Source: Heterodontus francisci
Lineage: Eukaryota
DNA: 64,000 nucleotides
Assembly: GCF_036365525.1 (NCBI RefSeq)
Contig: NC_090376.1
Location: forward strand, 59,050,559 to 59,114,558
Reading direction: 5' to 3'
The number at the start of each line of letters is the position of its first letter. The first letter of the stretch is position 1. Below the pieces are notes generated by a model. The model was given only the letters and a program-made list of their open reading frames with translations. It searched no databases and was not told the DNA's origin. Shown here piece after piece: positions 1-64,000 of the stretch. A program made the position numbers and the translations under genes.

Positions 1-781
1 TGTGCCTTTCTTATAAAGCAGTGGATGACAAACTGCAAGATGTTGGAGATGTTGCCTCCTCCAGTCTGGAAGGAGTCCAATGTGAACAAGTTCATCACGG
101 TAGGCTTTATGACCACTGGCAATGCTGTCCTTGCCCTGCTCTGAGGCTACAGGTCTGCCTCCAATAGGTGACAGATGTCAATGAGATCCCCCTGAGTGAA
201 ATGGGGACATTGCACACACACTTCCTGGCTTGGGTTGAGATAAGAGAATTGCACCTTGAAGACCTTAGGCAGATATCACCTCCTGCTGCCAACCCTTCTC
301 TCCCCACCACTCCTCCCTCTTCAAACAACTTGTCCTTCTCTGTGTCACCTTCTTTCATTCTCCTTGTTATGATGTAGGCCAAGGGGGATACGAACCAGGG
401 ATAGGCACCAGCATGTTGCACTATGGACATTTGACAAAATTATTGACTCAGCCACGGACATGGAGGCAATTAATCTGGATATAAAGTGTATAGCAATCTA
501 AAGCCATCAAAACACAGTTTGATTTAAACCACATTTCTCCCTATACATAAAGAAGCTAAGCATACAAGCATCAATGGACAGCAGCATAACTGTATTAGTT
601 AGCTAGCAAGTAAAATAGTGTGCAATACCAATACAAATTACTTTTGTTGACAGAATAGAGATAGCTACACTATGTCACGGTGTGATAGATGGATCTTATC
701 AAATGGCCTCTGTGGTCTCACACTGTGTCAGGAGTGCAAATTCATCTAATAAGCCAGGAAACTCAAGGAGAAGATTGTTAT

Positions 782-1690
782 TGTTATGACCACAGTTGGA
801 GGAATGCATTGTCTTTCTCTAGTTCCACAACTCCATTGGTTACAACATATATTTAAATGTTTTACCAGGTTACCGATATGGCCAATTATATACTTTGTTA
901 GTTTCAGAATTAAAATCCAACAAACATGTTTCTTTAAGAAATAACAAAATTGTTGACTTATTATAAAACAAGACTTATTCAATAAAGATGCAAAGCTTAT
1001 TAACACACAGTTTAAAATTTGGAAGTATAAATATATTCCCTTCGAAATAACCAACACACACACACACACACACACCGGTTAAAGAAAAATCAAAGAAGCT
1101 TTCTCTGCAGAGATCAACTTTAGAGAAACATAAATACTTCGGCCAAATAATTGTTAATTCATGCAGGAAATAAGAATAAGATATGAAATGTTCCGGCGTT
1201 CGGGTACATGTAGGTGGGTGTCACCAGACACATTTGGTTGTCACTGGGATGTTTTCAGAAGCAATTCTTTCAGGAGATGTCAAGAGGAAGTATTGCAGGC
1301 TTTTTGGGAGAATTACTGCATCAGTGAGGTCAGTTATCTGACTGGATTCTTAAAAGAATTTTCAACACAGGTGGCAAAGGATGAATTGGGTGAGTTCTCT
1401 CTTAGCAGGATACATACCAACTGCCCATTCAAACAGTTCAAAAATGAAACCAACTCCTGACCACCATAAATCTAGACATGTGACTCCAAATAGTTCCATA
1501 GGCCGTAAGGCTCCGGCTGTTTACTTAGCTTAACACATGTGACTTCCGATAACTGTTTTTAAACAAAGTCCCAAATGTACTTGAAATGACCCTTTTAAAA
1601 AAAACAAGGCCAGCATCTCCTCAGGTATTTTCCACAGTCTTTTAACCACAAGTCCTCAAAAATATAAATAATGGAAGCACTTTCATGACA
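782..1690 (-). mobile_element. 3' LTR of a Gypsy (Gmr1-like) retrotransposon
   Basis: Minus strand reads TGTCATGA...GTCATAACA (TG..CA). A polypurine tract (AAAGGAGAAGG) lies immediately upstream at 1691-1701. Homologous to the solo LTR at 24171-26257. Confidence 0.8.
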
Positions 1691-4600
1691 CCTTCTCCTT
1701 TGGAGGAATGAAACAATTTTTAAATGTGTTTCATTATGAAGTGTGGACAAAAGAACACAATATGAAAAAATATTAAAACACACTTACACACTCATTCTCA
1801 TTCACTCTTTACCTGTAACTAATACAATTCTGCCCTGTGCCATCTTTAAACTCAGATAACTCAAAGCAAAGTTAAATTCTATACAAAGCATCAGCAATTA
1901 CATTGTTTTTTCCCACAATGTGTATAAGCTTTAAGTGATTGGGGTGCAATAGTAAACTCCAGCGAAATAGTCTGGCATTCTGATTTTTGAATTTTTCCAC
2001 AAAGGCTAGGCAATAATGATCAGTATATACCAATGTCTCCTGTAACCGTGGCGGGCGTATACTTCAAAATGTTTAAGAGCTAGTAGTAAGCCAGGGTTTC
2101 TTTTTCCACTGTAGAGTATCAGTTTTGGTGTTGATTTAGCTTTTTGGAAAAGTATCCTACAGGCCTTTCCATGCCCAATTCATCTTCTTGTAACAGGACT
2201 GCTCTACCCCCAGGTCACTAGCATCAATTGCTACCTTGAAGGGCTTAGTTCAATTTGGGGCAGCCAACACTGGTACATTGATCAGAATTGCTTTCAGCCT
2301 CTCAAAAGGTGCTTGGCACTCTCCTGACCACAGTACCTTGAATCTCTTTTGCATCAAATCCATCAGTGGAGCAGCTATAGTGCTGAAATTTGGTCCAAAT
2401 TTGCGGTAGAAACCACACATCCCCAAAAACCTCATGATTTCTCATTTAGTCTTAGGAGCAGGGAACTCCAACAATGCTTGTACTTTTGCTATTCTTGGCA
2501 AAACTAGTCCTTCCCCTACTATATGCCCTAGGTAGGTTACCTGTGCTTTTGCAAATTCACTTTTGGCAAGGTTTATCACCAAATCAACCAACTGTAATTT
2601 TCTAAACAGAGTTTCTAGTTGTTCCAAGTGGTCCTTCCAAGTGTCACTGTATACCAGCACATCATCAAGGTAAACCACACCGTTAGAAACACTGGCTACC
2701 ACTTGGTTCAGTAGTTTCTGGAAATTTGCATTGGAAAAGATCGTCTGGTGTAACAAAGGCCTATATTTCTTTAGCTTGGGGTGGTAAAGGAACCTGTCAT
2801 TATCCCTTTAACAAATCTATTTTGGGAAGAACTGTGGCACTGCCAACTTTGTCAACACAGTCTTCCAAGTGAGGAATTGGGTAGGAGTCTGCCTTTGTTA
2901 CTGCATTAACCTTTCTGTAGCCTGTGCAGAATCTAGTTGAACCATCTGGCTTTGGAATTAACATGACTGGGGAACTCCAGCTGCTTTGACTGGGTTCAAT
3001 TAGGTGGTTTTCCAACATGTACTGAATTTCTGCTTTCACCTGGGCCTGTTTCTCTGGACCTGAGCGATAAGGATGCTGTTTTATAGGAGAGGATTCTTCT
3101 ACATCCACATTATGTATGGTGAAGGTTGTACATCCTGGTTTGTCTCTACGACACCTTTAAATGCTGTGAGTAGCCTAGTTAGGTCTTCTTGTTGTTCTGC
3201 ATCTAAATATGAAGGCATAGTGCTGGATTTTGTTCTCCCCCAGGCGTGGGTTCCGTGGCCGGGTTGAGGGGGGGGGGGGGTTGCTGCTGAAGTAGGCTCC
3301 AGATGATGCCTGCCACAGACATCAATGCCCTGAGGGCCTGGCACGATCCTCACGGTGGCTGCGAGGCTCCATGGCAGCCCCCCGCCACTTGTCGACGGGA
3401 TGTCAATTAAAATATTCAAAGCAATAAAATGAATACATTTAAATAGACTTATAGACTTACCTGCCATCTTGAGGGCCCACCACAATCTTTGGTGTGATGG
3501 CCAGCACTCCCGTGCCTTCAAATCCCCATCTGGGGAAACACAGCGCCACACTGATGAGGAGGGGGGAGGAAGTAAGATATTCAGTGTGGAGGGGCGTGGT
3601 CAAATAGACATAATGGGTGTATCAGATGCTGGGAAGGGTTGACCTTTAAACTTTGTGCAGTCTGGGGTGGAAGGTCAGATGTCAAAGGAAAGTGATTTGG
3701 GGGGCAAAGGGCAAATAGTTGCTTTAATTGTTATTGGGGGGATGGGAAAGGGGCGTTATACATTTATTTATTTAATTTTGGGAGAGTTACTTCTTTAAAA
3801 ATGTAAATGTGCCAGCAGGGCTGGCTGTCCTTTAAAAATGACACCAGCGCTTTTGCACAGGCAGCTGAGGCCATTGCTGGCGATGGACAGCCGTCCTCTC
3901 CTTGTGATTGGCGGAGGGATCACCCTGGCCATTTAAATGAGCTGCCACGTGGGAGATTGTGGCAGCTGTTTGACGTGCTGCCTGATTTCTTGAGACGAGA
4001 TTGGCAACGAGCTCTTAAAATCCAGCCCATAATGTCTAATCTCCCTAACAATTCAGTGTTAGCTAACTGCATAGTAGGAGGTTCAATTTGCGAATTGTTT
4101 AGGCCTCCTTCTGCCTCATCCTTGCTATTCGTTGCATCCTTCATTGTCCTTACTAACTGACACCTGTGCTTGCTTATCCTCCTCCCGGTGTTGAAATTGT
4201 TTCAACATATTGATATGGCACGGCCAATTCTTTTTCCGGCGATCTAGAGTGTCAATCAAATAATTTACTTTACCAATCCTTTTGACTACTATAAGGACCA
4301 CTGAACTGTGCTTTCAATGGTTCACCCTGTAAAGGTAGTAATGCTAACACATCATCCTCTAGTTGAAATGTTCGGGTCTTGGCATGCTTGTCTGCCCATT
4401 TCTTCATGGTTGTTTCTGAAGCTTTAAGGTGTTCCTGAACCACTTTTCAGGCTCTTGTGAGCCTCTCCCAGAACACAGATACATAATCTGACATGAAAGG
4501 TTCATCCCTCTCTTCTAAAAACTTTTCTTTGATTAGTTTCAGAGGACCACTTACCTCATGTCCTTAACTAATTCAAAAGGACTAATACCAGTAGACGCGT
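1691..4600 (-). mobile_element. Gmr1-type Gypsy pol remnant, domain order integrase-RT-RNase H, 5' truncated and frameshifted
   Basis: RT motifs PIKQHPYR, SSWSSPV, YPIP, YLDDVLVYS and YLGH (2442-3108). RNase H region FLGMCGFYRKF (2250-2435). Integrase C-terminal motifs SPFEL and FSGPY lie upstream of RT (about 4150-4590). Confidence 0.9.
3220..4028. mobile_element. PIF/Harbinger-type MITE inserted in the Gypsy pol
   Basis: TIRs GTGCTGGATTTT / AAAATCCAGCCC and a 3-bp TSD ATA (3217-3219, 4029-4031). Removing it restores the pol frame LLGRLDIM-PSYLDAEQQ. Confidence 0.8.
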
Positions 4601-6006
4601 TCATGACATTGTGGTTATTGAGGTGAGGCAGCAGAAAAATCAGCAATAAAAATATGGAGCATTTCTCACACTGCTATTGTTACAAGAACATTTAACCCGT
4701 GATGGTCAATGTTTGTGCAACTCCTCCACCTGCTTGTAAAATGTGTCTGAAGACAGGGCAGCCAACAAAAGTGCAGTGATCTCCAAATCAAGATAATTTT
4801 ATCGGATGGAACAGATAGTACTTCGGAAGAGTCATGTAAAACAGAAAATCAGAGTGGGACAGGAGGGACAGAGAGATTAACAGTAGGTAGCCAAGACTAG
4901 TTTATTCATCTTGACAGGCTGGATTCTAAAATACAGAAACAACAGCATCTCTCATGGACAAAATGTCATTTACTCACAAAAGTTAGTGACAACATTAGAT
5001 AAACACAATTACAAATAAAGAGCACCCTTCAGTCCCTCTAATAAAGTGATTCTTTTAAATTCACTTATGTCTATATCTCAGTCTATCACTGTCAATTCTG
5101 ATTCAGCTCTAGCAAGATAATTATTAACGAAAAGCTTTTCTGCAAAACGTTGAGTGGTTGTTACTGCATATATTCATCAGTTATAAATGTTTAGTCACCA
5201 TCTGTAAGATTGTACTCCAGACTAACCAAATTATGTCAAAGCCAAATCTCCTACCTGCCAGTAAAGGTGCACTTTTAATCTTATGTAATTATATGATACA
5301 GACAACTTTCAAAATGACACTGGTCACTCATGTTATCTGCCCTCAAACTGGATAGCAAATGATACACATTGCAGTTACTGATATTTGACATACTTGTAAA
5401 ACTTGTCCTTCAATCCAATTCACAGTAAAATAAACAGTTAATGACAGTTTCTAACATGATCGTTGAAACATAATAAAGTTTTACTATGTCTTCCCTGACA
5501 GTTTTTAAAACTGTAAATGCAGCCTGGATTTTGTTAAGGAATCATTAACAATTAATCATAGATTGAGGTTTATTAAAGCTATCCATTACATTGTATTTAC
5601 TAACTATTGTATATGGTTCAGCAGCATCCTGTTTTTGCCAATATAACTCAGCCCCATTGCACTGTACTCTTATGTTCATGAAGAACTTATAATGCAGACT
5701 TCTGGAGATTCCTTGGATTTTCTTGCCTGTTTTCCCCTCGATACAAGTTCTGGAACAATGTGATTCCAAATGGATATCAGCGGAATTGTGACATTTGCAT
5801 AGAAGTAAAAGTCCAGCAACTTTCAACATGTCACTGAGCTTATGTCCCAAGTAAAAGTAATGCATGCCAGAGTGTAGAAATTGAGACATTCCCTAAGTGA
5901 CTTTTGCCATTTTAAAATGAGTTTACACAACAAAAGCATTTAAACTTGTGTATTAAAATAACCTAGCTGCTTGGTTATTTTAAAACACAAGATTAAAGGC
6001 TTGCAA

Positions 6007-7180
6007 CAGGGGTGTCCAACCTTTTCATTGTGGGGGTGGGGGGTGGGGGGCACATTACAATTTTCTTATTACGTAGGGGGCTGGTGAGACAATTTCAGAA
6101 AGATAAAGGCCTTAAAATGTATCTTACTATTAATCAAAACAACAAAAAATGTGCATTTTTGTGAAGAACCTTTAAATGAGAAAACTAATTTATTGACTAA
6201 TTTTCTCGTCACTATGTTGCACACTGATTTAATGAGATACCTGGCACTTTTTTTTGCTTGCACATGTAGGCAATGTCTGCCCACTCAATTGTAATGATAC
6301 GGAATATTCCAGATAGATATCCATCTGTCAGGAGTGATCTTGATTGCTCTTCCTCCCTCCTCTCTCTCTCTCTATCTCTCTCTCTCCCCCTCCCTTTCTG
6401 TGTTCCCCCCTCTCTGTGTCATTCCCCCCTTCTCCATGTCATGCCCCCTGTGTCGTCGTCCCCCTCTGTTATCCCCCCTCTGTGTTGCCCCCTTCTCTGT
6501 GTCGTCCCCTCTCGCTATGTCATCCGCCCTTTCTCTCTGTCCCTTTCTCTCTCTCTGACCCTCTCTCTTTGTTCCCCCTTTCTCTCTCTCTTTCCTGTCT
6601 CTCTCTCTGTTCCCCCTCTCTCTCTATCTCCCCTCTTTCTCTGCCCTCTCTCTTTCTCTGTCGCCATCTCTCTCTCTCTCTCTGTCCCCCCTCTCTCTGT
6701 GCCCCTCTCTTTCTCTCTGCCTCTTCTTTCTCCCTCTCAGCCCACCTCTCTCTCTCTGCCCCTTGTCTCTGCCCCCACTCTGTCCCTCTCCTCTCACTCT
6801 GTCCCCCACCCTCTCTCTTTCTACCCCCACTCTCTCTGACCCCTCTCTCTCTCTCTCTCTGCCCCACTCTCTCTCTGTGGCTGTAGCTGATAGCAGGAGC
6901 AGCAGTTTGTGAACTTCGGACAGCTTCAGCTTTGTGGTTTTCCGGTGGGCTTTTAAAAAAAATAGGAACCTGCCAAAAACCCCCGAATCGGTCCAAAGTT
7001 TGGAAACCGCTGTTCCGGTTCCCAGCACCTATCAGCTGTGAATATGGAAAGGAGTGTTCATGAACATACGATAAAGAACTTAGAAATTCCACAGTTCCGA
7101 TTTTTCTTTTAAAGCCGGTCTGGTCGGAAAGAAGAAGCCAATGGGAAATTTCTCATCCCTGAACTTACCCATCACGGCCC
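6007..7180 (-). mobile_element. Nested hAT (Charlie-like) derived segment with a transposase C-terminal remnant at about 6229-6345
   Basis: Begins with TIR-like CAGGGGTGTCCAAC. Segment 6229-6345 is homologous to 20112-20230, which encodes the hAT C-terminal motif LTDGHL...CKQKQGQVSH. Confidence 0.55.
6350..6878. repeat. CT-rich low-complexity/microsatellite block
   Basis: Degenerate (CT)n and (TCTC/CCCT)n polypyrimidine tract that generates spurious L/S/P- and R/E/G-rich ORFs. Confidence 0.95.
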
Positions 7181-8020
7181 TCAAAAATTTTTGCCATGGA
7201 CACTGGTGTCCATGTACGGACACGTTGCCGACCCCTGATAAAAATTGCTGGGAACAAGCAGACAGAGCAGAACCTTTGAACCAAAGCCTTCACCATGTGC
7301 CACACCACTCACTATAGACTTCACCAAATTTAAGTAGCAGTACAAACCTTCAATCTAACTTAGCAACAGCCAGTATAAATCAATCAGTAACTAATCTGAA
7401 AGTGGTTGATGATCCCTTTAAATTGAACTGCTGAAGACTTCTTCCCTGCTGCTGAACACATGTTCATTGTCCAAGGTTAAGAGAGGGCATTAGCTGGAGT
7501 GTTCAGGTCAAAAATGGCACCAACTAGAGTCAAATCAATGTTACTCATTGACTGAAGGCATGATCTGTCTACTCTGAATAGCTCTAGTGAATGTTCTCAG
7601 TACCCACACCAATGACCTAGTCAAAATGGTGTCCAGAGGAGCCCACACTGAAGTCTGCACACATGGCACAGACACCATTTTCAACCCAAAATGGCACCTG
7701 CAAGGCTGAAAATATGGGTGCTACACATCTGAATGTTGTTACCACTTGTGCAATAAGGTTTCCCATAGTGCACTTGGATTGTCACTTACTTAAAGATGTT
7801 GAGGAGGTTGCTCAGGCAGAAACTATGCTAACTACTATTGTTGTACAGTTTATTTCCAAGCTTGTACCGAATAATCAACTCCACTATTTTACATAGAATG
7901 GAACATTAGGTATCCTGGACACTTTACTGAAAATTGTATCTGGCTATGTAACAATACAAAATGTGCAGTATAATTGCCGTCATTTGGATTTTGGCTTTTA
8001 GCATGTCTCAATGCTTTATA

Positions 8021-8580
8021 TTACACAGAATTACATCGAATATACAGCACAGAAACAGGTCATTTGGCCTGACTAGGCTGTGCTGGTGTGATACATGAGT
8101 CTCCTCCCATTCCATCTACCTCATCTCAGCCTTACAGCATATCTTTCTATTCCCTTTTCTCTCATGTTTTCTTTTGAAAGCTCTAAGCTATTTGCCTGTA
8201 CCACTTCCTGTTGTAGCAAGTCCCACATTCTAACTACTCTCTGAATAAAGAAATTTCTCCTTATTTCCCTATTGGATTTATTAGTAACCGTCCTGTATTT
8301 ATTTTCCTTACGTTTGGATTCCCCCATAAGTGGACACAGCCTCTCTATGTCTATCCTGTCCAACCCATTCACAATTTTAAAAACCTTTCCCAGGCCACCT
8401 CTATGTCTTCTCTTTTTTAAACAGAAAAGCCCTTAAACTGGTAAATCTTTCACGATAACTGTAATCTCTCCGTTCTGGTGCATCTTTGTAAATCTTTTTT
8501 GCACTTTCTCCAGTGCTTCTATGTCCTTTTTTATAATATGGAGACCAGAATGATGGATAGCACTCTAGGTGTGGCCTTAG
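8021..8580 (-). mobile_element. CR1 LINE 3' fragment (decayed)
   Basis: RT C-terminal motifs RPHLE.Y..FWSPYYKK, GLDRIDIERL and RRNFFIQRVVRMW. Confidence 0.85.
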
Positions 8581-8822
8581 TTTCAACCAGTTGTAATATA
8601 ATCAGAAATAGTGCAATATAAATATATATTGATGATCTCTGGATAGAAAAATGACATTTTAGAGGTACAGCCAGTGATGGATATTTGTCAAGAGAAGCTG
8701 CTTGAACTATAAGAAGCCTCATAGATGGGCACTGTTTGAGGGTAAATTCCTAGATTAGTGTTCTGTCAGCTCACTGAAGTCAACTTGCATGGTATTACCT
8801 TCAAATGGTACCTGCACTTTCA

Positions 8823-9512
8823 GGACTGTATTTCACTAGCCCTCAGCCGACAAGCTGGGAGGCTGAGGGGCCAGCAAAATGGTGAGGGAAGGTGGGGTGG
8901 TGGGGGAGAGTATTTATTCAGAGAGTAGTTAGAATGTGAGACTTGCTACAACAGGAAGTGGTATAGGCCGCCATGCTATTTAACCAGCGGCGGGGAAGGT
9001 GGGGATGGTCCTCCAGCTCAAAGGCCAATTGAGCCATTTGTTGCCAATTAAGGGCCTCTTCCTGTCTCCATTGACAATTTACCAGCAGCAGGTGGACCCC
9101 TCGCCATATGGGGAGACTGCTTGGTGAACCTTGGTGGGCTCGGGGTGGGGGGACCCTTCTCCTCGGGCACATTTTGGCCCATGGAGGGCCACCACCAGCA
9201 ACGACTGGCCCCGGTGCCCCCAAACCCCATTTACCTGGTTGGGAGGGCAGCATCCATTGATGGTGTCCTCTTCTTCCAGGTGCAGTCGCAGCAGTGACCA
9301 CTACATTTGGTGGTGCTGCTCAGACTGCTGAACTGCCAGCCCTCTAATTGGCCAGCAGCTCCTGGGGGCAGGCGGCTGTCCTTTGAAGGGTTGCCAGCCC
9401 CACCTGTCCCCCATGAAATGCGGTTGGGTCTCCCGCAAACAGCCAACAAAGGGTGGCCATCAACCTTCCGACCCATCATCAGAACCCCCGCCATGAGCAT
9501 AAAGTTCAGTCC
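8823..9512. mobile_element. Probable Harbinger-type MITE (contains a short CR1 scrap at about 8915-8965)
   Basis: Degenerate TIRs GGACTGTATTT / AAAGTTCAGTCC. The GC-rich interior resembles 34900-35200 in reverse orientation. Confidence 0.5.
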
Positions 9513-10473
9513 TAAATTTCACTGTTATGTGCAGTAAATTCACAGCTTAAATTTAACATTTAAATAAATTAATATCATTTCATTGTCTTATCTTGGTGAA
9601 CTCAAAGATATTGTATGACATAAGTGTCACTATTGTAGGTCTGCCAAAGGGAAGTAATAATCTGCATTGTTCCAAAACATTTGTTTTCGCAAAACTGTAG
9701 ATCATAAGAGTAAAATGAGGTTGAGAAGTGTGAAATCCTTGTTGCGTTCTTTTCAAAATTCAGAGTGGTTCATTTATTTGATTCAGTTATCATAATTTAA
9801 TGTTTTAGTGTGAAAGAATTGCTTTTGTTTCATTGTGCAAATGTTCATCAACATAGACTATTGAAAGAATTTGTTTCTATCAGAATGTTTACCAATGTAC
9901 TTATGAATTGGGTTCTCTTTGTTAATTGTAATTGTGTGTAAAAGAATCTCTGTTCCAAAAGAATGAACAGAAGTGTTGTAGCCTGACATCTTCGAGGTTA
10001 AAGGCAAGAGTTTCAGCCAGTGCTGTATTTCTTTCAAACAATTTGTTCCATGAGAATAGGAATAAGAGTGCCTCAGGTAAATAATGATCTGAACAGAGAG
10101 GATGACAATCGGTTGCATTTTTTGTTGAGAAGCAGAATTGGAAAAATCAAAATGACAAAGGGATCAAAACTGCATTTGGAAGCGGTCATTATTGGGGCAT
10201 TACGGGTGCCATTCAATGACTAAAATGTGTCCGTTGCGTATGCGCACACCTCTGCCATGAATCGCACCAGATGGCACATTGATGAAGGTGCTCGCATGCA
10301 AACAGCCAACGTCCACCTGAAGTATGCAGAACAGACAGATCATGATGTCAATCAGCAGACACTGCTGAATTGATGCCAGTGCTGTCATTTTGGAGTTCCA
10401 TGCTCCAGCTGATGCCGTCTCATAACCTCACACAGCTGAACACATGCTAATCAGCAACAAGCACCCTCCTTCC

Positions 10474-10900
10474 TGTTATGTTTATGCTGGGTTACTGGGT
10501 TTAGTTTCGATATCCGATTTAACTCTGAGCAATGCATATATCACATGCTCCCAACACAAAGAAGGATTTCTTGGTGTTGGAAGGAAAGGTCTGGAACTGA
10601 TAACATTAGATTTTGTTTACTCATCTTCAAGTTTTTCTTTATGTTTACACTGGGTTACTGGGTTTAGTTTTGATACCCGATTTAACTCTGAGCAATGCAG
10701 ATATCACACTTGTGCTAAATAACCAACTTGTTTATTTAAAGCACATTAACGATATCAAAGTCTTACAGATTCAGCACATGTCTTGAGAACTGTATGTTCA
10801 GAGGAAGATTCAAGCTGTCTCGCTTCGGGAAGCTTTTGCAGTCTCCAGTTTACTTCTGCTCACTAGCTCTACCTGGAGGCTAAAGCAATCAAACACTACA
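10474..10900 (-). mobile_element. Probable solo LTR with an internal ~65-bp direct duplication
   Basis: TGTTATGTTT...AAACACTACA inverted ends and flanks CTTCC/CCTCC. AATAAA on the minus strand at about 10731. Segment 10487-10544 is repeated at 10650-10707. Confidence 0.6.
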
Positions 10901-11327
10901 CCTCCCACCACCCACCACCCAACCACCCTCGACTATTTAAAGTGATCATCAACTACTTACAGGTTAGTGGCTAGTCATTTCTTCTGGCTGTTGGTACGAT
11001 TCTACAAGTATTTAGTGCTTTGCAACTTTTAGTTTGCGCAAGTCTAGGGAGTGGTGTGGCAGATGCTGAAGTATTCTTTGGTGACTTCAAGGCTTCTGCA
11101 CAAACCAGTTGCTCCCAGATGCAGGTGGCCTAGTAGGGCTTCCTCTTACATTGTGTATGACTGGGAGAACAAGCAGATCAGGACATGCTGCTAAAAGAGC
11201 AAGGAGGAGGATGGGGAGAAGGGTTCTCTGTGGGAAGCTATATCTGCTGAGGGTCTTTAGGGAGCAGATCCTTGGAGAACAGATTGTAGGAGTACTGTGA
11301 TATCCTGGGAGCCCCTTTGCCTTCTGG

Positions 11328-12393
11328 TACATAGGAACATAAGAAATAGGAGCTGGGGTAGGTTATTTGGCCCTTGAACCTGCTTTGCCATTCAATAAGA
11401 TCATGGCTGATCTTCCACCACAACTCCACCTTCCTGCACTATCCCCATATCCTTTAATTCCTTTAGTACTCAATAATCCATCGATCACTGTCTTGAATAT
11501 AATCAACAACTGAGCAACAACAGTTCTCCGGGGTATAGAATTCCAATATTCACAACCCTTTGAATGAGGAGATCCAGAGCTATGATGGCAGCAGTCTGAG
11601 CTTCCACTTACGAATGTACGTACAAGCATACGAAATAGGAGCAGGAGTAGGCCACTCGAACCCTTGAGCCTGCTTCGCCATTCAATAAGTTCATGGCTGA
11701 ACTGATTACTCCACATTTCCACCTACCCCCGATAACCTACCACCCCTTTGCTTATCAAGAATCTATCTACCTCTGCCCTAAAAATATTCAAAGACTCTGC
11801 TTCCACCGCCTTTTGAGGAAGAGAATTCCAAAGACTCACGACCCTCTGAGAGAAAAAAATTCTCCTCATCTCTGTCTTAAATGGGCGACCCCTTATTTTT
11901 AAACAGTGACCCCTAGTTCTAGATTCTCCCACAAGAGGAAACATCCTTTCCACATCCACCCCGTCAAGACCCCTCAGGATCTTATGTTTCAATCAAGTCA
12001 CCTCTTACTCCTTTAAATTCCAGCGGATACAAGCCTAGCCAGTCCAATCCTTCCTCGTAAGATTTTTTATTTCTTCCTGCCACAGTGGACAATTTCCCAC
12101 TTTCCCACATTATACTCCATTTGCCAGGTCTTTGCCCACTCACTTAACCTATTTATATCCTTTGTAGCCTCCTTATGTCCTCTTTATAAGTTATTTTCCT
12201 ACCTATCTTTGTATCATCAGAAAATTTAGCAATCATATCTTCAGTCCCTTCATCTAAGTCATTTATATAAATTGTAAAAAGTTGAGGCCCCAGCACAGAT
12301 CCCTGTGGTACACCACTCATTAAATCTTGCCAATCAGAAAATGACCCATTTATGCCTACTCTTTGTTTCCTGTTAGCTAGCCAATCTTCTATC
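11328..12393 (-). mobile_element. Two CR1 LINE 3' fragments
   Basis: WLANRKQRVGINGSFS, SGVPQGSVLGPQLFTIYINDLD and RTRGHCLKIRG..FFSQRVV motifs. 3' tails near 11330 and 11627. Confidence 0.9.
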
Positions 12394-14537
12394 CTCAAAT
12401 GTTGCGTGGATGCCGTTTGTGTTGCAGTGGAGGCTGGGACATCAATCATCAGATGCTGTATCATGGTTGGGTCTACAAGGGTGGTCTTAGAGTTAGCCAC
12501 CACTTCCATGTTGCAAAGCGTGGGCTCCAAGCTCTGCGCAAAGACCTGTGCCATGTTGTGCCAGACATCTTTGAGCTCCTTGACATTGAATGCAAGCTTT
12601 CTGGCATGCTTTTCAATGCACCAATCATTTTGTTGCATTTGTCCTTCAGGCTTTTCTGTAGTCTACCCCATTGAAGTGCTCATCTGTGACCTCTGCAGCA
12701 GAACTTGTGTGCAGCCTCACCCTCCGGTGAGCTGGCACCTATGTTATTCTTGCCCCCTGCCCTGGCTGCAGCACACTCATGCCTGGTGTCTTACCACATG
12801 CATATCCCACCTCAATGCTATTCTCTAAGATTTGAGCAGTGTCATTATCTGAACAGGAGTGGCTGCATGAGTGAAATCAAGTGACTGTGCTGTGTCCTCA
12901 TCATTACCATCTTCTTGGTGTTCCTCACAGCAGGCCATGTTTGCAATTCTTGGGTATCTGAAAGGTAAAAGACACAAGGATAAGGCTGTGCTGAGGGGAG
13001 GAGGAGGAGGGTGAAGTAAGAAGTGCATGCTTACACCATCTACAGCTGGTAAGTCAGAAGAGATTGTGGGATGAGGAAGAAATGGGATGTGGGAAAGAGG
13101 TTCATGTATGAGGATATTGACATCTTCAGTGGTATCAGCCCCACTGCTGACTGTGGTCTCAGCAATGGCTGTTCCAATACTGTCTTCCCCATGGGGGATG
13201 GTACATGCAGTGCCCTGCCCCTATTGTGCACCAGCTTCTCCTGCAAGGCAGAGGGAAGTGTGTTAGTGAATGTGGTAGAATCTATTTGGGTGATGTGGCT
13301 GTCATGATTGTATACCTAGCAGTATGTGAAAGCTGTGAGATGTAAGTTTGAGGTTTGCAGCAGTGCTATGTGTCTGAGAGTGGAATAGAACATATAAATG
13401 TTAGGCATGAGTCCCTTTTGATAGAGATTGTTGGTAGGTGAATGATGGGGCTGGGGTGGATTGACGAGTGTCTGAGGCTAGTGGTGCAGTTGGTAGGATA
13501 TGGCATTTGAAGATGCATTCACTGACCTTGACCAATCATGTGAGGTCATTGAACTTTTTATGCCACTACATCCAAGTCCTCAGTCTAAACTCCTGGCATT
13601 GACCTCCATGGCTTTCTGTTCCGAATGCCTTTTGATCATGTGTCTTGAAGGTCTCCTGGCCCCTGTGGGCACAAGGCATCCACAACTTTCCACTTCCTCC
13701 GCCAAGGCTTCCAGTGCAGTTTCAGAAATCCTTGAAGCTTGCTCTCTTACATGTTGTGCCATTCTTCACTATTTCCCAGATCAAATTCACTTCCTGCAGG
13801 ACTCTGTGTACTTGCTCCAGCCAGTATGCACGTCCACTTTAAGAGGTGTAGGCTAGCTTTAAAAAGTTCAGCAAGCTATGGCATTGGACCCTCTGCTGAT
13901 ACATGCAGCTAATGAACTACACAGCTAGCGCCGCCTGCATGCAGAAATCATGTTATTGAGCAGGCAGCACAAAGTAAGTGTACTGCCTGCATTTCAAACA
14001 ATGGATGCAAGTTATTTGTGCATCACGATCCCCCACACCTGTTTTTGCAGACTATCTAATTTAGCCTCCATAGATTTGTACTAGAGATCTAGCATTTTTA
14101 CTGCAATGAATCAGATTTCTTTCATGTTCACAGCAGTGTTTTCTGTGAGTATTCCATGCATAGATACTGACTTTATTTCTCACATTGTGCCTATGATTTG
14201 AACAGAGGACAGTGAGATGCAGTGTTTCATTGTTTTGACACAGTCAGAAAGAAGGCAACTCCTTACAGGATGTTAATTAAGAATGATTAGGAATCCAATT
14301 TGGAAAACTAATACTGTTTTCAAGCAGAGTTGACATGATTAGGCAGAGCTGGAAGAAAGTTTAGTCTTAGGTTAGACATTGTCTTAGGTGAGCTCGTCAA
14401 CTTCTTGCAAGCAAGAACTTTTTGTTCCCAGTGTAACCAAGTAAATAGGTGCAACAATATTTTACTTGGGTTATCCTTCATTCATAGTTTCAGTGTGTTG
14501 TATGTATCAGGACATTTTGTGAGTTTGGACTAAGAAT

Positions 14538-15865
14538 ACAACAAGAAGTTATATTTATATAGTACCTTTAACGTAACTAAACATCTCAAGATGTTTCATA
14601 AGAGCATTATAAAACAAAACATGACACTGAGCCACATAAGGCGATATTAGGTCAGATGACCAAAAGCTTGGTCAAAGAGATACGTTTTAAGGAGTGTCTT
14701 TAAGGAGGAAAGCAAGGTATAGAGAGCGGAGTGGTGTAGGAAGAGTATTCCAGAGCTTAAAGCTTAGGCAACTGAAGGTATGGCTGCCAATGGTGGACCA
14801 ATTAAAATTGGGGATGCACAAGAGGCCAGGATTAGATGAGGACCAATATCTCAGAGGGTTGTGGGGCTGGTGGCGATTACAGAGATAGGAAGAGGTCATG
14901 GAGGGATTTGAAAACAAAAATGTGAATTTTAAAATCAAGGCGTTGCTTGACTGGGAGCCAGTGTAGGTCAGCGAGCAGAGGGGTGATAGGTGAACAGGAC
15001 TCGGTGCGATTTAACACATTGGGCGGCACAGTGGCGCAGTGGTTAGCACCGCAGCCTCACAGCTCCAGCGACCCGGGTTCAATTCTGGGTACTGCCTGTG
15101 TGGAGTTTGCAAGTTCTCCCTGTGTCTGCGTGGGTTTCCTCCGGGTGCTCCAGTTTCCTCCCACATGCCAAAGACTTGCAGGTTGATAGGTTAATTGGCC
15201 ATTATAAATTGCCCCTAGTATAGGTAGGTGGTAGGGGAATATAGGGACAGGTGGGGATGTGGTTGGAATATGGGATTAGTGTAGGATTAGTATAAATGGG
15301 TGGTTAATGGTCGGCACAGACTCAGTGGGACGAAGGGCCTGTTTCAGTGCTGTATCTCTAAACTAAACTAAACATGGGCAGCAGAATTTTGGATGACCTC
15401 AAGTTTGCAGAGAGTAGAATGTGGGAGACCAGTCAGAAGTGCATTGGAATAGTTAAGTCCAGAGGTAACAAAGGCATGAATGAGAGTCTCAGCAGCAGAT
15501 GAGCTGAGACAGGGCGAGGTCAGGTGACGTTACGCAGGTAGAAATAGACGATCTTAGTGATGGCACGAATATGTGGTCAGAATCACACCTCAGAGTCAAA
15601 TATGACACCAAGGTTGTGAACAAAACTGGTTTAATCTCAGACTGTTGGCAGGGAGAGGGCTGGAGTCAGTAGCCAGAGAACGGAGTTTGGTTTGGGGACT
15701 GAAAACAATGGTTTCAGTCTGCCCGCTATTTAATTGGAGGAGGTTTCTGCTCATCTAGTGCTGGATGTCAGAGAAACGTCTGATAATTTAGCAACAGTGG
15801 GGGAGTCGAGAAAGATTAGTAGTGAGGTAGAGCTAGGTGTCGTCAGCGTATATGTGAAAACTAAC
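14538..15865 (-). mobile_element. L2 LINE 3' fragment, interrupted by an HE1 SINE
   Basis: L2-type 3' tail (ttatatttatatagtacctttaac on +) and C-terminal motifs ILKF..L and FS...KLWNTLP. Confidence 0.75.
15021..15373 (+). mobile_element. HE1-type tRNA-derived V-SINE, full length
   Basis: A box TGGCGCAGTGG, B box GGTTCAATTC, V-domain GGGTTTCCTCCGGGTGCTCC.GTTTCCTCCCACA, a CR1-like tail and a (TAAAC)n end. Confidence 0.92.
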
Positions 15866-15952
15866 GCTGGCCTTTCGAATGAAAATATATTTACAATAAG
15901 CATGTTTTCTGGGTTAAAGAGAGTAGGGATAATGGGCAGTTTTAAAAATATT

Positions 15953-17320
15953 TATTCGTTCATGGGATGTGTCACTGGCAAGGCCAGCATTTATTCCCCA
16001 TCCCTAATTGCCCTTGAGGAGCTGGTGGTGAGCAGTCTTCCTGAACTGCTGCAGTCCATGTAGTGTAGGTACACCCATAGTGCTTTTAAGGAGGGAGTTC
16101 CTGAATTTTGACTCAGTGACAATAGAGGAACAGTGATATAGTTCCAAGTCAAGATGGTGATTGACTTGGAGGGGAGCTTGCAGGTGGTGGTGTTCCTATG
16201 CGTCTGCTTCCCTTGTCTTTCTAGGTGGTAGAGGTTCTGGGTTTGGAAACTTCTGTTGAAGGAGGCGTGGTGAGTTGCTGCAGTGCAACTTGTAGGTGGT
16301 ACACACTGCTGCCACTGTGCATCAGTGGTGGAGGGAGTGAATGTTTAGGGTGGTGGATGAAGTGCCCATCAAGTGGGCTGCTTTGTACTGGATGCTGTTG
16401 AGTATTGTTGGAGTTGCACTCATCTAGGAAAGTGGAGAGTATTCCACCTCACTTCTGACTTTTGCCTTGTAGATAGTGGACAGGCTTTAAGGAGTCAGGA
16501 GTAGAGTTCCTAGCCTCTAACCTACTCTTGTAGCTACAGTATCTATATGGCTGGTCCAGTTAAATTTCTGGTCAATGGTAACACCCAGGATGTTGATGGT
16601 AGGAGATTCAATGATGGTAATGTTGTTGAATGTCCAATGGAGATGGATAGTTTGCTGGGCACTTGTGTGGCACAAATGTTACTTGCCACTTATCTGTCCA
16701 AGCCTGAATGTTGTCCAGGCCTGGCTCCATGGACTGCTTCAGTATCTGAGTAGTTGGCTGGGAACTGGCATCTATGATGCTGGGGATCTCAGGAAGAGGC
16801 CGAGATGGATCATCCACTCGACACTTCTGGCTGAAGTTGGGTGCAAATACTTCAGCCTTGTCTTTTTCACGGATGTGCTGGACTCCCCCATCATTAAGGA
16901 TGGAGATGTTTGTGGAGCCTCCTTCTCCAGTTAGTTGTTTTATTGACCACCACCATTCACGACTGGATGTGGCAGAACTGCAGAGTTTAGATTTGATCCG
17001 TTGGTGTGGGATTAGCTCTGTCTATGATACGCTGCTTCCGCTGTTAGCATGTATGTAGTCCTGTGTTGTAACTTCACCAGGTTGGCACTGCATTTTTTTG
17101 ATATGCCGGTTGCTACTCCTGACATGCTGTCTTACACTCCTCATTGAATCATTGAATACTTCCTCGTAATGGTAGAGTGGGGGAAATGCCAGGCCATGAG
17201 GTTACAGATTGTGGTTGAATAGAATTCTGCTGCTGCTGATGGTCCACGCGCTTCATGGATGCCCAGTTTTGAGCTGCTAGATCTGTTCAAAATCTATCCC
17301 ATGTAGAATGGTAGTAGTGT
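15953..17320 (-). mobile_element. CR1/L2-group LINE 3' fragment (family also at 19045, 47458, 55188)
   Basis: Tail ttcatgggatgt...ggccagcatttatt on + and RT motif LDNIQAWTDKWQVTF.PHKC. Internal deletion present. Confidence 0.8.
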
Positions 17321-17321
17321 T

Positions 17322-18297
17322 CTAATTGCTAGAATGTGACTAGTGGTGTTCCGCACATATCTGTGTTGAGGCCTCAACGATTGAACATATTTATTAATGA
17401 CTTAGATGATAGCATAGATAGTGACATATTCAAATTTGCTGATGAACAAAGATAGGTGGCATTGCAAGCAGTGTAGACAGAAATGTAAAATTACAGAGAT
17501 ATTAATAGATGAAGTGAATGGGAAAAACTGTGGAAATTGGAGTTCAATGTAGGCAAATGTGAGGTCATCCACATTAGACCTAAAAAGAATAGAACAGGGT
17601 ACTTTCTAAATAGTGAGAAGTTAGAAACAGTAATGGTCTAAAGAGACTTGGGGCTCAGGTAAACAGATCATTAAAATGTCATGACAGGTACAGAAAATAA
17701 TCAAAAAGACTAATGGATTGCTCACTTTTATACCTTAAAGATGAGTATACAAGGGGATAGAAGATATGCTTCAGCTACACAAAGCCCTGGTTATACTACA
17801 TCTGGAGTACTGTGAGTAGTCCTGGGCACCACACCTTAGCTAGGAAATATTGGCCTTGGAGGGAGTGCAATGTAGATTTGCCAGAATACCTGGACTTCAA
17901 GGGTTAAATTACAAGGTGAAATTACCCAACCTAGGATTATATTCCCTGGAATTTACGAGATTAAGGGGCGAGTTGATCTAAGTTTTCAAGATATTAAGAG
18001 GAACAGAAAGGGTAGATAGAGCGAACCAATTTCAGCTTGTTGGGGAATCTAGGAATAGGGAGTATAGTTTCAGGAGTGAAATTAGGTAGAATGTGGTACA
18101 AATTTGGAACTCTCTTCCAAAATGGCAATCAATACTGAATCAATTTTTAATTTTAAATCTGAGATTGATAGATTTTTGTGAGCCAAAGGTATTAAGGAAT
18201 ATGAGTCAAAGGTGGAATTAGATCACAGCTGAGCCATGATCTCATCAAATGGTGCAACAGGCTCAATCAGCTAAGTGGCCACATCCTGTTCCTATGT
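17322..18297 (+). mobile_element. CR1 LINE RT fragment (decayed)
   Basis: Decayed SGVP.GSVL, KFADD, FNVGKCEVIH and HLEYC..FWAP motifs on +. Confidence 0.85.
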
Positions 18298-18751
18298 ACT
18301 TTAGCTCCACTACTGCTGTTCAGTTCTCTTTCTTTCTGTCAAGTAATCATGCTTGTTGATCAGTTTCAGGAATGTGGACATTATGGGAATGTTGAGATTG
18401 TGTTTTATATGATTAAAAAGAATGGAATAATGTCCCAATTTACTACAGCAGGAATAAATTGACTGTAAAAGCTACTCATTTTAAATAGGTTATAGTACCT
18501 GTGTACAAACTGTGCACACTGGAATGTAGTATGAGAGCATTAAGAGATCATGTGTGAAATTTGCTGATCAGAAAGTTCCATAGTATAATTAAACGGTGCT
18601 TCTTTTTTAAAGTGAGGTACATCCAAAATGAATAAGGCTTGTAGTTGGTGTATTTTTTTCCTTCAGTTATATTGGCTCACAAATTATGGGAATTAAAGCA
18701 CCTGTTATACAGCACTGCCCAGTTCAATATCACTTACATTATGAGTAGTAC

Positions 18752-18853
18752 AGCAGAGAGAAGGGTCACTGACCTGAAACGTTAACTTTGCTTCTCTCTC
18801 CAAAAATGCTGCCAGACCTACTGAGTATTTCCAGCATTTCTTGTTTTGATTTC
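18752..18853 (+). repeat. Fragment of the hammerhead-bearing Penelope-associated short repeat (family also at 30139, 40975, 46296, 54745)
   Basis: gaagggtcactgacctgaaacgttaactttgcttctctctcca...tgctgccagacct matches the 30139-30363 element. Confidence 0.75.
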
Positions 18854-19044
18854 AAAAGGAAATTGCATGGACACTTGAGACAAATAAACTTACAGGGCTG
18901 CAGGGATAAAGCCGGGGAATAGGACTGATTGGATTACTCTGCAGACAGCTGGCATGGACTTGATGGGCTGAATGACCTCCTTCTGTGCCATTATGAACTA
19001 TGACAAGATCAGGTCAGTGTCTAGAAATTCTGCAGCATGTTTCT

Positions 19045-19583
19045 CCGGACTCCCCAAAGCCTGTCCACCATCAACAAAGCACAAGTCAGGAGTGTGATGG
19101 AATACTCTCCACTTGCCTGGATGGGTGCAGCTCTAACAAGACTCAAGAAGCTCAACACCATCCAGGACTAAGTAGCCCGCTTGATTGGCACCCCATTCAC
19201 CACCTTAAACATTCACTCCCTTCACCAAGGATGCACAGTGGCAGCAGTGTGTACCATCTACAAGATGCACTGAAGCAACGCACCAAGGCTCCTTTGACAG
19301 CACCTTCCAAACCCATCGACCTCCACCACCAAGAAGGAGAAGGGCAGCAGCTGCGAGTTCCCCTCCAAGTCACACATTATCCTGACTTGGAACTATATCA
19401 CTGTTCCTTCACGGTCACTGGGTCAAAATCCTGCAACTCCATCCTTAACAACACTGTGGGAATATCTTCACCACAGGGACTGCAGCAGTTCAAGAAGGCA
19501 GCTCAGTGCCAGCTTCTCAAAGGCAATTTGGGATGAGGAATAAATGCTGGCCTTACCAGTGATGTCCCCATCCCATGGATGAA
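19045..19583 (+). mobile_element. CR1/L2-group LINE 3' fragment
   Basis: PQSLSTI.KAQVRSVMEYSPLAWMGAA..LKKLNTIQD motif and a 3' tail matching the 15953 family. Confidence 0.85.
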
Positions 19584-20111
19584 TATTTTTTTTTGTTTGC
19601 AGTCTCACTGTAGAAAATCTGTTCAAGTCTAGAACCTAAATCTAATCCACAACTTTCTGACAGAGGGAAAAGTGTCAGCAGCTGAGTGAATTGAACACTA
19701 TATGAGTGACAGTCCTCAATTTTCACTTTGGTGCCACATGAAGGCTGTGCAGGGTGAGGAACAAGCTTGTGTGTATGCTGAGGCCCAAAGAGATTTTAGC
19801 GTCCAATTGTCATTTACATATGCAAGAGCATATTCCTGCCTAACCCGGCAGAAATCACTGCCTGGCCAGCAAACAGTACCGGGACTTCGGTCAGCATGGC
19901 TTCCATTACAAGGTAAGTCTATTATTGGAGGGCTTTGAGAGGGGAATCCCCCATCAAGGGAGGGCAGGGATAGCATCAACATGTTGCACCATGGACATTT
20001 GACAAAATTACTGACTCAGCCATGGACATGAGGGCAGTTAATCTATATATAAAGTGTATAGTCAACCTAATGTCATCAAAACACAATCCAAATTAAAACA
20101 CTTTTTCCCTA

Positions 20112-20340
20112 TTTAGTGAGATACCTGGCCTTGTTTTTGCTTGCACAAGTATTCAATGTCTGCCCGCACACTTGATATGGTGATGCAGAGAATTCAGATA
20201 GATGTCCATCTGTCAGGATTTTTCTTGATCTCTTTCTCTCCCCTCTTTCCCTCTCCTTTTTTTGTGAGATACCTGGCCTTGTTTTTGCTTGCACAAGTAG
20301 TCTATGTCTTCCCGCACACTTGATATAGCGATGCGGAGAA
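20112..20340 (-). pseudogene. Two tandem hAT transposase C-terminal remnants
   Basis: LRIAISSVREDIDYLCKQKQGQVSH (20264-20340) and a second copy with ILTDGHLS...CKQKQGQVSH* (20112-20230). These resemble the C-terminus of Charlie/SPIN/GTF2IRD2-type hAT transposases. Confidence 0.7.
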
Positions 20341-21048
20341 CCTTGGGCTCTTTCATGGGCAGCCAAAAATTAAAAAGTAACTTGTAAGCCTCAGAACTCT
20401 GATACAATATCTTCTTATCTAGTCTATGCTTTGAGTTTCCCCTGTGTTTGAGAGGTATTCTAGAATGCTCTCACTAAAAAGACCCAATAGAACACAGAAA
20501 GCCCACTTTATTTCCCCATCTGTCACTTTTGGAAGCATGGGGAGCATAGTTTTCAAGACAGATTTTAACAGGGGTACAGTGCAATGCACGTTTGCTCTAC
20601 ACAGCCTCGCCATTGTCAGCACCATGTTGAAATATGTTTGTGGCCGTGACCTGAACACTGACTGTATCTTATTGACAATGTCAATGGGAAACTTGGCACC
20701 CAGACTAACCACGAGGCTACTTGCTGCCTCCCCATGTTCATTGATCACATGCTCCGAACCGGTCAGGTCCTTCAAAGCTAATTTTATCAGCTTTTTGGCC
20801 AGTGGTTTGCCTAAGTGTTCAATGTTGTCTTGTATTATAAATGTTATAGCCATTAGTAAGGCAGTGTGTTGTTCTGCTGGCAATTTATTTTTGGTAATGT
20901 CCCTACCACAAAATGTAAGTACGATTTGGTGATTGATTCATCCTAGTTTTCGTGGTGACTGAGAGAATCTAAATTTAACAAAGTCATCTTCATCAGAAAG
21001 CAAGTTCATAATCATGCTCAATGAAGATTGCGTTCTGTTAGTCACCAT
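20341..21048 (-). pseudogene. Intronless N-terminal fragment of a maestro heat-like repeat (MROH1/MROH2-family) gene
   Basis: ATG at 21048 (aaaATGG). Translation ..AASSLVVSLG..TMARLCRANVHCTVPLLKSVLKTMLPML..WAFCVLLGLFSESILEYLSN..AYKLLFNFWLPMKEPK aligns by eye with recalled human MROH1 (AASGVLVAVG..VVPFLPSVLSSLLPVL..FSEGALEYLAN..AYDVLFHQWLQSREAK). One in-frame TGA (20938-20940) and a frameshift near 20415. Confidence 0.75.
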
Positions 21049-21524
21049 TTTAGCGGAACTCAAATACTTCTCTCGTCCTTTAATGTGTTTGTTGGCGGTG
21101 AACACACTTTCGGCTCAGAGTTTTTTGCGCCTTGCTGATAGCTATTTACTTTCTCTTTGTTATCAGTTGATTTTCTGAATTTCTTTTCCCTCCAAACTGG
21201 CTGGTAATATTTTAAATCCCCCAAAATAGTTGTTTAATTACCAACTCTTTTTGGAAATACCATGCAAAGCTGTGGTTCTTGAGTTCTTTATAAATTCAGC
21301 TCAGGGCAAATAAAATCTGTTTGAAATGAACGGTTTCAGACAATGTGCCTGAATGATAAATACACAGCACAGAGCTCTCTGAATTTACTCACAGATAATG
21401 ATGAGTATTGGTGGTGTTATGTTGTCTATCTGTTCTTTTGACATTTATGTTTTTTCTCCACCCTAACATGGGCTCTTTCGCTCCTGTGAACGTAAGTTCT
21501 CACACACACAGATGTCAGTCTTCA

Positions 21525-21834
21525 GACAGGCAGTGGCACGCCTCGCAGCAGACCACCAACTCAATCCCAAGATCCAACTATGAGATTTTTAACTGCAGCA
21601 GCTTTAATATACGCTATTGTAGCTGGAATTACTGGGGCAACTGGCAGCAGACCTGCCCTCCAATAGATCCTCGTTAAAGGATTTAGTGTACTCATTCTGA
21701 TGACAGGGCCTCGAAAGAGTCCTGTATTGTTATTTTTCATCACTACCTCCCCGAGTCAGGAGTGGGTAATTTGCGCGTCTGCTGCCTTCCTCGGATGTGG
21801 TCGGCGTTTCTCAGGCTCCCTCTATGGAATTGAA
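21525..21834 (-). rRNA. 18S rRNA fragment (decayed dispersed pseudogene, ~310 bp)
   Basis: Reverse complement of conserved 18S segments, e.g. tttaatatacgctattg.agctggaattac, cagggcctcgaaagagtcctgtattgttattttt and ggtaatttgcgcg.ctgctgccttcct, with many substitutions. Confidence 0.93.
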
Positions 21835-22436
21835 TGTTATCATGTATCGCAAGTGGAATTGAATACAAAAGGAGGGAGGTATGCTACAGCTATACAGGGC
21901 ATTGGTGAGACCACATCTGGAGTACTGTGGATAGTACTGGTCTCCTTATTTAAGGAAGGATGTAAATGCATTGGAGGCAGTACAGAGAAGGTTTACTAGA
22001 CTAATACCTGGAATGGGCGGGCTGTCTTATGAGGAAAGATTGGACAGGCTAGGAATTTAGAAGAGTAAGAGGTGACTTGATTGAGGGGTCTTGACAGGGT
22101 GGATGTGGAAAGGATGTTTCCCCTTGTGGAAGAATCTAGAACTAGGGGTCACTGTTTAAAAATAAGGGGTTGCCCATTTAAGACACGTGAGGAGAATTTT
22201 TTTCTTTCAGAGGGTCGTGAGTCTTTGGAATTCTCTTTCTCAAAAGGCAGTGGAAGAAGAGTCCTTGAATATTTTTAAAGCAGAGGGAGTTAGATTCTTG
22301 ATAAGCAAGGAGGTGGAAGGTTATCGGAGGTAGGTGGAAATTTGGAGTAATCAGTTCAGCCATGAACTTATTGAATGGCGGAACAAGCTCGAAGGGCCAA
22401 GTGGCCTACTCCTGCTCCTAATTCAAATGTTTGTAT
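21832..22436 (+). mobile_element. CR1 LINE 3' fragment joined directly to the 18S fragment
   Basis: IASGIEYK, LVRPHLEYC and RGLDRVDVERMFPLVEESRTRGH motifs. Same subfamily tail as 11627. Confidence 0.9.
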
Positions 22437-22700
22437 GTCCCCTCTCTGTGTCCATCTCTCTCCCCTCTTTCTCTCTTCCCCCCCTCTGTGTCCCACTCTC
22501 TCTCTCTCCTCTCTCCCCTCTCTGTGGCTGTCACTCTCCACTCTCTCTCCCTCCCTCTGCTCCCTGGGCTGGGTCTGGTTTAAAGAGCTCCCTGACTCTC
22601 TCTCTCTGTGCTCCCTCAGTACCGCTCTGTCCACGCCTCTGCCTGTGTGCTGGTCCACTTGCTGTTCTCCCCTCAGCCTTTCTCCCCCTCTCCCCCACAG
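22437..22700. repeat. CT-rich low-complexity block
   Basis: Polypyrimidine tract analogous to 6350-6878, followed by a TIR-like end GTTAGATAACCCAG at about 23016-23029. Confidence 0.85.
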
Positions 22701-24754
22701 GAGCCATTCCCATTCACTTGCTCACTTCCTGAACTCTGTGAAAATAGCGGGGGTGGCCGATCCCAGTGTGCCTGCCATGTGAACCATCAATCAGCGCTCA
22801 CCCCGCCCGGGCTGCTCACTGTCAGTCAGACAGTGACCAATCACAGAAAGGCACCTGCCGCCCATGAGACAGAGATCCCGCCTACCCCCGCCATGTGACG
22901 TGAACATTAATAGGTGAGCCGCCAATCAAAGCCGGGCCAAAGGCTGTCCGCTGTCAGTCACTGGCGGGCCGGATGGAAGCCTTCGGCTGGCTGGATTCTA
23001 GCCCACAGGTCACATGTTAGATAACCCAGTTTTGAAATAACCTAGATGCTAGGTTATTTTAAAACACAAGTTTAAAGGCTTGAAGCAAGACATTTAAAAT
23101 TAGCATGGATGTCAAAATTTTTACCACTTGACACTGGTGTCCATGTATGGACACGCTACCGACCCCGAGGGAGGATGGAGCAAACTTGGGACCCCGAAAA
23201 GCCCTCCTGTTCTTCCTGGCTCACAAGGGAAAAAAAATGTAAAACCTCACTTCACTGGGCATCTTCAGGTCCTGGTCGCTGTTCCCACCATGTTTGGCCT
23301 TGTGGGGAAGCCACAACTCCTCCACTATTCAGGCCTTAGGTTAAAATGGCCCTGGTGTCGTCCTCGGGACCCAACCTACATATTTAAAGATGACCCACTG
23401 ACTTGCACTGGGTGCTCTTGCCACCTGTATTTTAAATTGCAGTCGGCCAGATCAGGCGAGAAAGGAATGGGTAAATTTCTCAACTCCCTCACCTGGTGGA
23501 AATCAAGACCAAGCAACAATATTTTTCTTCACTTTTTGCCTTTGATCTGCTATTCGACTTGTGCATTTTCACCCATCAACTACCAGTAACAAAAGGTTTA
23601 TGCACATGTACTATTATCTTAAGTTTTCAACTGCTTAGCATCCTTCCATCTACGAAAGATGATGGACACCCAGCAAACAATTCATTTAGATGGGGTGTCT
23701 TCTCCTGGTGCACCTTTTCTGATGGCTGTGAAGGCCAATCCTTGAGAGGCAGGTTCTGCCACAAGTGCTGCACATGAAGCTGCCAAGTGACGCTGTGAGT
23801 TGTTGTTTTTGACGTTGCCGCCCGTTGCCGAGCTGTTGTAGCCACTAGTCATCATGGCAGTGCACACCAGTCCACAGGATGTGTCGCCATTTCCCTCTTT
23901 CGCCAGCTCGTGACTCCTAGGTGGGATAGTCGATATTTAGGGCCTTCATGTCACGCTTGCAAACATCCTTGATGCGGAGCTTTGGGAACCCCACTGGTCA
24001 TCTGGCCCCAGCTACCTCACCATACAGAAGGTTCTTGGGTATGCGACCGCCTTCTATCTGGGGACTTGTCCAATCCACCAATCCAATCCAGCCTCTTTTG
24101 ATTAGTGCCGACACACTTGGGAGCTCTGCCTTTGAGAGGACTGCAGCATTTGTGATTTTGTCCTGCCAGGTGTTATGAAAGTGCTTCCATTTTTAAATAT
24201 TTTTTGAGGACTCGTATTTAAAAATTGTGGAAATGGATTCATTTGAAAGACTGAAGAGATTCCATAGATGCTGGACTTTGTTTTTTTTTAAAGGTCACTG
24301 GAAGGACTTGAGATTTTGTTTAAAAACAATCCCTTACTGGAAGTCACATGTCTTAAGCTAAGTAAACAGCAGGAGCCTTGGTGACAAGGGGAGTTGCTTA
24401 CAGAAAAGTGACATGTCAAGATTTATGGTCGTCAAGAGTTGGTCTCGTTTGGATATTGTTTTGAGTCAGTTGGGGGTAAGTCTGCTAAAAGAGAAGCCAC
24501 CAGCTCATCCTTTTCCCACCACTTTGTGAAACCTTGAGAATCCAGTGTGATAGCTGAAACCCCTGATACAGTGATTCTCCTGGAAAGCCTGCCAGACTAA
24601 TCCTCGACATCACCTGAAAAGAACTGCTCCAAAAAGATCCTAGCGAGAGCCGTCTATGCGCATTTGGACACCAGAATAAAGGACCAGCTGAGACATCCCA
24701 TATCTTATCCTTTTATCTTCAAGAATTAACAAGTATTTGTTAATTCTTGCCACT

Positions 24755-25088
24755 GCACAGTGGCGCAGTGGTTAGCACCGCAGCCTCACAGCTCCAGCGA
24801 CCCGGGTTCAATTCTGGGTACTGCCTGTGTGGAGTTTGCAAGTTCTCCCTGTGTCTGCGTGTGTTTCCTCCGGGTGCTCCGGTTTCCTCCCACATGCCAA
24901 AAAGACTTGCAGGGTGATAGGTTAATTGGCCATTATAAATTGCCCCTAGTATAGGTAGGTGGTAGGGAAATATAGGGACAGGTTGGGATGTGGTAGGAAT
25001 ATGGGATTAGTATAAATGGGTGGTTGATGGTCGGCACAGACTCGGTGGGCCGAAGGGCCTGTTTCAGTGCTGTATCTCTAAACTAAAC
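24755..25088 (+). mobile_element. HE1-type V-SINE
   Basis: Near-identical to 15021-15373. Confidence 0.92.
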
Positions 25089-25391
25089 TATTTGGCCAAA
25101 GTTTTTTTTTGTCTTTTTTTGCAAAGAGATCTCTGCAGAGGAAACTTCTTTATTTTTCCATTAACTGGTGTGTGTGCGCCTGAGTTTTCTGGTAATTTAG
25201 AAGGGAACTTTCATATTTCAACCTGTGTATTAATAAGCTTTGCATCTTTATTGAATAAGTCTTGTTTTATAATAAATTAATAATTTGGTTGTTTAATAAG
25301 GATACCTGGTTGGTGGATTTTACTCTGAAACTAAAATAGATAAAGTATATAATTGGTTGTATCAGTAACTAGGTAAAACATTTAAATATAT

Positions 25392-26180
25392 ATAGTCGTT
25401 TGGTAGTATAGATCTTGAGTATTGCTGAAAACGAAGACATTTTGTCAAAGCTTTTCATCTTGCACTCATTAGGACAATTTGCAAGAATACCAATGTAAGG
25501 AAAAGCAACAAATTGATATTGTATAAGAAGGGAGTGCTGATTGGTTGGCAAGTGAACTCTGATTGATGGAGGCATTGCCATGGTGAATGCACCCGTTTAT
25601 GATGACTGACAGTTAACTGCCAAGCTTTGTTTGAAATTTAAAACAGGCAGCTTGACTCTGATTGGTCAAGGCATTGCCCTGAGGAATGAACCAGTGAATG
25701 GCTGTCACTTATTTAGTTTTACTGAAACAGGCGCAATGTGTGTACATGTTCTTTCTGCCTGCAAAGGACAGAGCTCTGTGTATTAATATAGGTAGCTTCC
25801 AGTACGTGCAAATGCGCCACACTGTGGGCCCAGCTGACAACCTCAAGTTGGTTGTCAGCGTAATTCTTAGCACACTGCGGACTATTTAGCAAATGTTGTC
25901 CAATCGTGGAATCATTCCTCAGGGCAATGCCTTGACCAATCAGAGTCAAGCTGCCTGGTTTAGATTTCAAACAAAGCTTGGCAGTTAACTGTCAGTCACC
26001 ATAAACTGGTGCATTCTCCATGGCAACGCCTCTACTAATCAGAGTCCACTTGCCAACCAATCAGCACTCTCTTCTCGTAGAGTATAAATCTGTTGTTTTC
26101 CCTTACATTGGTATTCTTGCAAATTGTCCTGATGAATGCAAGATGAAAAGCTTTGACAAAATGTCTCTGTTTTCAGCAAT
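25392..26180 (-). mobile_element. Penelope-like element 3' fragment with inverted pseudo-LTRs
   Basis: GIY-YIG C-terminal peptide STIGQHLLNSPQCAKNY...LEATYI....LCRQKE (25719-25915). Inverted arms of about 270 bp at 25420-25689 and 25912-26181. Flanking duplication ATTTAAATATAT (25380-25391, 26181-26192). Confidence 0.85.
26124..26159 (+). ncRNA. Minimal type I hammerhead ribozyme motif in the Penelope pLTR
   Basis: TTGTC-CTGATGA-ATGCAAGAT-GAAA-AGCT-TT-GACAA: stem I TTGTC/GACAA, conserved CUGAUGA and GAAA boxes, palindromic stem III AAGCTT. The mirror copy at 25442-25477(-) has a mutated core (CTAATGA). Confidence 0.65.
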
Positions 26181-28484
26181 ATTTAAATATATGTTGTGAC
26201 CCATGGAGAAGTGGAACTGGAGAAAGACAGTGCACTCCTCCAGCCTCGGTCGTAACAGGATATATCCATATTGCATCACAGACAGCAAAGATGGAAACTA
26301 TTGAGCTTCTTTTCCTGGTAGCTGTAAGTTGCCCATGTTTCACAGCCATACGGCAAGGTCCTGAGAACATAGGCCTTATAAACCATCAGCTTGGTGCTAA
26401 GGGTCAGCTTGGTGTTATCCCATGAGCGTTTCGCGAGTCAGCCAAAAGTGGTAGCTGCTTTTGCTATGTGTGGATCGAGCTCTGCATCAAGGGACAGATG
26501 TCTGTCACCATGGATCCAAGATAGCAGAATTTGCTAACCACTTCTAGTGGGGTGGGGTGTTATTTAGTGTGATCAGGAGCGGAGATGCAACACCTTGTCC
26601 CACGACTACAGTTTTCTTGATGCTTATAGTCAACAAGTTACAGGCATAGAGAGACAAACGTAGCAAATAGATTTTCACTAATGTCACATTATATAACACC
26701 TGCACTCTGCGAACCATGACCAATACTGCTTCCATTGCTCGTCAGCAGGGTCTTTTGTCTGAAATGCAATTGTTCGACTGTGCTGCAAAACAGATTTCTT
26801 TCAGTTAGGTCTTGCTGGCTGGGTTTCATCAGTCATCCATTGTGCGCATCTACATTGTTATGTCCTTGAGAGTATAAAGCTGCTAATACTTTCATTTCAT
26901 TTTATATCTTCCTCAAGTAAATTTCATTCAACATTTTGGGCATAAAATGCATCAGTCAGCCCATCATTCACCTCTTGTCTTGGTTGAGCAGACACTGTAT
27001 GGTCAGGATTAAATGAGATTGATACCACAACACTGTCAGCATAAAAACAGTTTTTTATTTGTTGCGGGGGTTGAGGGAGGGTGGGGGGGTGCGGTGTTGG
27101 AGTGGGTCCATGTGGAACAAGCAGATTTATCCAAAGGAATGCTAACTGCTTGACAGATAGTGAAAGATATCCATCTCAGTGCCTATGGTAGTTTATACTG
27201 CTTTACAAATAGGGACAGTGATTGACTTTGTGTGATAGTGTAAAATGGGTGGTAGTTAACTGGCAGCCTATTTTATATATCTCCCAATCTTTATTTGCAT
27301 TGAAGAAGTCAATTGGGAGAGATTTAAAATGGGCTGCAAAGTCGCTGTCAGCTATGTTATACTATCACACAAATGCAAAATCTACCCCATAATAGCAAAA
27401 AGAACAAGAAGCATTTGGCTCTCATAAGCATTCAGTTGGTGAGTGACTATAGGCAGATTATTTTTCTGATATGAGTAAGGAAGACTTTGAGATTGCTATT
27501 AATTAATTAACAATCAAGCTGACCATAGACAGCACAAGACCTCGCCATCCCACTCTAGACTCTGTCAGCTCCCACAGCTATCTATTCCATTTCAAGTTCA
27601 CTGGATATATAAGGCAGAATGTTACCAGCCCTATGGAGGCAGGAATGGAGGTGGAGGGGCCAGTAAAATGGAGTTGGGGTGCGTCGGGCTGGCTCCCGCA
27701 TCTTCCCACTGTCAACCAATTTTACCAGACGCGAGAGGGAGGACAGATCAGTGGCTGACAGAAAAGTGATGGGCAGGTAATTAAGGTTGTTAAACAGCCA
27801 ATTGTCAGGTATTTTCCTACCTTTTTCTGATTTTATCAAAAGCACACGGGATGCACGGAGGCTTAGAGTCTCACCTGCTCAAATAAGGCGAGATCTCAGT
27901 GGCAGCTGAGTTGTGCAGGGAACTGGTAGCTGTACTGTGAAGCTGTCTGCAGGCTGTGTGTTGAAGAAGCGAATCTATCAAGTTTGGAGGCACTGTAGAG
28001 GGTGGGGTCAAGATGATGTGCTGCAAGTGGAAAGGAGTCTCCCAAGTCCACAGCAGCCACTGGAGGCAGGACAAGGTTCTTCAGAGGCTCATCGCAGAGG
28101 AGGATTCATCTGGCTATGGGGTCAATGCTTTCAGATTCTGACTCCTCCAGTCAGGAGGAGAGTAGCACAGCGATGGGGATGCAATGGCCAGGGGAGCTCC
28201 AGCAGCCTGAGGAAACCATTGGATGTGGATGAGGAGGGAGATTAGGGGAAAGTGGGCAGCCTCATATTCACAGAAAGCACTATCCAGCTCAAAGGGTGCA
28301 CCATCAGAGGCTCAGCATCATCAAAATGTCTGAGCACCAATGTCTCTCCAGGGAGGTGGTGGTGGAGCTGTGCAGAGTTTTGGACCAGGAGTTGATGCCA
28401 TTGGAAAATGACAGACACCCAATGTCTGCAGCCTTAAAGGTGATGTTGGCACTCAACTTTATCGCCTGTGGTTCATTTCAGGGA

Positions 28485-29884
28485 TCATAAGATCATAAGA
28501 ACTAGGAGCAGGAATAGGCTGTCCGGCCCCTCGAGCCTGCTCCGCCATTTAATAAGATCATGGCTGATCTTTTCGTGGACTCAGATCCACTTACCCGTGC
28601 TCTCACCGTATCCCTTAATTCCTTTATTGTTCAAAAAGATATCTACCTTAGCTTTAAAAACGTTTACTAAAGAAGCGTCAACTACTTCACTGGGCAAGGA
28701 ATTCCATAGATTAACAACCCTCTGGGTGAAGAAGTTCCTTCTTAATTCAGTCCTAAATCTGCTCCCTCTAATCTTGAGGCTATGCCCTCTTGTCCTAGCT
28801 TCACCTGCCAGTGGAAACATCCTCTCTACTTGTATCTTATCTATTCCCTTCATAATTTTATATGTTTCTATAAGATCCCCCCTCATTCTTCTGAATTCCA
28901 ATGAATATAATCCCAATCTACTCAGTCTCTCCTCATAAGCCAACCCCCTCAACTCCGGAATCAACCTAGTGAACCTCCTCTGCACCTTCTCCAGTGCCAG
29001 TATATCCTTTCTCAAGTAAGGAGACCAAAACTGCACACAGTACTCCAGGTGCGACCTCACCAGTACCTTATACAGCTGCAACATAACCTCTCTGCTTTTA
29101 AACTCAATTCCTTTAGCAATGAAGGACAAAATTCCATTTGCCTTCCTAATTACTTGCTGTACCTGCAGACCAACCTTCTGCGATTCATGCACAAGGACAC
29201 CCAGGTCCCTCTGATTAGCAGCATGCTGCAACTTTTTACCATTCAAGTAATAATCCTTTTTACTGTTACTCCTACCGAAATGAATGACTTCACATTTATC
29301 AACGTTGTATTCCATCTGCCAGACCTTTGCCCACTCACTCAATGTATCTATGTTCCTCTGCAAAGTTTCACAGTCATCTGCACACTTCGCTCTGCCACTC
29401 ATCTTAGTGTCATCTGCAAACTTTGACAACATACACGTGGTCCCCAACTCCAAATCATCTATATAAATTGTAAATAATTGTGGTCCCAACACCGATCCCT
29501 GAGGCACACCACTAGTGACTGATTGCCAACCAGAATAGCACTCATTTATCCCCACTCTCTGCTTCCTGTTAGTCAACCAATCCTCTATCCATGCTAATAC
29601 TTTACCCCCAACGCCATGCATCCTTATCTTATGCAGCAACCTCTTGTGCGGCACCTTGTCGAAGGCCTTTTGGAAATCCAGGTACACCACATCCACTGGG
29701 TCCCCACTGTCCACCTTGCTCGTAATGTCATCATAGAATTCCAAAAGATTTGTCAAGCATGACCTGCCCTTCATGAACCCATGCTGCGTCTGCCCAACGG
29801 GACAATTTCTATCGAGATGCCCTGCTATTTCTTCCTTGATAATAGACTCAAGCATCTTCCCCACTACAGAGGTTAAGCTAACCG
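28485..29884 (-). mobile_element. Young 5'-truncated CR1 LINE
   Basis: (CATAAGAT)n tail at 28486-28500 and an uninterrupted RT ORF. Flanks GATCAT/GATTAT. Splits the HARBI1-like frame. Confidence 0.95.
28581..29864 (-). CDS. CR1 ORF2 reverse-transcriptase domain and C-terminus (427 aa, 5' truncated)
   Basis: QHGFMKGRSCLTNL, YLDFQKAFDKVPH, GVPQGSVLGP and KFADDTK, with no stops. Confidence 0.9.
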   Translation of the reverse strand: MGKMLESIIKEEIAGHLDRNCPVGQTQHGFMKGRSCLTNLLEFYDDITSKVDSGDPVDVVYLDFQKAFDKVPHKRLLHKIRMHGVGGKVLAWIEDWLTNRKQRVGINECYSGWQSVTSGVPQGSVLGPQLFTIYIDDLELGTTCMLSKFADDTKMSGRAKCADDCETLQRNIDTLSEWAKVWQMEYNVDKCEVIHFGRSNSKKDYYLNGKKLQHAANQRDLGVLVHESQKVGLQVQQVIRKANGILSFIAKGIEFKSREVMLQLYKVLVRSHLEYCVQFWSPYLRKDILALEKVQRRFTRLIPELRGLAYEERLSRLGLYSLEFRRMRGDLIETYKIMKGIDKIQVERMFPLAGEARTRGHSLKIRGSRFRTELRRNFFTQRVVNLWNSLPSEVVDASLVNVFKAKVDIFLNNKGIKGYGESTGKWI

Positions 29885-30138
29885 ATTATCTGGAGATCCC
29901 TGTGCCTTCTCCCAGTCAGCAGCCCATCGCTGCATAAAGGAGGTCACAGAAGCCATGTACCATCGGGCTGGCCATTATATCAAGTTCACAACCAATCAGG
30001 CTAAGAGGGCAGTTGGCTTCAGGGCAATGGCTGGAATTCCCAGGTGCAGGAGATCATTGACTGTACTCATATGGCCATCAAGGCTCTCTCAGAGCAGCCA
30101 GACACCTTTGTGAACAAGATAGGCTTACACTCCTCAAT

Positions 30139-30363
30139 CAAAAACAAGAAATGCTGGAATCACTCAGCAGGTCTGGCAGCATCTGTGGAAAGAGAAGCAG
30201 AGTTAACGTTTCGGGTCAGTGACCCTTCTTCGGTTCCGAAGAAGGGTCACTGACCCGAAGCGTTAACTCTGCTTCTCTTTCCACAGATGCTGCCAGACCT
30301 GCTGAGTGATTCCAGCATTTCTTGTTTTTGTTTCAGATTTCCAGCATCCGCAGTATTTTGCTT
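30139..30363. mobile_element. Young palindromic insertion of the hammerhead-bearing Penelope-associated repeat
   Basis: Near-perfect inverted arms of about 95 bp centred near 30234, with a 14-bp TSD TTACACTCCTCAAT (30125-30138, 30364-30377). Confidence 0.85.
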
Positions 30364-31299
30364 TTACACTCCTCAATGTTCGGGTTGTCTGCAACCACCC
30401 TAAGTGGATCATACAGGTGTGTGGGTGATTTCCAGGAAGTTGCCACGACTCCCACATCCTTAGACAGTCCCAATTGCCTCAGCTCTTCAAACCACCCAAA
30501 CATCTTTGTGGCTAGATCCTGGGAACAAGGGGTATCCACTGAAGTTATAGTTTCTGACCCCTGCAAGCAGTCCCAACACAAAAGCAGAGGACCCATACAA
30601 CTGCTGCATATGACTATAAGGGCCACTGTCAAGCAAGCCATTGGCCTTTTGAAGATGAGATTTATAGGCCTCGATAGATCTGGGGGAGACCCTAATTTTC
30701 GTCTGCTGCGCATTGCACAACCTGACGCTCAAAAGGGAGTAGCGCTGGAGCCAGAGGAAGACACTGAGCGAACTGCATCCTCAGAGGAAGAGGATGAGCA
30801 TGAGGCAACTCAACAGGCGCCAGCCAATGAAGATGGCACCACGGGGCCCAGCTCACAGGACAGTGACATGCATGGCAGGGAGAGTCGCGACTCTCTGATC
30901 AACAGAGCATCACATGAGGACAAGTGTAAGAGGCCACTGAATCAAGAAGTTTTCTCCCAGAGGCAGCCTTGCTGACCTTTCATCAGAGACCCTTAGCATC
31001 TCTCTGTACCTGTCAACACTATATGCCAAGGCCTTTTGTCAGCACAGGTCCTTGTGAGACCCTCACATTTACATACCATCCATCCATTTTATTTCATATC
31101 TGGACACTGTCAACGGTTGCATGAAAATAAAAACACAAGTCTTTATACATTGCATGTCAAGACCTTTAACTCTCATTAAACATTAAATGCTTCTGCAGTT
31201 AACAAATTATTACCCACTGAAACCCTAAGTGCTAGTCCATGCATTTGCACACTTGCTCACAGTCACTTCTTTGGGGTACTCCCCTGAGCCTGGAGTTGA

Positions 31300-32960
31300 T
31301 GTGGAGCAAGGCTGTTACCTTTCTTGTTCCAGTGCATTAGCTGGCGGTGGCCTGTGTCCTTGGGGTGCCTGAGCCCTGCTGGGGCCCAGTACATTTAGGG
31401 CCACCTGCAGCTGTTCAGGGACAGCCTCAGTTATCAGACCAGCAAGCAGTATTAGTGTCACCGTCGAAGGGGCCAAGGATCTGCCTTCAGTTGTGGAAGC
31501 ACCTTGAAAGGAGCCCCCATTGCCTGGACCCTGGCCCTTCCGACACCCCCCCCCCCCCCCCCCCCGCCCCCAGTGTGGTCGTGTGGTGTAGTTGAGCTCT
31601 TGGCAATGGGAAGATATGGCTGGCCCATCTCGCTTTCCCATTGCTCCATTAACCTCATGGATGAGGTCATATTATGGAGGTCCATGAGCACCCCCTGCAT
31701 CCACTTGGTGCTATGCTCCAGGTGTCTCTCCATGAGGGTCACCTCTATCTGAATGGAGGATACCATGCCAGAAATGGAGCCACTCATGGCATGGATCGTC
31801 TCCTCCACTGTATTGCACATGGGACTTCACTGCCTCTGAAAATTCCAGCAGATGTTCACACAATTGATGCAGAAGCTGAAGCATTTGTTGTTTTGCTGAT
31901 GACAGCCGAGGACTACCATCTGCATGGAGTTGAGTATCATTGGGCCTCTCCTCACTTCTCCAAGGGGAAGTGGCACAGCTGTCACTGCCTCCATTACCTC
32001 CTCCTGCATGTCCGTGCAGTGCTCACCACCCACTCTACAAATGCAACAAAGCCTACTGGCATGAATGTATCTGTGCTAGTGGAGAGTGAGCATGAATGAA
32101 GTGACTCAGGGTCTTGAGATAACGTTGCATCCTGTGAGCTTTCCAGTGTAGCAGCAGTCTTTGTCTGTTCCTCATCTGTTGCTGTACCTGATGGAGAAAC
32201 ATGATTTAAGTGAAACAGCTGCCCCTTCAACCAAGCCCTGGTACCTCCCCTTGATTAGGTGCTTCCAGTGGTGTTAAAGGCCCACGCAGATGCCATAGGC
32301 CACACATGGTCTAGGGAATGAAGGATGCAACCATCACTTGACTCACTCTCCATAGCTGCCACACCTCCCTCACCCTCAGCGACAGGCTGCCCTGCTGTGA
32401 CCCATCCAATCTCAATGGCCTCCTCCTCCATCGGTGTCACCACGGCGATGAAAAGCATTCCACCTCCGGTTCGTTGACACTTCCTGACATTTTGACTGTG
32501 CTTCTCCTGCAAGTATAAACATAGGCAGTGTCAGTCATGGCGCATCTGTGCTGGTCACTCTGAGGCATTGTAAACGTGCAGCACCACGCTGCTGGGATGA
32601 CATGGTGAGGCGGTCATTCAGCCATCTCAATGCAGCATACACCCATCACTGACCAAAGGGTTTGGATGCATGTGAACTGGACGGATCAATGTGGATATTG
32701 GTGCCTGATGTTGCCCCATGCATGGATCTACCACTTGGCCTCACATTTCTTGGGTGCCTTTTATTATTTCATGCTGGGCTTCCAGTTTGTAACTCTAAAC
32801 GCCACTCAGCTTTCCAGACTGCAACAGATCATTAAGTCTCTTCCTGCATGGGATCCAAGTTCTTGCTGGCCTCCTCCCATCTGCTGCCTTACTGCCTGCA
32901 AAAGCATCTCCACAGAGGCATCGCTGAATCATGAAGCAACCCTTCCTCATACTGACACCA
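31300..32960 (-). pseudogene. Harbinger Myb/SANT-like DNA-binding gene remnant (multi-exon)
   Basis: ..F.DASVEMLLQAV..RTWIPCRKRLNDL (exon 1), EKHSQNVRKCQRTGGG..TPMEEEAIEI (exon 2) and a coiled-coil-like VEETIHAMSGSIS segment (exon 3). Confidence 0.7.
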
Positions 32961-34490
32961 TTGCTGTGCTGCTTTCTTGCTCTTGAACCCCTCCTTCTTG
33001 CCTCTGTCTTCAATCTGCCTGACTGCTGCACGTGCCTTTAAAAATGGCAGCTGCATGCGAGCTGCCAGCACTAGGACCAACTGGCCAACGTTAATTGGCT
33101 GGCTCGCTGCCTGCTGGCCCTTAATTGGATGTTGCTGGTAAAATCCCGAAGGAAGTCCCGCCGCCCACCCATGCGTGCCGCCGAACCGCATTTCCACCCA
33201 ACGTTGGCCTGTCTGCCCATTGGTAAAATTCAGGCCGCTGACCAGAAGAAATCTTCAGGAGGTACTTAGGTTGCCACACAAAATGAGTAGAGTAATGAAT
33301 CCCTGCTGATGATACAGGATTATCTCAGCTCTGATGACTTTCCAACATTCACACATCCACCTATATTCTGTAACCGAGCTCACACATGAAAAATGGCCAA
33401 TTTAACAAACTACCACAAGGCTGCAGCTGTTCATGAAACCACAGTCATTGTCTGCAAAAGGGGTAAGAGGAGAGACTCATATTTCGTTTTGTCAAGCCCT
33501 GGATTTAGGGTGAATAATATGGATTAGTTACAGGCCAAACAGTTAAACATTTTTATGACAGACCTAGTGAAAGCTTTTCGAAATTAAATTCTTCCAGTTG
33601 ATAATTTTAACAAGTCAGTCAATATTTTTGGCAAAATCATCAACAGGATAATTTGTTCTGTAAATTAATGTTATTTTTGAAATGTTATAAAAATGCTGAG
33701 AACATCAGCTTTACTCTGTTTGCTGTTGTGGATTCTGCAGTTTCAAACATTTGCAGGGTCTGAAATGTGCTTTGAAATTCCACACTGAATTTAATTAAAA
33801 CATATATTTTTGAAGGAGCATTCAGGCATTGATTTAAATTTTCCTTGCCTATAATAAAACTATACTAGCACTGCAGCTATAACTGTCATTTAAACTAAAT
33901 CCTCAGTTGGAGGATTTTCAATCTAGTCCAAGAACTGTTGAAGGAATGGAAAAAAGCAGAAAATGCTGGAAACACTCAGGAGGTCAGGCATCGCATTATA
34001 GTTTTGAGGGTGGGTGCATACTCATAACATCATAACAATGACTCCACCCATTTTACCTAAGTGTCCAATATGGCTGGCTGCATGTGCACACTCATTCCGG
34101 TCTGGCAATTGGGTTGAGCTACTCAGGAGGCATTCAGGGAGTGCATCTGAAACTAGCATTATACCATTGCATATAAAAACTGAGGACCTAACATCTGGTT
34201 CAGGCCCCTTTGTGCAATTCAATTGCAACAGCATGTCATACAGCAGCCAACCCAGTGGTGCTGAAAGGGACAACTAGAAGTTACCACCCAAATTGTAAGT
34301 TTGACGTTCTTTGCTCACCTTATTATGGAGTTAGGAGAAACAGCAGTTCTCCTCCCAGATTTATGTTGAAATTGCAGGCCATTGTTAGTCACCGCTTGCT
34401 CCATCCCTCCCCCGCACCCCCCCCCCCCCACCACCGGACTCCTGTGGCCCTCGGCAGTAGCCGAGCTGGCATATCTTGCTGCTTCCCCAC

Positions 34491-34612
34491 ATAGGAAAAT
34501 AAGAGCAGCAGTAGGCCATTCAGCCCATCGAGCCTGCACTGCCATTCAAAGCAATCATGGCGGATCATCCACTTCAATGACTTTTTCCCACACTATCCCC
34601 ATATCCCTCAAC
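34491..34612 (-). mobile_element. Short CR1 3' tail
   Basis: taggaaaataagagcagcagtaggccattcagcccatcgagcctgc matches the other CR1 tails. Confidence 0.7.
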
Positions 34613-34699
34613 CAATGAGCCGCTGCTAGGGCCACAAATTATGTTTTCACATTGCCGGTACTAGCCTAATGGGGCTGGCGCCCTAGTTTGCCATGGTCT

Positions 34700-35215
34700 G
34701 CTGCCAGCTTCATTAGGCACATGGAGGGTAGATATCGTGCTGGAGACGGGGCTCCAGGCACAGGGCCGAAAAGGTGGGGGAACACCGCCTCTGCCTTTTT
34801 ATGCCTCCCCGGATCGTCCTCCAGTCTTTTTGAATCAAAGCTTTAGGAGGCAGGATCCCCATCCCTTGAAAGACGTTAAAGGGACAGGGATCCCACCTCC
34901 AAGAGCTGATGGGCAATCAGAGAACCGGCAGCTCAGCAGTATCGGCAATACCACCGGGAGCAGTGACCACTGCCGGTACTGCAGAGGCCTTGGACTTAGG
35001 CCCAATGTTGGATCCCCATCTCAGGCATAGGTGAGGTAGTGTCGCTGGTGCCAGTCGAGAAGGCCCTGATGAGGGAGGGGGGTGGGGGATGGGAGGGTGG
35101 TCGTGCAGTCCAGGGGGAGGAGACTCCCAGAGTGTAAAGTTGTTCCCAGTGGGGGTCGTCTGTGGGCCACAAATTGGCCACGAAGGAGGGACTCCTCCCC
35201 CAAGCCCACATCTCA
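34700..35215. mobile_element. GC-rich Harbinger-type MITE interior (a TIR-like end of a similar element lies at 39589-39751)
   Basis: 34920-34990 resembles the reverse complement of 9280-9350. AAAACCCCAGCC near 39740 resembles the family TIR. Confidence 0.4.
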
Positions 35216-35364
35216 GGCTAAAATGAATCACACTTGAAAACACAGCTTTAACTTTAACAAAGGTTCAACAAGTGTTTTCTGAAAGATTTCTGTAGTGATC
35301 TGTTCACTGTTCTCTTTTTTTTCATTCATTTCATGGGATGTGGGCGTCGCTGACTAGGCCAGCT

Positions 35365-35729
35365 TTCAGGCTTGGGTCGGGCTGAGTCCGGGTCGGACCA
35401 GACACACATGGTAAGTTCTCTGCTGTTAAGTATTAAAACTAAAAAACTTACCTGAGCTGGGAGTCTGGGACGAAACTGAGTCTGCACAGTGAGTGCATGA
35501 CGGCACTATGACGTCATCATGCATGCACTGCAGCTTCCTACAGGTTCGGTGTCAGGAAGGTAAGTAAAGGGATGGTCAGGTCGGGCTCGGGTCGGGTCGA
35601 GTCGAGATTGGGCTTGGGTCGGGTCGGGCTTGATGCAAAATCGGAAGGACTAGGGCTGGGTCGGGCTCAGGTCTGTTGTGGTTCGGTCAGGTTCAGGTCA
35701 GGTTTTTTTTCCCGACCTGAGCAGGCCTT
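35365..35729. mobile_element. MITE fragment with (TCGGG)n subterminal repeats
   Basis: Repeated GGGTCGGGCTC motifs and end CCCGACCTGAGCAGGCCT. Confidence 0.5.
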
Positions 35730-35730
35730 T

Positions 35731-38700
35731 ACCAGCAGGTACATGATGTGCCCATGCTAGCATGCATATGCGATACACAAATACAAATAGAGACAGAAAA
35801 GAGCAGAAAAAAAAGTGGGAAGGTTTGAGGCAATATCTGAAAAGTTTTTGTTACGGTTCTTCGAACTCACTGTAGAGGCCTTGATTGTAGGTAGATCTTG
35901 ATTTTAGTTGGGACCCAGTATTCTTCTTAAAACTTGTTCACTGTAGGAGACTTTTCTCTCTTGGGGTTCATGTGTCTTCAATGGATTCAGAGGGTTGTGA
36001 GAAAGAGTCTTTTTCTCTCAGTTCAAACTCTCTGGGGCTAGTTCAAAAACCCTGGAACAGTCAGTTAGTCATGTGATCGGCTTTTCCAACCAGTCCTGGC
36101 CCCTGTGGATTGCATCACCTCCGCAGGCCCTGGATTGCGCTTCCCCACCCCGTCACAGTCTGGTGATCAACATCCATTGTGGGTTGAATGAGTCAGGGAA
36201 TGGTCCTTTGTCTACACAAGCACTTTCTGTTAGTATGCAAATATTTTCCATCCATGTCTGGCAACCCTTGTAACAAGCCTTCTCTTCTTCCCAGCAGCAA
36301 TTTGAAATTTAATATCCTTATGGCGAAATTAATATGCCTCATTCTTGGCAGGTGGGGGCCCAGCATGACACCTCCACACTCGGTGGAATGAAATGCGATT
36401 TGTGAAAATCACATTTCATTAAAAGGGTTGAGGAAAATATAAGATACAGAAAAAAACATGCACTTCTCTCATTTATTACCATTCATTCATAAATCCTAAA
36501 ACTTATTAAGCCTGTCTTTTCTTGCTGCCAGTGCTGCTTTAATTGCCCCCTTTTTGGCATCCCAGAAAACATTTTGTTCTTTGGGTAAGTTTTTCTTCAG
36601 TTTGCCCATTTCCATGGCTGCCTAGGTTCTTTGAGACGGTTAGGTTTAATTAGCCCTGAGTTGGAATTTTTTTCCAGGAGGGTCAATCCTGAACTCTCCT
36701 TCATTGATTTGCTGAGTCATGCAAAAGCTTTTCACTTCCGAGGATGGATGGTTCTCTTTTGTCTAACTGTGGGGGAGGATTCTTTGCTAATCTCCCTTTT
36801 GTCCTCTGGGACACTCCTGCCTGCACGTATTTGTACAGACTCGACTGCACTCCCCTGTGGCACTTCGACGAGGTGAGGCATCACCATCATGGTTTCTATG
36901 CTCCCTAGCTGCCTTTCTTTGTCCCTGCAGGTTCCTGTAAATGCTGTGAGCAACTCTGGTGGGGTGCTTCCAGTGTCTGCATTTACATAGGAGGATGTGG
37001 CGTCTAACCTTTCACATTTTTTGGGTTTGGCTAGACCAGACAGTAGGGATTTTCATCCGGGATTCCTCCCGGACTTTCTTTAACCTGCCCTCTTGGTCGC
37101 TTTTTCCCCTTCCCTTTCTAACCTTTTGCCAGACTTGTGCCTGCCTGTCCCCTTTTGTTCTCAGCGGGGGTCCCTACAGTTCACCAGCCCTCTGCTGGAG
37201 GGTCCTCCTAACACTGGTACAGGACTAAGGGGTGCAGGTTTCACTGTAGGTTGGGGTTTTCCCTCAACCTGGCACATGTGACAACTCCTGCAGTACTCCA
37301 CCACATCTTTGTGGCATGTTGGCCAATCAAACTGCTGTCTTATACGGGCTTTGGTCTTTTGTATATCGGCATGTACAGCTACTGTAGTCTTGTGGGCCTT
37401 TCTTACTATTTCACTCTGGTACCTCTGCGGCACCACTAACTGGTGAACTACTGTCCACTCCTTGCTCTCAGGTCTGTGAGGAGAACTCCATTTCTTCATC
37501 AGTACCTCATTCTTTAAATAGTAGCAGTCACGGACTCCCTGTGCTTCACTTTCAGACTGGGCAGCCTGTGCTAACTCTCACAATACTGGGTTGGCTCACT
37601 GGGCCTCAGCTAGGGAAAATTTATTTAACTCAATCGCTGGGTCTTCTAACTTTCCAAAGAAAGTCTCGGACAGGCAGACCTCATGGTCACCTGCCTGCAG
37701 TGCCAATGCAGTCTCCTCTGGAGGAGTGGGTTTGATTATGGCCTGATCCACTACACATGCAGGGAAACTGCAGGAGTCCGTCTTCTGCCACTGCCCTGTC
37801 TTTCTGACCTTCTGCTGTCTTTCTTTCACTACTGGTGGGGCTACCACCTTCACCCCCGCCAGATCATTACCTAGGAGCAGGTCAACCCTATCCACAGGCA
37901 AACTAGGGACAATCCCTATGGTCACCGGTCCTGAAACTAGGTCGCACTCCAGGTGCACCTACAGGTGTACAGGTACAGGCATACACTGTACCTCCAATAC
38001 CATCCACCACCATTTTGGTGTTCACTGCACTCTCCGGGGGAAATGACAGGCCTTTTCCCAGTAAGAGGGATCTAGTGGCTCCTGTGTCCCTGAGAATTAC
38101 TATGGGCTTGCTTGCACCACTCGAGTGGTATGGGGTTACTTTCCCTTCAAACAGAAAACCCTGATAGCCTTCAGGAATCCTATTAACTTTTTCTGCACCT
38201 GTAGTACTAAGCCTCCTGGGACTTCCTCTCACTGCAGTTAAAGCCACAGCTTGTTCTGCTGTGCTTTCCATTGGGGTCCCTTCATCACTGAGCGGGTGTG
38301 CCGATTAACCCTCCAGGTTTTCCCTTTAGTTTCCAGCAGTCAGCTTTTAGATGTCCTGCTTTAATACAATGGAAGCACACAGGTCTCTGGGTCTCACTCC
38401 TGCTCATTGCACCTTCCTTTTTGGCCAGATGAGGACCCCCTGTGTGTCCTGCTTTTCTTTCTCTCCCAAGACTGCTTGGGCTCCTATCACCTTCCCACCC
38501 TTTGTCCTTTTCGAATTTCTGAGGGTGACTAGGAAAGGTTTTCCCCTCGGAAACCGACCTATAAATTAAAGCAAACTCATCGGCCAGAACGGCCGCTTAC
38601 CTCGAACAGAACTACTTCTCTGAGATTCTCATAGCTGAGCTGTACTTTAACAGCCCTCAGCCACTGGTCAAAAGCCAGCTGCTTACTTCTTTCAAACTCC

Positions 38701-39588
38701 AGATAAGTTTGATTAGCTTGCTTCTTGCAGGTTCTAAACTTTTGGTGATAGGCTTCGGGTACTAATTCATATGCCCCGAGGATAGCAATTTTGGCAATTT
38801 ATAATTTGATGAACTTTCATCTGGCAACAGGGAATAAACCTCATGGGCTTTTCCTTTGTAATAAAAGAGGCCAGCTCTCAGCTGGCCATTTTAGCTGCCT
38901 TGCCAGTTTGTCAAAGAACACAACAATTCTTCTACATCCTGCTCATTGAATTTTGGAATTAGTTGAGCTAGTTTTAACAATTCTGTACCCAACCCTGAAT
39001 TACACTCCTCAATATTGGCCATGCTTTCACTGGGGTTACTCTGTAGAGTCCTTGATTGTAGGTGGATCTTACTTTTCGTTGGGGCCCAGTATTCTTCTTA
39101 AACCTTGTTCGCTGTAGGAGACTTTTCTCTCTTTGGGTTCATGTGTCTTCAGTAGATTCAGAGGCTTGTGAGAAAGAGATGGGAGCAGACAGGAGAGATC
39201 ATCGCAGTCTAGGAGCAAACAGTCTTTTTCTCTCAGTTCAAATTCTCTGTGGCTAGTTCAAGAACCCTGGAACAGCCAGTTAGTCATGTGATTAGCTCGT
39301 CCAACCAGTCCTGGCCCCTGTGGATTGCATCACCCGAGCAGGCCCTTCAATGCGCTTCCGCACTCCCTCACTGCCCATTGTGGATCAACATCCATTGTGG
39401 GTTGAATGAGTCAGGGAATGGTCCTTTGCCTACACAAGCACCGTCTGTTAGTATGCAAATGTTTTCCATCCAAGTCTGGCAAACCTTGTAAGAGGCCTTC
39501 TCTTCTTTCCAGCAACAATTTGAAATTTAATGTCCTTATGGCAAAATTAATATGCCTCATTCTTGGCAGGTGGGGGCCCAGCATGACA
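35731..39588 (-). mobile_element. Gmr1-type Gypsy derivative: partial LTRs (35731-36370, 39042-39588), gag, protease and integrase Zn-finger; no RT or RNase H
   Basis: Both LTRs start TGTCATGCTGGGCCCCCAC on the minus strand. gag: IPKFNEQDVE..WPAESW..AYELVPEAY.QKFR. Protease: ILRDTGATRSLL..LLLGNDLAG. Integrase: LVVPQRY..H....H...YCRSCHMCQ..PAPL.P.P, directly after the protease. Confidence 0.85.
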
Positions 39589-39783
39589 GCCTTAATTGGC
39601 CTCTGGGCAGGAAGGCCATCATCGGCCTATCCCGCCCCTGGGAAGATTGCTAGGTGATCCTGCTGCCACCCCACCCCCCTGCCACCCGTCGCAATATTCT
39701 ATGCCTCCCCACCTCCGACCCCATCTCAGGGGACCTCAAAAACCCCAGCCGTAGTGTGTGCTGCATCAGGATCAAACATGAAT

Positions 39784-40580
39784 GACGGCATTATGACGTC
39801 ATCATGCATGCACTGCAGCTTCCTGCAGGTTCGGTGTCAGGAAGGTAAGTAAAGGGATGGTCAGGTCGGGCTCGGGTCGGGTCGAGTCGAGATTGGGCTT
39901 GGGTCGGGTCGGGCTCGATGCAAAATTGGAAGGACTAGGGCTGGGTCGGGCTCAGGTCTGTTGTGGTTCGGTCAGGTTCAGGTCAGGTTTTTTTTCCCGA
40001 CCTGAGCAGGCCTTTACCAGCAGGTACATGATGTGCCCATGCTAGCATGCATATGCGATACACAAATACAAATAGAGACAGAAAAGAGCAGAAAAAAAAG
40101 TGGGAAGGTTTGAGGCAATATCTGAAAAGTTTTTGTTACGGTTCTTCGAACTCACTGTAGAGGCCTTGATTGTAGGTAGATCTTGTTTTTAGTTGGGACC
40201 CAGTATTCTTCTTAAAACTTGTTCACTGTAGGAGAATTTTCTCTCTTGGGGTTCATGTGTCTTCAATGGATTCAGAGGGTTGTGAGAAAGAGTCTTTTTC
40301 TCTCAGTTCAAACTCTCTGGGGCTAGTTCAAAAACCCTGGAACAGTCAGTTAGTCATGTGATCAGCTTTTCCAACCAGTCCTGGCCCCTGTGGATTGCAT
40401 CACCTCCGCAGGCCCTGGATTGCGCTTCCCCACCCCCTCACAGTCTGGTGATCAACATCCATTGTGGGTTGAATGAGTCAGGGAATGGTCCTTTGTCTAC
40501 ACAAGCACTTTCTGTTAGTATGCAAATGTTTTCCATCCATGTCTGGCAACCCTTGTAACAAGCCTTCTCTTCTTCCCAGG
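39784..40580 (+). repeat. Near-identical local duplication of 35499-36294 inserted with a 19-bp target duplication
   Basis: Constant 4285-bp offset with few mismatches. Flanked by ATCAGGATCAAACATGAAT at 39765-39783 and 40581-40599. Confidence 0.9.
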
Positions 40581-40974
40581 ATCAGGATCAAACATGAATT
40601 TTTCTAGGCCCAAGTATGTTCCCTCCATAGATGCTGCCTTACCTCCTGAGTATTTTCAGCATTTTCAGCTTCTGCTTCCTAGTTCCAGTATATACAGTAT
40701 CATGCTTTTGTTCACGTTGTTAGAAGATGGTTTGGTTGGTGCTGAAAATGGACCAGTTTGTGCTGTTATCCTATGATTAGTACCAGAATAACTCTTACAT
40801 ATTCCATGGTGTGACGGCCACATAAATGGTGTGAGAATATATTCGACATTTTACAACCTTCCAGACTCAACATTCAGTTTAACAGTTTAAGATCATAACC
40901 ACTGCTCCATTTTTTTGGATAGCAGATGCTGGTAATAATAGAGCTTTTGCCAGTTACACTTCCCCGAGACCCAT

Positions 40975-41332
40975 ACAAAAATAAAATACTGTGGAAGCTG
41001 GGAATCTAAAATAAAAACAGAAAATGCTGGCAATACATTAACTTTGTTTCTCTTTCCACAGATGCTGCCGAGCCTGCTAAGTATTTCCAGCATCTCTTTA
41101 TTTCCTCTATACCCATCCTTTGTTTATTTACTTCCACCCGATTACCAACCCATTTTGCCTTGCACTATCATCCCTATTGTCATTGAAATCACTCCTGCCT
41201 TCCACCTGATCACCAATCTTCCCTTTCGTCCTTTCATCCCCTCCCCTACTTCCTTGCCTCTATACTTGCTTAAAAGCTATCACATCTGTGACATTTTCCA
41301 GTTCTGACAAAAGCTCACAGAGCTGAAACGTC
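40975..41332 (+). repeat. Hammerhead-bearing Penelope-associated repeat, split by a Harbinger (continues at 47362-47448)
   Basis: ...gttctgacaaaagctcacagagctgaaacgtc | gttaactctatttctctctccacagatgctgc reconstitutes the family consensus. Confidence 0.7.
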
Positions 41333-41970
41333 AGGGCAAATCTTAACCTGCAAGGATGGGTGGGTGTCTGTGCGGGTGGCAGGTTAGAAGGTCAGAAACT
41401 GCTGGCATGTTGGGAAGTGGGAAGGAATCTGTGGAGTTCCGCATTTAACTTGAGTGCTTTCGTAAGGGTGCAGAAAATCCCCTTGGGACAGAGCTTAATA
41501 TGTTGAAAGGCAATTAAATGCAGTTTTAACCCAGGATTCTGTCTCTAAGTGTACAGGTTTCCCGGCCTTCCTGGAACTCGGCAGATAACGCAAGGTGGGA
41601 GGACAATGGAAATTGACGGGGCTGAGTAATTGACAGGGAAAAAAGGCTTTAAATAATGAGATTGACAGCTGCTTCCTTGCCTAAGTGAAAGGCTTTTTCT
41701 CACAGAAGGTGTTCTAAGAGTGTACTCTCGCTGCTTTGGAGGTGATTTCCAATATTTTGGAAGTCATTTCTGCTACCTTGGAGTTCTTTGCCTTTGATCT
41801 GCACTTCCCAGCTGTCAGAGTTCCCAGCAGCGTGCAAGCCACTTATGCAGCTGTACCTTGGGGCTCAGATAAGGAACAAGAGTAGCAGCAGGAGCAATAG
41901 CAGCAGCCTTCTGCCTGAATAACCGCCACACAACAGGATAGATGAGATCTCCAGCTCATAGGAGGCAATA

Positions 41971-42114
41971 CCCTCACAGAGTATACAGGCAGAGGATTAA
42001 TTTACCCCTCACACAGAGTATACAGGCAGAGGATTAATTTACCCCTCACACAGAGTATACAGGCAGAGGATTAATTTACCCCTCACACAGAGTATACAGG
42101 CAGAGGATTAATTT
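41971..42114. repeat. 37-bp tandem repeat, 4 copies
   Basis: Unit CCCCTCACACAGAGTATACAGGCAGAGGATTAATTTA. Copies 2-4 are essentially identical. Confidence 0.95.
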
Positions 42115-42177
42115 TCTGAACATAATTGAGTCAGTGCCTTAGGAGGCTCAAACTTTCTTGTCAGGTGGTTTCTGATA

Positions 42178-43485
42178 TTAGAACATTACAGCGCAGTACA
42201 GGCCCTTCTGCCCTCGATGTTGCGCCGACCTGTGAAACCATCTGACCTACACTATTCCATTTTCATCCATATGTCTATCCAATGACCACTTAAATGCCCT
42301 TAAAGTTGGCGAGTCTACTACTGTTGCAGGCAGGGCGTTCCACACCCCTACTACTCTCTGAGTAAAGAAACTACCTCTAACATCTGTCCTATATCTATCA
42401 CCCCTCAACTTAAAGCTATGTCCCCTCGTGTTTGCCATCACCATCTGAGGAAAAAGACTCTCACTATCCACCCTATCTAACCCTCTGATTATCTTATATG
42501 TCTCTATTAAGTCACCTCTCCTCCTCCTTCTCTCCAACGAAAACAACCTCAAGTCCCTCAGCCTTTCCTCGTAAGACCTTCCCTCCATACCAGGCAACAT
42601 CCTAGTAAATCTCCTCTGCACCCTTTCCAAAGCTTCCACATCCTTCCTATAATGCAAGCAATACTCCAGGTGCGGTCTCACCAGAGCTTTGTACAGCTGC
42701 AGCATGACCTCGTGGCTCCGAAACTCGATCCCCCTACTAATAAAAGCTAACACACCATATGCCTTCTTAACAGCCCTATTAACCTGGGTAGCAACTTTCA
42801 GGGATTTATGTACCTGGACACCAAGATCTCTCTGTTCATCTACACTACCAAGAATCTTCCCATTAGCCCAGTACTCTGCATTCCTGTTACTCCTTCCAAA
42901 GTGAATCACCTCACACTTTTCCGCATTAGACTCCATTTGCCATCTCTCAGCCCGGCTCTGCAGCCTTTCTATGTCCCTCTGTACCCTACAACATCCTTCG
43001 GCACTATCCACAACTCCACCGACCTTCGTGTCATCCGCAAATTTACTAACCCACCCTTCTACACCCTCTTCCAGGTCATTTATAAAAATGACAAACAGCA
43101 GTGGCCCCAAAACAGATCCTTGCGGTACACCACTAGTAACTAAACTCCAGGATGAACGTTTGCCATCAACCGCCACCCTCTGTCTTCTTTCAGCTAGCCA
43201 ATTTCTGATCCAAAGCTCTAAATCACCTTCAACCCCATACTTCCGTATTTTCTGCAATAGCCTACCGTGGGGAACCTTATCAAACGCCTTACTGAAATCT
43301 ATATACACCACATCCACTGCTTTACCCTCATCCACCTGTTTGGTCACCTTCTCGAAAAACTCAATAAGGTTTGTGAGGCACGACCTACCTTTCACAAAAC
43401 CGTGCTGACTATCGCTAATGAACTTATTCTTTTCAAGATGATTATAAATCCTGTCTCTTATAACCTTTTCCAACATTTTACCCAA
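42178..43485 (-). mobile_element. Young 5'-truncated CR1 LINE with an open RT frame
   Basis: QHGFVKGRSCLTNL, DFSKAFDKVPH, GVPQGSVLGP and KFADDTK, with a small in-frame deletion after HLEYC. Confidence 0.95.
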
Positions 43486-45520
43486 CAGCCTCCTGGAACA
43501 AGAGCTCCTGCCAAGTGGACTAGGTGAACATGTATTGCCAGTGGCCATCAAGACCACCACAGTCCTGAATTTCTTTGCCTCCAGCTCCTTTGAGGGATCT
43601 GCTGGTGACATCTGTATACTCTCACAATCTGCTGCCCACAAGTGCAACTCCCAGATGACAGATGCCATGTCAGGGCTGGCACTCGTGTGCATTCACTACC
43701 GATGAGGCTAGTCAGAATGAGAAGGCCCTAGGATTTGCAGCTCATGCTGGATTCCCACAGGATTGCATACATGTGGCAATCAAGGCACCCTCAGATCACC
43801 CAGAAATATTCATCAATTGAAAAGAATTCCACTCCATCAATGTTCAGCTGATATCAAACACTTAAAGATCATCATGCATGTCTGTGCAAGATACCCAGGA
43901 AGAGGCCATGATTCCTTCATCCTGCATCAGTCAAATTTCCCAGAGATCTTTGCATCTCCAAGCAGAGTCAGTGGATGACTCCTTAGCTCTCAGGATGTGG
44001 CTGATGACACCTGTGAGGAGTCCTACCACTGACACCCAGGAAAGGTAAAACCAAAGTCACATGAGCACAAGAGTGATCATTGAGCAGGCCATCGGACTGT
44101 TGAAGATGTGATTTTTGGGCCTGGAGAGACCTGCAGGTGCCCTTCAGTATGCGCATCCAGATCTGTCCAGGCACCTGAATGATAGCGGTCTGTTGTGCCC
44201 TGCACAACATATTGTTGCAGAGAGAACTGAAGGAGCTCCAGGAGGAGGAAGATGATGAGTGCTGTACATCTTTGAAGGAAGAGAAGGAGGAGCAGGGGCT
44301 CGAGGTGGTGAGGGCACCTGTAGCTGCTCACTTAGCTGCCAGGTTGGCCTGGATGGACTCATTCAGACATGCTTCAGTTAATCTGAGGCAGTGCAGCCAT
44401 CTGGCTAACCAATTCTGAACCCACTGGAAACCCTTCCCCCAGCCTCCAGCACAAAGCAGTCCCATAATCACAATTCCTCCCTCTCATTGACACCCATTAT
44501 TCATCTCTTGCTTTTGCCAAATCATTTTAAACAGGGTAGAAGGTCAGGGAACAATGGAGAGGATGGGACATAGAGCTTTGCAGTAAAGTTTATGGTTTAT
44601 AAACATTGAACAGAATATGACAATGTAACACATGTCACAGACTTAAGTGATTATCCTTGTGCAACTACAAATCCTTTGTCTTGCTTTTCCTATTACTCCT
44701 GTATGCTGCAACTCCTGTGGCTTCAGCAGTGCTCGAGGCAGGCTACTCTTTCCCCTGCTCTGACTGTTCAGATGTTCTTGATCGATGTCTGCTGGGTTTG
44801 GAGCCCATGAGGGCCCAGCCAGAGACTGCCTCACTTGCACCTCTGGGACACAAGGCAGCATTTGTGGCTCTGACTGAGAAAGGGAAAGGAGTGAAAGTGC
44901 TTTGAGCAGAGTCTCCCCTTCCATGTGCCCTTTCTCTATCTTTCTTCTCATGGTTCACCCACATATCCTACTAGCCAAATGCTGGAGAGCACTTTGCTGC
45001 ACTTGAGTGAGGCACTGAATGGCCAAGGCGAGGATTTCCTCCATCCTGCTTAAGGTGACAGTCTGTGTGTGTGGGCCATTGGTGTGGGCCAGCATGCACT
45101 CAGTTGTCTGCGATGTCTGAGGCTCTATGCAGGTAACAACTCTTTCCATGGACACAGGCATCAATGTGAAGGCCTGAGACATCATGGCACTCATGTTTGA
45201 GATGGACGCCTCCAATTTTTCCCCAATCCTCTACAGTCCCTCTGGAAATCCTGACAGAACCTCACACATTTTCTGTTACTGCTCCAAAATATTCCTCTTC
45301 ATCAATGACTCCCATGGCTCATCATCTTCATCCAGCTGAGAAGAACTTGGAGGGTCCTATGCCCTCAGATGAGGACTCCCCATGCTGTACCTGTCTCCAG
45401 CATCTGTTCCTGCAAACTTGTGATGCTCGCGTCTTGGCAAATCCACCAAGATGTGCACATCTGAGTTGGTGGCAGGTGTGCATGAGTCACATGACGTGCT
45501 TCTCCAGAGTGAGTGGCCTC

Positions 45521-45941
45521 TTAGAATCATAGAATGATAGAATCATAAAAAGTTTACCGCACAGAAAGAGGCCACTTGGCCCATCGTGTCTGTGCCGGCC
45601 GAAAAACGATCCACCCAGTCTAATCCCACCTTCCAGCATTTGGTCCATAGCCTTGCAGATTACGGCACTTGAGGTGCATATCCATACTCCTTTTGAAGAA
45701 GTTGAGGGCTTCTGCCTCAACTACTCTTTCAGGCAGTTAGTGCCAGATCCCCACCACCCTTTAGATGAAAAACTTTTCCTCATCTCCTCTCTAATCTTTC
45801 TACCAATCACTTTATATCTATGCTCCCTAGTCACTGACCTCTCTGCTAAGATAAATAGGCCATTCACCTCCACTTTATCCAGGCCCCTCAAATTTTGGTA
45901 CATTTCAATTAGATCTCCCCTCAACATTCCCTGCTCCAAGG
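45521..45941 (-). mobile_element. CR1 LINE 3' fragment
   Basis: (TAGAATCA)n tail and LRGDLIEMYQ.LRGLDKV motif. Confidence 0.85.
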
Positions 45942-46295
45942 AGTCTGAGAAGTCTTCTTCCTCCTCCAGCACCAGCTCCTGAGGGATATTTTCAGGACCT
46001 GTGGGAGATGAAAATCATGAATTAGAACTGACGTGATGAGAGGGTTCAAAGTTATCATTGCGGAGATCACCATATTCCAGTGGCAGATATCTGGGAGACC
46101 CCCATCTCTCCATCGCTAGTGGCCAGGCATGACCTACCTCCAGCACCTCTTCTTCCACATTAGAAGCAAGGTGGCTATGGCTGGGGCCACCCCTAGGTTC
46201 GCTGTCTCTTTCTGGTGTTAATGGTAGGTTAATTATGTTGTTAAAGATACACAGGTGAAGGACATTGTTTAATTAAGGACGTGGAGCAGATATAA

Positions 46296-46332
46296 AGTTC
46301 TGATGAAAGGTCAGAGACCTGAAACTTTAACT
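46296..46332 (+). ncRNA. Minimal type I hammerhead ribozyme motif (second family)
   Basis: AGTT-CTGATGA-A-AGGTC(AGA)GACCT-GAAA-CTTT-AACT (stem II as AGGTC/GACCT): stem I AGTT/AACT, canonical boxes and a 5-bp stem II. Stem III is mutated from the family AACGTT. Confidence 0.6.
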
Positions 46333-47457
46333 CTGTTTCTCTCTCCACGGACGCTGCCAGACCTGCTGTTTATTTCCAGCACTTTCTATTTTTATTTCAG
46401 ATATAAAGAGAGCCCGCTGGGACACGGGGGTGGGGGGGGAGGGGTGGTGGTTGAGAAGCAGCAGGCAGAAATATGTAACGCTGCATTCTGTGAATAAACC
46501 GACTATCACGAGAAAGGTCTGTGTTACGCTTCAGTCTTCACTGTTTGGCTTGGATCAATATAATACCTGGTGTTCTGTGCTCTCTTTTCCTGCAAGAAGG
46601 GAAAGGAAAGACCTATGAGTGTGAGAAGTAGAATGTTTGAAGAGGATGGAAGGACAGCATTTGTAGAGGGTGACTGTGAGGGATGGATGTGACATTGCAA
46701 TAAGATGAGGGTGAGTCAGTAGTAGCTGGTCAGATGCTGACGTGAGGAGGTGTCTTGATACAAAAGGATGGATGCAGCTTCAAGGTGTGCTGATCTGAGA
46801 GGTGATATGCAGGAGAAGGCTGGAAAGGTAGGTTGAAGGGGTTTGTACTTGAATATGGCATGTCACTCACCATTCCTGTCTTGATCAGGTTAATGAACCA
46901 CTAGCAACACCATATCCAGGAGCGAGGCATTACACTCCTGCTGATCTCCTCTGCCAGTTCCAGTCATGTCTGCTTGTTTTCTGAGGCTGCCATCTTCCTC
47001 CTGTCTGTGGGGAACAGACTCTCCCTATATGGCCTTACGGCCCACAGCGTGATATCCAGGGATGCATCTGTGAAGTGTCGTCCTGCCTTTCCAAGTTGAA
47101 ACTTAATTTGTGATATTCTTGTCTCTGTTATGACACTTTGACAATCCTTCAATTCTGACCTTCACAGGGTTCCTTTAGATAGACGAGCTGAGACACAATG
47201 ACACGAGCCATCATCACACCCGCAAACCCGGAAGTCAGCTGTAAATGCCATGGCTGAGTTAAAAAAAACACTGACAAATGTGTTACTGAAACTTCTGGGT
47301 TCCTGATGCACTGCTGACCTTCATTGCTGAAAGCTTGCTGCTGTAAGTTAAAATTCAGCCCGTTAACTCTATTTCTCTCTCCACAGATGCTGCTTGACCT
47401 GCTGAGTATCCCCAGCAGTGTCTGTTTATATTTCTGATTTCTGGCATCATTTTTTTT

Positions 47458-48365
47458 ATTTGTTTCATGGGATGTGGACATCGCTGGCAAGGCCAGCATT
47501 TGTTGCCCATTCTTAATTGCCCTTGAGAAGATGACAGTGAGCTGCCTTCTTGAACAGCTGCTGTCCATCTGGTGTAGGTACATCCACAGTGCTGTTAGGA
47601 AGGGAGTTCCAAGATTTCAATCCAGCGACAGTGCAAGAACGGTGATATATTTCCAAGTCAGGATGATGTGTGACTAGAAGGAGAACTTGCAGATGGTGCT
47701 GTTCCCATGCGTCCGCTGCCCTTGTCCTTCTAGGTGGAAAAGGTTGCGGGTTTGGAAGGTGCTGTCGAAGGAAGCATGGTGAGTTGCTGCAGTGCATCTT
47801 GTATATAGTATACACTGCTGCCACTGTGCATGGGTGGTGGAGCAAATGAATGTTTAAGGTGCCAATCAAGGGGGCTGCTTTGTCCTGGATGGTGTTGAGC
47901 TTCTTAAGTGTTGTTGGAGCTGCACTCATCCAGGCAAATAGAGAGTATTTCATCACACTCCTGACTTGTGCCTTGTCAATGGTGGACAGGCACTGGGGAG
48001 ACAGGAGGTGAGTTACTTATCACAGAATTCCCAGCCTCTGACCTGCTCTTATAGCCAAGTATTTATGGGACGCCTCCAGTTCAGTTTCTGGTCAATGGTA
48101 ACCCCTAGGATTTGGATAGTGGGGAATTCAGCGCTGGCAATGCCATTGAATCTCAAGGGGAGATGGTTAGATTCTTTCTTGTTGGAGATTGTCTGGCACT
48201 TGTGTAGTGCAAATATTACTTGCCACTTATCAGCCCAAGCCTGACTATTGCCCAGGTTTTGCTGCATATGTACACGGACTGCTTCAGTATCTGAGGAGTT
48301 GCGAATGGTACTGAACATCATACAATCATCAGCAAACATCCCCACTTCTGTCCTTATGATGGAGG
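47458..48365 (-). mobile_element. CR1/L2-group LINE 3' fragment
   Basis: VGMFADDC, QAWADKWQV.F..KCQ and AWMSAAPTTLKKLNTIQDKAA motifs. Confidence 0.88.
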
Positions 48366-48614
48366 AAAATATTTTGCCTTTAATATAATTAAGCATTCTA
48401 TTTGTTTTGCTTGTTACTGTTCCACAGTGATTTGATCAGTTAAATGCCCACCCAACGATCACCGCCAAAACCTTTGTTCACAGCCAATGCTAGTATTGTG
48501 CAAGAATCTAAACTGAATTTTAACTTCTAATGACTTATCCAATTGTAGATTTTATCCAGCTGTAACAGGGGAACCAATCCAATTAAAATCACTCTTTGGA
48601 TGAAGAAGTTCTTA

Positions 48615-49160
48615 CAAAAGCAACACAATGATGGTAAACCTTTATAAATCACTAGTTCGACCTTTACTGGTGTATTTTGTCCAGTTCTGGACACCACACT
48701 TTAGAAAGGATGTGAAGGGAGATTGACTAGAATAGTACACGTGATAAGGAACTTCAGTTATGTGGAGAGACTAGAGAAGTTTGGTTTGTTCTGCACAGAG
48801 CAGAGAAGATTATAGGGAGATTTAATAGTCATCAAAATTGTGAGGGGGTTTGATAGAGTGGATAGGACAAAACTATTTTCACTGGCAGGAGGATTGATAT
48901 CCAGAGGACACAGTTTTAAGATAATTGGCAAAAGAACCAGGGGGAGATGAAGAGAATATTTTCTATGCAGCGAGTTCTGATCTGGAATGCACTTTCTGAA
49001 AGGATGGTGGAAGCAGATTTAATTGTAACTTTTGAAAAGGAATTGGATATATACTTGTAAAGAAAAAAAATGCAGGGCTATGGGGAAAGAGCAGGGGAGT
49101 AACTGAATAGCTCTTTCAATGAACCAGCACAGGCCTCCTTCTGTGCTGTATGATTCTATG
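48615..49160 (+). mobile_element. CR1 LINE 3' fragment (decayed)
   Basis: LYKSLVRP.L.Y.VQFWTPH.RKD and GFDRVDR motifs, plus a 3' tail. Confidence 0.8.
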
Positions 49161-50439
49161 AACTTCTTTTGTAGATCCCTGGCTGATTGTGTGCAAAGTG
49201 GATTAGTACATTGACCTATCACCTCTGGTACCTATGCTCAAATCTAAATAGAATGCACATATCCTTCTTCTTGCTCTAAGTGTCCTATATGATTTTAATG
49301 TGGTTAGTAACAACTCAATAGCTAGTGAGGGATTCTGCACTTGATCTCAGCATCCTTGGCTACTGAAGGAAAAAACGCCAGTCATAAGGGCTAAATCAGA
49401 AATCTTGGATTTGGGAAGGCACACTTGCAGAAAACATGAGTTGGAGAATGCAGACTATAATGCATGTGTGAATTTGAGGAAACAACAAGAATGGGGTCAG
49501 CTCTGATGCCCCCACTGGCTGTCTAGGCTCACAAAAAATGAGCAGCCATTTAGGTAAGGTACTGACATGTACCTTAGTCTAAATCAGCTCCTTCAGAGAG
49601 AGCAAAGCAAGAAAGAAAATTAGAAAACAATATCTCCTATTACTGATAGAAATGTTTGCATCTTTATAGAACAATGGAAAGTGCTAAATAGGTTAACATT
49701 TTGGTCTTTTGAGACAAAATATTCACCATCAGAAATATTGTTGACTCTCGGTGAATCACAGGGGAATTTGTTGCTTCGGTTTTTCTGGAAAGTTAATTTG
49801 TATCATGAAAGAAAGGTTATTGGGCACAGTTTGTCAGTTCAGAAGAACACATAGTTAGAGGAAAAAATGGTTTCTGATTAGTTCCTTTGTTGAAATTTCT
49901 CCTGCCCTTGTGTTTCTGAATTGGCAATAATGTCTCATAGGGTTTTCATTTCTAAAAGGAGCCTATGCATCAGTTAGATATTTACTAAACTCAGCTTGTG
50001 TGCACAGAAATGAAAAGATTTTGTTTTTGAAAGAATAAAAGCAAAAAGCCCAACAGATAATGAAATTTACCTCATGATGCAACTTGTAACTTGAATATTA
50101 ATATTAATGCAGCAACATTAAATAAACTGTTAATGACATATCATGATGAGGTGGAGCTTTGAAAATGTCTCCACTATGAAATATGCATCAGCACTTATTT
50201 GTTGAAGTCAGGCATTCAGTATAATTAGAATTATTTTATATGCAGAAATGCTTATGTGCTTAATTTATAGTGACATCTGTAAGGAACATGGAGCTAATGG
50301 ATAATCCATAAGGACAAAGATCTATAACAGTGTCTAAAAATTGATTATTGGATACCTTCAAGAGCATCATTAATTTATTCGAAATTTTTCCCATTTGTAT
50401 TTTTAAATCCTCGTGATACCTGGCTTTAAGTTTTTTCCT

Positions 50440-52900
50440 CATGTCTGTCCTGGTTCATTTACCACTCACCTGAAAACGGGACCCACTGGTTCTCGATCCT
50501 ACTGCTAAAGGGAACAGTTTCTCCTGATCGACTCTGTCTAGACCCCTCATGATTTTGAACACCTCGATCAAATCTCATCTCAACGTTCTCTTCTCTAAGG
50601 AGAACAGACTCAAATTAGCCAATCTAGCCATGTAGCTGAAGTCTTTCATTTCCAGAATGATTCTCGTAAAACTTTTCTGCACCTTCTCCAGTAGCTTCAC
50701 ATCCTTCCTAAGGTGCAGTGCCCAGAATTGGACACAGTGTTTTATAAAGGTTCACATAACTTCCTTGCTTTTGTACTCTATGCCTCTATTTATAAAACCC
50801 AAGATCCCGTTTGCCTTATTAACTGCTTTCTCAGCCTGCCCAGCCACTTTCAACAATTTGTGCACATATACCCCCAGGTTCCTCTGCACCTGCACCCCTT
50901 TTAGAATTCTGTCCCTTATTTTATATCGCCTTTCCTCATTCTTCCTACCAAAATGTATCATTTCACACCTCTATGCATTAAATTTCCTCTGCCATGTGTC
51001 AGCTCATTCCATCAGCTGTTTATGTCCTCTTGAAGTCTATCATTATCCTCCTCACAGTTCACAATACTTCCAAGTTGTGTATCATTTGCAAATTTTGTAA
51101 TTTTGCCCTGCACATCCAAGTCTAGGTCATTAATATAGTTCAAGAACAGCAATGGTCCTAATACTTTCCCCTGGGAAGCTCCACTATGTACCTTCCTCCA
51201 GTCTGAAAAATAACCATTCACCACTACTCCCTGGCTGCAATTTTATCTGGGCGACAGCTGTCTTGACGTCTGAAAAAGTGACGCCGAGAACCCTAGGGTG
51301 CCTCTTCTGTGGGAGGCCTGCTGAATCAAGTGCCAATTAGGCAGCTAACAGGACAGCAACGGGCCTTCTGTGGGATCGAGGACCCCCACGACAGAAGTCC
51401 CGCCCTCTGATAGCACTAGAGTAAGACATCCTTTCTACATCCATCCTGTCAAGACCCCTCAGAGTCTTATATGTTTCAATGAAGTTGCCTCTTACTCTTC
51501 TAAACTCCAGCGCATGCAAGTCCAGCCTGTCCAACCATTCCTCATAAGACAACTTGCCCATTCCAGGTATTAGTCTAGTAAACCTTCTCTGAACTGCTAC
51601 CATCCTTTTACATCCTTCCTTAAATAAGGAGACCAATACTGCACACTGACTCCAGATGTGGTCTCACCAGTGCTCGGCATAACTGAAGCATAACCTCCTT
51701 ACTTTTGTATTCAATTCCCCTCGCAATTAACAATATCATTCTATTCGCTTTCGTAATTATTTGCTGTACCTGCATACTAAACTTTTGCAGTTCATGCAAT
51801 ATGACACCCAGATCTCTATGCATCTCAGAGCTCTGCAATCTCTCACCACTTAGATAATATGCTTCTTTTTTGTTCTTCCTGCCAAAATGGACAATTTAAT
51901 ATTTTCCCGCATTATACACCATTTGCCATATCTGTATCCCTTTGTAGCCTCCTTATGTCCTCTTCATAAATTACCTTCCGACCTATCTTTGTATCATCAG
52001 CAAATTTAGCAACCAGACCTTCTGTCCCGTCATCCAAGTAATTTGTATAAATTGTAAAACGTTGAGGCCCCAGCACTGATTCCTGTGGCACACCACTCGA
52101 TACATCTTGCCAACCAGAAAATGACCCATTTATGCCTACTCTCTGTTTCCAGTTAGCTAGCCAATCTTCTATCCATGCCAAAATGTTACCCACTACACCA
52201 TGAACTTTTATTTTCCGCAATAACCTTTGATGTGGCACTTTATCAAATGCCTTCTGGAAATCCTGCTCCGGTTTCCTCCCACAGCCAAAGACTTGCAGGT
52301 TGATAGGTAAATTGGCCATTATAAATTGCCCCTAGTATACCTTGTATAGTTAGGTGGTAGGAGAATTGAGGGAAGGTGGGGATGTGAGAGGGTAATAGGA
52401 TTAATGTAGGGTTAGTATAAATGGGTGGTTGATGGTCAGCACAGACTCGGTGGGCCGAAGGGCCTGTTTCAGTGCTGTATCTCTAAATAAATAAAGTAAG
52501 TACATCCACTGGCTCACCTTTATTCACAGTACTTGTTACTTCTTCAAAGAACTCCAATAAATTGGTTCAACGTGATTTCTCTTTCACAAGATCATGTTGT
52601 CTCTGCCTGATTACCTTGAATTTTTCTAAATGCTCTGCTATAACATCTTTAATGATAGCTTGTAACATTTTCCCTGAGACAGATGTTAAGCTAACTGGTT
52701 TGTACTTCCTTCTTTCTGTCTCCATCCCTTTTTGAACAAATGAGTTACATTGGCTATTTTCCAATCGAATGGAACCTTCCCTGAATCAAGGGAATTTTGG
52801 AAAATTAAAACTAGTGCATCAACTATCTCACTAGCCACTTCTTTTAACATCCTAGGATGAAGTTCATTAGGACCCGGGGACTTGTCAGCCCGCAGCTCCA
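50440..52900 (-). mobile_element. Adjacent CR1 fragments (50440-51230 and 51420-52900) separated by a short GC-rich MITE-like scrap
   Basis: KSPGP.ELHPR.LKE, DWKIANVT.LFKKG, DFQKAFDKVPH, KFADDTK and KKANGILGFINRGIEYKSKEVM motifs. Confidence 0.9.
52264..52495 (+). mobile_element. 5'-truncated HE1-type SINE inserted in a CR1
   Basis: Starts within the V-domain and ends in a (TAAA)n tail. Confidence 0.88.
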
Positions 52901-53848
52901 AACATTTTGCTCATATTAGTTAGTCAGTAAAGCTGTCTGGACTTTCCATCTGTTGTATTAAATAATGTCAGAACTCTGAACCCCATTACCTAGGCATTAG
53001 CTGTTTACTCTTTTCCATCTGTGTCGTCATGAATGATTGTAACTGCACTTTGTTATGGAGCATGTGTCAACTCCATAGGTATATTCAGCAGAGTTCCTCG
53101 TGGCAGCTGTCTGAAATCAAGTGGTGATAGCCTTCATAAATGCTTAGACTGCTGCGATAGAGACAGTGCCAAATTAAGGATTCCTGGGACTTAGGCACCA
53201 AGAACATTTGTGGCCTCTCCGTACCCTGCGCACAAACTGCCCTTCCACCATTTATTAAAATGCACCCAAATGGAGAAGGTTGGGCTGTTGTTGGGCTGTG
53301 GGGGGCTCACAGCCTCTTATTCCAATGGGATCAGGGCAAGGAGGTTAAGTTCCTAGAACTGCCCATGGTTTGTCACCCCTGGTGGGGATCCTGGGTACAG
53401 GTCAGCAGGCCTATGCATTAATGCATCCTTACCCAGAAATTTATTTTATTCCAGCTTAATCACCCTGAGGGATCAGATTGAGATAACCTTGAGGCCAAGA
53501 TTACTGATTTTATTTCTGCTCACAGGTCTGCTCCCACGGAGTGGTTGTTGAGAACATGGCGAATGTCCAACAGCATGGACATACCTGGAATAGGCATAAA
53601 TGATCTGCTCTTTCTCAGGCCAATGCCACATATGGTTCTGCCAGTTATCCTTGTTAGAACTCAGGTAGCCAAGCAAAGATAGAACATGAGAACCTAGTCT
53701 TTATACCCTGACAAACTTTTATCGACAGAGACACACATTGCATATCATATACCTCCAAACAACATCCCCTCTGCAAGCCTGCTGCGATGTATATGAGCAC
53801 AAGTGAGTCCCCAATTAAAACCCATCACCTGAACACAAATACCCAATT

Positions 53849-54198
53849 GCGGCACAGTGGCGCAGTGGTTAGCACCGCAGCCTCACAGCTCCAGCGACCC
53901 GGGTTCAATTCTGGGTACTGGCTGTGTGGAGTTTGCAAGTTCTCCCTGTGTCTGCGAGGGTTTTCTCCGGGTGCTCCAGTTTCCTCCCACAAAGACTTGC
54001 AGGTTGGTAGGTAAATTGGCCATTATAAATTGCCCCTAGTATAGGTAGGTGGTAGGGGAATATAGGGACAGGTGGGGATGTGGTAGGAATATGGGATTAG
54101 TGTAGGATTAGTATAAATGGGTGGTTGATGGTCAGCACAGACTCGGTGGGCCGAAGGGCCTGTTTCAGTGCTGTATCTCTAAACTAAACTAAACTAAA
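53849..54198 (+). mobile_element. HE1-type V-SINE
   Basis: Near-identical to 15021-15373, with a (TAAAC)n tail. Confidence 0.92.
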
Positions 54199-54744
54199 AA
54201 ATCCTGCTCAACTAATAGAGACATACCAGAAAATGAGCAGGAGCAGGCAACCTAACACAGGAATGGACATCCTGTGACACAATATAAAGAGGAAGGGAAC
54301 CATCTAAATTGCAAGAGGCATGCACTGAATCTCAGCAACCAGCCACCAGAGGGAGCACCAAGAAGGAGCATTAGGTTAGATTCTGAGGCATACAAAACAT
54401 ATACTGTCAGAAAGAAGGTGCAGTGGGTTAGAAAACATGATCCACGTCCAATAACTACTTCCAGTTGTACTTTATTGTGTTAAGAAAGTTTCCTGGGATG
54501 GCAGATGAAAGGACACAGTGCATTCCTGGTAGGAATAATGGGAAATTCCACGGGCTGAATTATATTAGCGTGCCGCACTTCACGGAAACTCATTAGCATC
54601 GCTGCGACAAGCCTCACCCCCCCCAATATTACATGGGGAGAGGCAGGACATCCGGTGCAGTGAGAAACCTGTTGGCAGCTGTGCAGCAGGTGCTGGGGCG
54701 ATATATAAGAGTGTTGAAGAGTGGGGCTGCTGTCAATCTGTCAG

Positions 54745-54908
54745 CAAAGCAGAAAGTGCTGCAGAAATCCAGCAGGTCAGGCAGCATCTGTGGAGAGGGA
54801 AGCAGAGTTAACTTGTCCAAGTTCACAGACCTGAAAGTTAACTCTGCTTCTCTCTCCACAAATGCTGCCTGACCTGCTGAGCAATCCCAGCACTTTCTGC
54901 TTTGCTTC
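54745..54908. repeat. Palindromic copy of the Penelope-associated repeat (hammerhead core deleted)
   Basis: Inverted arms aagcag.aagtgctg..cagcaggtcaggcagcat / atgctgcctgacctgctg..cagcactttctgctt. Confidence 0.7.
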
Positions 54909-55187
54909 TACATGCTTACCCTGCTGTGTCCCAGTGTCCTGTGAAGTTGCGATCCTCTTTTTCCATTCAAGTGTAACATTCCTTCTTGTAGGCGTGCTAT
55001 ACCTGGGTGAATAATCTTAATTTCACACATTCCAGGGCATGAGACTTAAATGTACCATAAAAGGCAAATACACAACAGAAATAAAACTATAATTGAAGAA
55101 TATCTACATACTCTTGGCTTTTAATCATCTGACTGTGAAAAGCAGAGAAATATACATTTGGAATCTGTCATTTCTCTGTTTTTTGTT

Positions 55188-55958
55188 ATTCATTCATGGG
55201 ATGTGGGCGTCGCTGGCCAGGCCAGCATTTATTGCCCACCCTAATTGCCCTTGAGAAGGTGGTGGTGAGCTGCCTTCTTGAACTGCTGTAGTCCATGGGA
55301 GGTAGGTACACCCACAGTGCTGTTAGGTAGGGAGTTCCAGGATTTTGACCCAGCGACAGTGAAGGAACAGCAATATAGTTTCAAGTCAGGATGGTGTGTG
55401 ACTTGGAGGGGAACTTGCAGGTGGTGGTGTTCTCATGCATTTGCTATCCTTGTCCTTCTAGTTGGTAGAGGTCGCGGGTTTGGAAGGTGCTGTCGAAAGA
55501 TCCTTGGTGCGTTGCTGCAGTGGATCTTGTAGATGGTACACACTGCTGCCACACTGCGTCGGTGGTGGAAGGAGTGAATATTTGTAGATGGGGTGCCAAT
55601 CAAGTGGGCTGCTTTGTCCTGGATGGTGTCGAGCTTCTTGAGTGTTGTTGGAACTGCACCCATCCAGGCAAGAGGAAAGTATTCCATCACACTCCTGACT
55701 TGTGCCTTGCAGATGGTGGACAGGCTTTGGGAAGTCAGGAGGTGAGTTACTCACCACAGGATTCCTGGCCTCTGACCTGCTCTTGTAGCCACGGTATTAA
55801 TATGGCTACTCTAGTTCAGTTTCTGGTCGATGGTAGCCCCTAGGATTTTGATAGTGGGGGATTCAGCGATGGTAATGCAATTGAATGTCAAGGGGAGATG
55901 GTTAGATCCTCTCTTGTTGGAGATGGTCATTGTCTGGCACTTGTGTGGCGCGAATGTA
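55188..55958 (-). mobile_element. CR1/L2-group LINE 3' fragment
   Basis: MEYFPLAWMGAVPTTLKKLDTIQDKAAHLIG and FAPHKCQ motifs. Confidence 0.88.
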
Positions 55959-56247
55959 ACTGCAATTAAATGATCTTTGTAAGAAAACAGGAAAATATGT
56001 TCATATTCTAGCTGCATTGCCAACGAGAAATATTACATCAATAATTATGATCAGCTGCTGCAGAAGCAAAATGATCGTGAACATGTGTCGATGAGTAATA
56101 GATGAAAACCATGACAACAGCACAGATTTCCTCACTGGTCCTGCATTGGGTTTCAAATATGTGCAAGATAAACCTTGCAACCAGAAGTTAGAGCAGTTAC
56201 ACAGTGGAGTCACCTTTGCATTTAAAGGACCACACCAAGGACCGAGG

Positions 56248-56470
56248 ATGGCAGAGGGGTACTTTAGGGTGGCCCCACAGTTCAGCGAAGCCTCCCTGCT
56301 CACTCTCCTCCAGGCTATGCGGGCAAGGCAGATGGTCCTTTTCCCCCGTGATGGTAAGAAGAGGCCCTCCCACCTGAACTAGGCAGCCTAGCTGGAGATG
56401 GCAGAGGAAGTGAGTAGCTGTGGGACCATCCGGTGTCAAAGGACCCAATGCTGGAAGTGGACGAACGAGC
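56248..56470 (+). pseudogene. Harbinger Myb/SANT-like gene, exon 1 remnant
   Basis: MAEGYFRVAPQFSEASLLTLLQAMRARQMVLFPRDGKKRP..LEMAEEVSS...TQCWKW.N. Confidence 0.75.
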
Positions 56471-56989
56471 ACTCCCCAGCCATCCGAGGCCCTCTAGGCC
56501 TCGTGTGCACAGGGTACGAGTACCAAACCCATCCACAACCAAAAGGCAATCAGATCAGCAGCTTTCCTCCAGTCAGGCTGTTACGCAGAGGTTGCCCCGA
56601 GAAGGGGCAACCTCTCCATTTACAGAGAACACGCTGACACAAATGGGAATGCATGGGTGTCACAGCAATGTAAATACTTCTTTCACTAAATGGTCCTCAC
56701 AAACATGTGTGTCCTTTTCTCTGTGTGCACCATGTGCGCCAGCATGTAGTGCCAATGTTACATCCCTTTGCACCATTGGCCCTTCAGGAGAGCCATGTAT
56801 GCAATAACATCATGGCATTCCACCATTACTCATGAGTGTCTCCATGGATACAGTGACATGGACATTGGCTCCGTCAGCTGCTGCCTCTAATGGTTTACAC
56901 AGGGATGCTGCAGATGTGGACTGCTGCACAGCAGGTGAGCGAGGGTGATGTGTGGCTTGCAGAGCTCATGTCGGTTCCTATGTAGCAGA

Positions 56990-58092
56990 GAGCCTTTGTC
57001 TGATAAGCCACTGCTGTACATCCCTAGCTCACTGCTGGTGCTGCGTGCAGAGCCTGGGTGCCATCTGCCCTCCCATGCACCTTTCCTGTTGTAGGTCCTC
57101 AGCATCTTCATAGTTCGAGAAGGAATCCTGTTGACATCTCTCCTCATCATGCCAGGCCTGCCCCCTATTGGGTGTGTAGTTGTGCAGAACACAGTGAGCA
57201 GCAAAGAAAGGAGCTGGCCTTTTTGGCCCATAGTACAGGGCATCACCCTCTCTATCCAGGCATTAGAAGTGCTTTTTCAGCATGCTGATCGCCTGCTCAA
57301 TGGTGGCTATTGTAGCTCAGTGACTGCCGTTGTATCTCTCCTCTGCAGCAGTGGTAGAGTCTCTCACTGGTGTTGGGACCCTTGTCTGCAAGGAGCCACC
57401 CCTCCATCTGAGCCAGTTCAGTGAATAGCAGAGGCAACTGGGACTGGCACATGGCCCAGGTGTCATGGCAGCTGCCTAATAAGCGGGCACAGATTTGTGT
57501 GAAGTATCTCCGGTGATCACATACCAGCTGCACCTAGATTGAGAGGATTCCTTGAATGGTAACATCTGCAAGTGGTAGCCTGATGGGAGGTTGATGGCCA
57601 CATGGATGCAGTCTATGAACACTAAATGTGAGTCTGTGCTGAAGTGAACATACTCACTGGCCCTCTGGTGCAGGACATCGGTGACCTCCCTGATGCAGCG
57701 GTGCACTGCTGACTGTATGACTCCACAAAGGTCTCCGGTGGGCCCCCAAGATGCTGCGTAAGCGTCAAGCTTAAGAACCACTGCCACTATGAGGACCACA
57801 GGCATAGGATGTCCACCGAAGCCCATGGGCTACAGGTCATTGCTGAGCAGGGCACAGAGATGTGTCACCACCCTCTCTACATGTGCAATCGCCTCTGACA
57901 CTGGTACTCTGACATCCGATGGCATGTCATGTGGGGACTGTAGATACACGGCAACCGTAATGGCGGAGCTCCCCTTGGTGGCTGCTGCTCACGACCGGGG
58001 GCCTCTACGTTGATCACACCTGCCTGTTGATTTTGCCTCCGGTGCATACGGATCCTCAGGAAAAGCAGATCACTCAATGTAGGACGAGCCAT
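56990..58092 (-). pseudogene. HARBI1-like transposase pseudogene
   Basis: MSEYQCQRRL, GDLCGVIQSAVHRCIREVTD, IDCIHVAI, VCDH....ICAR..GSCHD and GWLLADKG motifs. Confidence 0.85.
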
Positions 58093-59881
58093 ACCACTTC
58101 TATGTGCTAAATAAAGTTATATCCTTCATTTATTCAAAGGTTCCTAACAGGGCAGGGATTGGTGTTGAAGGGTACATCAGGTGCTTTCGTGGATCAACTA
58201 TGTGGCATGGCGTGGCATGGCATTGCCCATGTTGACTAAAACTCAGAGTGGCACAGCATGATCACATCAGGATTCTACCAACTGCATCGATTGCCACCAC
58301 CATCCATATAATCTTAACGCTCCTCCCCTTTCTGGCACCCTCCCCACACACAGGATGGCTCAAGTGCCATTGTTCCTTCACAAACACAAACAAATACAGA
58401 GCATACCCTGTTTATGGAAGGAGGCTAAACAGTACCTCCCTTCATGCCTGCAGAGCTTTCCCTCCAGTAATCCCAGACCCCCTCCCTCCTTCCTTCTACA
58501 ATGTAGAGCTGAGACCCCTGTAATCCCCCCCTCCCTCCTTCCTTCCACAAAGCAGAGCTGAGACCCCTGTATATCTGGACTTACCGTCACTGTCCAGTAC
58601 TCCTGCTTCTGATGTCCCTTGTGGTTTTCTGTTCATGAATGGGACAGCACATGACGGCCGCCCGTTCTACATAAAATACGAAAGTGTGGAGCGAGAGGTG
58701 GCGAGGTGCTTAATCTGAAGAGGTAAATAGCATTTTACATTTTTTAATTGGGGTGCTGCTGCTGAGTGCCGGGGGGTGCTGCACTGAGGTCCACCCACCG
58801 CCGGTAATATGCAGCGGGCCCTTCTCGATGTCGGGGGTCGAGGTGGGCCTCTCCCCGCAAAACTTTATGGGCTCCCCCGCTGTGACCCATGGCGTTGAGG
58901 GGCTCGTAAAATTCAGCCCCACAAGTGCTACTATGCGCCCAATTGAAATATATTTTCATATTAAAAGGGAAATCTCAGTGTTTTTTTGCAAAGAACTTTT
59001 GAGACTTGCCTTACTATTGCATAGAATGGATAAAGATCTTCTCATCCTCAGCATCCACTCCATTTCACATGACAATTGGAAAATGTATCCTCTGAGAGGT
59101 ATTGACAATTGTGAATAGCTTTGTATACTGAGAACTGCATTGATACTGGCCAAATGTATTACATCTTGGACATGTAACAGGCCACAGCAGACAGAGCCCT
59201 TTAATCCCATATAATCCTTACAGGGACTCAAACTGCAGACTACATAGGCAATCGGACTGTGTGCTAACCCACTATGCCATCTGGTTTTGTATACTCACAA
59301 GATTCAGCTGGGAACTACTGTGGCTTTGAATCAGTGCTTACATTTTCCTCTCATAATGATGCTCAGAAGTAATGTTGCTTATTATGTTTTGTATTGGAAC
59401 CAATTTAGTTCCGTTATTTGCTTCCCATACTTTAGATTGCCGTGTTTGTCCCAGAATTCTAATGTAAACACCAAATGACAATAACTTAATTATGATCAGT
59501 GATCACAACCATTGACTGATCATTAACTCTAGATATGAAAAATGACTCTACAGGCAAATGAAGCATTAGTTATGCTGCAGAGATTGAAAAAACTGCAAAT
59601 GCTGGCAATCTGATTTAAAAATAATAACTGCTGGAAATAAATACGTCCAACCATGTCTGAAATGAGAAAAGACAGGCTAATGTTTGAGCCCTAGACCCTC
59701 AACCAAAACTAGTGTGACATTAATGGTTCTGAATGAGGGAAAACAATAGGGTAAAAGTCAAGAGTCACTAACTGCTAACACAAAGAAATAATTCATGAGT
59801 TTAATGCCTTTGAATAATGTTTTTTAAAAACTGGAAATAGAAATGCTGGATGAGAGACAAAGATCCCCACCAAGCAGTCAT

Positions 59882-60500
59882 TCTTTTTCTTTTGGGCCTC
59901 CTTATCTCGAGAGACAATGGATACGCGCCTGGAGGTGGTCAGTGGTTTGTGAAGCAGCGCCTGGAGTGGCTATAAAGGCCAATTCTGGAGTAACAGGCTC
60001 TTCCACAGGTGCTGCAGAGAAATTTGTTTGTTGGGGCTGTTGGACAGTTGGCTCTCCCCTTGCGCCTCTGTCTTTTTTCCTGCCAACTACTAAGTCTCTT
60101 CGACTCGCCACAATTTAGCCCTGTCTTTATGGCTGCCCGCCAGCTCTGGCGAATGCTGGCAACTGACTCCCACGACTTGTGATCAATGTCACACGATTTC
60201 ATGTCGCGTTTGCAGACGTCTTTATAACGGAGACATGGACGGCCGGTGGGTCTGATACCAGTGGCGAGCTCGCTGTACAATGTGTCTTTGGGGATCCTGC
60301 CATCTTCCATGCGGCTCACATGGCCAAGCCATCTCAAGCGCCGCTGACTCAGTAGTGTGTATAAGCTGGGGATGTTGGCCGCTTCAAGGACTTCTGTGTT
60401 GGAGATATAGTCCTGCCACCTGATGCCAAGTATTCTCCGAAGGCAGCGAAGATGGAATGAATTGAGACGTCGCTCTTGGCTGGCATACGTTGTCCAGGCC
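59882..60500 (-). mobile_element. Young 5'-truncated RTE-clade LINE
   Basis: Open frame WTTYASQERRLNSFHLRCLRRILGIRWQD..RRLRWLGHVSRM..CSTCGRACYSRIGLYSHSRRC, with a perfect 17-bp TSD CCCCACCAAGCAGTCAT (59865-59881, 60501-60517). Confidence 0.95.
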
Positions 60501-60769
60501 CCCCACCAAGCAGTCATAAGGCATTAGAAAGTCAAAAAGGAAGAGGCACTGTGGAAGGGAATGGAGTGAAAGGCAAATGGGAGAAACAAGCAGGAAAATT
60601 GAGACAACCAAAGTATGAAGTCATTAAAGCCAAAATTCAGACTACAAGGCTGGAGAGTGCTTGGGAGAAAGCTGAGATTCTACTTCAACAATTTGCATTT
60701 ATATAGCACCTTTAATGTAGTAAAATGCCCAACACGCATCTCAGGAGCATTATTAAACAAAATTTGGGC

Positions 60770-62700
60770 TGATAAAATGCAAAATACAAGACTGATCAAT
60801 GATCCTTCAAAAACTAAATTGGTTGTAATACAAACCTGTAATATCCTCATGGACCAGGAGAAGCAGGAGTTCTTCCCCAGGTGTCTATGGGTCTCTTACT
60901 CTCTGCATTGGTCACAGATGCCAAAGCCCTTACCCAGTGCTAACTTTATGCTGAGGACCATTCCCTTGGATCACCAAGATCCTAAGGCTCCCAACTAGAC
61001 TTGTGGCTCAGAGATTGCTGGAGCCATTGGACTATCTACCTTGGTGCTTTTGTCGCACGTCAACTAGTCTTGTGGATTCCACTGTCTGGATGTGTGGAGT
61101 CCTAATGCGTGCATTGAAATTAAGCAGTCCACCATGGAGCATATGGTCACTTCAGAGTCCCTTGCAGCTGAGGCCTCACTCTCACCTTGCATGACTGATT
61201 TAAAGTCACCAATACTGGCATTTCATGGGGATGTTCATACTCTGCACAGGCTGGGAGATCATATTGACTGGGGCTTCAGTCAGCTCAATAATCTCCTTGA
61301 TCTTGCTCACCTGCAGATCAGTGAGCATACTGAGGCGGAGCCCAGTGGCATGGGCAGGCATAGAATGGGCATGGATGATGTTAATGTTTCTCTGGATAAC
61401 AACACCTCTGTATTCTTATGCTCCCCTACAACTATTATCTGCACTGGTAGCCTAAAGTACATTAGGGCAGATTGTTATGGCAACTGCTAAGGTAGAGGAA
61501 TCTACAGCCGAGAACTCTCAGGCCTATGTTTATGGATGTCAATGGCCACCACCAGTTCAGAAGTAAGTGCTCAAAAGCTGCTATCAGCACTGGTGCAATC
61601 TATGGTGAAAAAGCTAGCTCTTTTGGGTCACAAAATAAGTTACCACTTTAATTACATTGTGTACAGAGGGTGTTCATGTAATGGTTTTGTGTTTTGGGAA
61701 TTGAGAGATGAATGATTTTGTTGGTAATTGTGCAGTGGGTGTTAACGTGGGGAAAAGGTGCATATCTGCAGGGACTTGGGAAATTTTATTTGTCAGGATT
61801 GTTAATGCAGGAGTCATGGGGTTCATCAATTGAAAGGTCCATAAAGCAACTGTCAACATGGTGCTCTGACACTGGGAAATGTTGACACCCTTACAGCATC
61901 CTCCATGTTGAGTTGGCTGTCCTCCTCACTGACAATTCTATGCATATTCCGCAATTCACAGAAAAATTGTAAAGCATTCAAACCACAATCCTGCATGAGA
62001 CTTTGGCTGGGCTATATTGTCCAAGCGTCTGAATTATTGCTTCAAGATTCTAATCTCTTGTGGAAGCATGAATCTGATTGTACCTCTGTATTGGATTTTG
62101 CACAGGCGTCAGAAGCTAGGTCTGCAGTGGATAACCTTTTACTGTCTGTAGTAAGATAAATACATCAAAGCAGCTGCTGGGAAAGTGGAACATGACCTGC
62201 AGATGAATTGAAGATGGTCACAGACTAGTTGCATACTAATAGACATGAAGGCTACAGCATTGTGAGGAGGAACATATGTGAAAGCTATGGTGCCTTAATT
62301 TGGGGTATTCTGTAATCTTTGTGAACTCTAAGGTCCTATGCTGCTGCTTCTGGATGTCCATGGGGAAAGTGAAAAAGGCAAACAAGGTGTCAGTCACCAG
62401 TTTGATACTTGCATGGACTGCAGATTGGCTTAAATTATAAGTGTCTCTTGTGGCACCTGGGAAGAAGTTGGAGACGAAAATGCTTAAGTTCCAATGGGCC
62501 TTACTGCAACAAGCAGCACCATGCTTGTCCCGGCAATTGGCGGCTGATGGTCATCAAGCAGATGACACAAATCTGTCATTGCCTCCCTCAAAAGGCTTCA
62601 GTTATGTGCAGTTCTGCTTCACCTGCACACTTGGTTTGGAGAGTAATATAGTGGGATTTTCTCGGAGCAAAGGGTAAGGCTATTTTTTGCGATGGCCCAC
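60770..62700. mobile_element. Highly decayed probable Harbinger remnant
   Basis: Minus-strand KGYPL (about 62130), ILKQ.FRRLD (about 62030) and C.LRN...VSEED (about 61930) resemble the HARBI1 C-terminal half. Boundaries are uncertain. Confidence 0.45.
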
Positions 62701-62909
62701 CCCCGCCACAAACCTTTACATCACAGCACCTTGAATGATCAGCAAATCAGCTGTATTTATATGCGTTAATGAAGCTCCTGCCTGTTTGAGATGAGAGCTT
62801 GCACCATTGATCATAAATCTAGACAAACGAGTTCCACCCAATTTCACAGCTCCTTCTGTCCCCGAAATCAGAGGATAAGTGACATGAAATTGGTTTTCAT
62901 GTTTCCTCC

Positions 62910-63750
62910 GAGACAGAATATAAGACGGAATTTGAGAGATTGGCCAAAAGGATCACAATGATCTTTTATTGTCCTGTGCAATCCTATGTCCTTATGAACT
63001 GTAATTTAAAGGACTGCTTTGATGTATATGTTTTAATTGTGTTTTGTAGTACACCAGGTCATTGTTATGTACATTAATACTTTCTACAATTGTAAAACTG
63101 ATATTTAAAGGATGAAGCTGCATTTTAACAACAAAGAACCATTTATATCATTAGATAAATTGAACACAATATTACATAGCATACAACAGATTCACTCTAC
63201 CTCCAACTCGGGGAACATTCTGATTCTTTTTATTGTTGTACAGTTCCAAATGTAGAGATCCTAGGTAAATAAAAATGAATGCATTTTATAGAGGAACAAT
63301 AAAACTAGGTGATCGCTCACTACAGCCTAGACCATATGCCATCTAAAAATTATTGTGCTGGAAGCAATTTTGATAATATTCATAATTAGGCCTATTTCAC
63401 CAGGCTCCACTCTGAAAGTAGTCAGGTGAGATAATTTGAATCAAATGAATACTTTTCTTGCATTCACAATACATCTAGATACTGGCAGGCCGATTACTTT
63501 GTTACAGAAGCTGTACATTGCTGAACTTGTTACCATTAGAGGTACCAATGATCTGAAACAGTCTCTTAAACTGAAAATATCATATTCTCTTAACATTTTG
63601 AAACAACATTAAACTCCAAGTGAGATAGAGAAAGAAAGATAAAAAGGAAACAATTGTTTAGTTCATTAGGACATAGGATTGCATAGGATCATGAAAAATC
63701 ATTGTGATCCATTTGGCAAATCTCTCAAATTCCAAGTTATAATCTATCTC
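62910..63750. repeat. Inverted repeat pair (~90-bp arms at 62910-63000 and 63659-63750)
   Basis: ggaatttgagagattggccaaaaggatcacaatgat...gcaatcctatgtccttatgaact recurs in reverse complement with scattered mismatches. Confidence 0.8.
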
Positions 63751-63836
63751 TGTTACCATAGAACTAACTGACGTCCTCTTAAAATTGTTGACAGTATTTG
63801 TCTCACAGCCAGAAAAGGAACGAGGGAATGGGGAAA

Positions 63837-63997
63837 ATTTTCCCGTACCACTGCCTGAGACTATTGGATGCAGCACATAGAGGAAAATCAATACATGCTT
63901 ATAAGGGAACCCGTTAGGTTGTTTGTATCACCCTGATTTCTCTCTATATGCTACACCCAAGTGATCCAATAGTCCCAGAGGAAAGAACAGGAAAATA
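63837..63997. repeat. Imperfect hairpin
   Basis: ctgagactattggat..agcacatagag..aaatca pairs with tgatttctctctatatgct..atccaatagtcccag. Confidence 0.6.
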
Positions 63998-64000
63998 CGC

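Follow-up and report, generated by a model that had tools for sequence, protein, structure and literature searches.

We propose that a foreign stretch of 2.2 kb inside a hAT element of Heterodontus francisci probably arose in one CR1 retrotransposition into the resident element, in which the second strand was primed on an MROH mRNA and then jumped to 18S rRNA; the RNA template is what we infer, from a single locus. The insert consists of a duplicate of the left arm of the element, an antisense MROH fragment, an antisense 18S fragment and a CR1 that is truncated at its 5' end and retains its natural 3' tail. The order, orientation and junctions of these parts can be read directly from the locus, the insert is single-copy, and the arm duplicate carries a base that is absent from 52 other copies of the hAT family. 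A sequence-only reading of the window (the whole stretch of 64,000 nucleotides analysed here) had suggested that the hAT family captures RNA-derived cargo and mobilises it again. That the cargo derives from RNA is indeed the likelier reading, whereas the notion of a family that captures and re-mobilises such cargo fails.

The element at 19965-23167 belongs to an abundant family of non-autonomous hATs with 4,445 candidates, typically of ~1 kb and with 8-bp target-site duplications (TSDs). Its ends had been described as common to a second element at 396-7237, and the comparison within the window bears this out: 19965-20112 is 84.7% identical to 396-544 over 150 bp (left ends), and 23114-23166 is 88.7% identical to 7184-7235 over 53 bp (right ends). 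The flanking 8-bp near-repeats, AGGGAGGG (19957-19964, plus strand) and AGGGAGGA (23168-23175, plus strand), are likewise real. They match at 7 of 8 positions, and random flank 8-mers reach at least 7/8 with a chance of 0.0005. Genome-wide, the paired termini co-occur in 52 other complete copies, and TSDs of at least 6/8 are present in 12/26 and 10/26 complete copies versus 0.66 and 0.69 in shuffles. The TIRs are imperfect (CAGGGATAG... and ...CGACCCC(T)G), and the 52 copies have the same ends.

As defined by alignment, the left arm (19965-20266, plus strand) comprises the imperfect TIR (CAGGG...), the 3' end of the transposase gene and the start of a CT tract; it is 87-89% identical to 39 other top-scoring copies. 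On the other side of the insert, a CT-rich tract (22439-22720, plus strand, 79% pyrimidine) leads into a right arm of subfamily 'B' (22560-23167, plus strand). This arm is 72-78% identical to 39 other copies, the top-scoring of 2,282 candidates, and its right TIR is one base shorter than the usual ...GACCCCTG. The CT block that had been counted among the contents of the element is present, but it is normal family interior, as is 22560-23167, and not cargo. At least four interiors (A-D) exist around the CT tract in this family, and the interiors of other copies fall into a few invariant types, with nested repeats in addition. Inserts were found in 14 of the 52 other complete copies, 13 of them repeat-derived and one a copy of local flank; in copy L126, a DNA filler of 151 bp comes from the right flank of that copy. 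At least four of the 52 (L065, L077, L123 and L146) have a CR1 inside. The insert of copy L069 proved to be repeat-derived. An empty paralogous site for 19965-23167 was not found, the left flank giving six weak partial matches of which none reached the insertion point.

The comparison element at 396-7237 (plus strand) represents subfamily 'D' of this hAT family, whose copies normally measure ~2.7 kb; this one contains an LTR retrotransposon between 784 and 4608, and no host-gene cargo was identified in it. Its interior was considered as unique cargo and rejected, since it has 2,325 candidates and is colinear across all 11 copies that were fetched. A coding origin of the subfamily-D interior found no match in 622 candidates or 1.84 billion representatives, and none of six frames gave a meaningful Pfam score.

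Two transposase scraps had been reported in the element at 19965-23167, and one of them stands. The segment at 20116-20193 (minus strand) corresponds to the last 26 codons of a hAT transposase of the GTF2IRD2-like group, with its stop at 20113-20115, and lies within the standard arm of the family. It is identical at 17 of 24 positions to the 305-aa transposase ORF of a related genomic copy (L177:1375-2289), which is itself 68% identical to GTF2IRD2-like proteins; the PF05699 score of the remnant is 17.5 bits, below the cut-off of 21.4. Seven family copies run on into transposase coding sequence, compared to none in the control. We take hAT elements with a transposase of this kind to be the group named Charlie/SPIN. 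The other scrap (~20260-20340) turned out to be a local duplicate of the element's own left arm, which had been overlooked: 20260-20340 (plus strand) directly repeats 20112-20192 of the same copy at an offset of 148 bp, entered through a TTTTGTG/TTTAGTG microhomology. Duplicate and arm have in common a C present in 0/52 family copies, plus one uncommon base (8/52). The duplicate therefore likely formed after this copy began to mutate, a timing that depends on one private base in 79.

The MROH fragment (20340-21519, minus strand) covers ~460 nt upstream of the ATG and ~240 codons, ends within the coding sequence without a poly(A), and contains one stop and one frameshift. It is 85-88% identical to paralogues on contig C11 and matches the Pfam domain HEAT_MROH2B_1st with E=1.2e-5 (25.5 bits, below the cut-off of 27); its best sources are on other contigs (C11, C40 and C13). 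The fragment had been called intronless, which is correct, but it lacks introns because the source gene has an intact single-exon open frame of 1,707 codons. The absent introns thus do not demonstrate an RNA origin, and intron loss as proof of an mRNA origin was rejected; the fragment skips no intron. It is colinear with its genomic paralogues, whose likeness extends ~800 bp further upstream. Aligned against L017 and the C13 copy, the fragment shows three gaps, none of which exists in the intact MROH gene, and ORFs in the C13 gap resemble retroelement sequence. The private changes of the fragment are 10 synonymous and 23 non-synonymous (ratio 0.61), with paralogue counts too few for comparison. 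The composite as a whole has decayed like dead DNA and bears no sign of function.

Between the MROH fragment and the next piece stand four nucleotides, TTCA (21521-21524, plus strand), that match neither neighbour. The 18S rRNA piece and the CR1 that follow had both been recognised in the sequence-only reading. The former is an internal fragment of mature 18S rRNA of 310 nt (21525-21834, minus strand), 90% identical to rDNA arrays; the latter (21828-22438, plus strand) is a 5'-truncated LINE ending in the (TTCGTATG)n tail of the CR1 family. The first 7 nt of the CR1 overlap the 18S piece in a 6/7 microhomology, a value that 0.2% of 20,000 random joins attain. The CR1 is immediately preceded on its 5' side by the 18S and MROH pieces, each in antisense orientation relative to it. 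At the 3' junction nothing is left over, no loss of hAT sequence is evident, and the CT tract restarts at its normal start. A TSD around the whole insert is unreadable, the insertion site being low-complexity CT. Complementarity at the priming junction is weak, with one shared base and a loose GC.ATGC match (6/7) three bases away.

Mature 18S is a small part of the 17-29-kb rDNA unit, and the best 40 rDNA matches are in arrays on other contigs, namely C3 and small contigs. The 18S piece is changed at 12 of 42 CpG sites and 17 of 268 other sites. Non-CpG divergence amounts to 27/578 (4.7%) for the CR1, 17/268 (6.3%) for the 18S piece and 18/256 (7.0%) for the hAT arm, values that overlap (Fisher P 0.18-0.86). 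A search for dispersed 18S pseudogenes with one decayed 23-nt motif, which catches a small share of such copies, gave a single match, on an rDNA contig, and therefore no second example. The CR1 has at most four derived bases in common with any of 16 other copies, and 1/21 with the nearest copy in the window, indicating that it was not copied from a neighbour; a nearby CR1 as DNA template was rejected on these grounds.

The MROH and 18S cargo recurs nowhere else, the outcome that the sequence-only reading had itself named as refuting its proposal. All 13 candidates from the MROH search were scored, and only the one in 19965-23167 sits in a hAT. The 18S/CR1 junction is spanned at no other locus among the 40 scored of 1,932 candidates, none of the 95 hAT family loci matches the MROH gene or rDNA, and six stretches around MROH paralogues, totalling 190 kb, contain no hAT ends. 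A foreign insert at the same site in two family copies was not seen, and no second copy of the composite was found in the assembly. Together with the arm duplicate, which points to formation in place, these results make any capture and renewed transposition of RNA-derived cargo by this family very improbable. They outweigh the presence of both ends and the TSD, the existence of multicopy Pack-hATs in frog (hAT-N8_XT with the CAPSL 5' UTR), and the fact that the A/B/C-type loci opened were 77 of thousands. Since the Pack-hAT family reading does not hold, the locus gives no reason to see gene capture by DNA transposons of vertebrates differently. The earlier remark that such capture is little described in vertebrates is outdated, as 370 Pack-TIRs, 208 of them hAT and nearly all single-copy, have been reported in animals (PMC8277862; Tan et al. 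2021).

In the CR1 retrotransposition that we favour, the CR1 would have nicked the start of the CT tract and, beginning at the 3' tail, copied ~640 nt of the CR1 RNA. The free top-strand end would have slipped back 148 bp (6/7 microhomology), re-copied ~75 nt of the hAT arm, and primed inside an MROH mRNA, to be extended by 1.18 kb toward the mRNA 5' end. After four untemplated bases the enzyme would have jumped to 18S rRNA and copied 310 nt, and the two cDNAs would have annealed via the 6/7 microhomology before the gap was sealed. The overall route would amount to twin priming in trans with one template switch. The hAT would be the target and not the agent, and the composite would not have transposed again as far as the assembly shows. 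This model is consistent with the natural 3' tail and 5' truncation of the CR1, and with the sources of the two cargo pieces, of which mature 18S is a transcript and the 5' part of MROH may be transcribed. The locus has several features of an RNA/LINE chimera made by twin priming, namely a 5'-truncated LINE with an intact 3' tail, a 5' partner in opposite orientation and microhomology at their joint (here 6/7). Against the model stand the single-exon MROH source with no skipped intron, the weak complementarity at the priming junction, the unreadable TSD, the lack of a second 18S example in the motif search, and the fact that the family does take DNA fillers, as in L126. We give about even chances to the more general proposition that a reverse transcriptase of the CR1 clade, although regarded as strict for its own RNA, primed in trans on mRNA and jumped to 18S rRNA, leaving 1.5 kb of antisense cDNA in one insertion.

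The same arrangement could possibly, though in our view not probably, result from a single repair event on DNA templates, in which a break at the CT tract or at the unfinished 5' junction of the CR1 was filled by template switching between the element's own arm, an MROH paralogue and rDNA (genomic or extrachromosomal). The first extra piece was copied from local DNA, the family offers a clear case of DNA filler in L126, the microhomologies are compatible with either template, and the colinearity of the MROH fragment with its paralogues also suits a DNA source. Gap filling is moreover the usual route in animals, as for single-copy Pack-TIRs (PMC8277862). However, gap fillers are biased to nearby, same-chromosome DNA (59.8% intrachromosomal), a tendency that is true here of the arm duplicate only, the best MROH and rDNA sources being unlinked. 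Two distant DNA templates that both fall in RNA-coding sequence, and both antisense to the CR1, would also be less expected.

It seems rather improbable that the parts arrived in separate events, the MROH and 18S pieces first, as a filler or a retrocopy without a tail, and the CR1 afterwards at their border, where its insertion may have removed the original junction. Out of a target of 2.6 kb, the CR1 would need to have hit a position only a few bases from the 18S/CT boundary, and no remnant of 18S or MROH is present on its 3' side. CR1 is nevertheless very common, also within this family, divergence is slightly higher in the 18S piece than in the CR1 (the difference is not significant), and tailless retrocopies, two from 18S among them, are known in human (PMC5322556). 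Finally, chimeric reads often contain rRNA pieces and repeats, but an assembly or library chimera is scarcely credible here: every piece differs from its source by 5-15% and the 18S piece has undergone CpG decay, and the pieces have therefore aged in the genome.

If a CR1 enzyme does prime on cellular RNA in this way, some vertebrate "Pack-hATs" would be products of LINE machinery acting on RNA instead of DNA gap filling, and the CR1 5' ends of CR1-rich genomes would harbour gene-fragment retrocopies of a kind not yet catalogued. This fossil insertion, one decayed locus, suggests that the twin priming on cellular RNAs known from mammalian L1 may extend to CR1. The 5' junctions of CR1 could thus be a route of gene-fragment duplication in CR1-rich genomes.

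In its hAT part, the locus resembles other non-autonomous hATs with a GTF2IRD2-like transposase, with CAGGG ends, an 8-bp TSD, a C-terminal transposase remnant and thousands of candidates, and there is no essential difference. With multicopy Pack-TIRs (frog Pack-hAT-N8_XT, plant Pack-MULE and Pack-TYPE) it has in common a gene fragment flanked by a TIR element; those are defined by a second copy with another TSD, and none was found here. With the single-copy Pack-TIRs and Pack-hATs of PMC8277862 it has in common single-copy host sequence that lies between the ends of one hAT, was likely acquired after transposition, and has microhomology at its junctions. Unlike in those, the sources here are distant, and rRNA and the 3' end of a LINE form part of the insert; with 85-88% identity and several paralogues it would fail the 90% unique-parent filter of that study.

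Excerpts of two studies bear on L2/CR1-type inserts in zebrafish (PMC4245944, PMC4760211). The extra 5' nucleotides of zebrafish LINEs are there described as templated from flanking DNA (PMC4760211), comparable to the ~75-nt arm duplicate here, but they are several nucleotides from flank or LINE DNA and not kilobase pieces of cellular RNA. In PMC4245944, 5' inversions were found almost only with L1, and CR1/L2 TSDs peak at 3-5 bp. For L2 and RTE, the template-switch chimeras given in PMC4476161 (Doucet et al. 2015) are all in sense orientation, with one inconclusive CR1 case; this and the near-confinement of 5' inversions to L1 count against our model. In the literature searched, we found no description of cellular-RNA chimeras of the present kind for CR1; they are known for mammalian L1, where antisense RNA/LINE-1 chimeras are ascribed to twin priming (PMC13174262, Law and Burns 2026; PMC4476161), although the main text of PMC13174262 nowhere contains the term "18S". 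Our case differs from these in that the LINE is a CR1, in that two pieces, probably of cellular RNAs, stand in series (1.18 kb and 0.31 kb) after a flank-templated duplicate, and in that the TSD of the whole insert is unreadable. What it has in common with them is a fragment, here probably of cellular RNA, that is fused in opposite orientation to a LINE at its truncated 5' end, and both rRNA and mRNA have been reported as partners in such fusions.

The element at 19965-23167 of the window (G000:C6:59,050,559-59,114,558, within a 6.0-Gb assembly) is an ordinary copy of a hAT family. Its left target site duplication (TSD), AGGGAGGG, occupies 19957-19964. The hAT left arm covers 19965-20266 and is followed, at about 20260-20340, by a second, directly repeated copy of part of itself. 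Next come two minus-strand pieces, one from MROH (20340-21519) and one from 18S rRNA (21525-21834), separated by four bases unlike either neighbour, and then the plus-strand 3' end of a CR1 (21828-22438). A CT tract and then the right arm lie 3' of the CR1, and the right TSD, AGGGAGGA, stands directly 3' of the right arm. The composite noticed in the sequence-only reading was thus confirmed, with TSDs, arms, MROH, 18S and CR1 all located.

The left arm had 4,445 candidates in the genome, the best 40 of which scored 86-89%, and the right arm had 2,282. We fetched 39 loci via the left arm and 38 via the right, 26 per set having both ends; this sample represents the best-scoring copies rather than the entire family. 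Excluded from the left-arm set were 11 loci without a right end within 10 kb, one whose sole right end lay on the upstream side and one in which the left end was damaged. TSDs agreeing at 6 or more of 8 positions flanked 12/26 and 10/26 copies, against 0.66 and 0.69 in 2,000 shuffles. The 54 complete copies (52 and the window's two) have a median length of 1.1 kb and share a constant plan, in which a left arm of ~290 bp leads into a CT tract that varies in length and then into any of three alternative right arms. Since the CT tract belongs to this plan, the CT block earlier listed among the element's contents is not cargo.

Subfamily D is a fourth form with an extra 1.7-kb interior, and the window's second copy, 396-7237, is a D copy interrupted by an LTR element. 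The LTR retrotransposon remnant lies at 784-4608 and is itself interrupted by a second repeat near 3230-4030; related LTR-like sequence occurs at 24168-26257. The invariant D interior (545-784 and 4608-6230; also L158-L168) had 2,325 candidates and carries long minus-strand open stretches in several copies; no protein match to it was found, and it could be an old capture, later amplified. The B, C and D interiors contain a 55-70-bp near-palindrome (…AAAATAACCTAG…CTAGGTTATTTT…; 5934-6002 and 23029-23082). CAGGGG... and ...CATCCCTG motifs inside 6007-7237, and inside the right arms of subfamilies A and D, resemble the ends of an inner hAT, which suggests that subfamilies may have been born by one hAT nesting within another.

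A pattern search detected transposase codons past the CT junction in seven copies and in none of the control. One of them yields a 305-aa ORF, 68% identical to GTF2IRD2-like proteins, in which PF05699 scores below the cut-off; the hAT transposase scrap already recognized in 19965-23167 matches this ORF at 17/24. The seven copies with longer transposase coding (L175-L181) show 68% protein identity to an axolotl GTF2IRD2-like protein, a likeness that may point to horizontal transfer.

The cargo occurs in a single copy. All 13 candidates from the MROH search were scored; besides this locus they comprise seven hits on contig C11 (85-88%), a C40 hit, C13 pieces and two weak matches. No hAT ends were found in 190 kb around the paralogues, and the 18S/CR1 joint was spanned only at this locus among the best 40 of 1,932 candidates. 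Neither MROH gene nor rDNA matches occurred in the other family loci (0/95; 737,523 bases). The proposal of a Pack-hAT family re-mobilising its cargo is therefore not supported, the candidates scored containing no second copy of the MROH and 18S cargo. Foreign inserts of at least 70 bp were present in 14/52 other complete copies of this best-scoring sample, with no gene or rRNA piece seen among them. For eleven of these inserts, 85% or more of the length is matched by other fetched loci; the others are an LTR element with nested CR1s, a repeat patchwork and a flank copy. The last (L126:5979-6129; G000:C1:50,120,199-50,120,349) comprises 151 bp copied, 93% alike and entering by microhomology, from single-copy flank 34 bp beyond the element's own right end, and is a textbook single-copy Pack-TIR formed via local gap filling.

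On C11, the MROH source is a 1,707-codon open frame in one exon, encoding MROH/Maestro HEAT domains and present as two near-identical tandem copies (99.5% alike) and broken paralogues; the intact frame is L094:1025-6145 (G000:C11:13.185-13.190 Mb). Paralogues, several of them broken, lie on three contigs (C11:13.16-19.02 Mb, C40:21.53 Mb, C13:16.76 Mb). MROH1 is multi-exon in other vertebrates, and the paralogues are likely a retrogene family. The fragment is colinear with the C11 paralogues, with nothing skipped; it starts ~460 nt before the ATG and ends within the coding region, with no poly(A), while likeness among paralogues extends about 800 bp further upstream. It indeed lacks introns, as the sequence-only reading stated, but this is no proof of splicing, since the source is single-exon. 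At L099, a paralogue locus, GGTCATGTGAC and GACGTCA, which we take to be E-box-like and CRE-like respectively, lie some 200-230 bp upstream of the position that corresponds to 21519; they may mark an MROH promoter, placing the fragment start near the transcript 5' end.

The CR1 carries at its 3' end the (TTCGTATG)n tail of its family and is truncated on its 5' side, a combination typical of target-primed reverse transcription. An origin as a copy of neighbouring CR1s was rejected by comparison with them. Every extra piece lies on the 5' side of the CR1, and the CT tract restarts at its normal start. The arm duplicate entered via TTTTGTG/TTTAGTG and was likely made in place from the element's own arm, because both share a C found in 0/52 family copies and an A found in 8/52. 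The 18S/CR1 joint overlaps at 6/7, 0.2% by chance, a somewhat generous figure as the overlap helps set the boundary. Outside CpG sites, the CR1 has diverged by 4.7%, the 18S piece by 6.3% and the hAT arm by 7.0%, without significant difference; the MROH branch is 8.2%, CpG sites included.

A single event likely accounts for the CR1 tail, the 5'-side pieces, the arm duplicate, the joint overlap and the overlapping divergences. A CR1 would have retrotransposed into the hAT, and MROH would have been primed from the opposite strand on a putative RNA template, after which the enzyme would have jumped from MROH to 18S. Untemplated bases can precede reverse-transcriptase jumps. Both pieces are antisense to the CR1, which fits priming from the opposite strand and excludes a simple template switch from CR1 RNA. 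DNA-templated repair could draw on L126, proof of DNA fillers in the same family, on the unproven RNA template of the MROH and 18S pieces, on a priming junction with one shared base and on an insert around which no TSD is readable; we consider it unlikely. Still less probable are separate events over time.

PMC13174262 credits twin priming with L1 chimeras that contain antisense tRNA, 5S and, in some cases, mRNA; its 28S chimeras are for the most part sense, and '18S' does not occur in its main text. PMC4476161 describes antisense U5/L1 chimeras, L2 and RTE chimeras arising solely via template switching, and one unresolved CR1 case. Within mostly open-access literature, and with the supplements of PMC13174262 and PMC8277862 set aside, we found no publication that describes this hAT family or a chimera joining CR1 to antisense mRNA or 18S. 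According to PMC8277862, 208 of 370 animal Pack-TIRs are hAT and 4/281 are multicopy. In shape, 19965-23167 also belongs with the known single-copy Pack-TIRs, and it would work like an RNA/LINE twin-priming chimera that by chance lies inside a hAT. Among chimeras of that kind it is a variant, set apart by the CR1 clade and by two putative RNAs in series.
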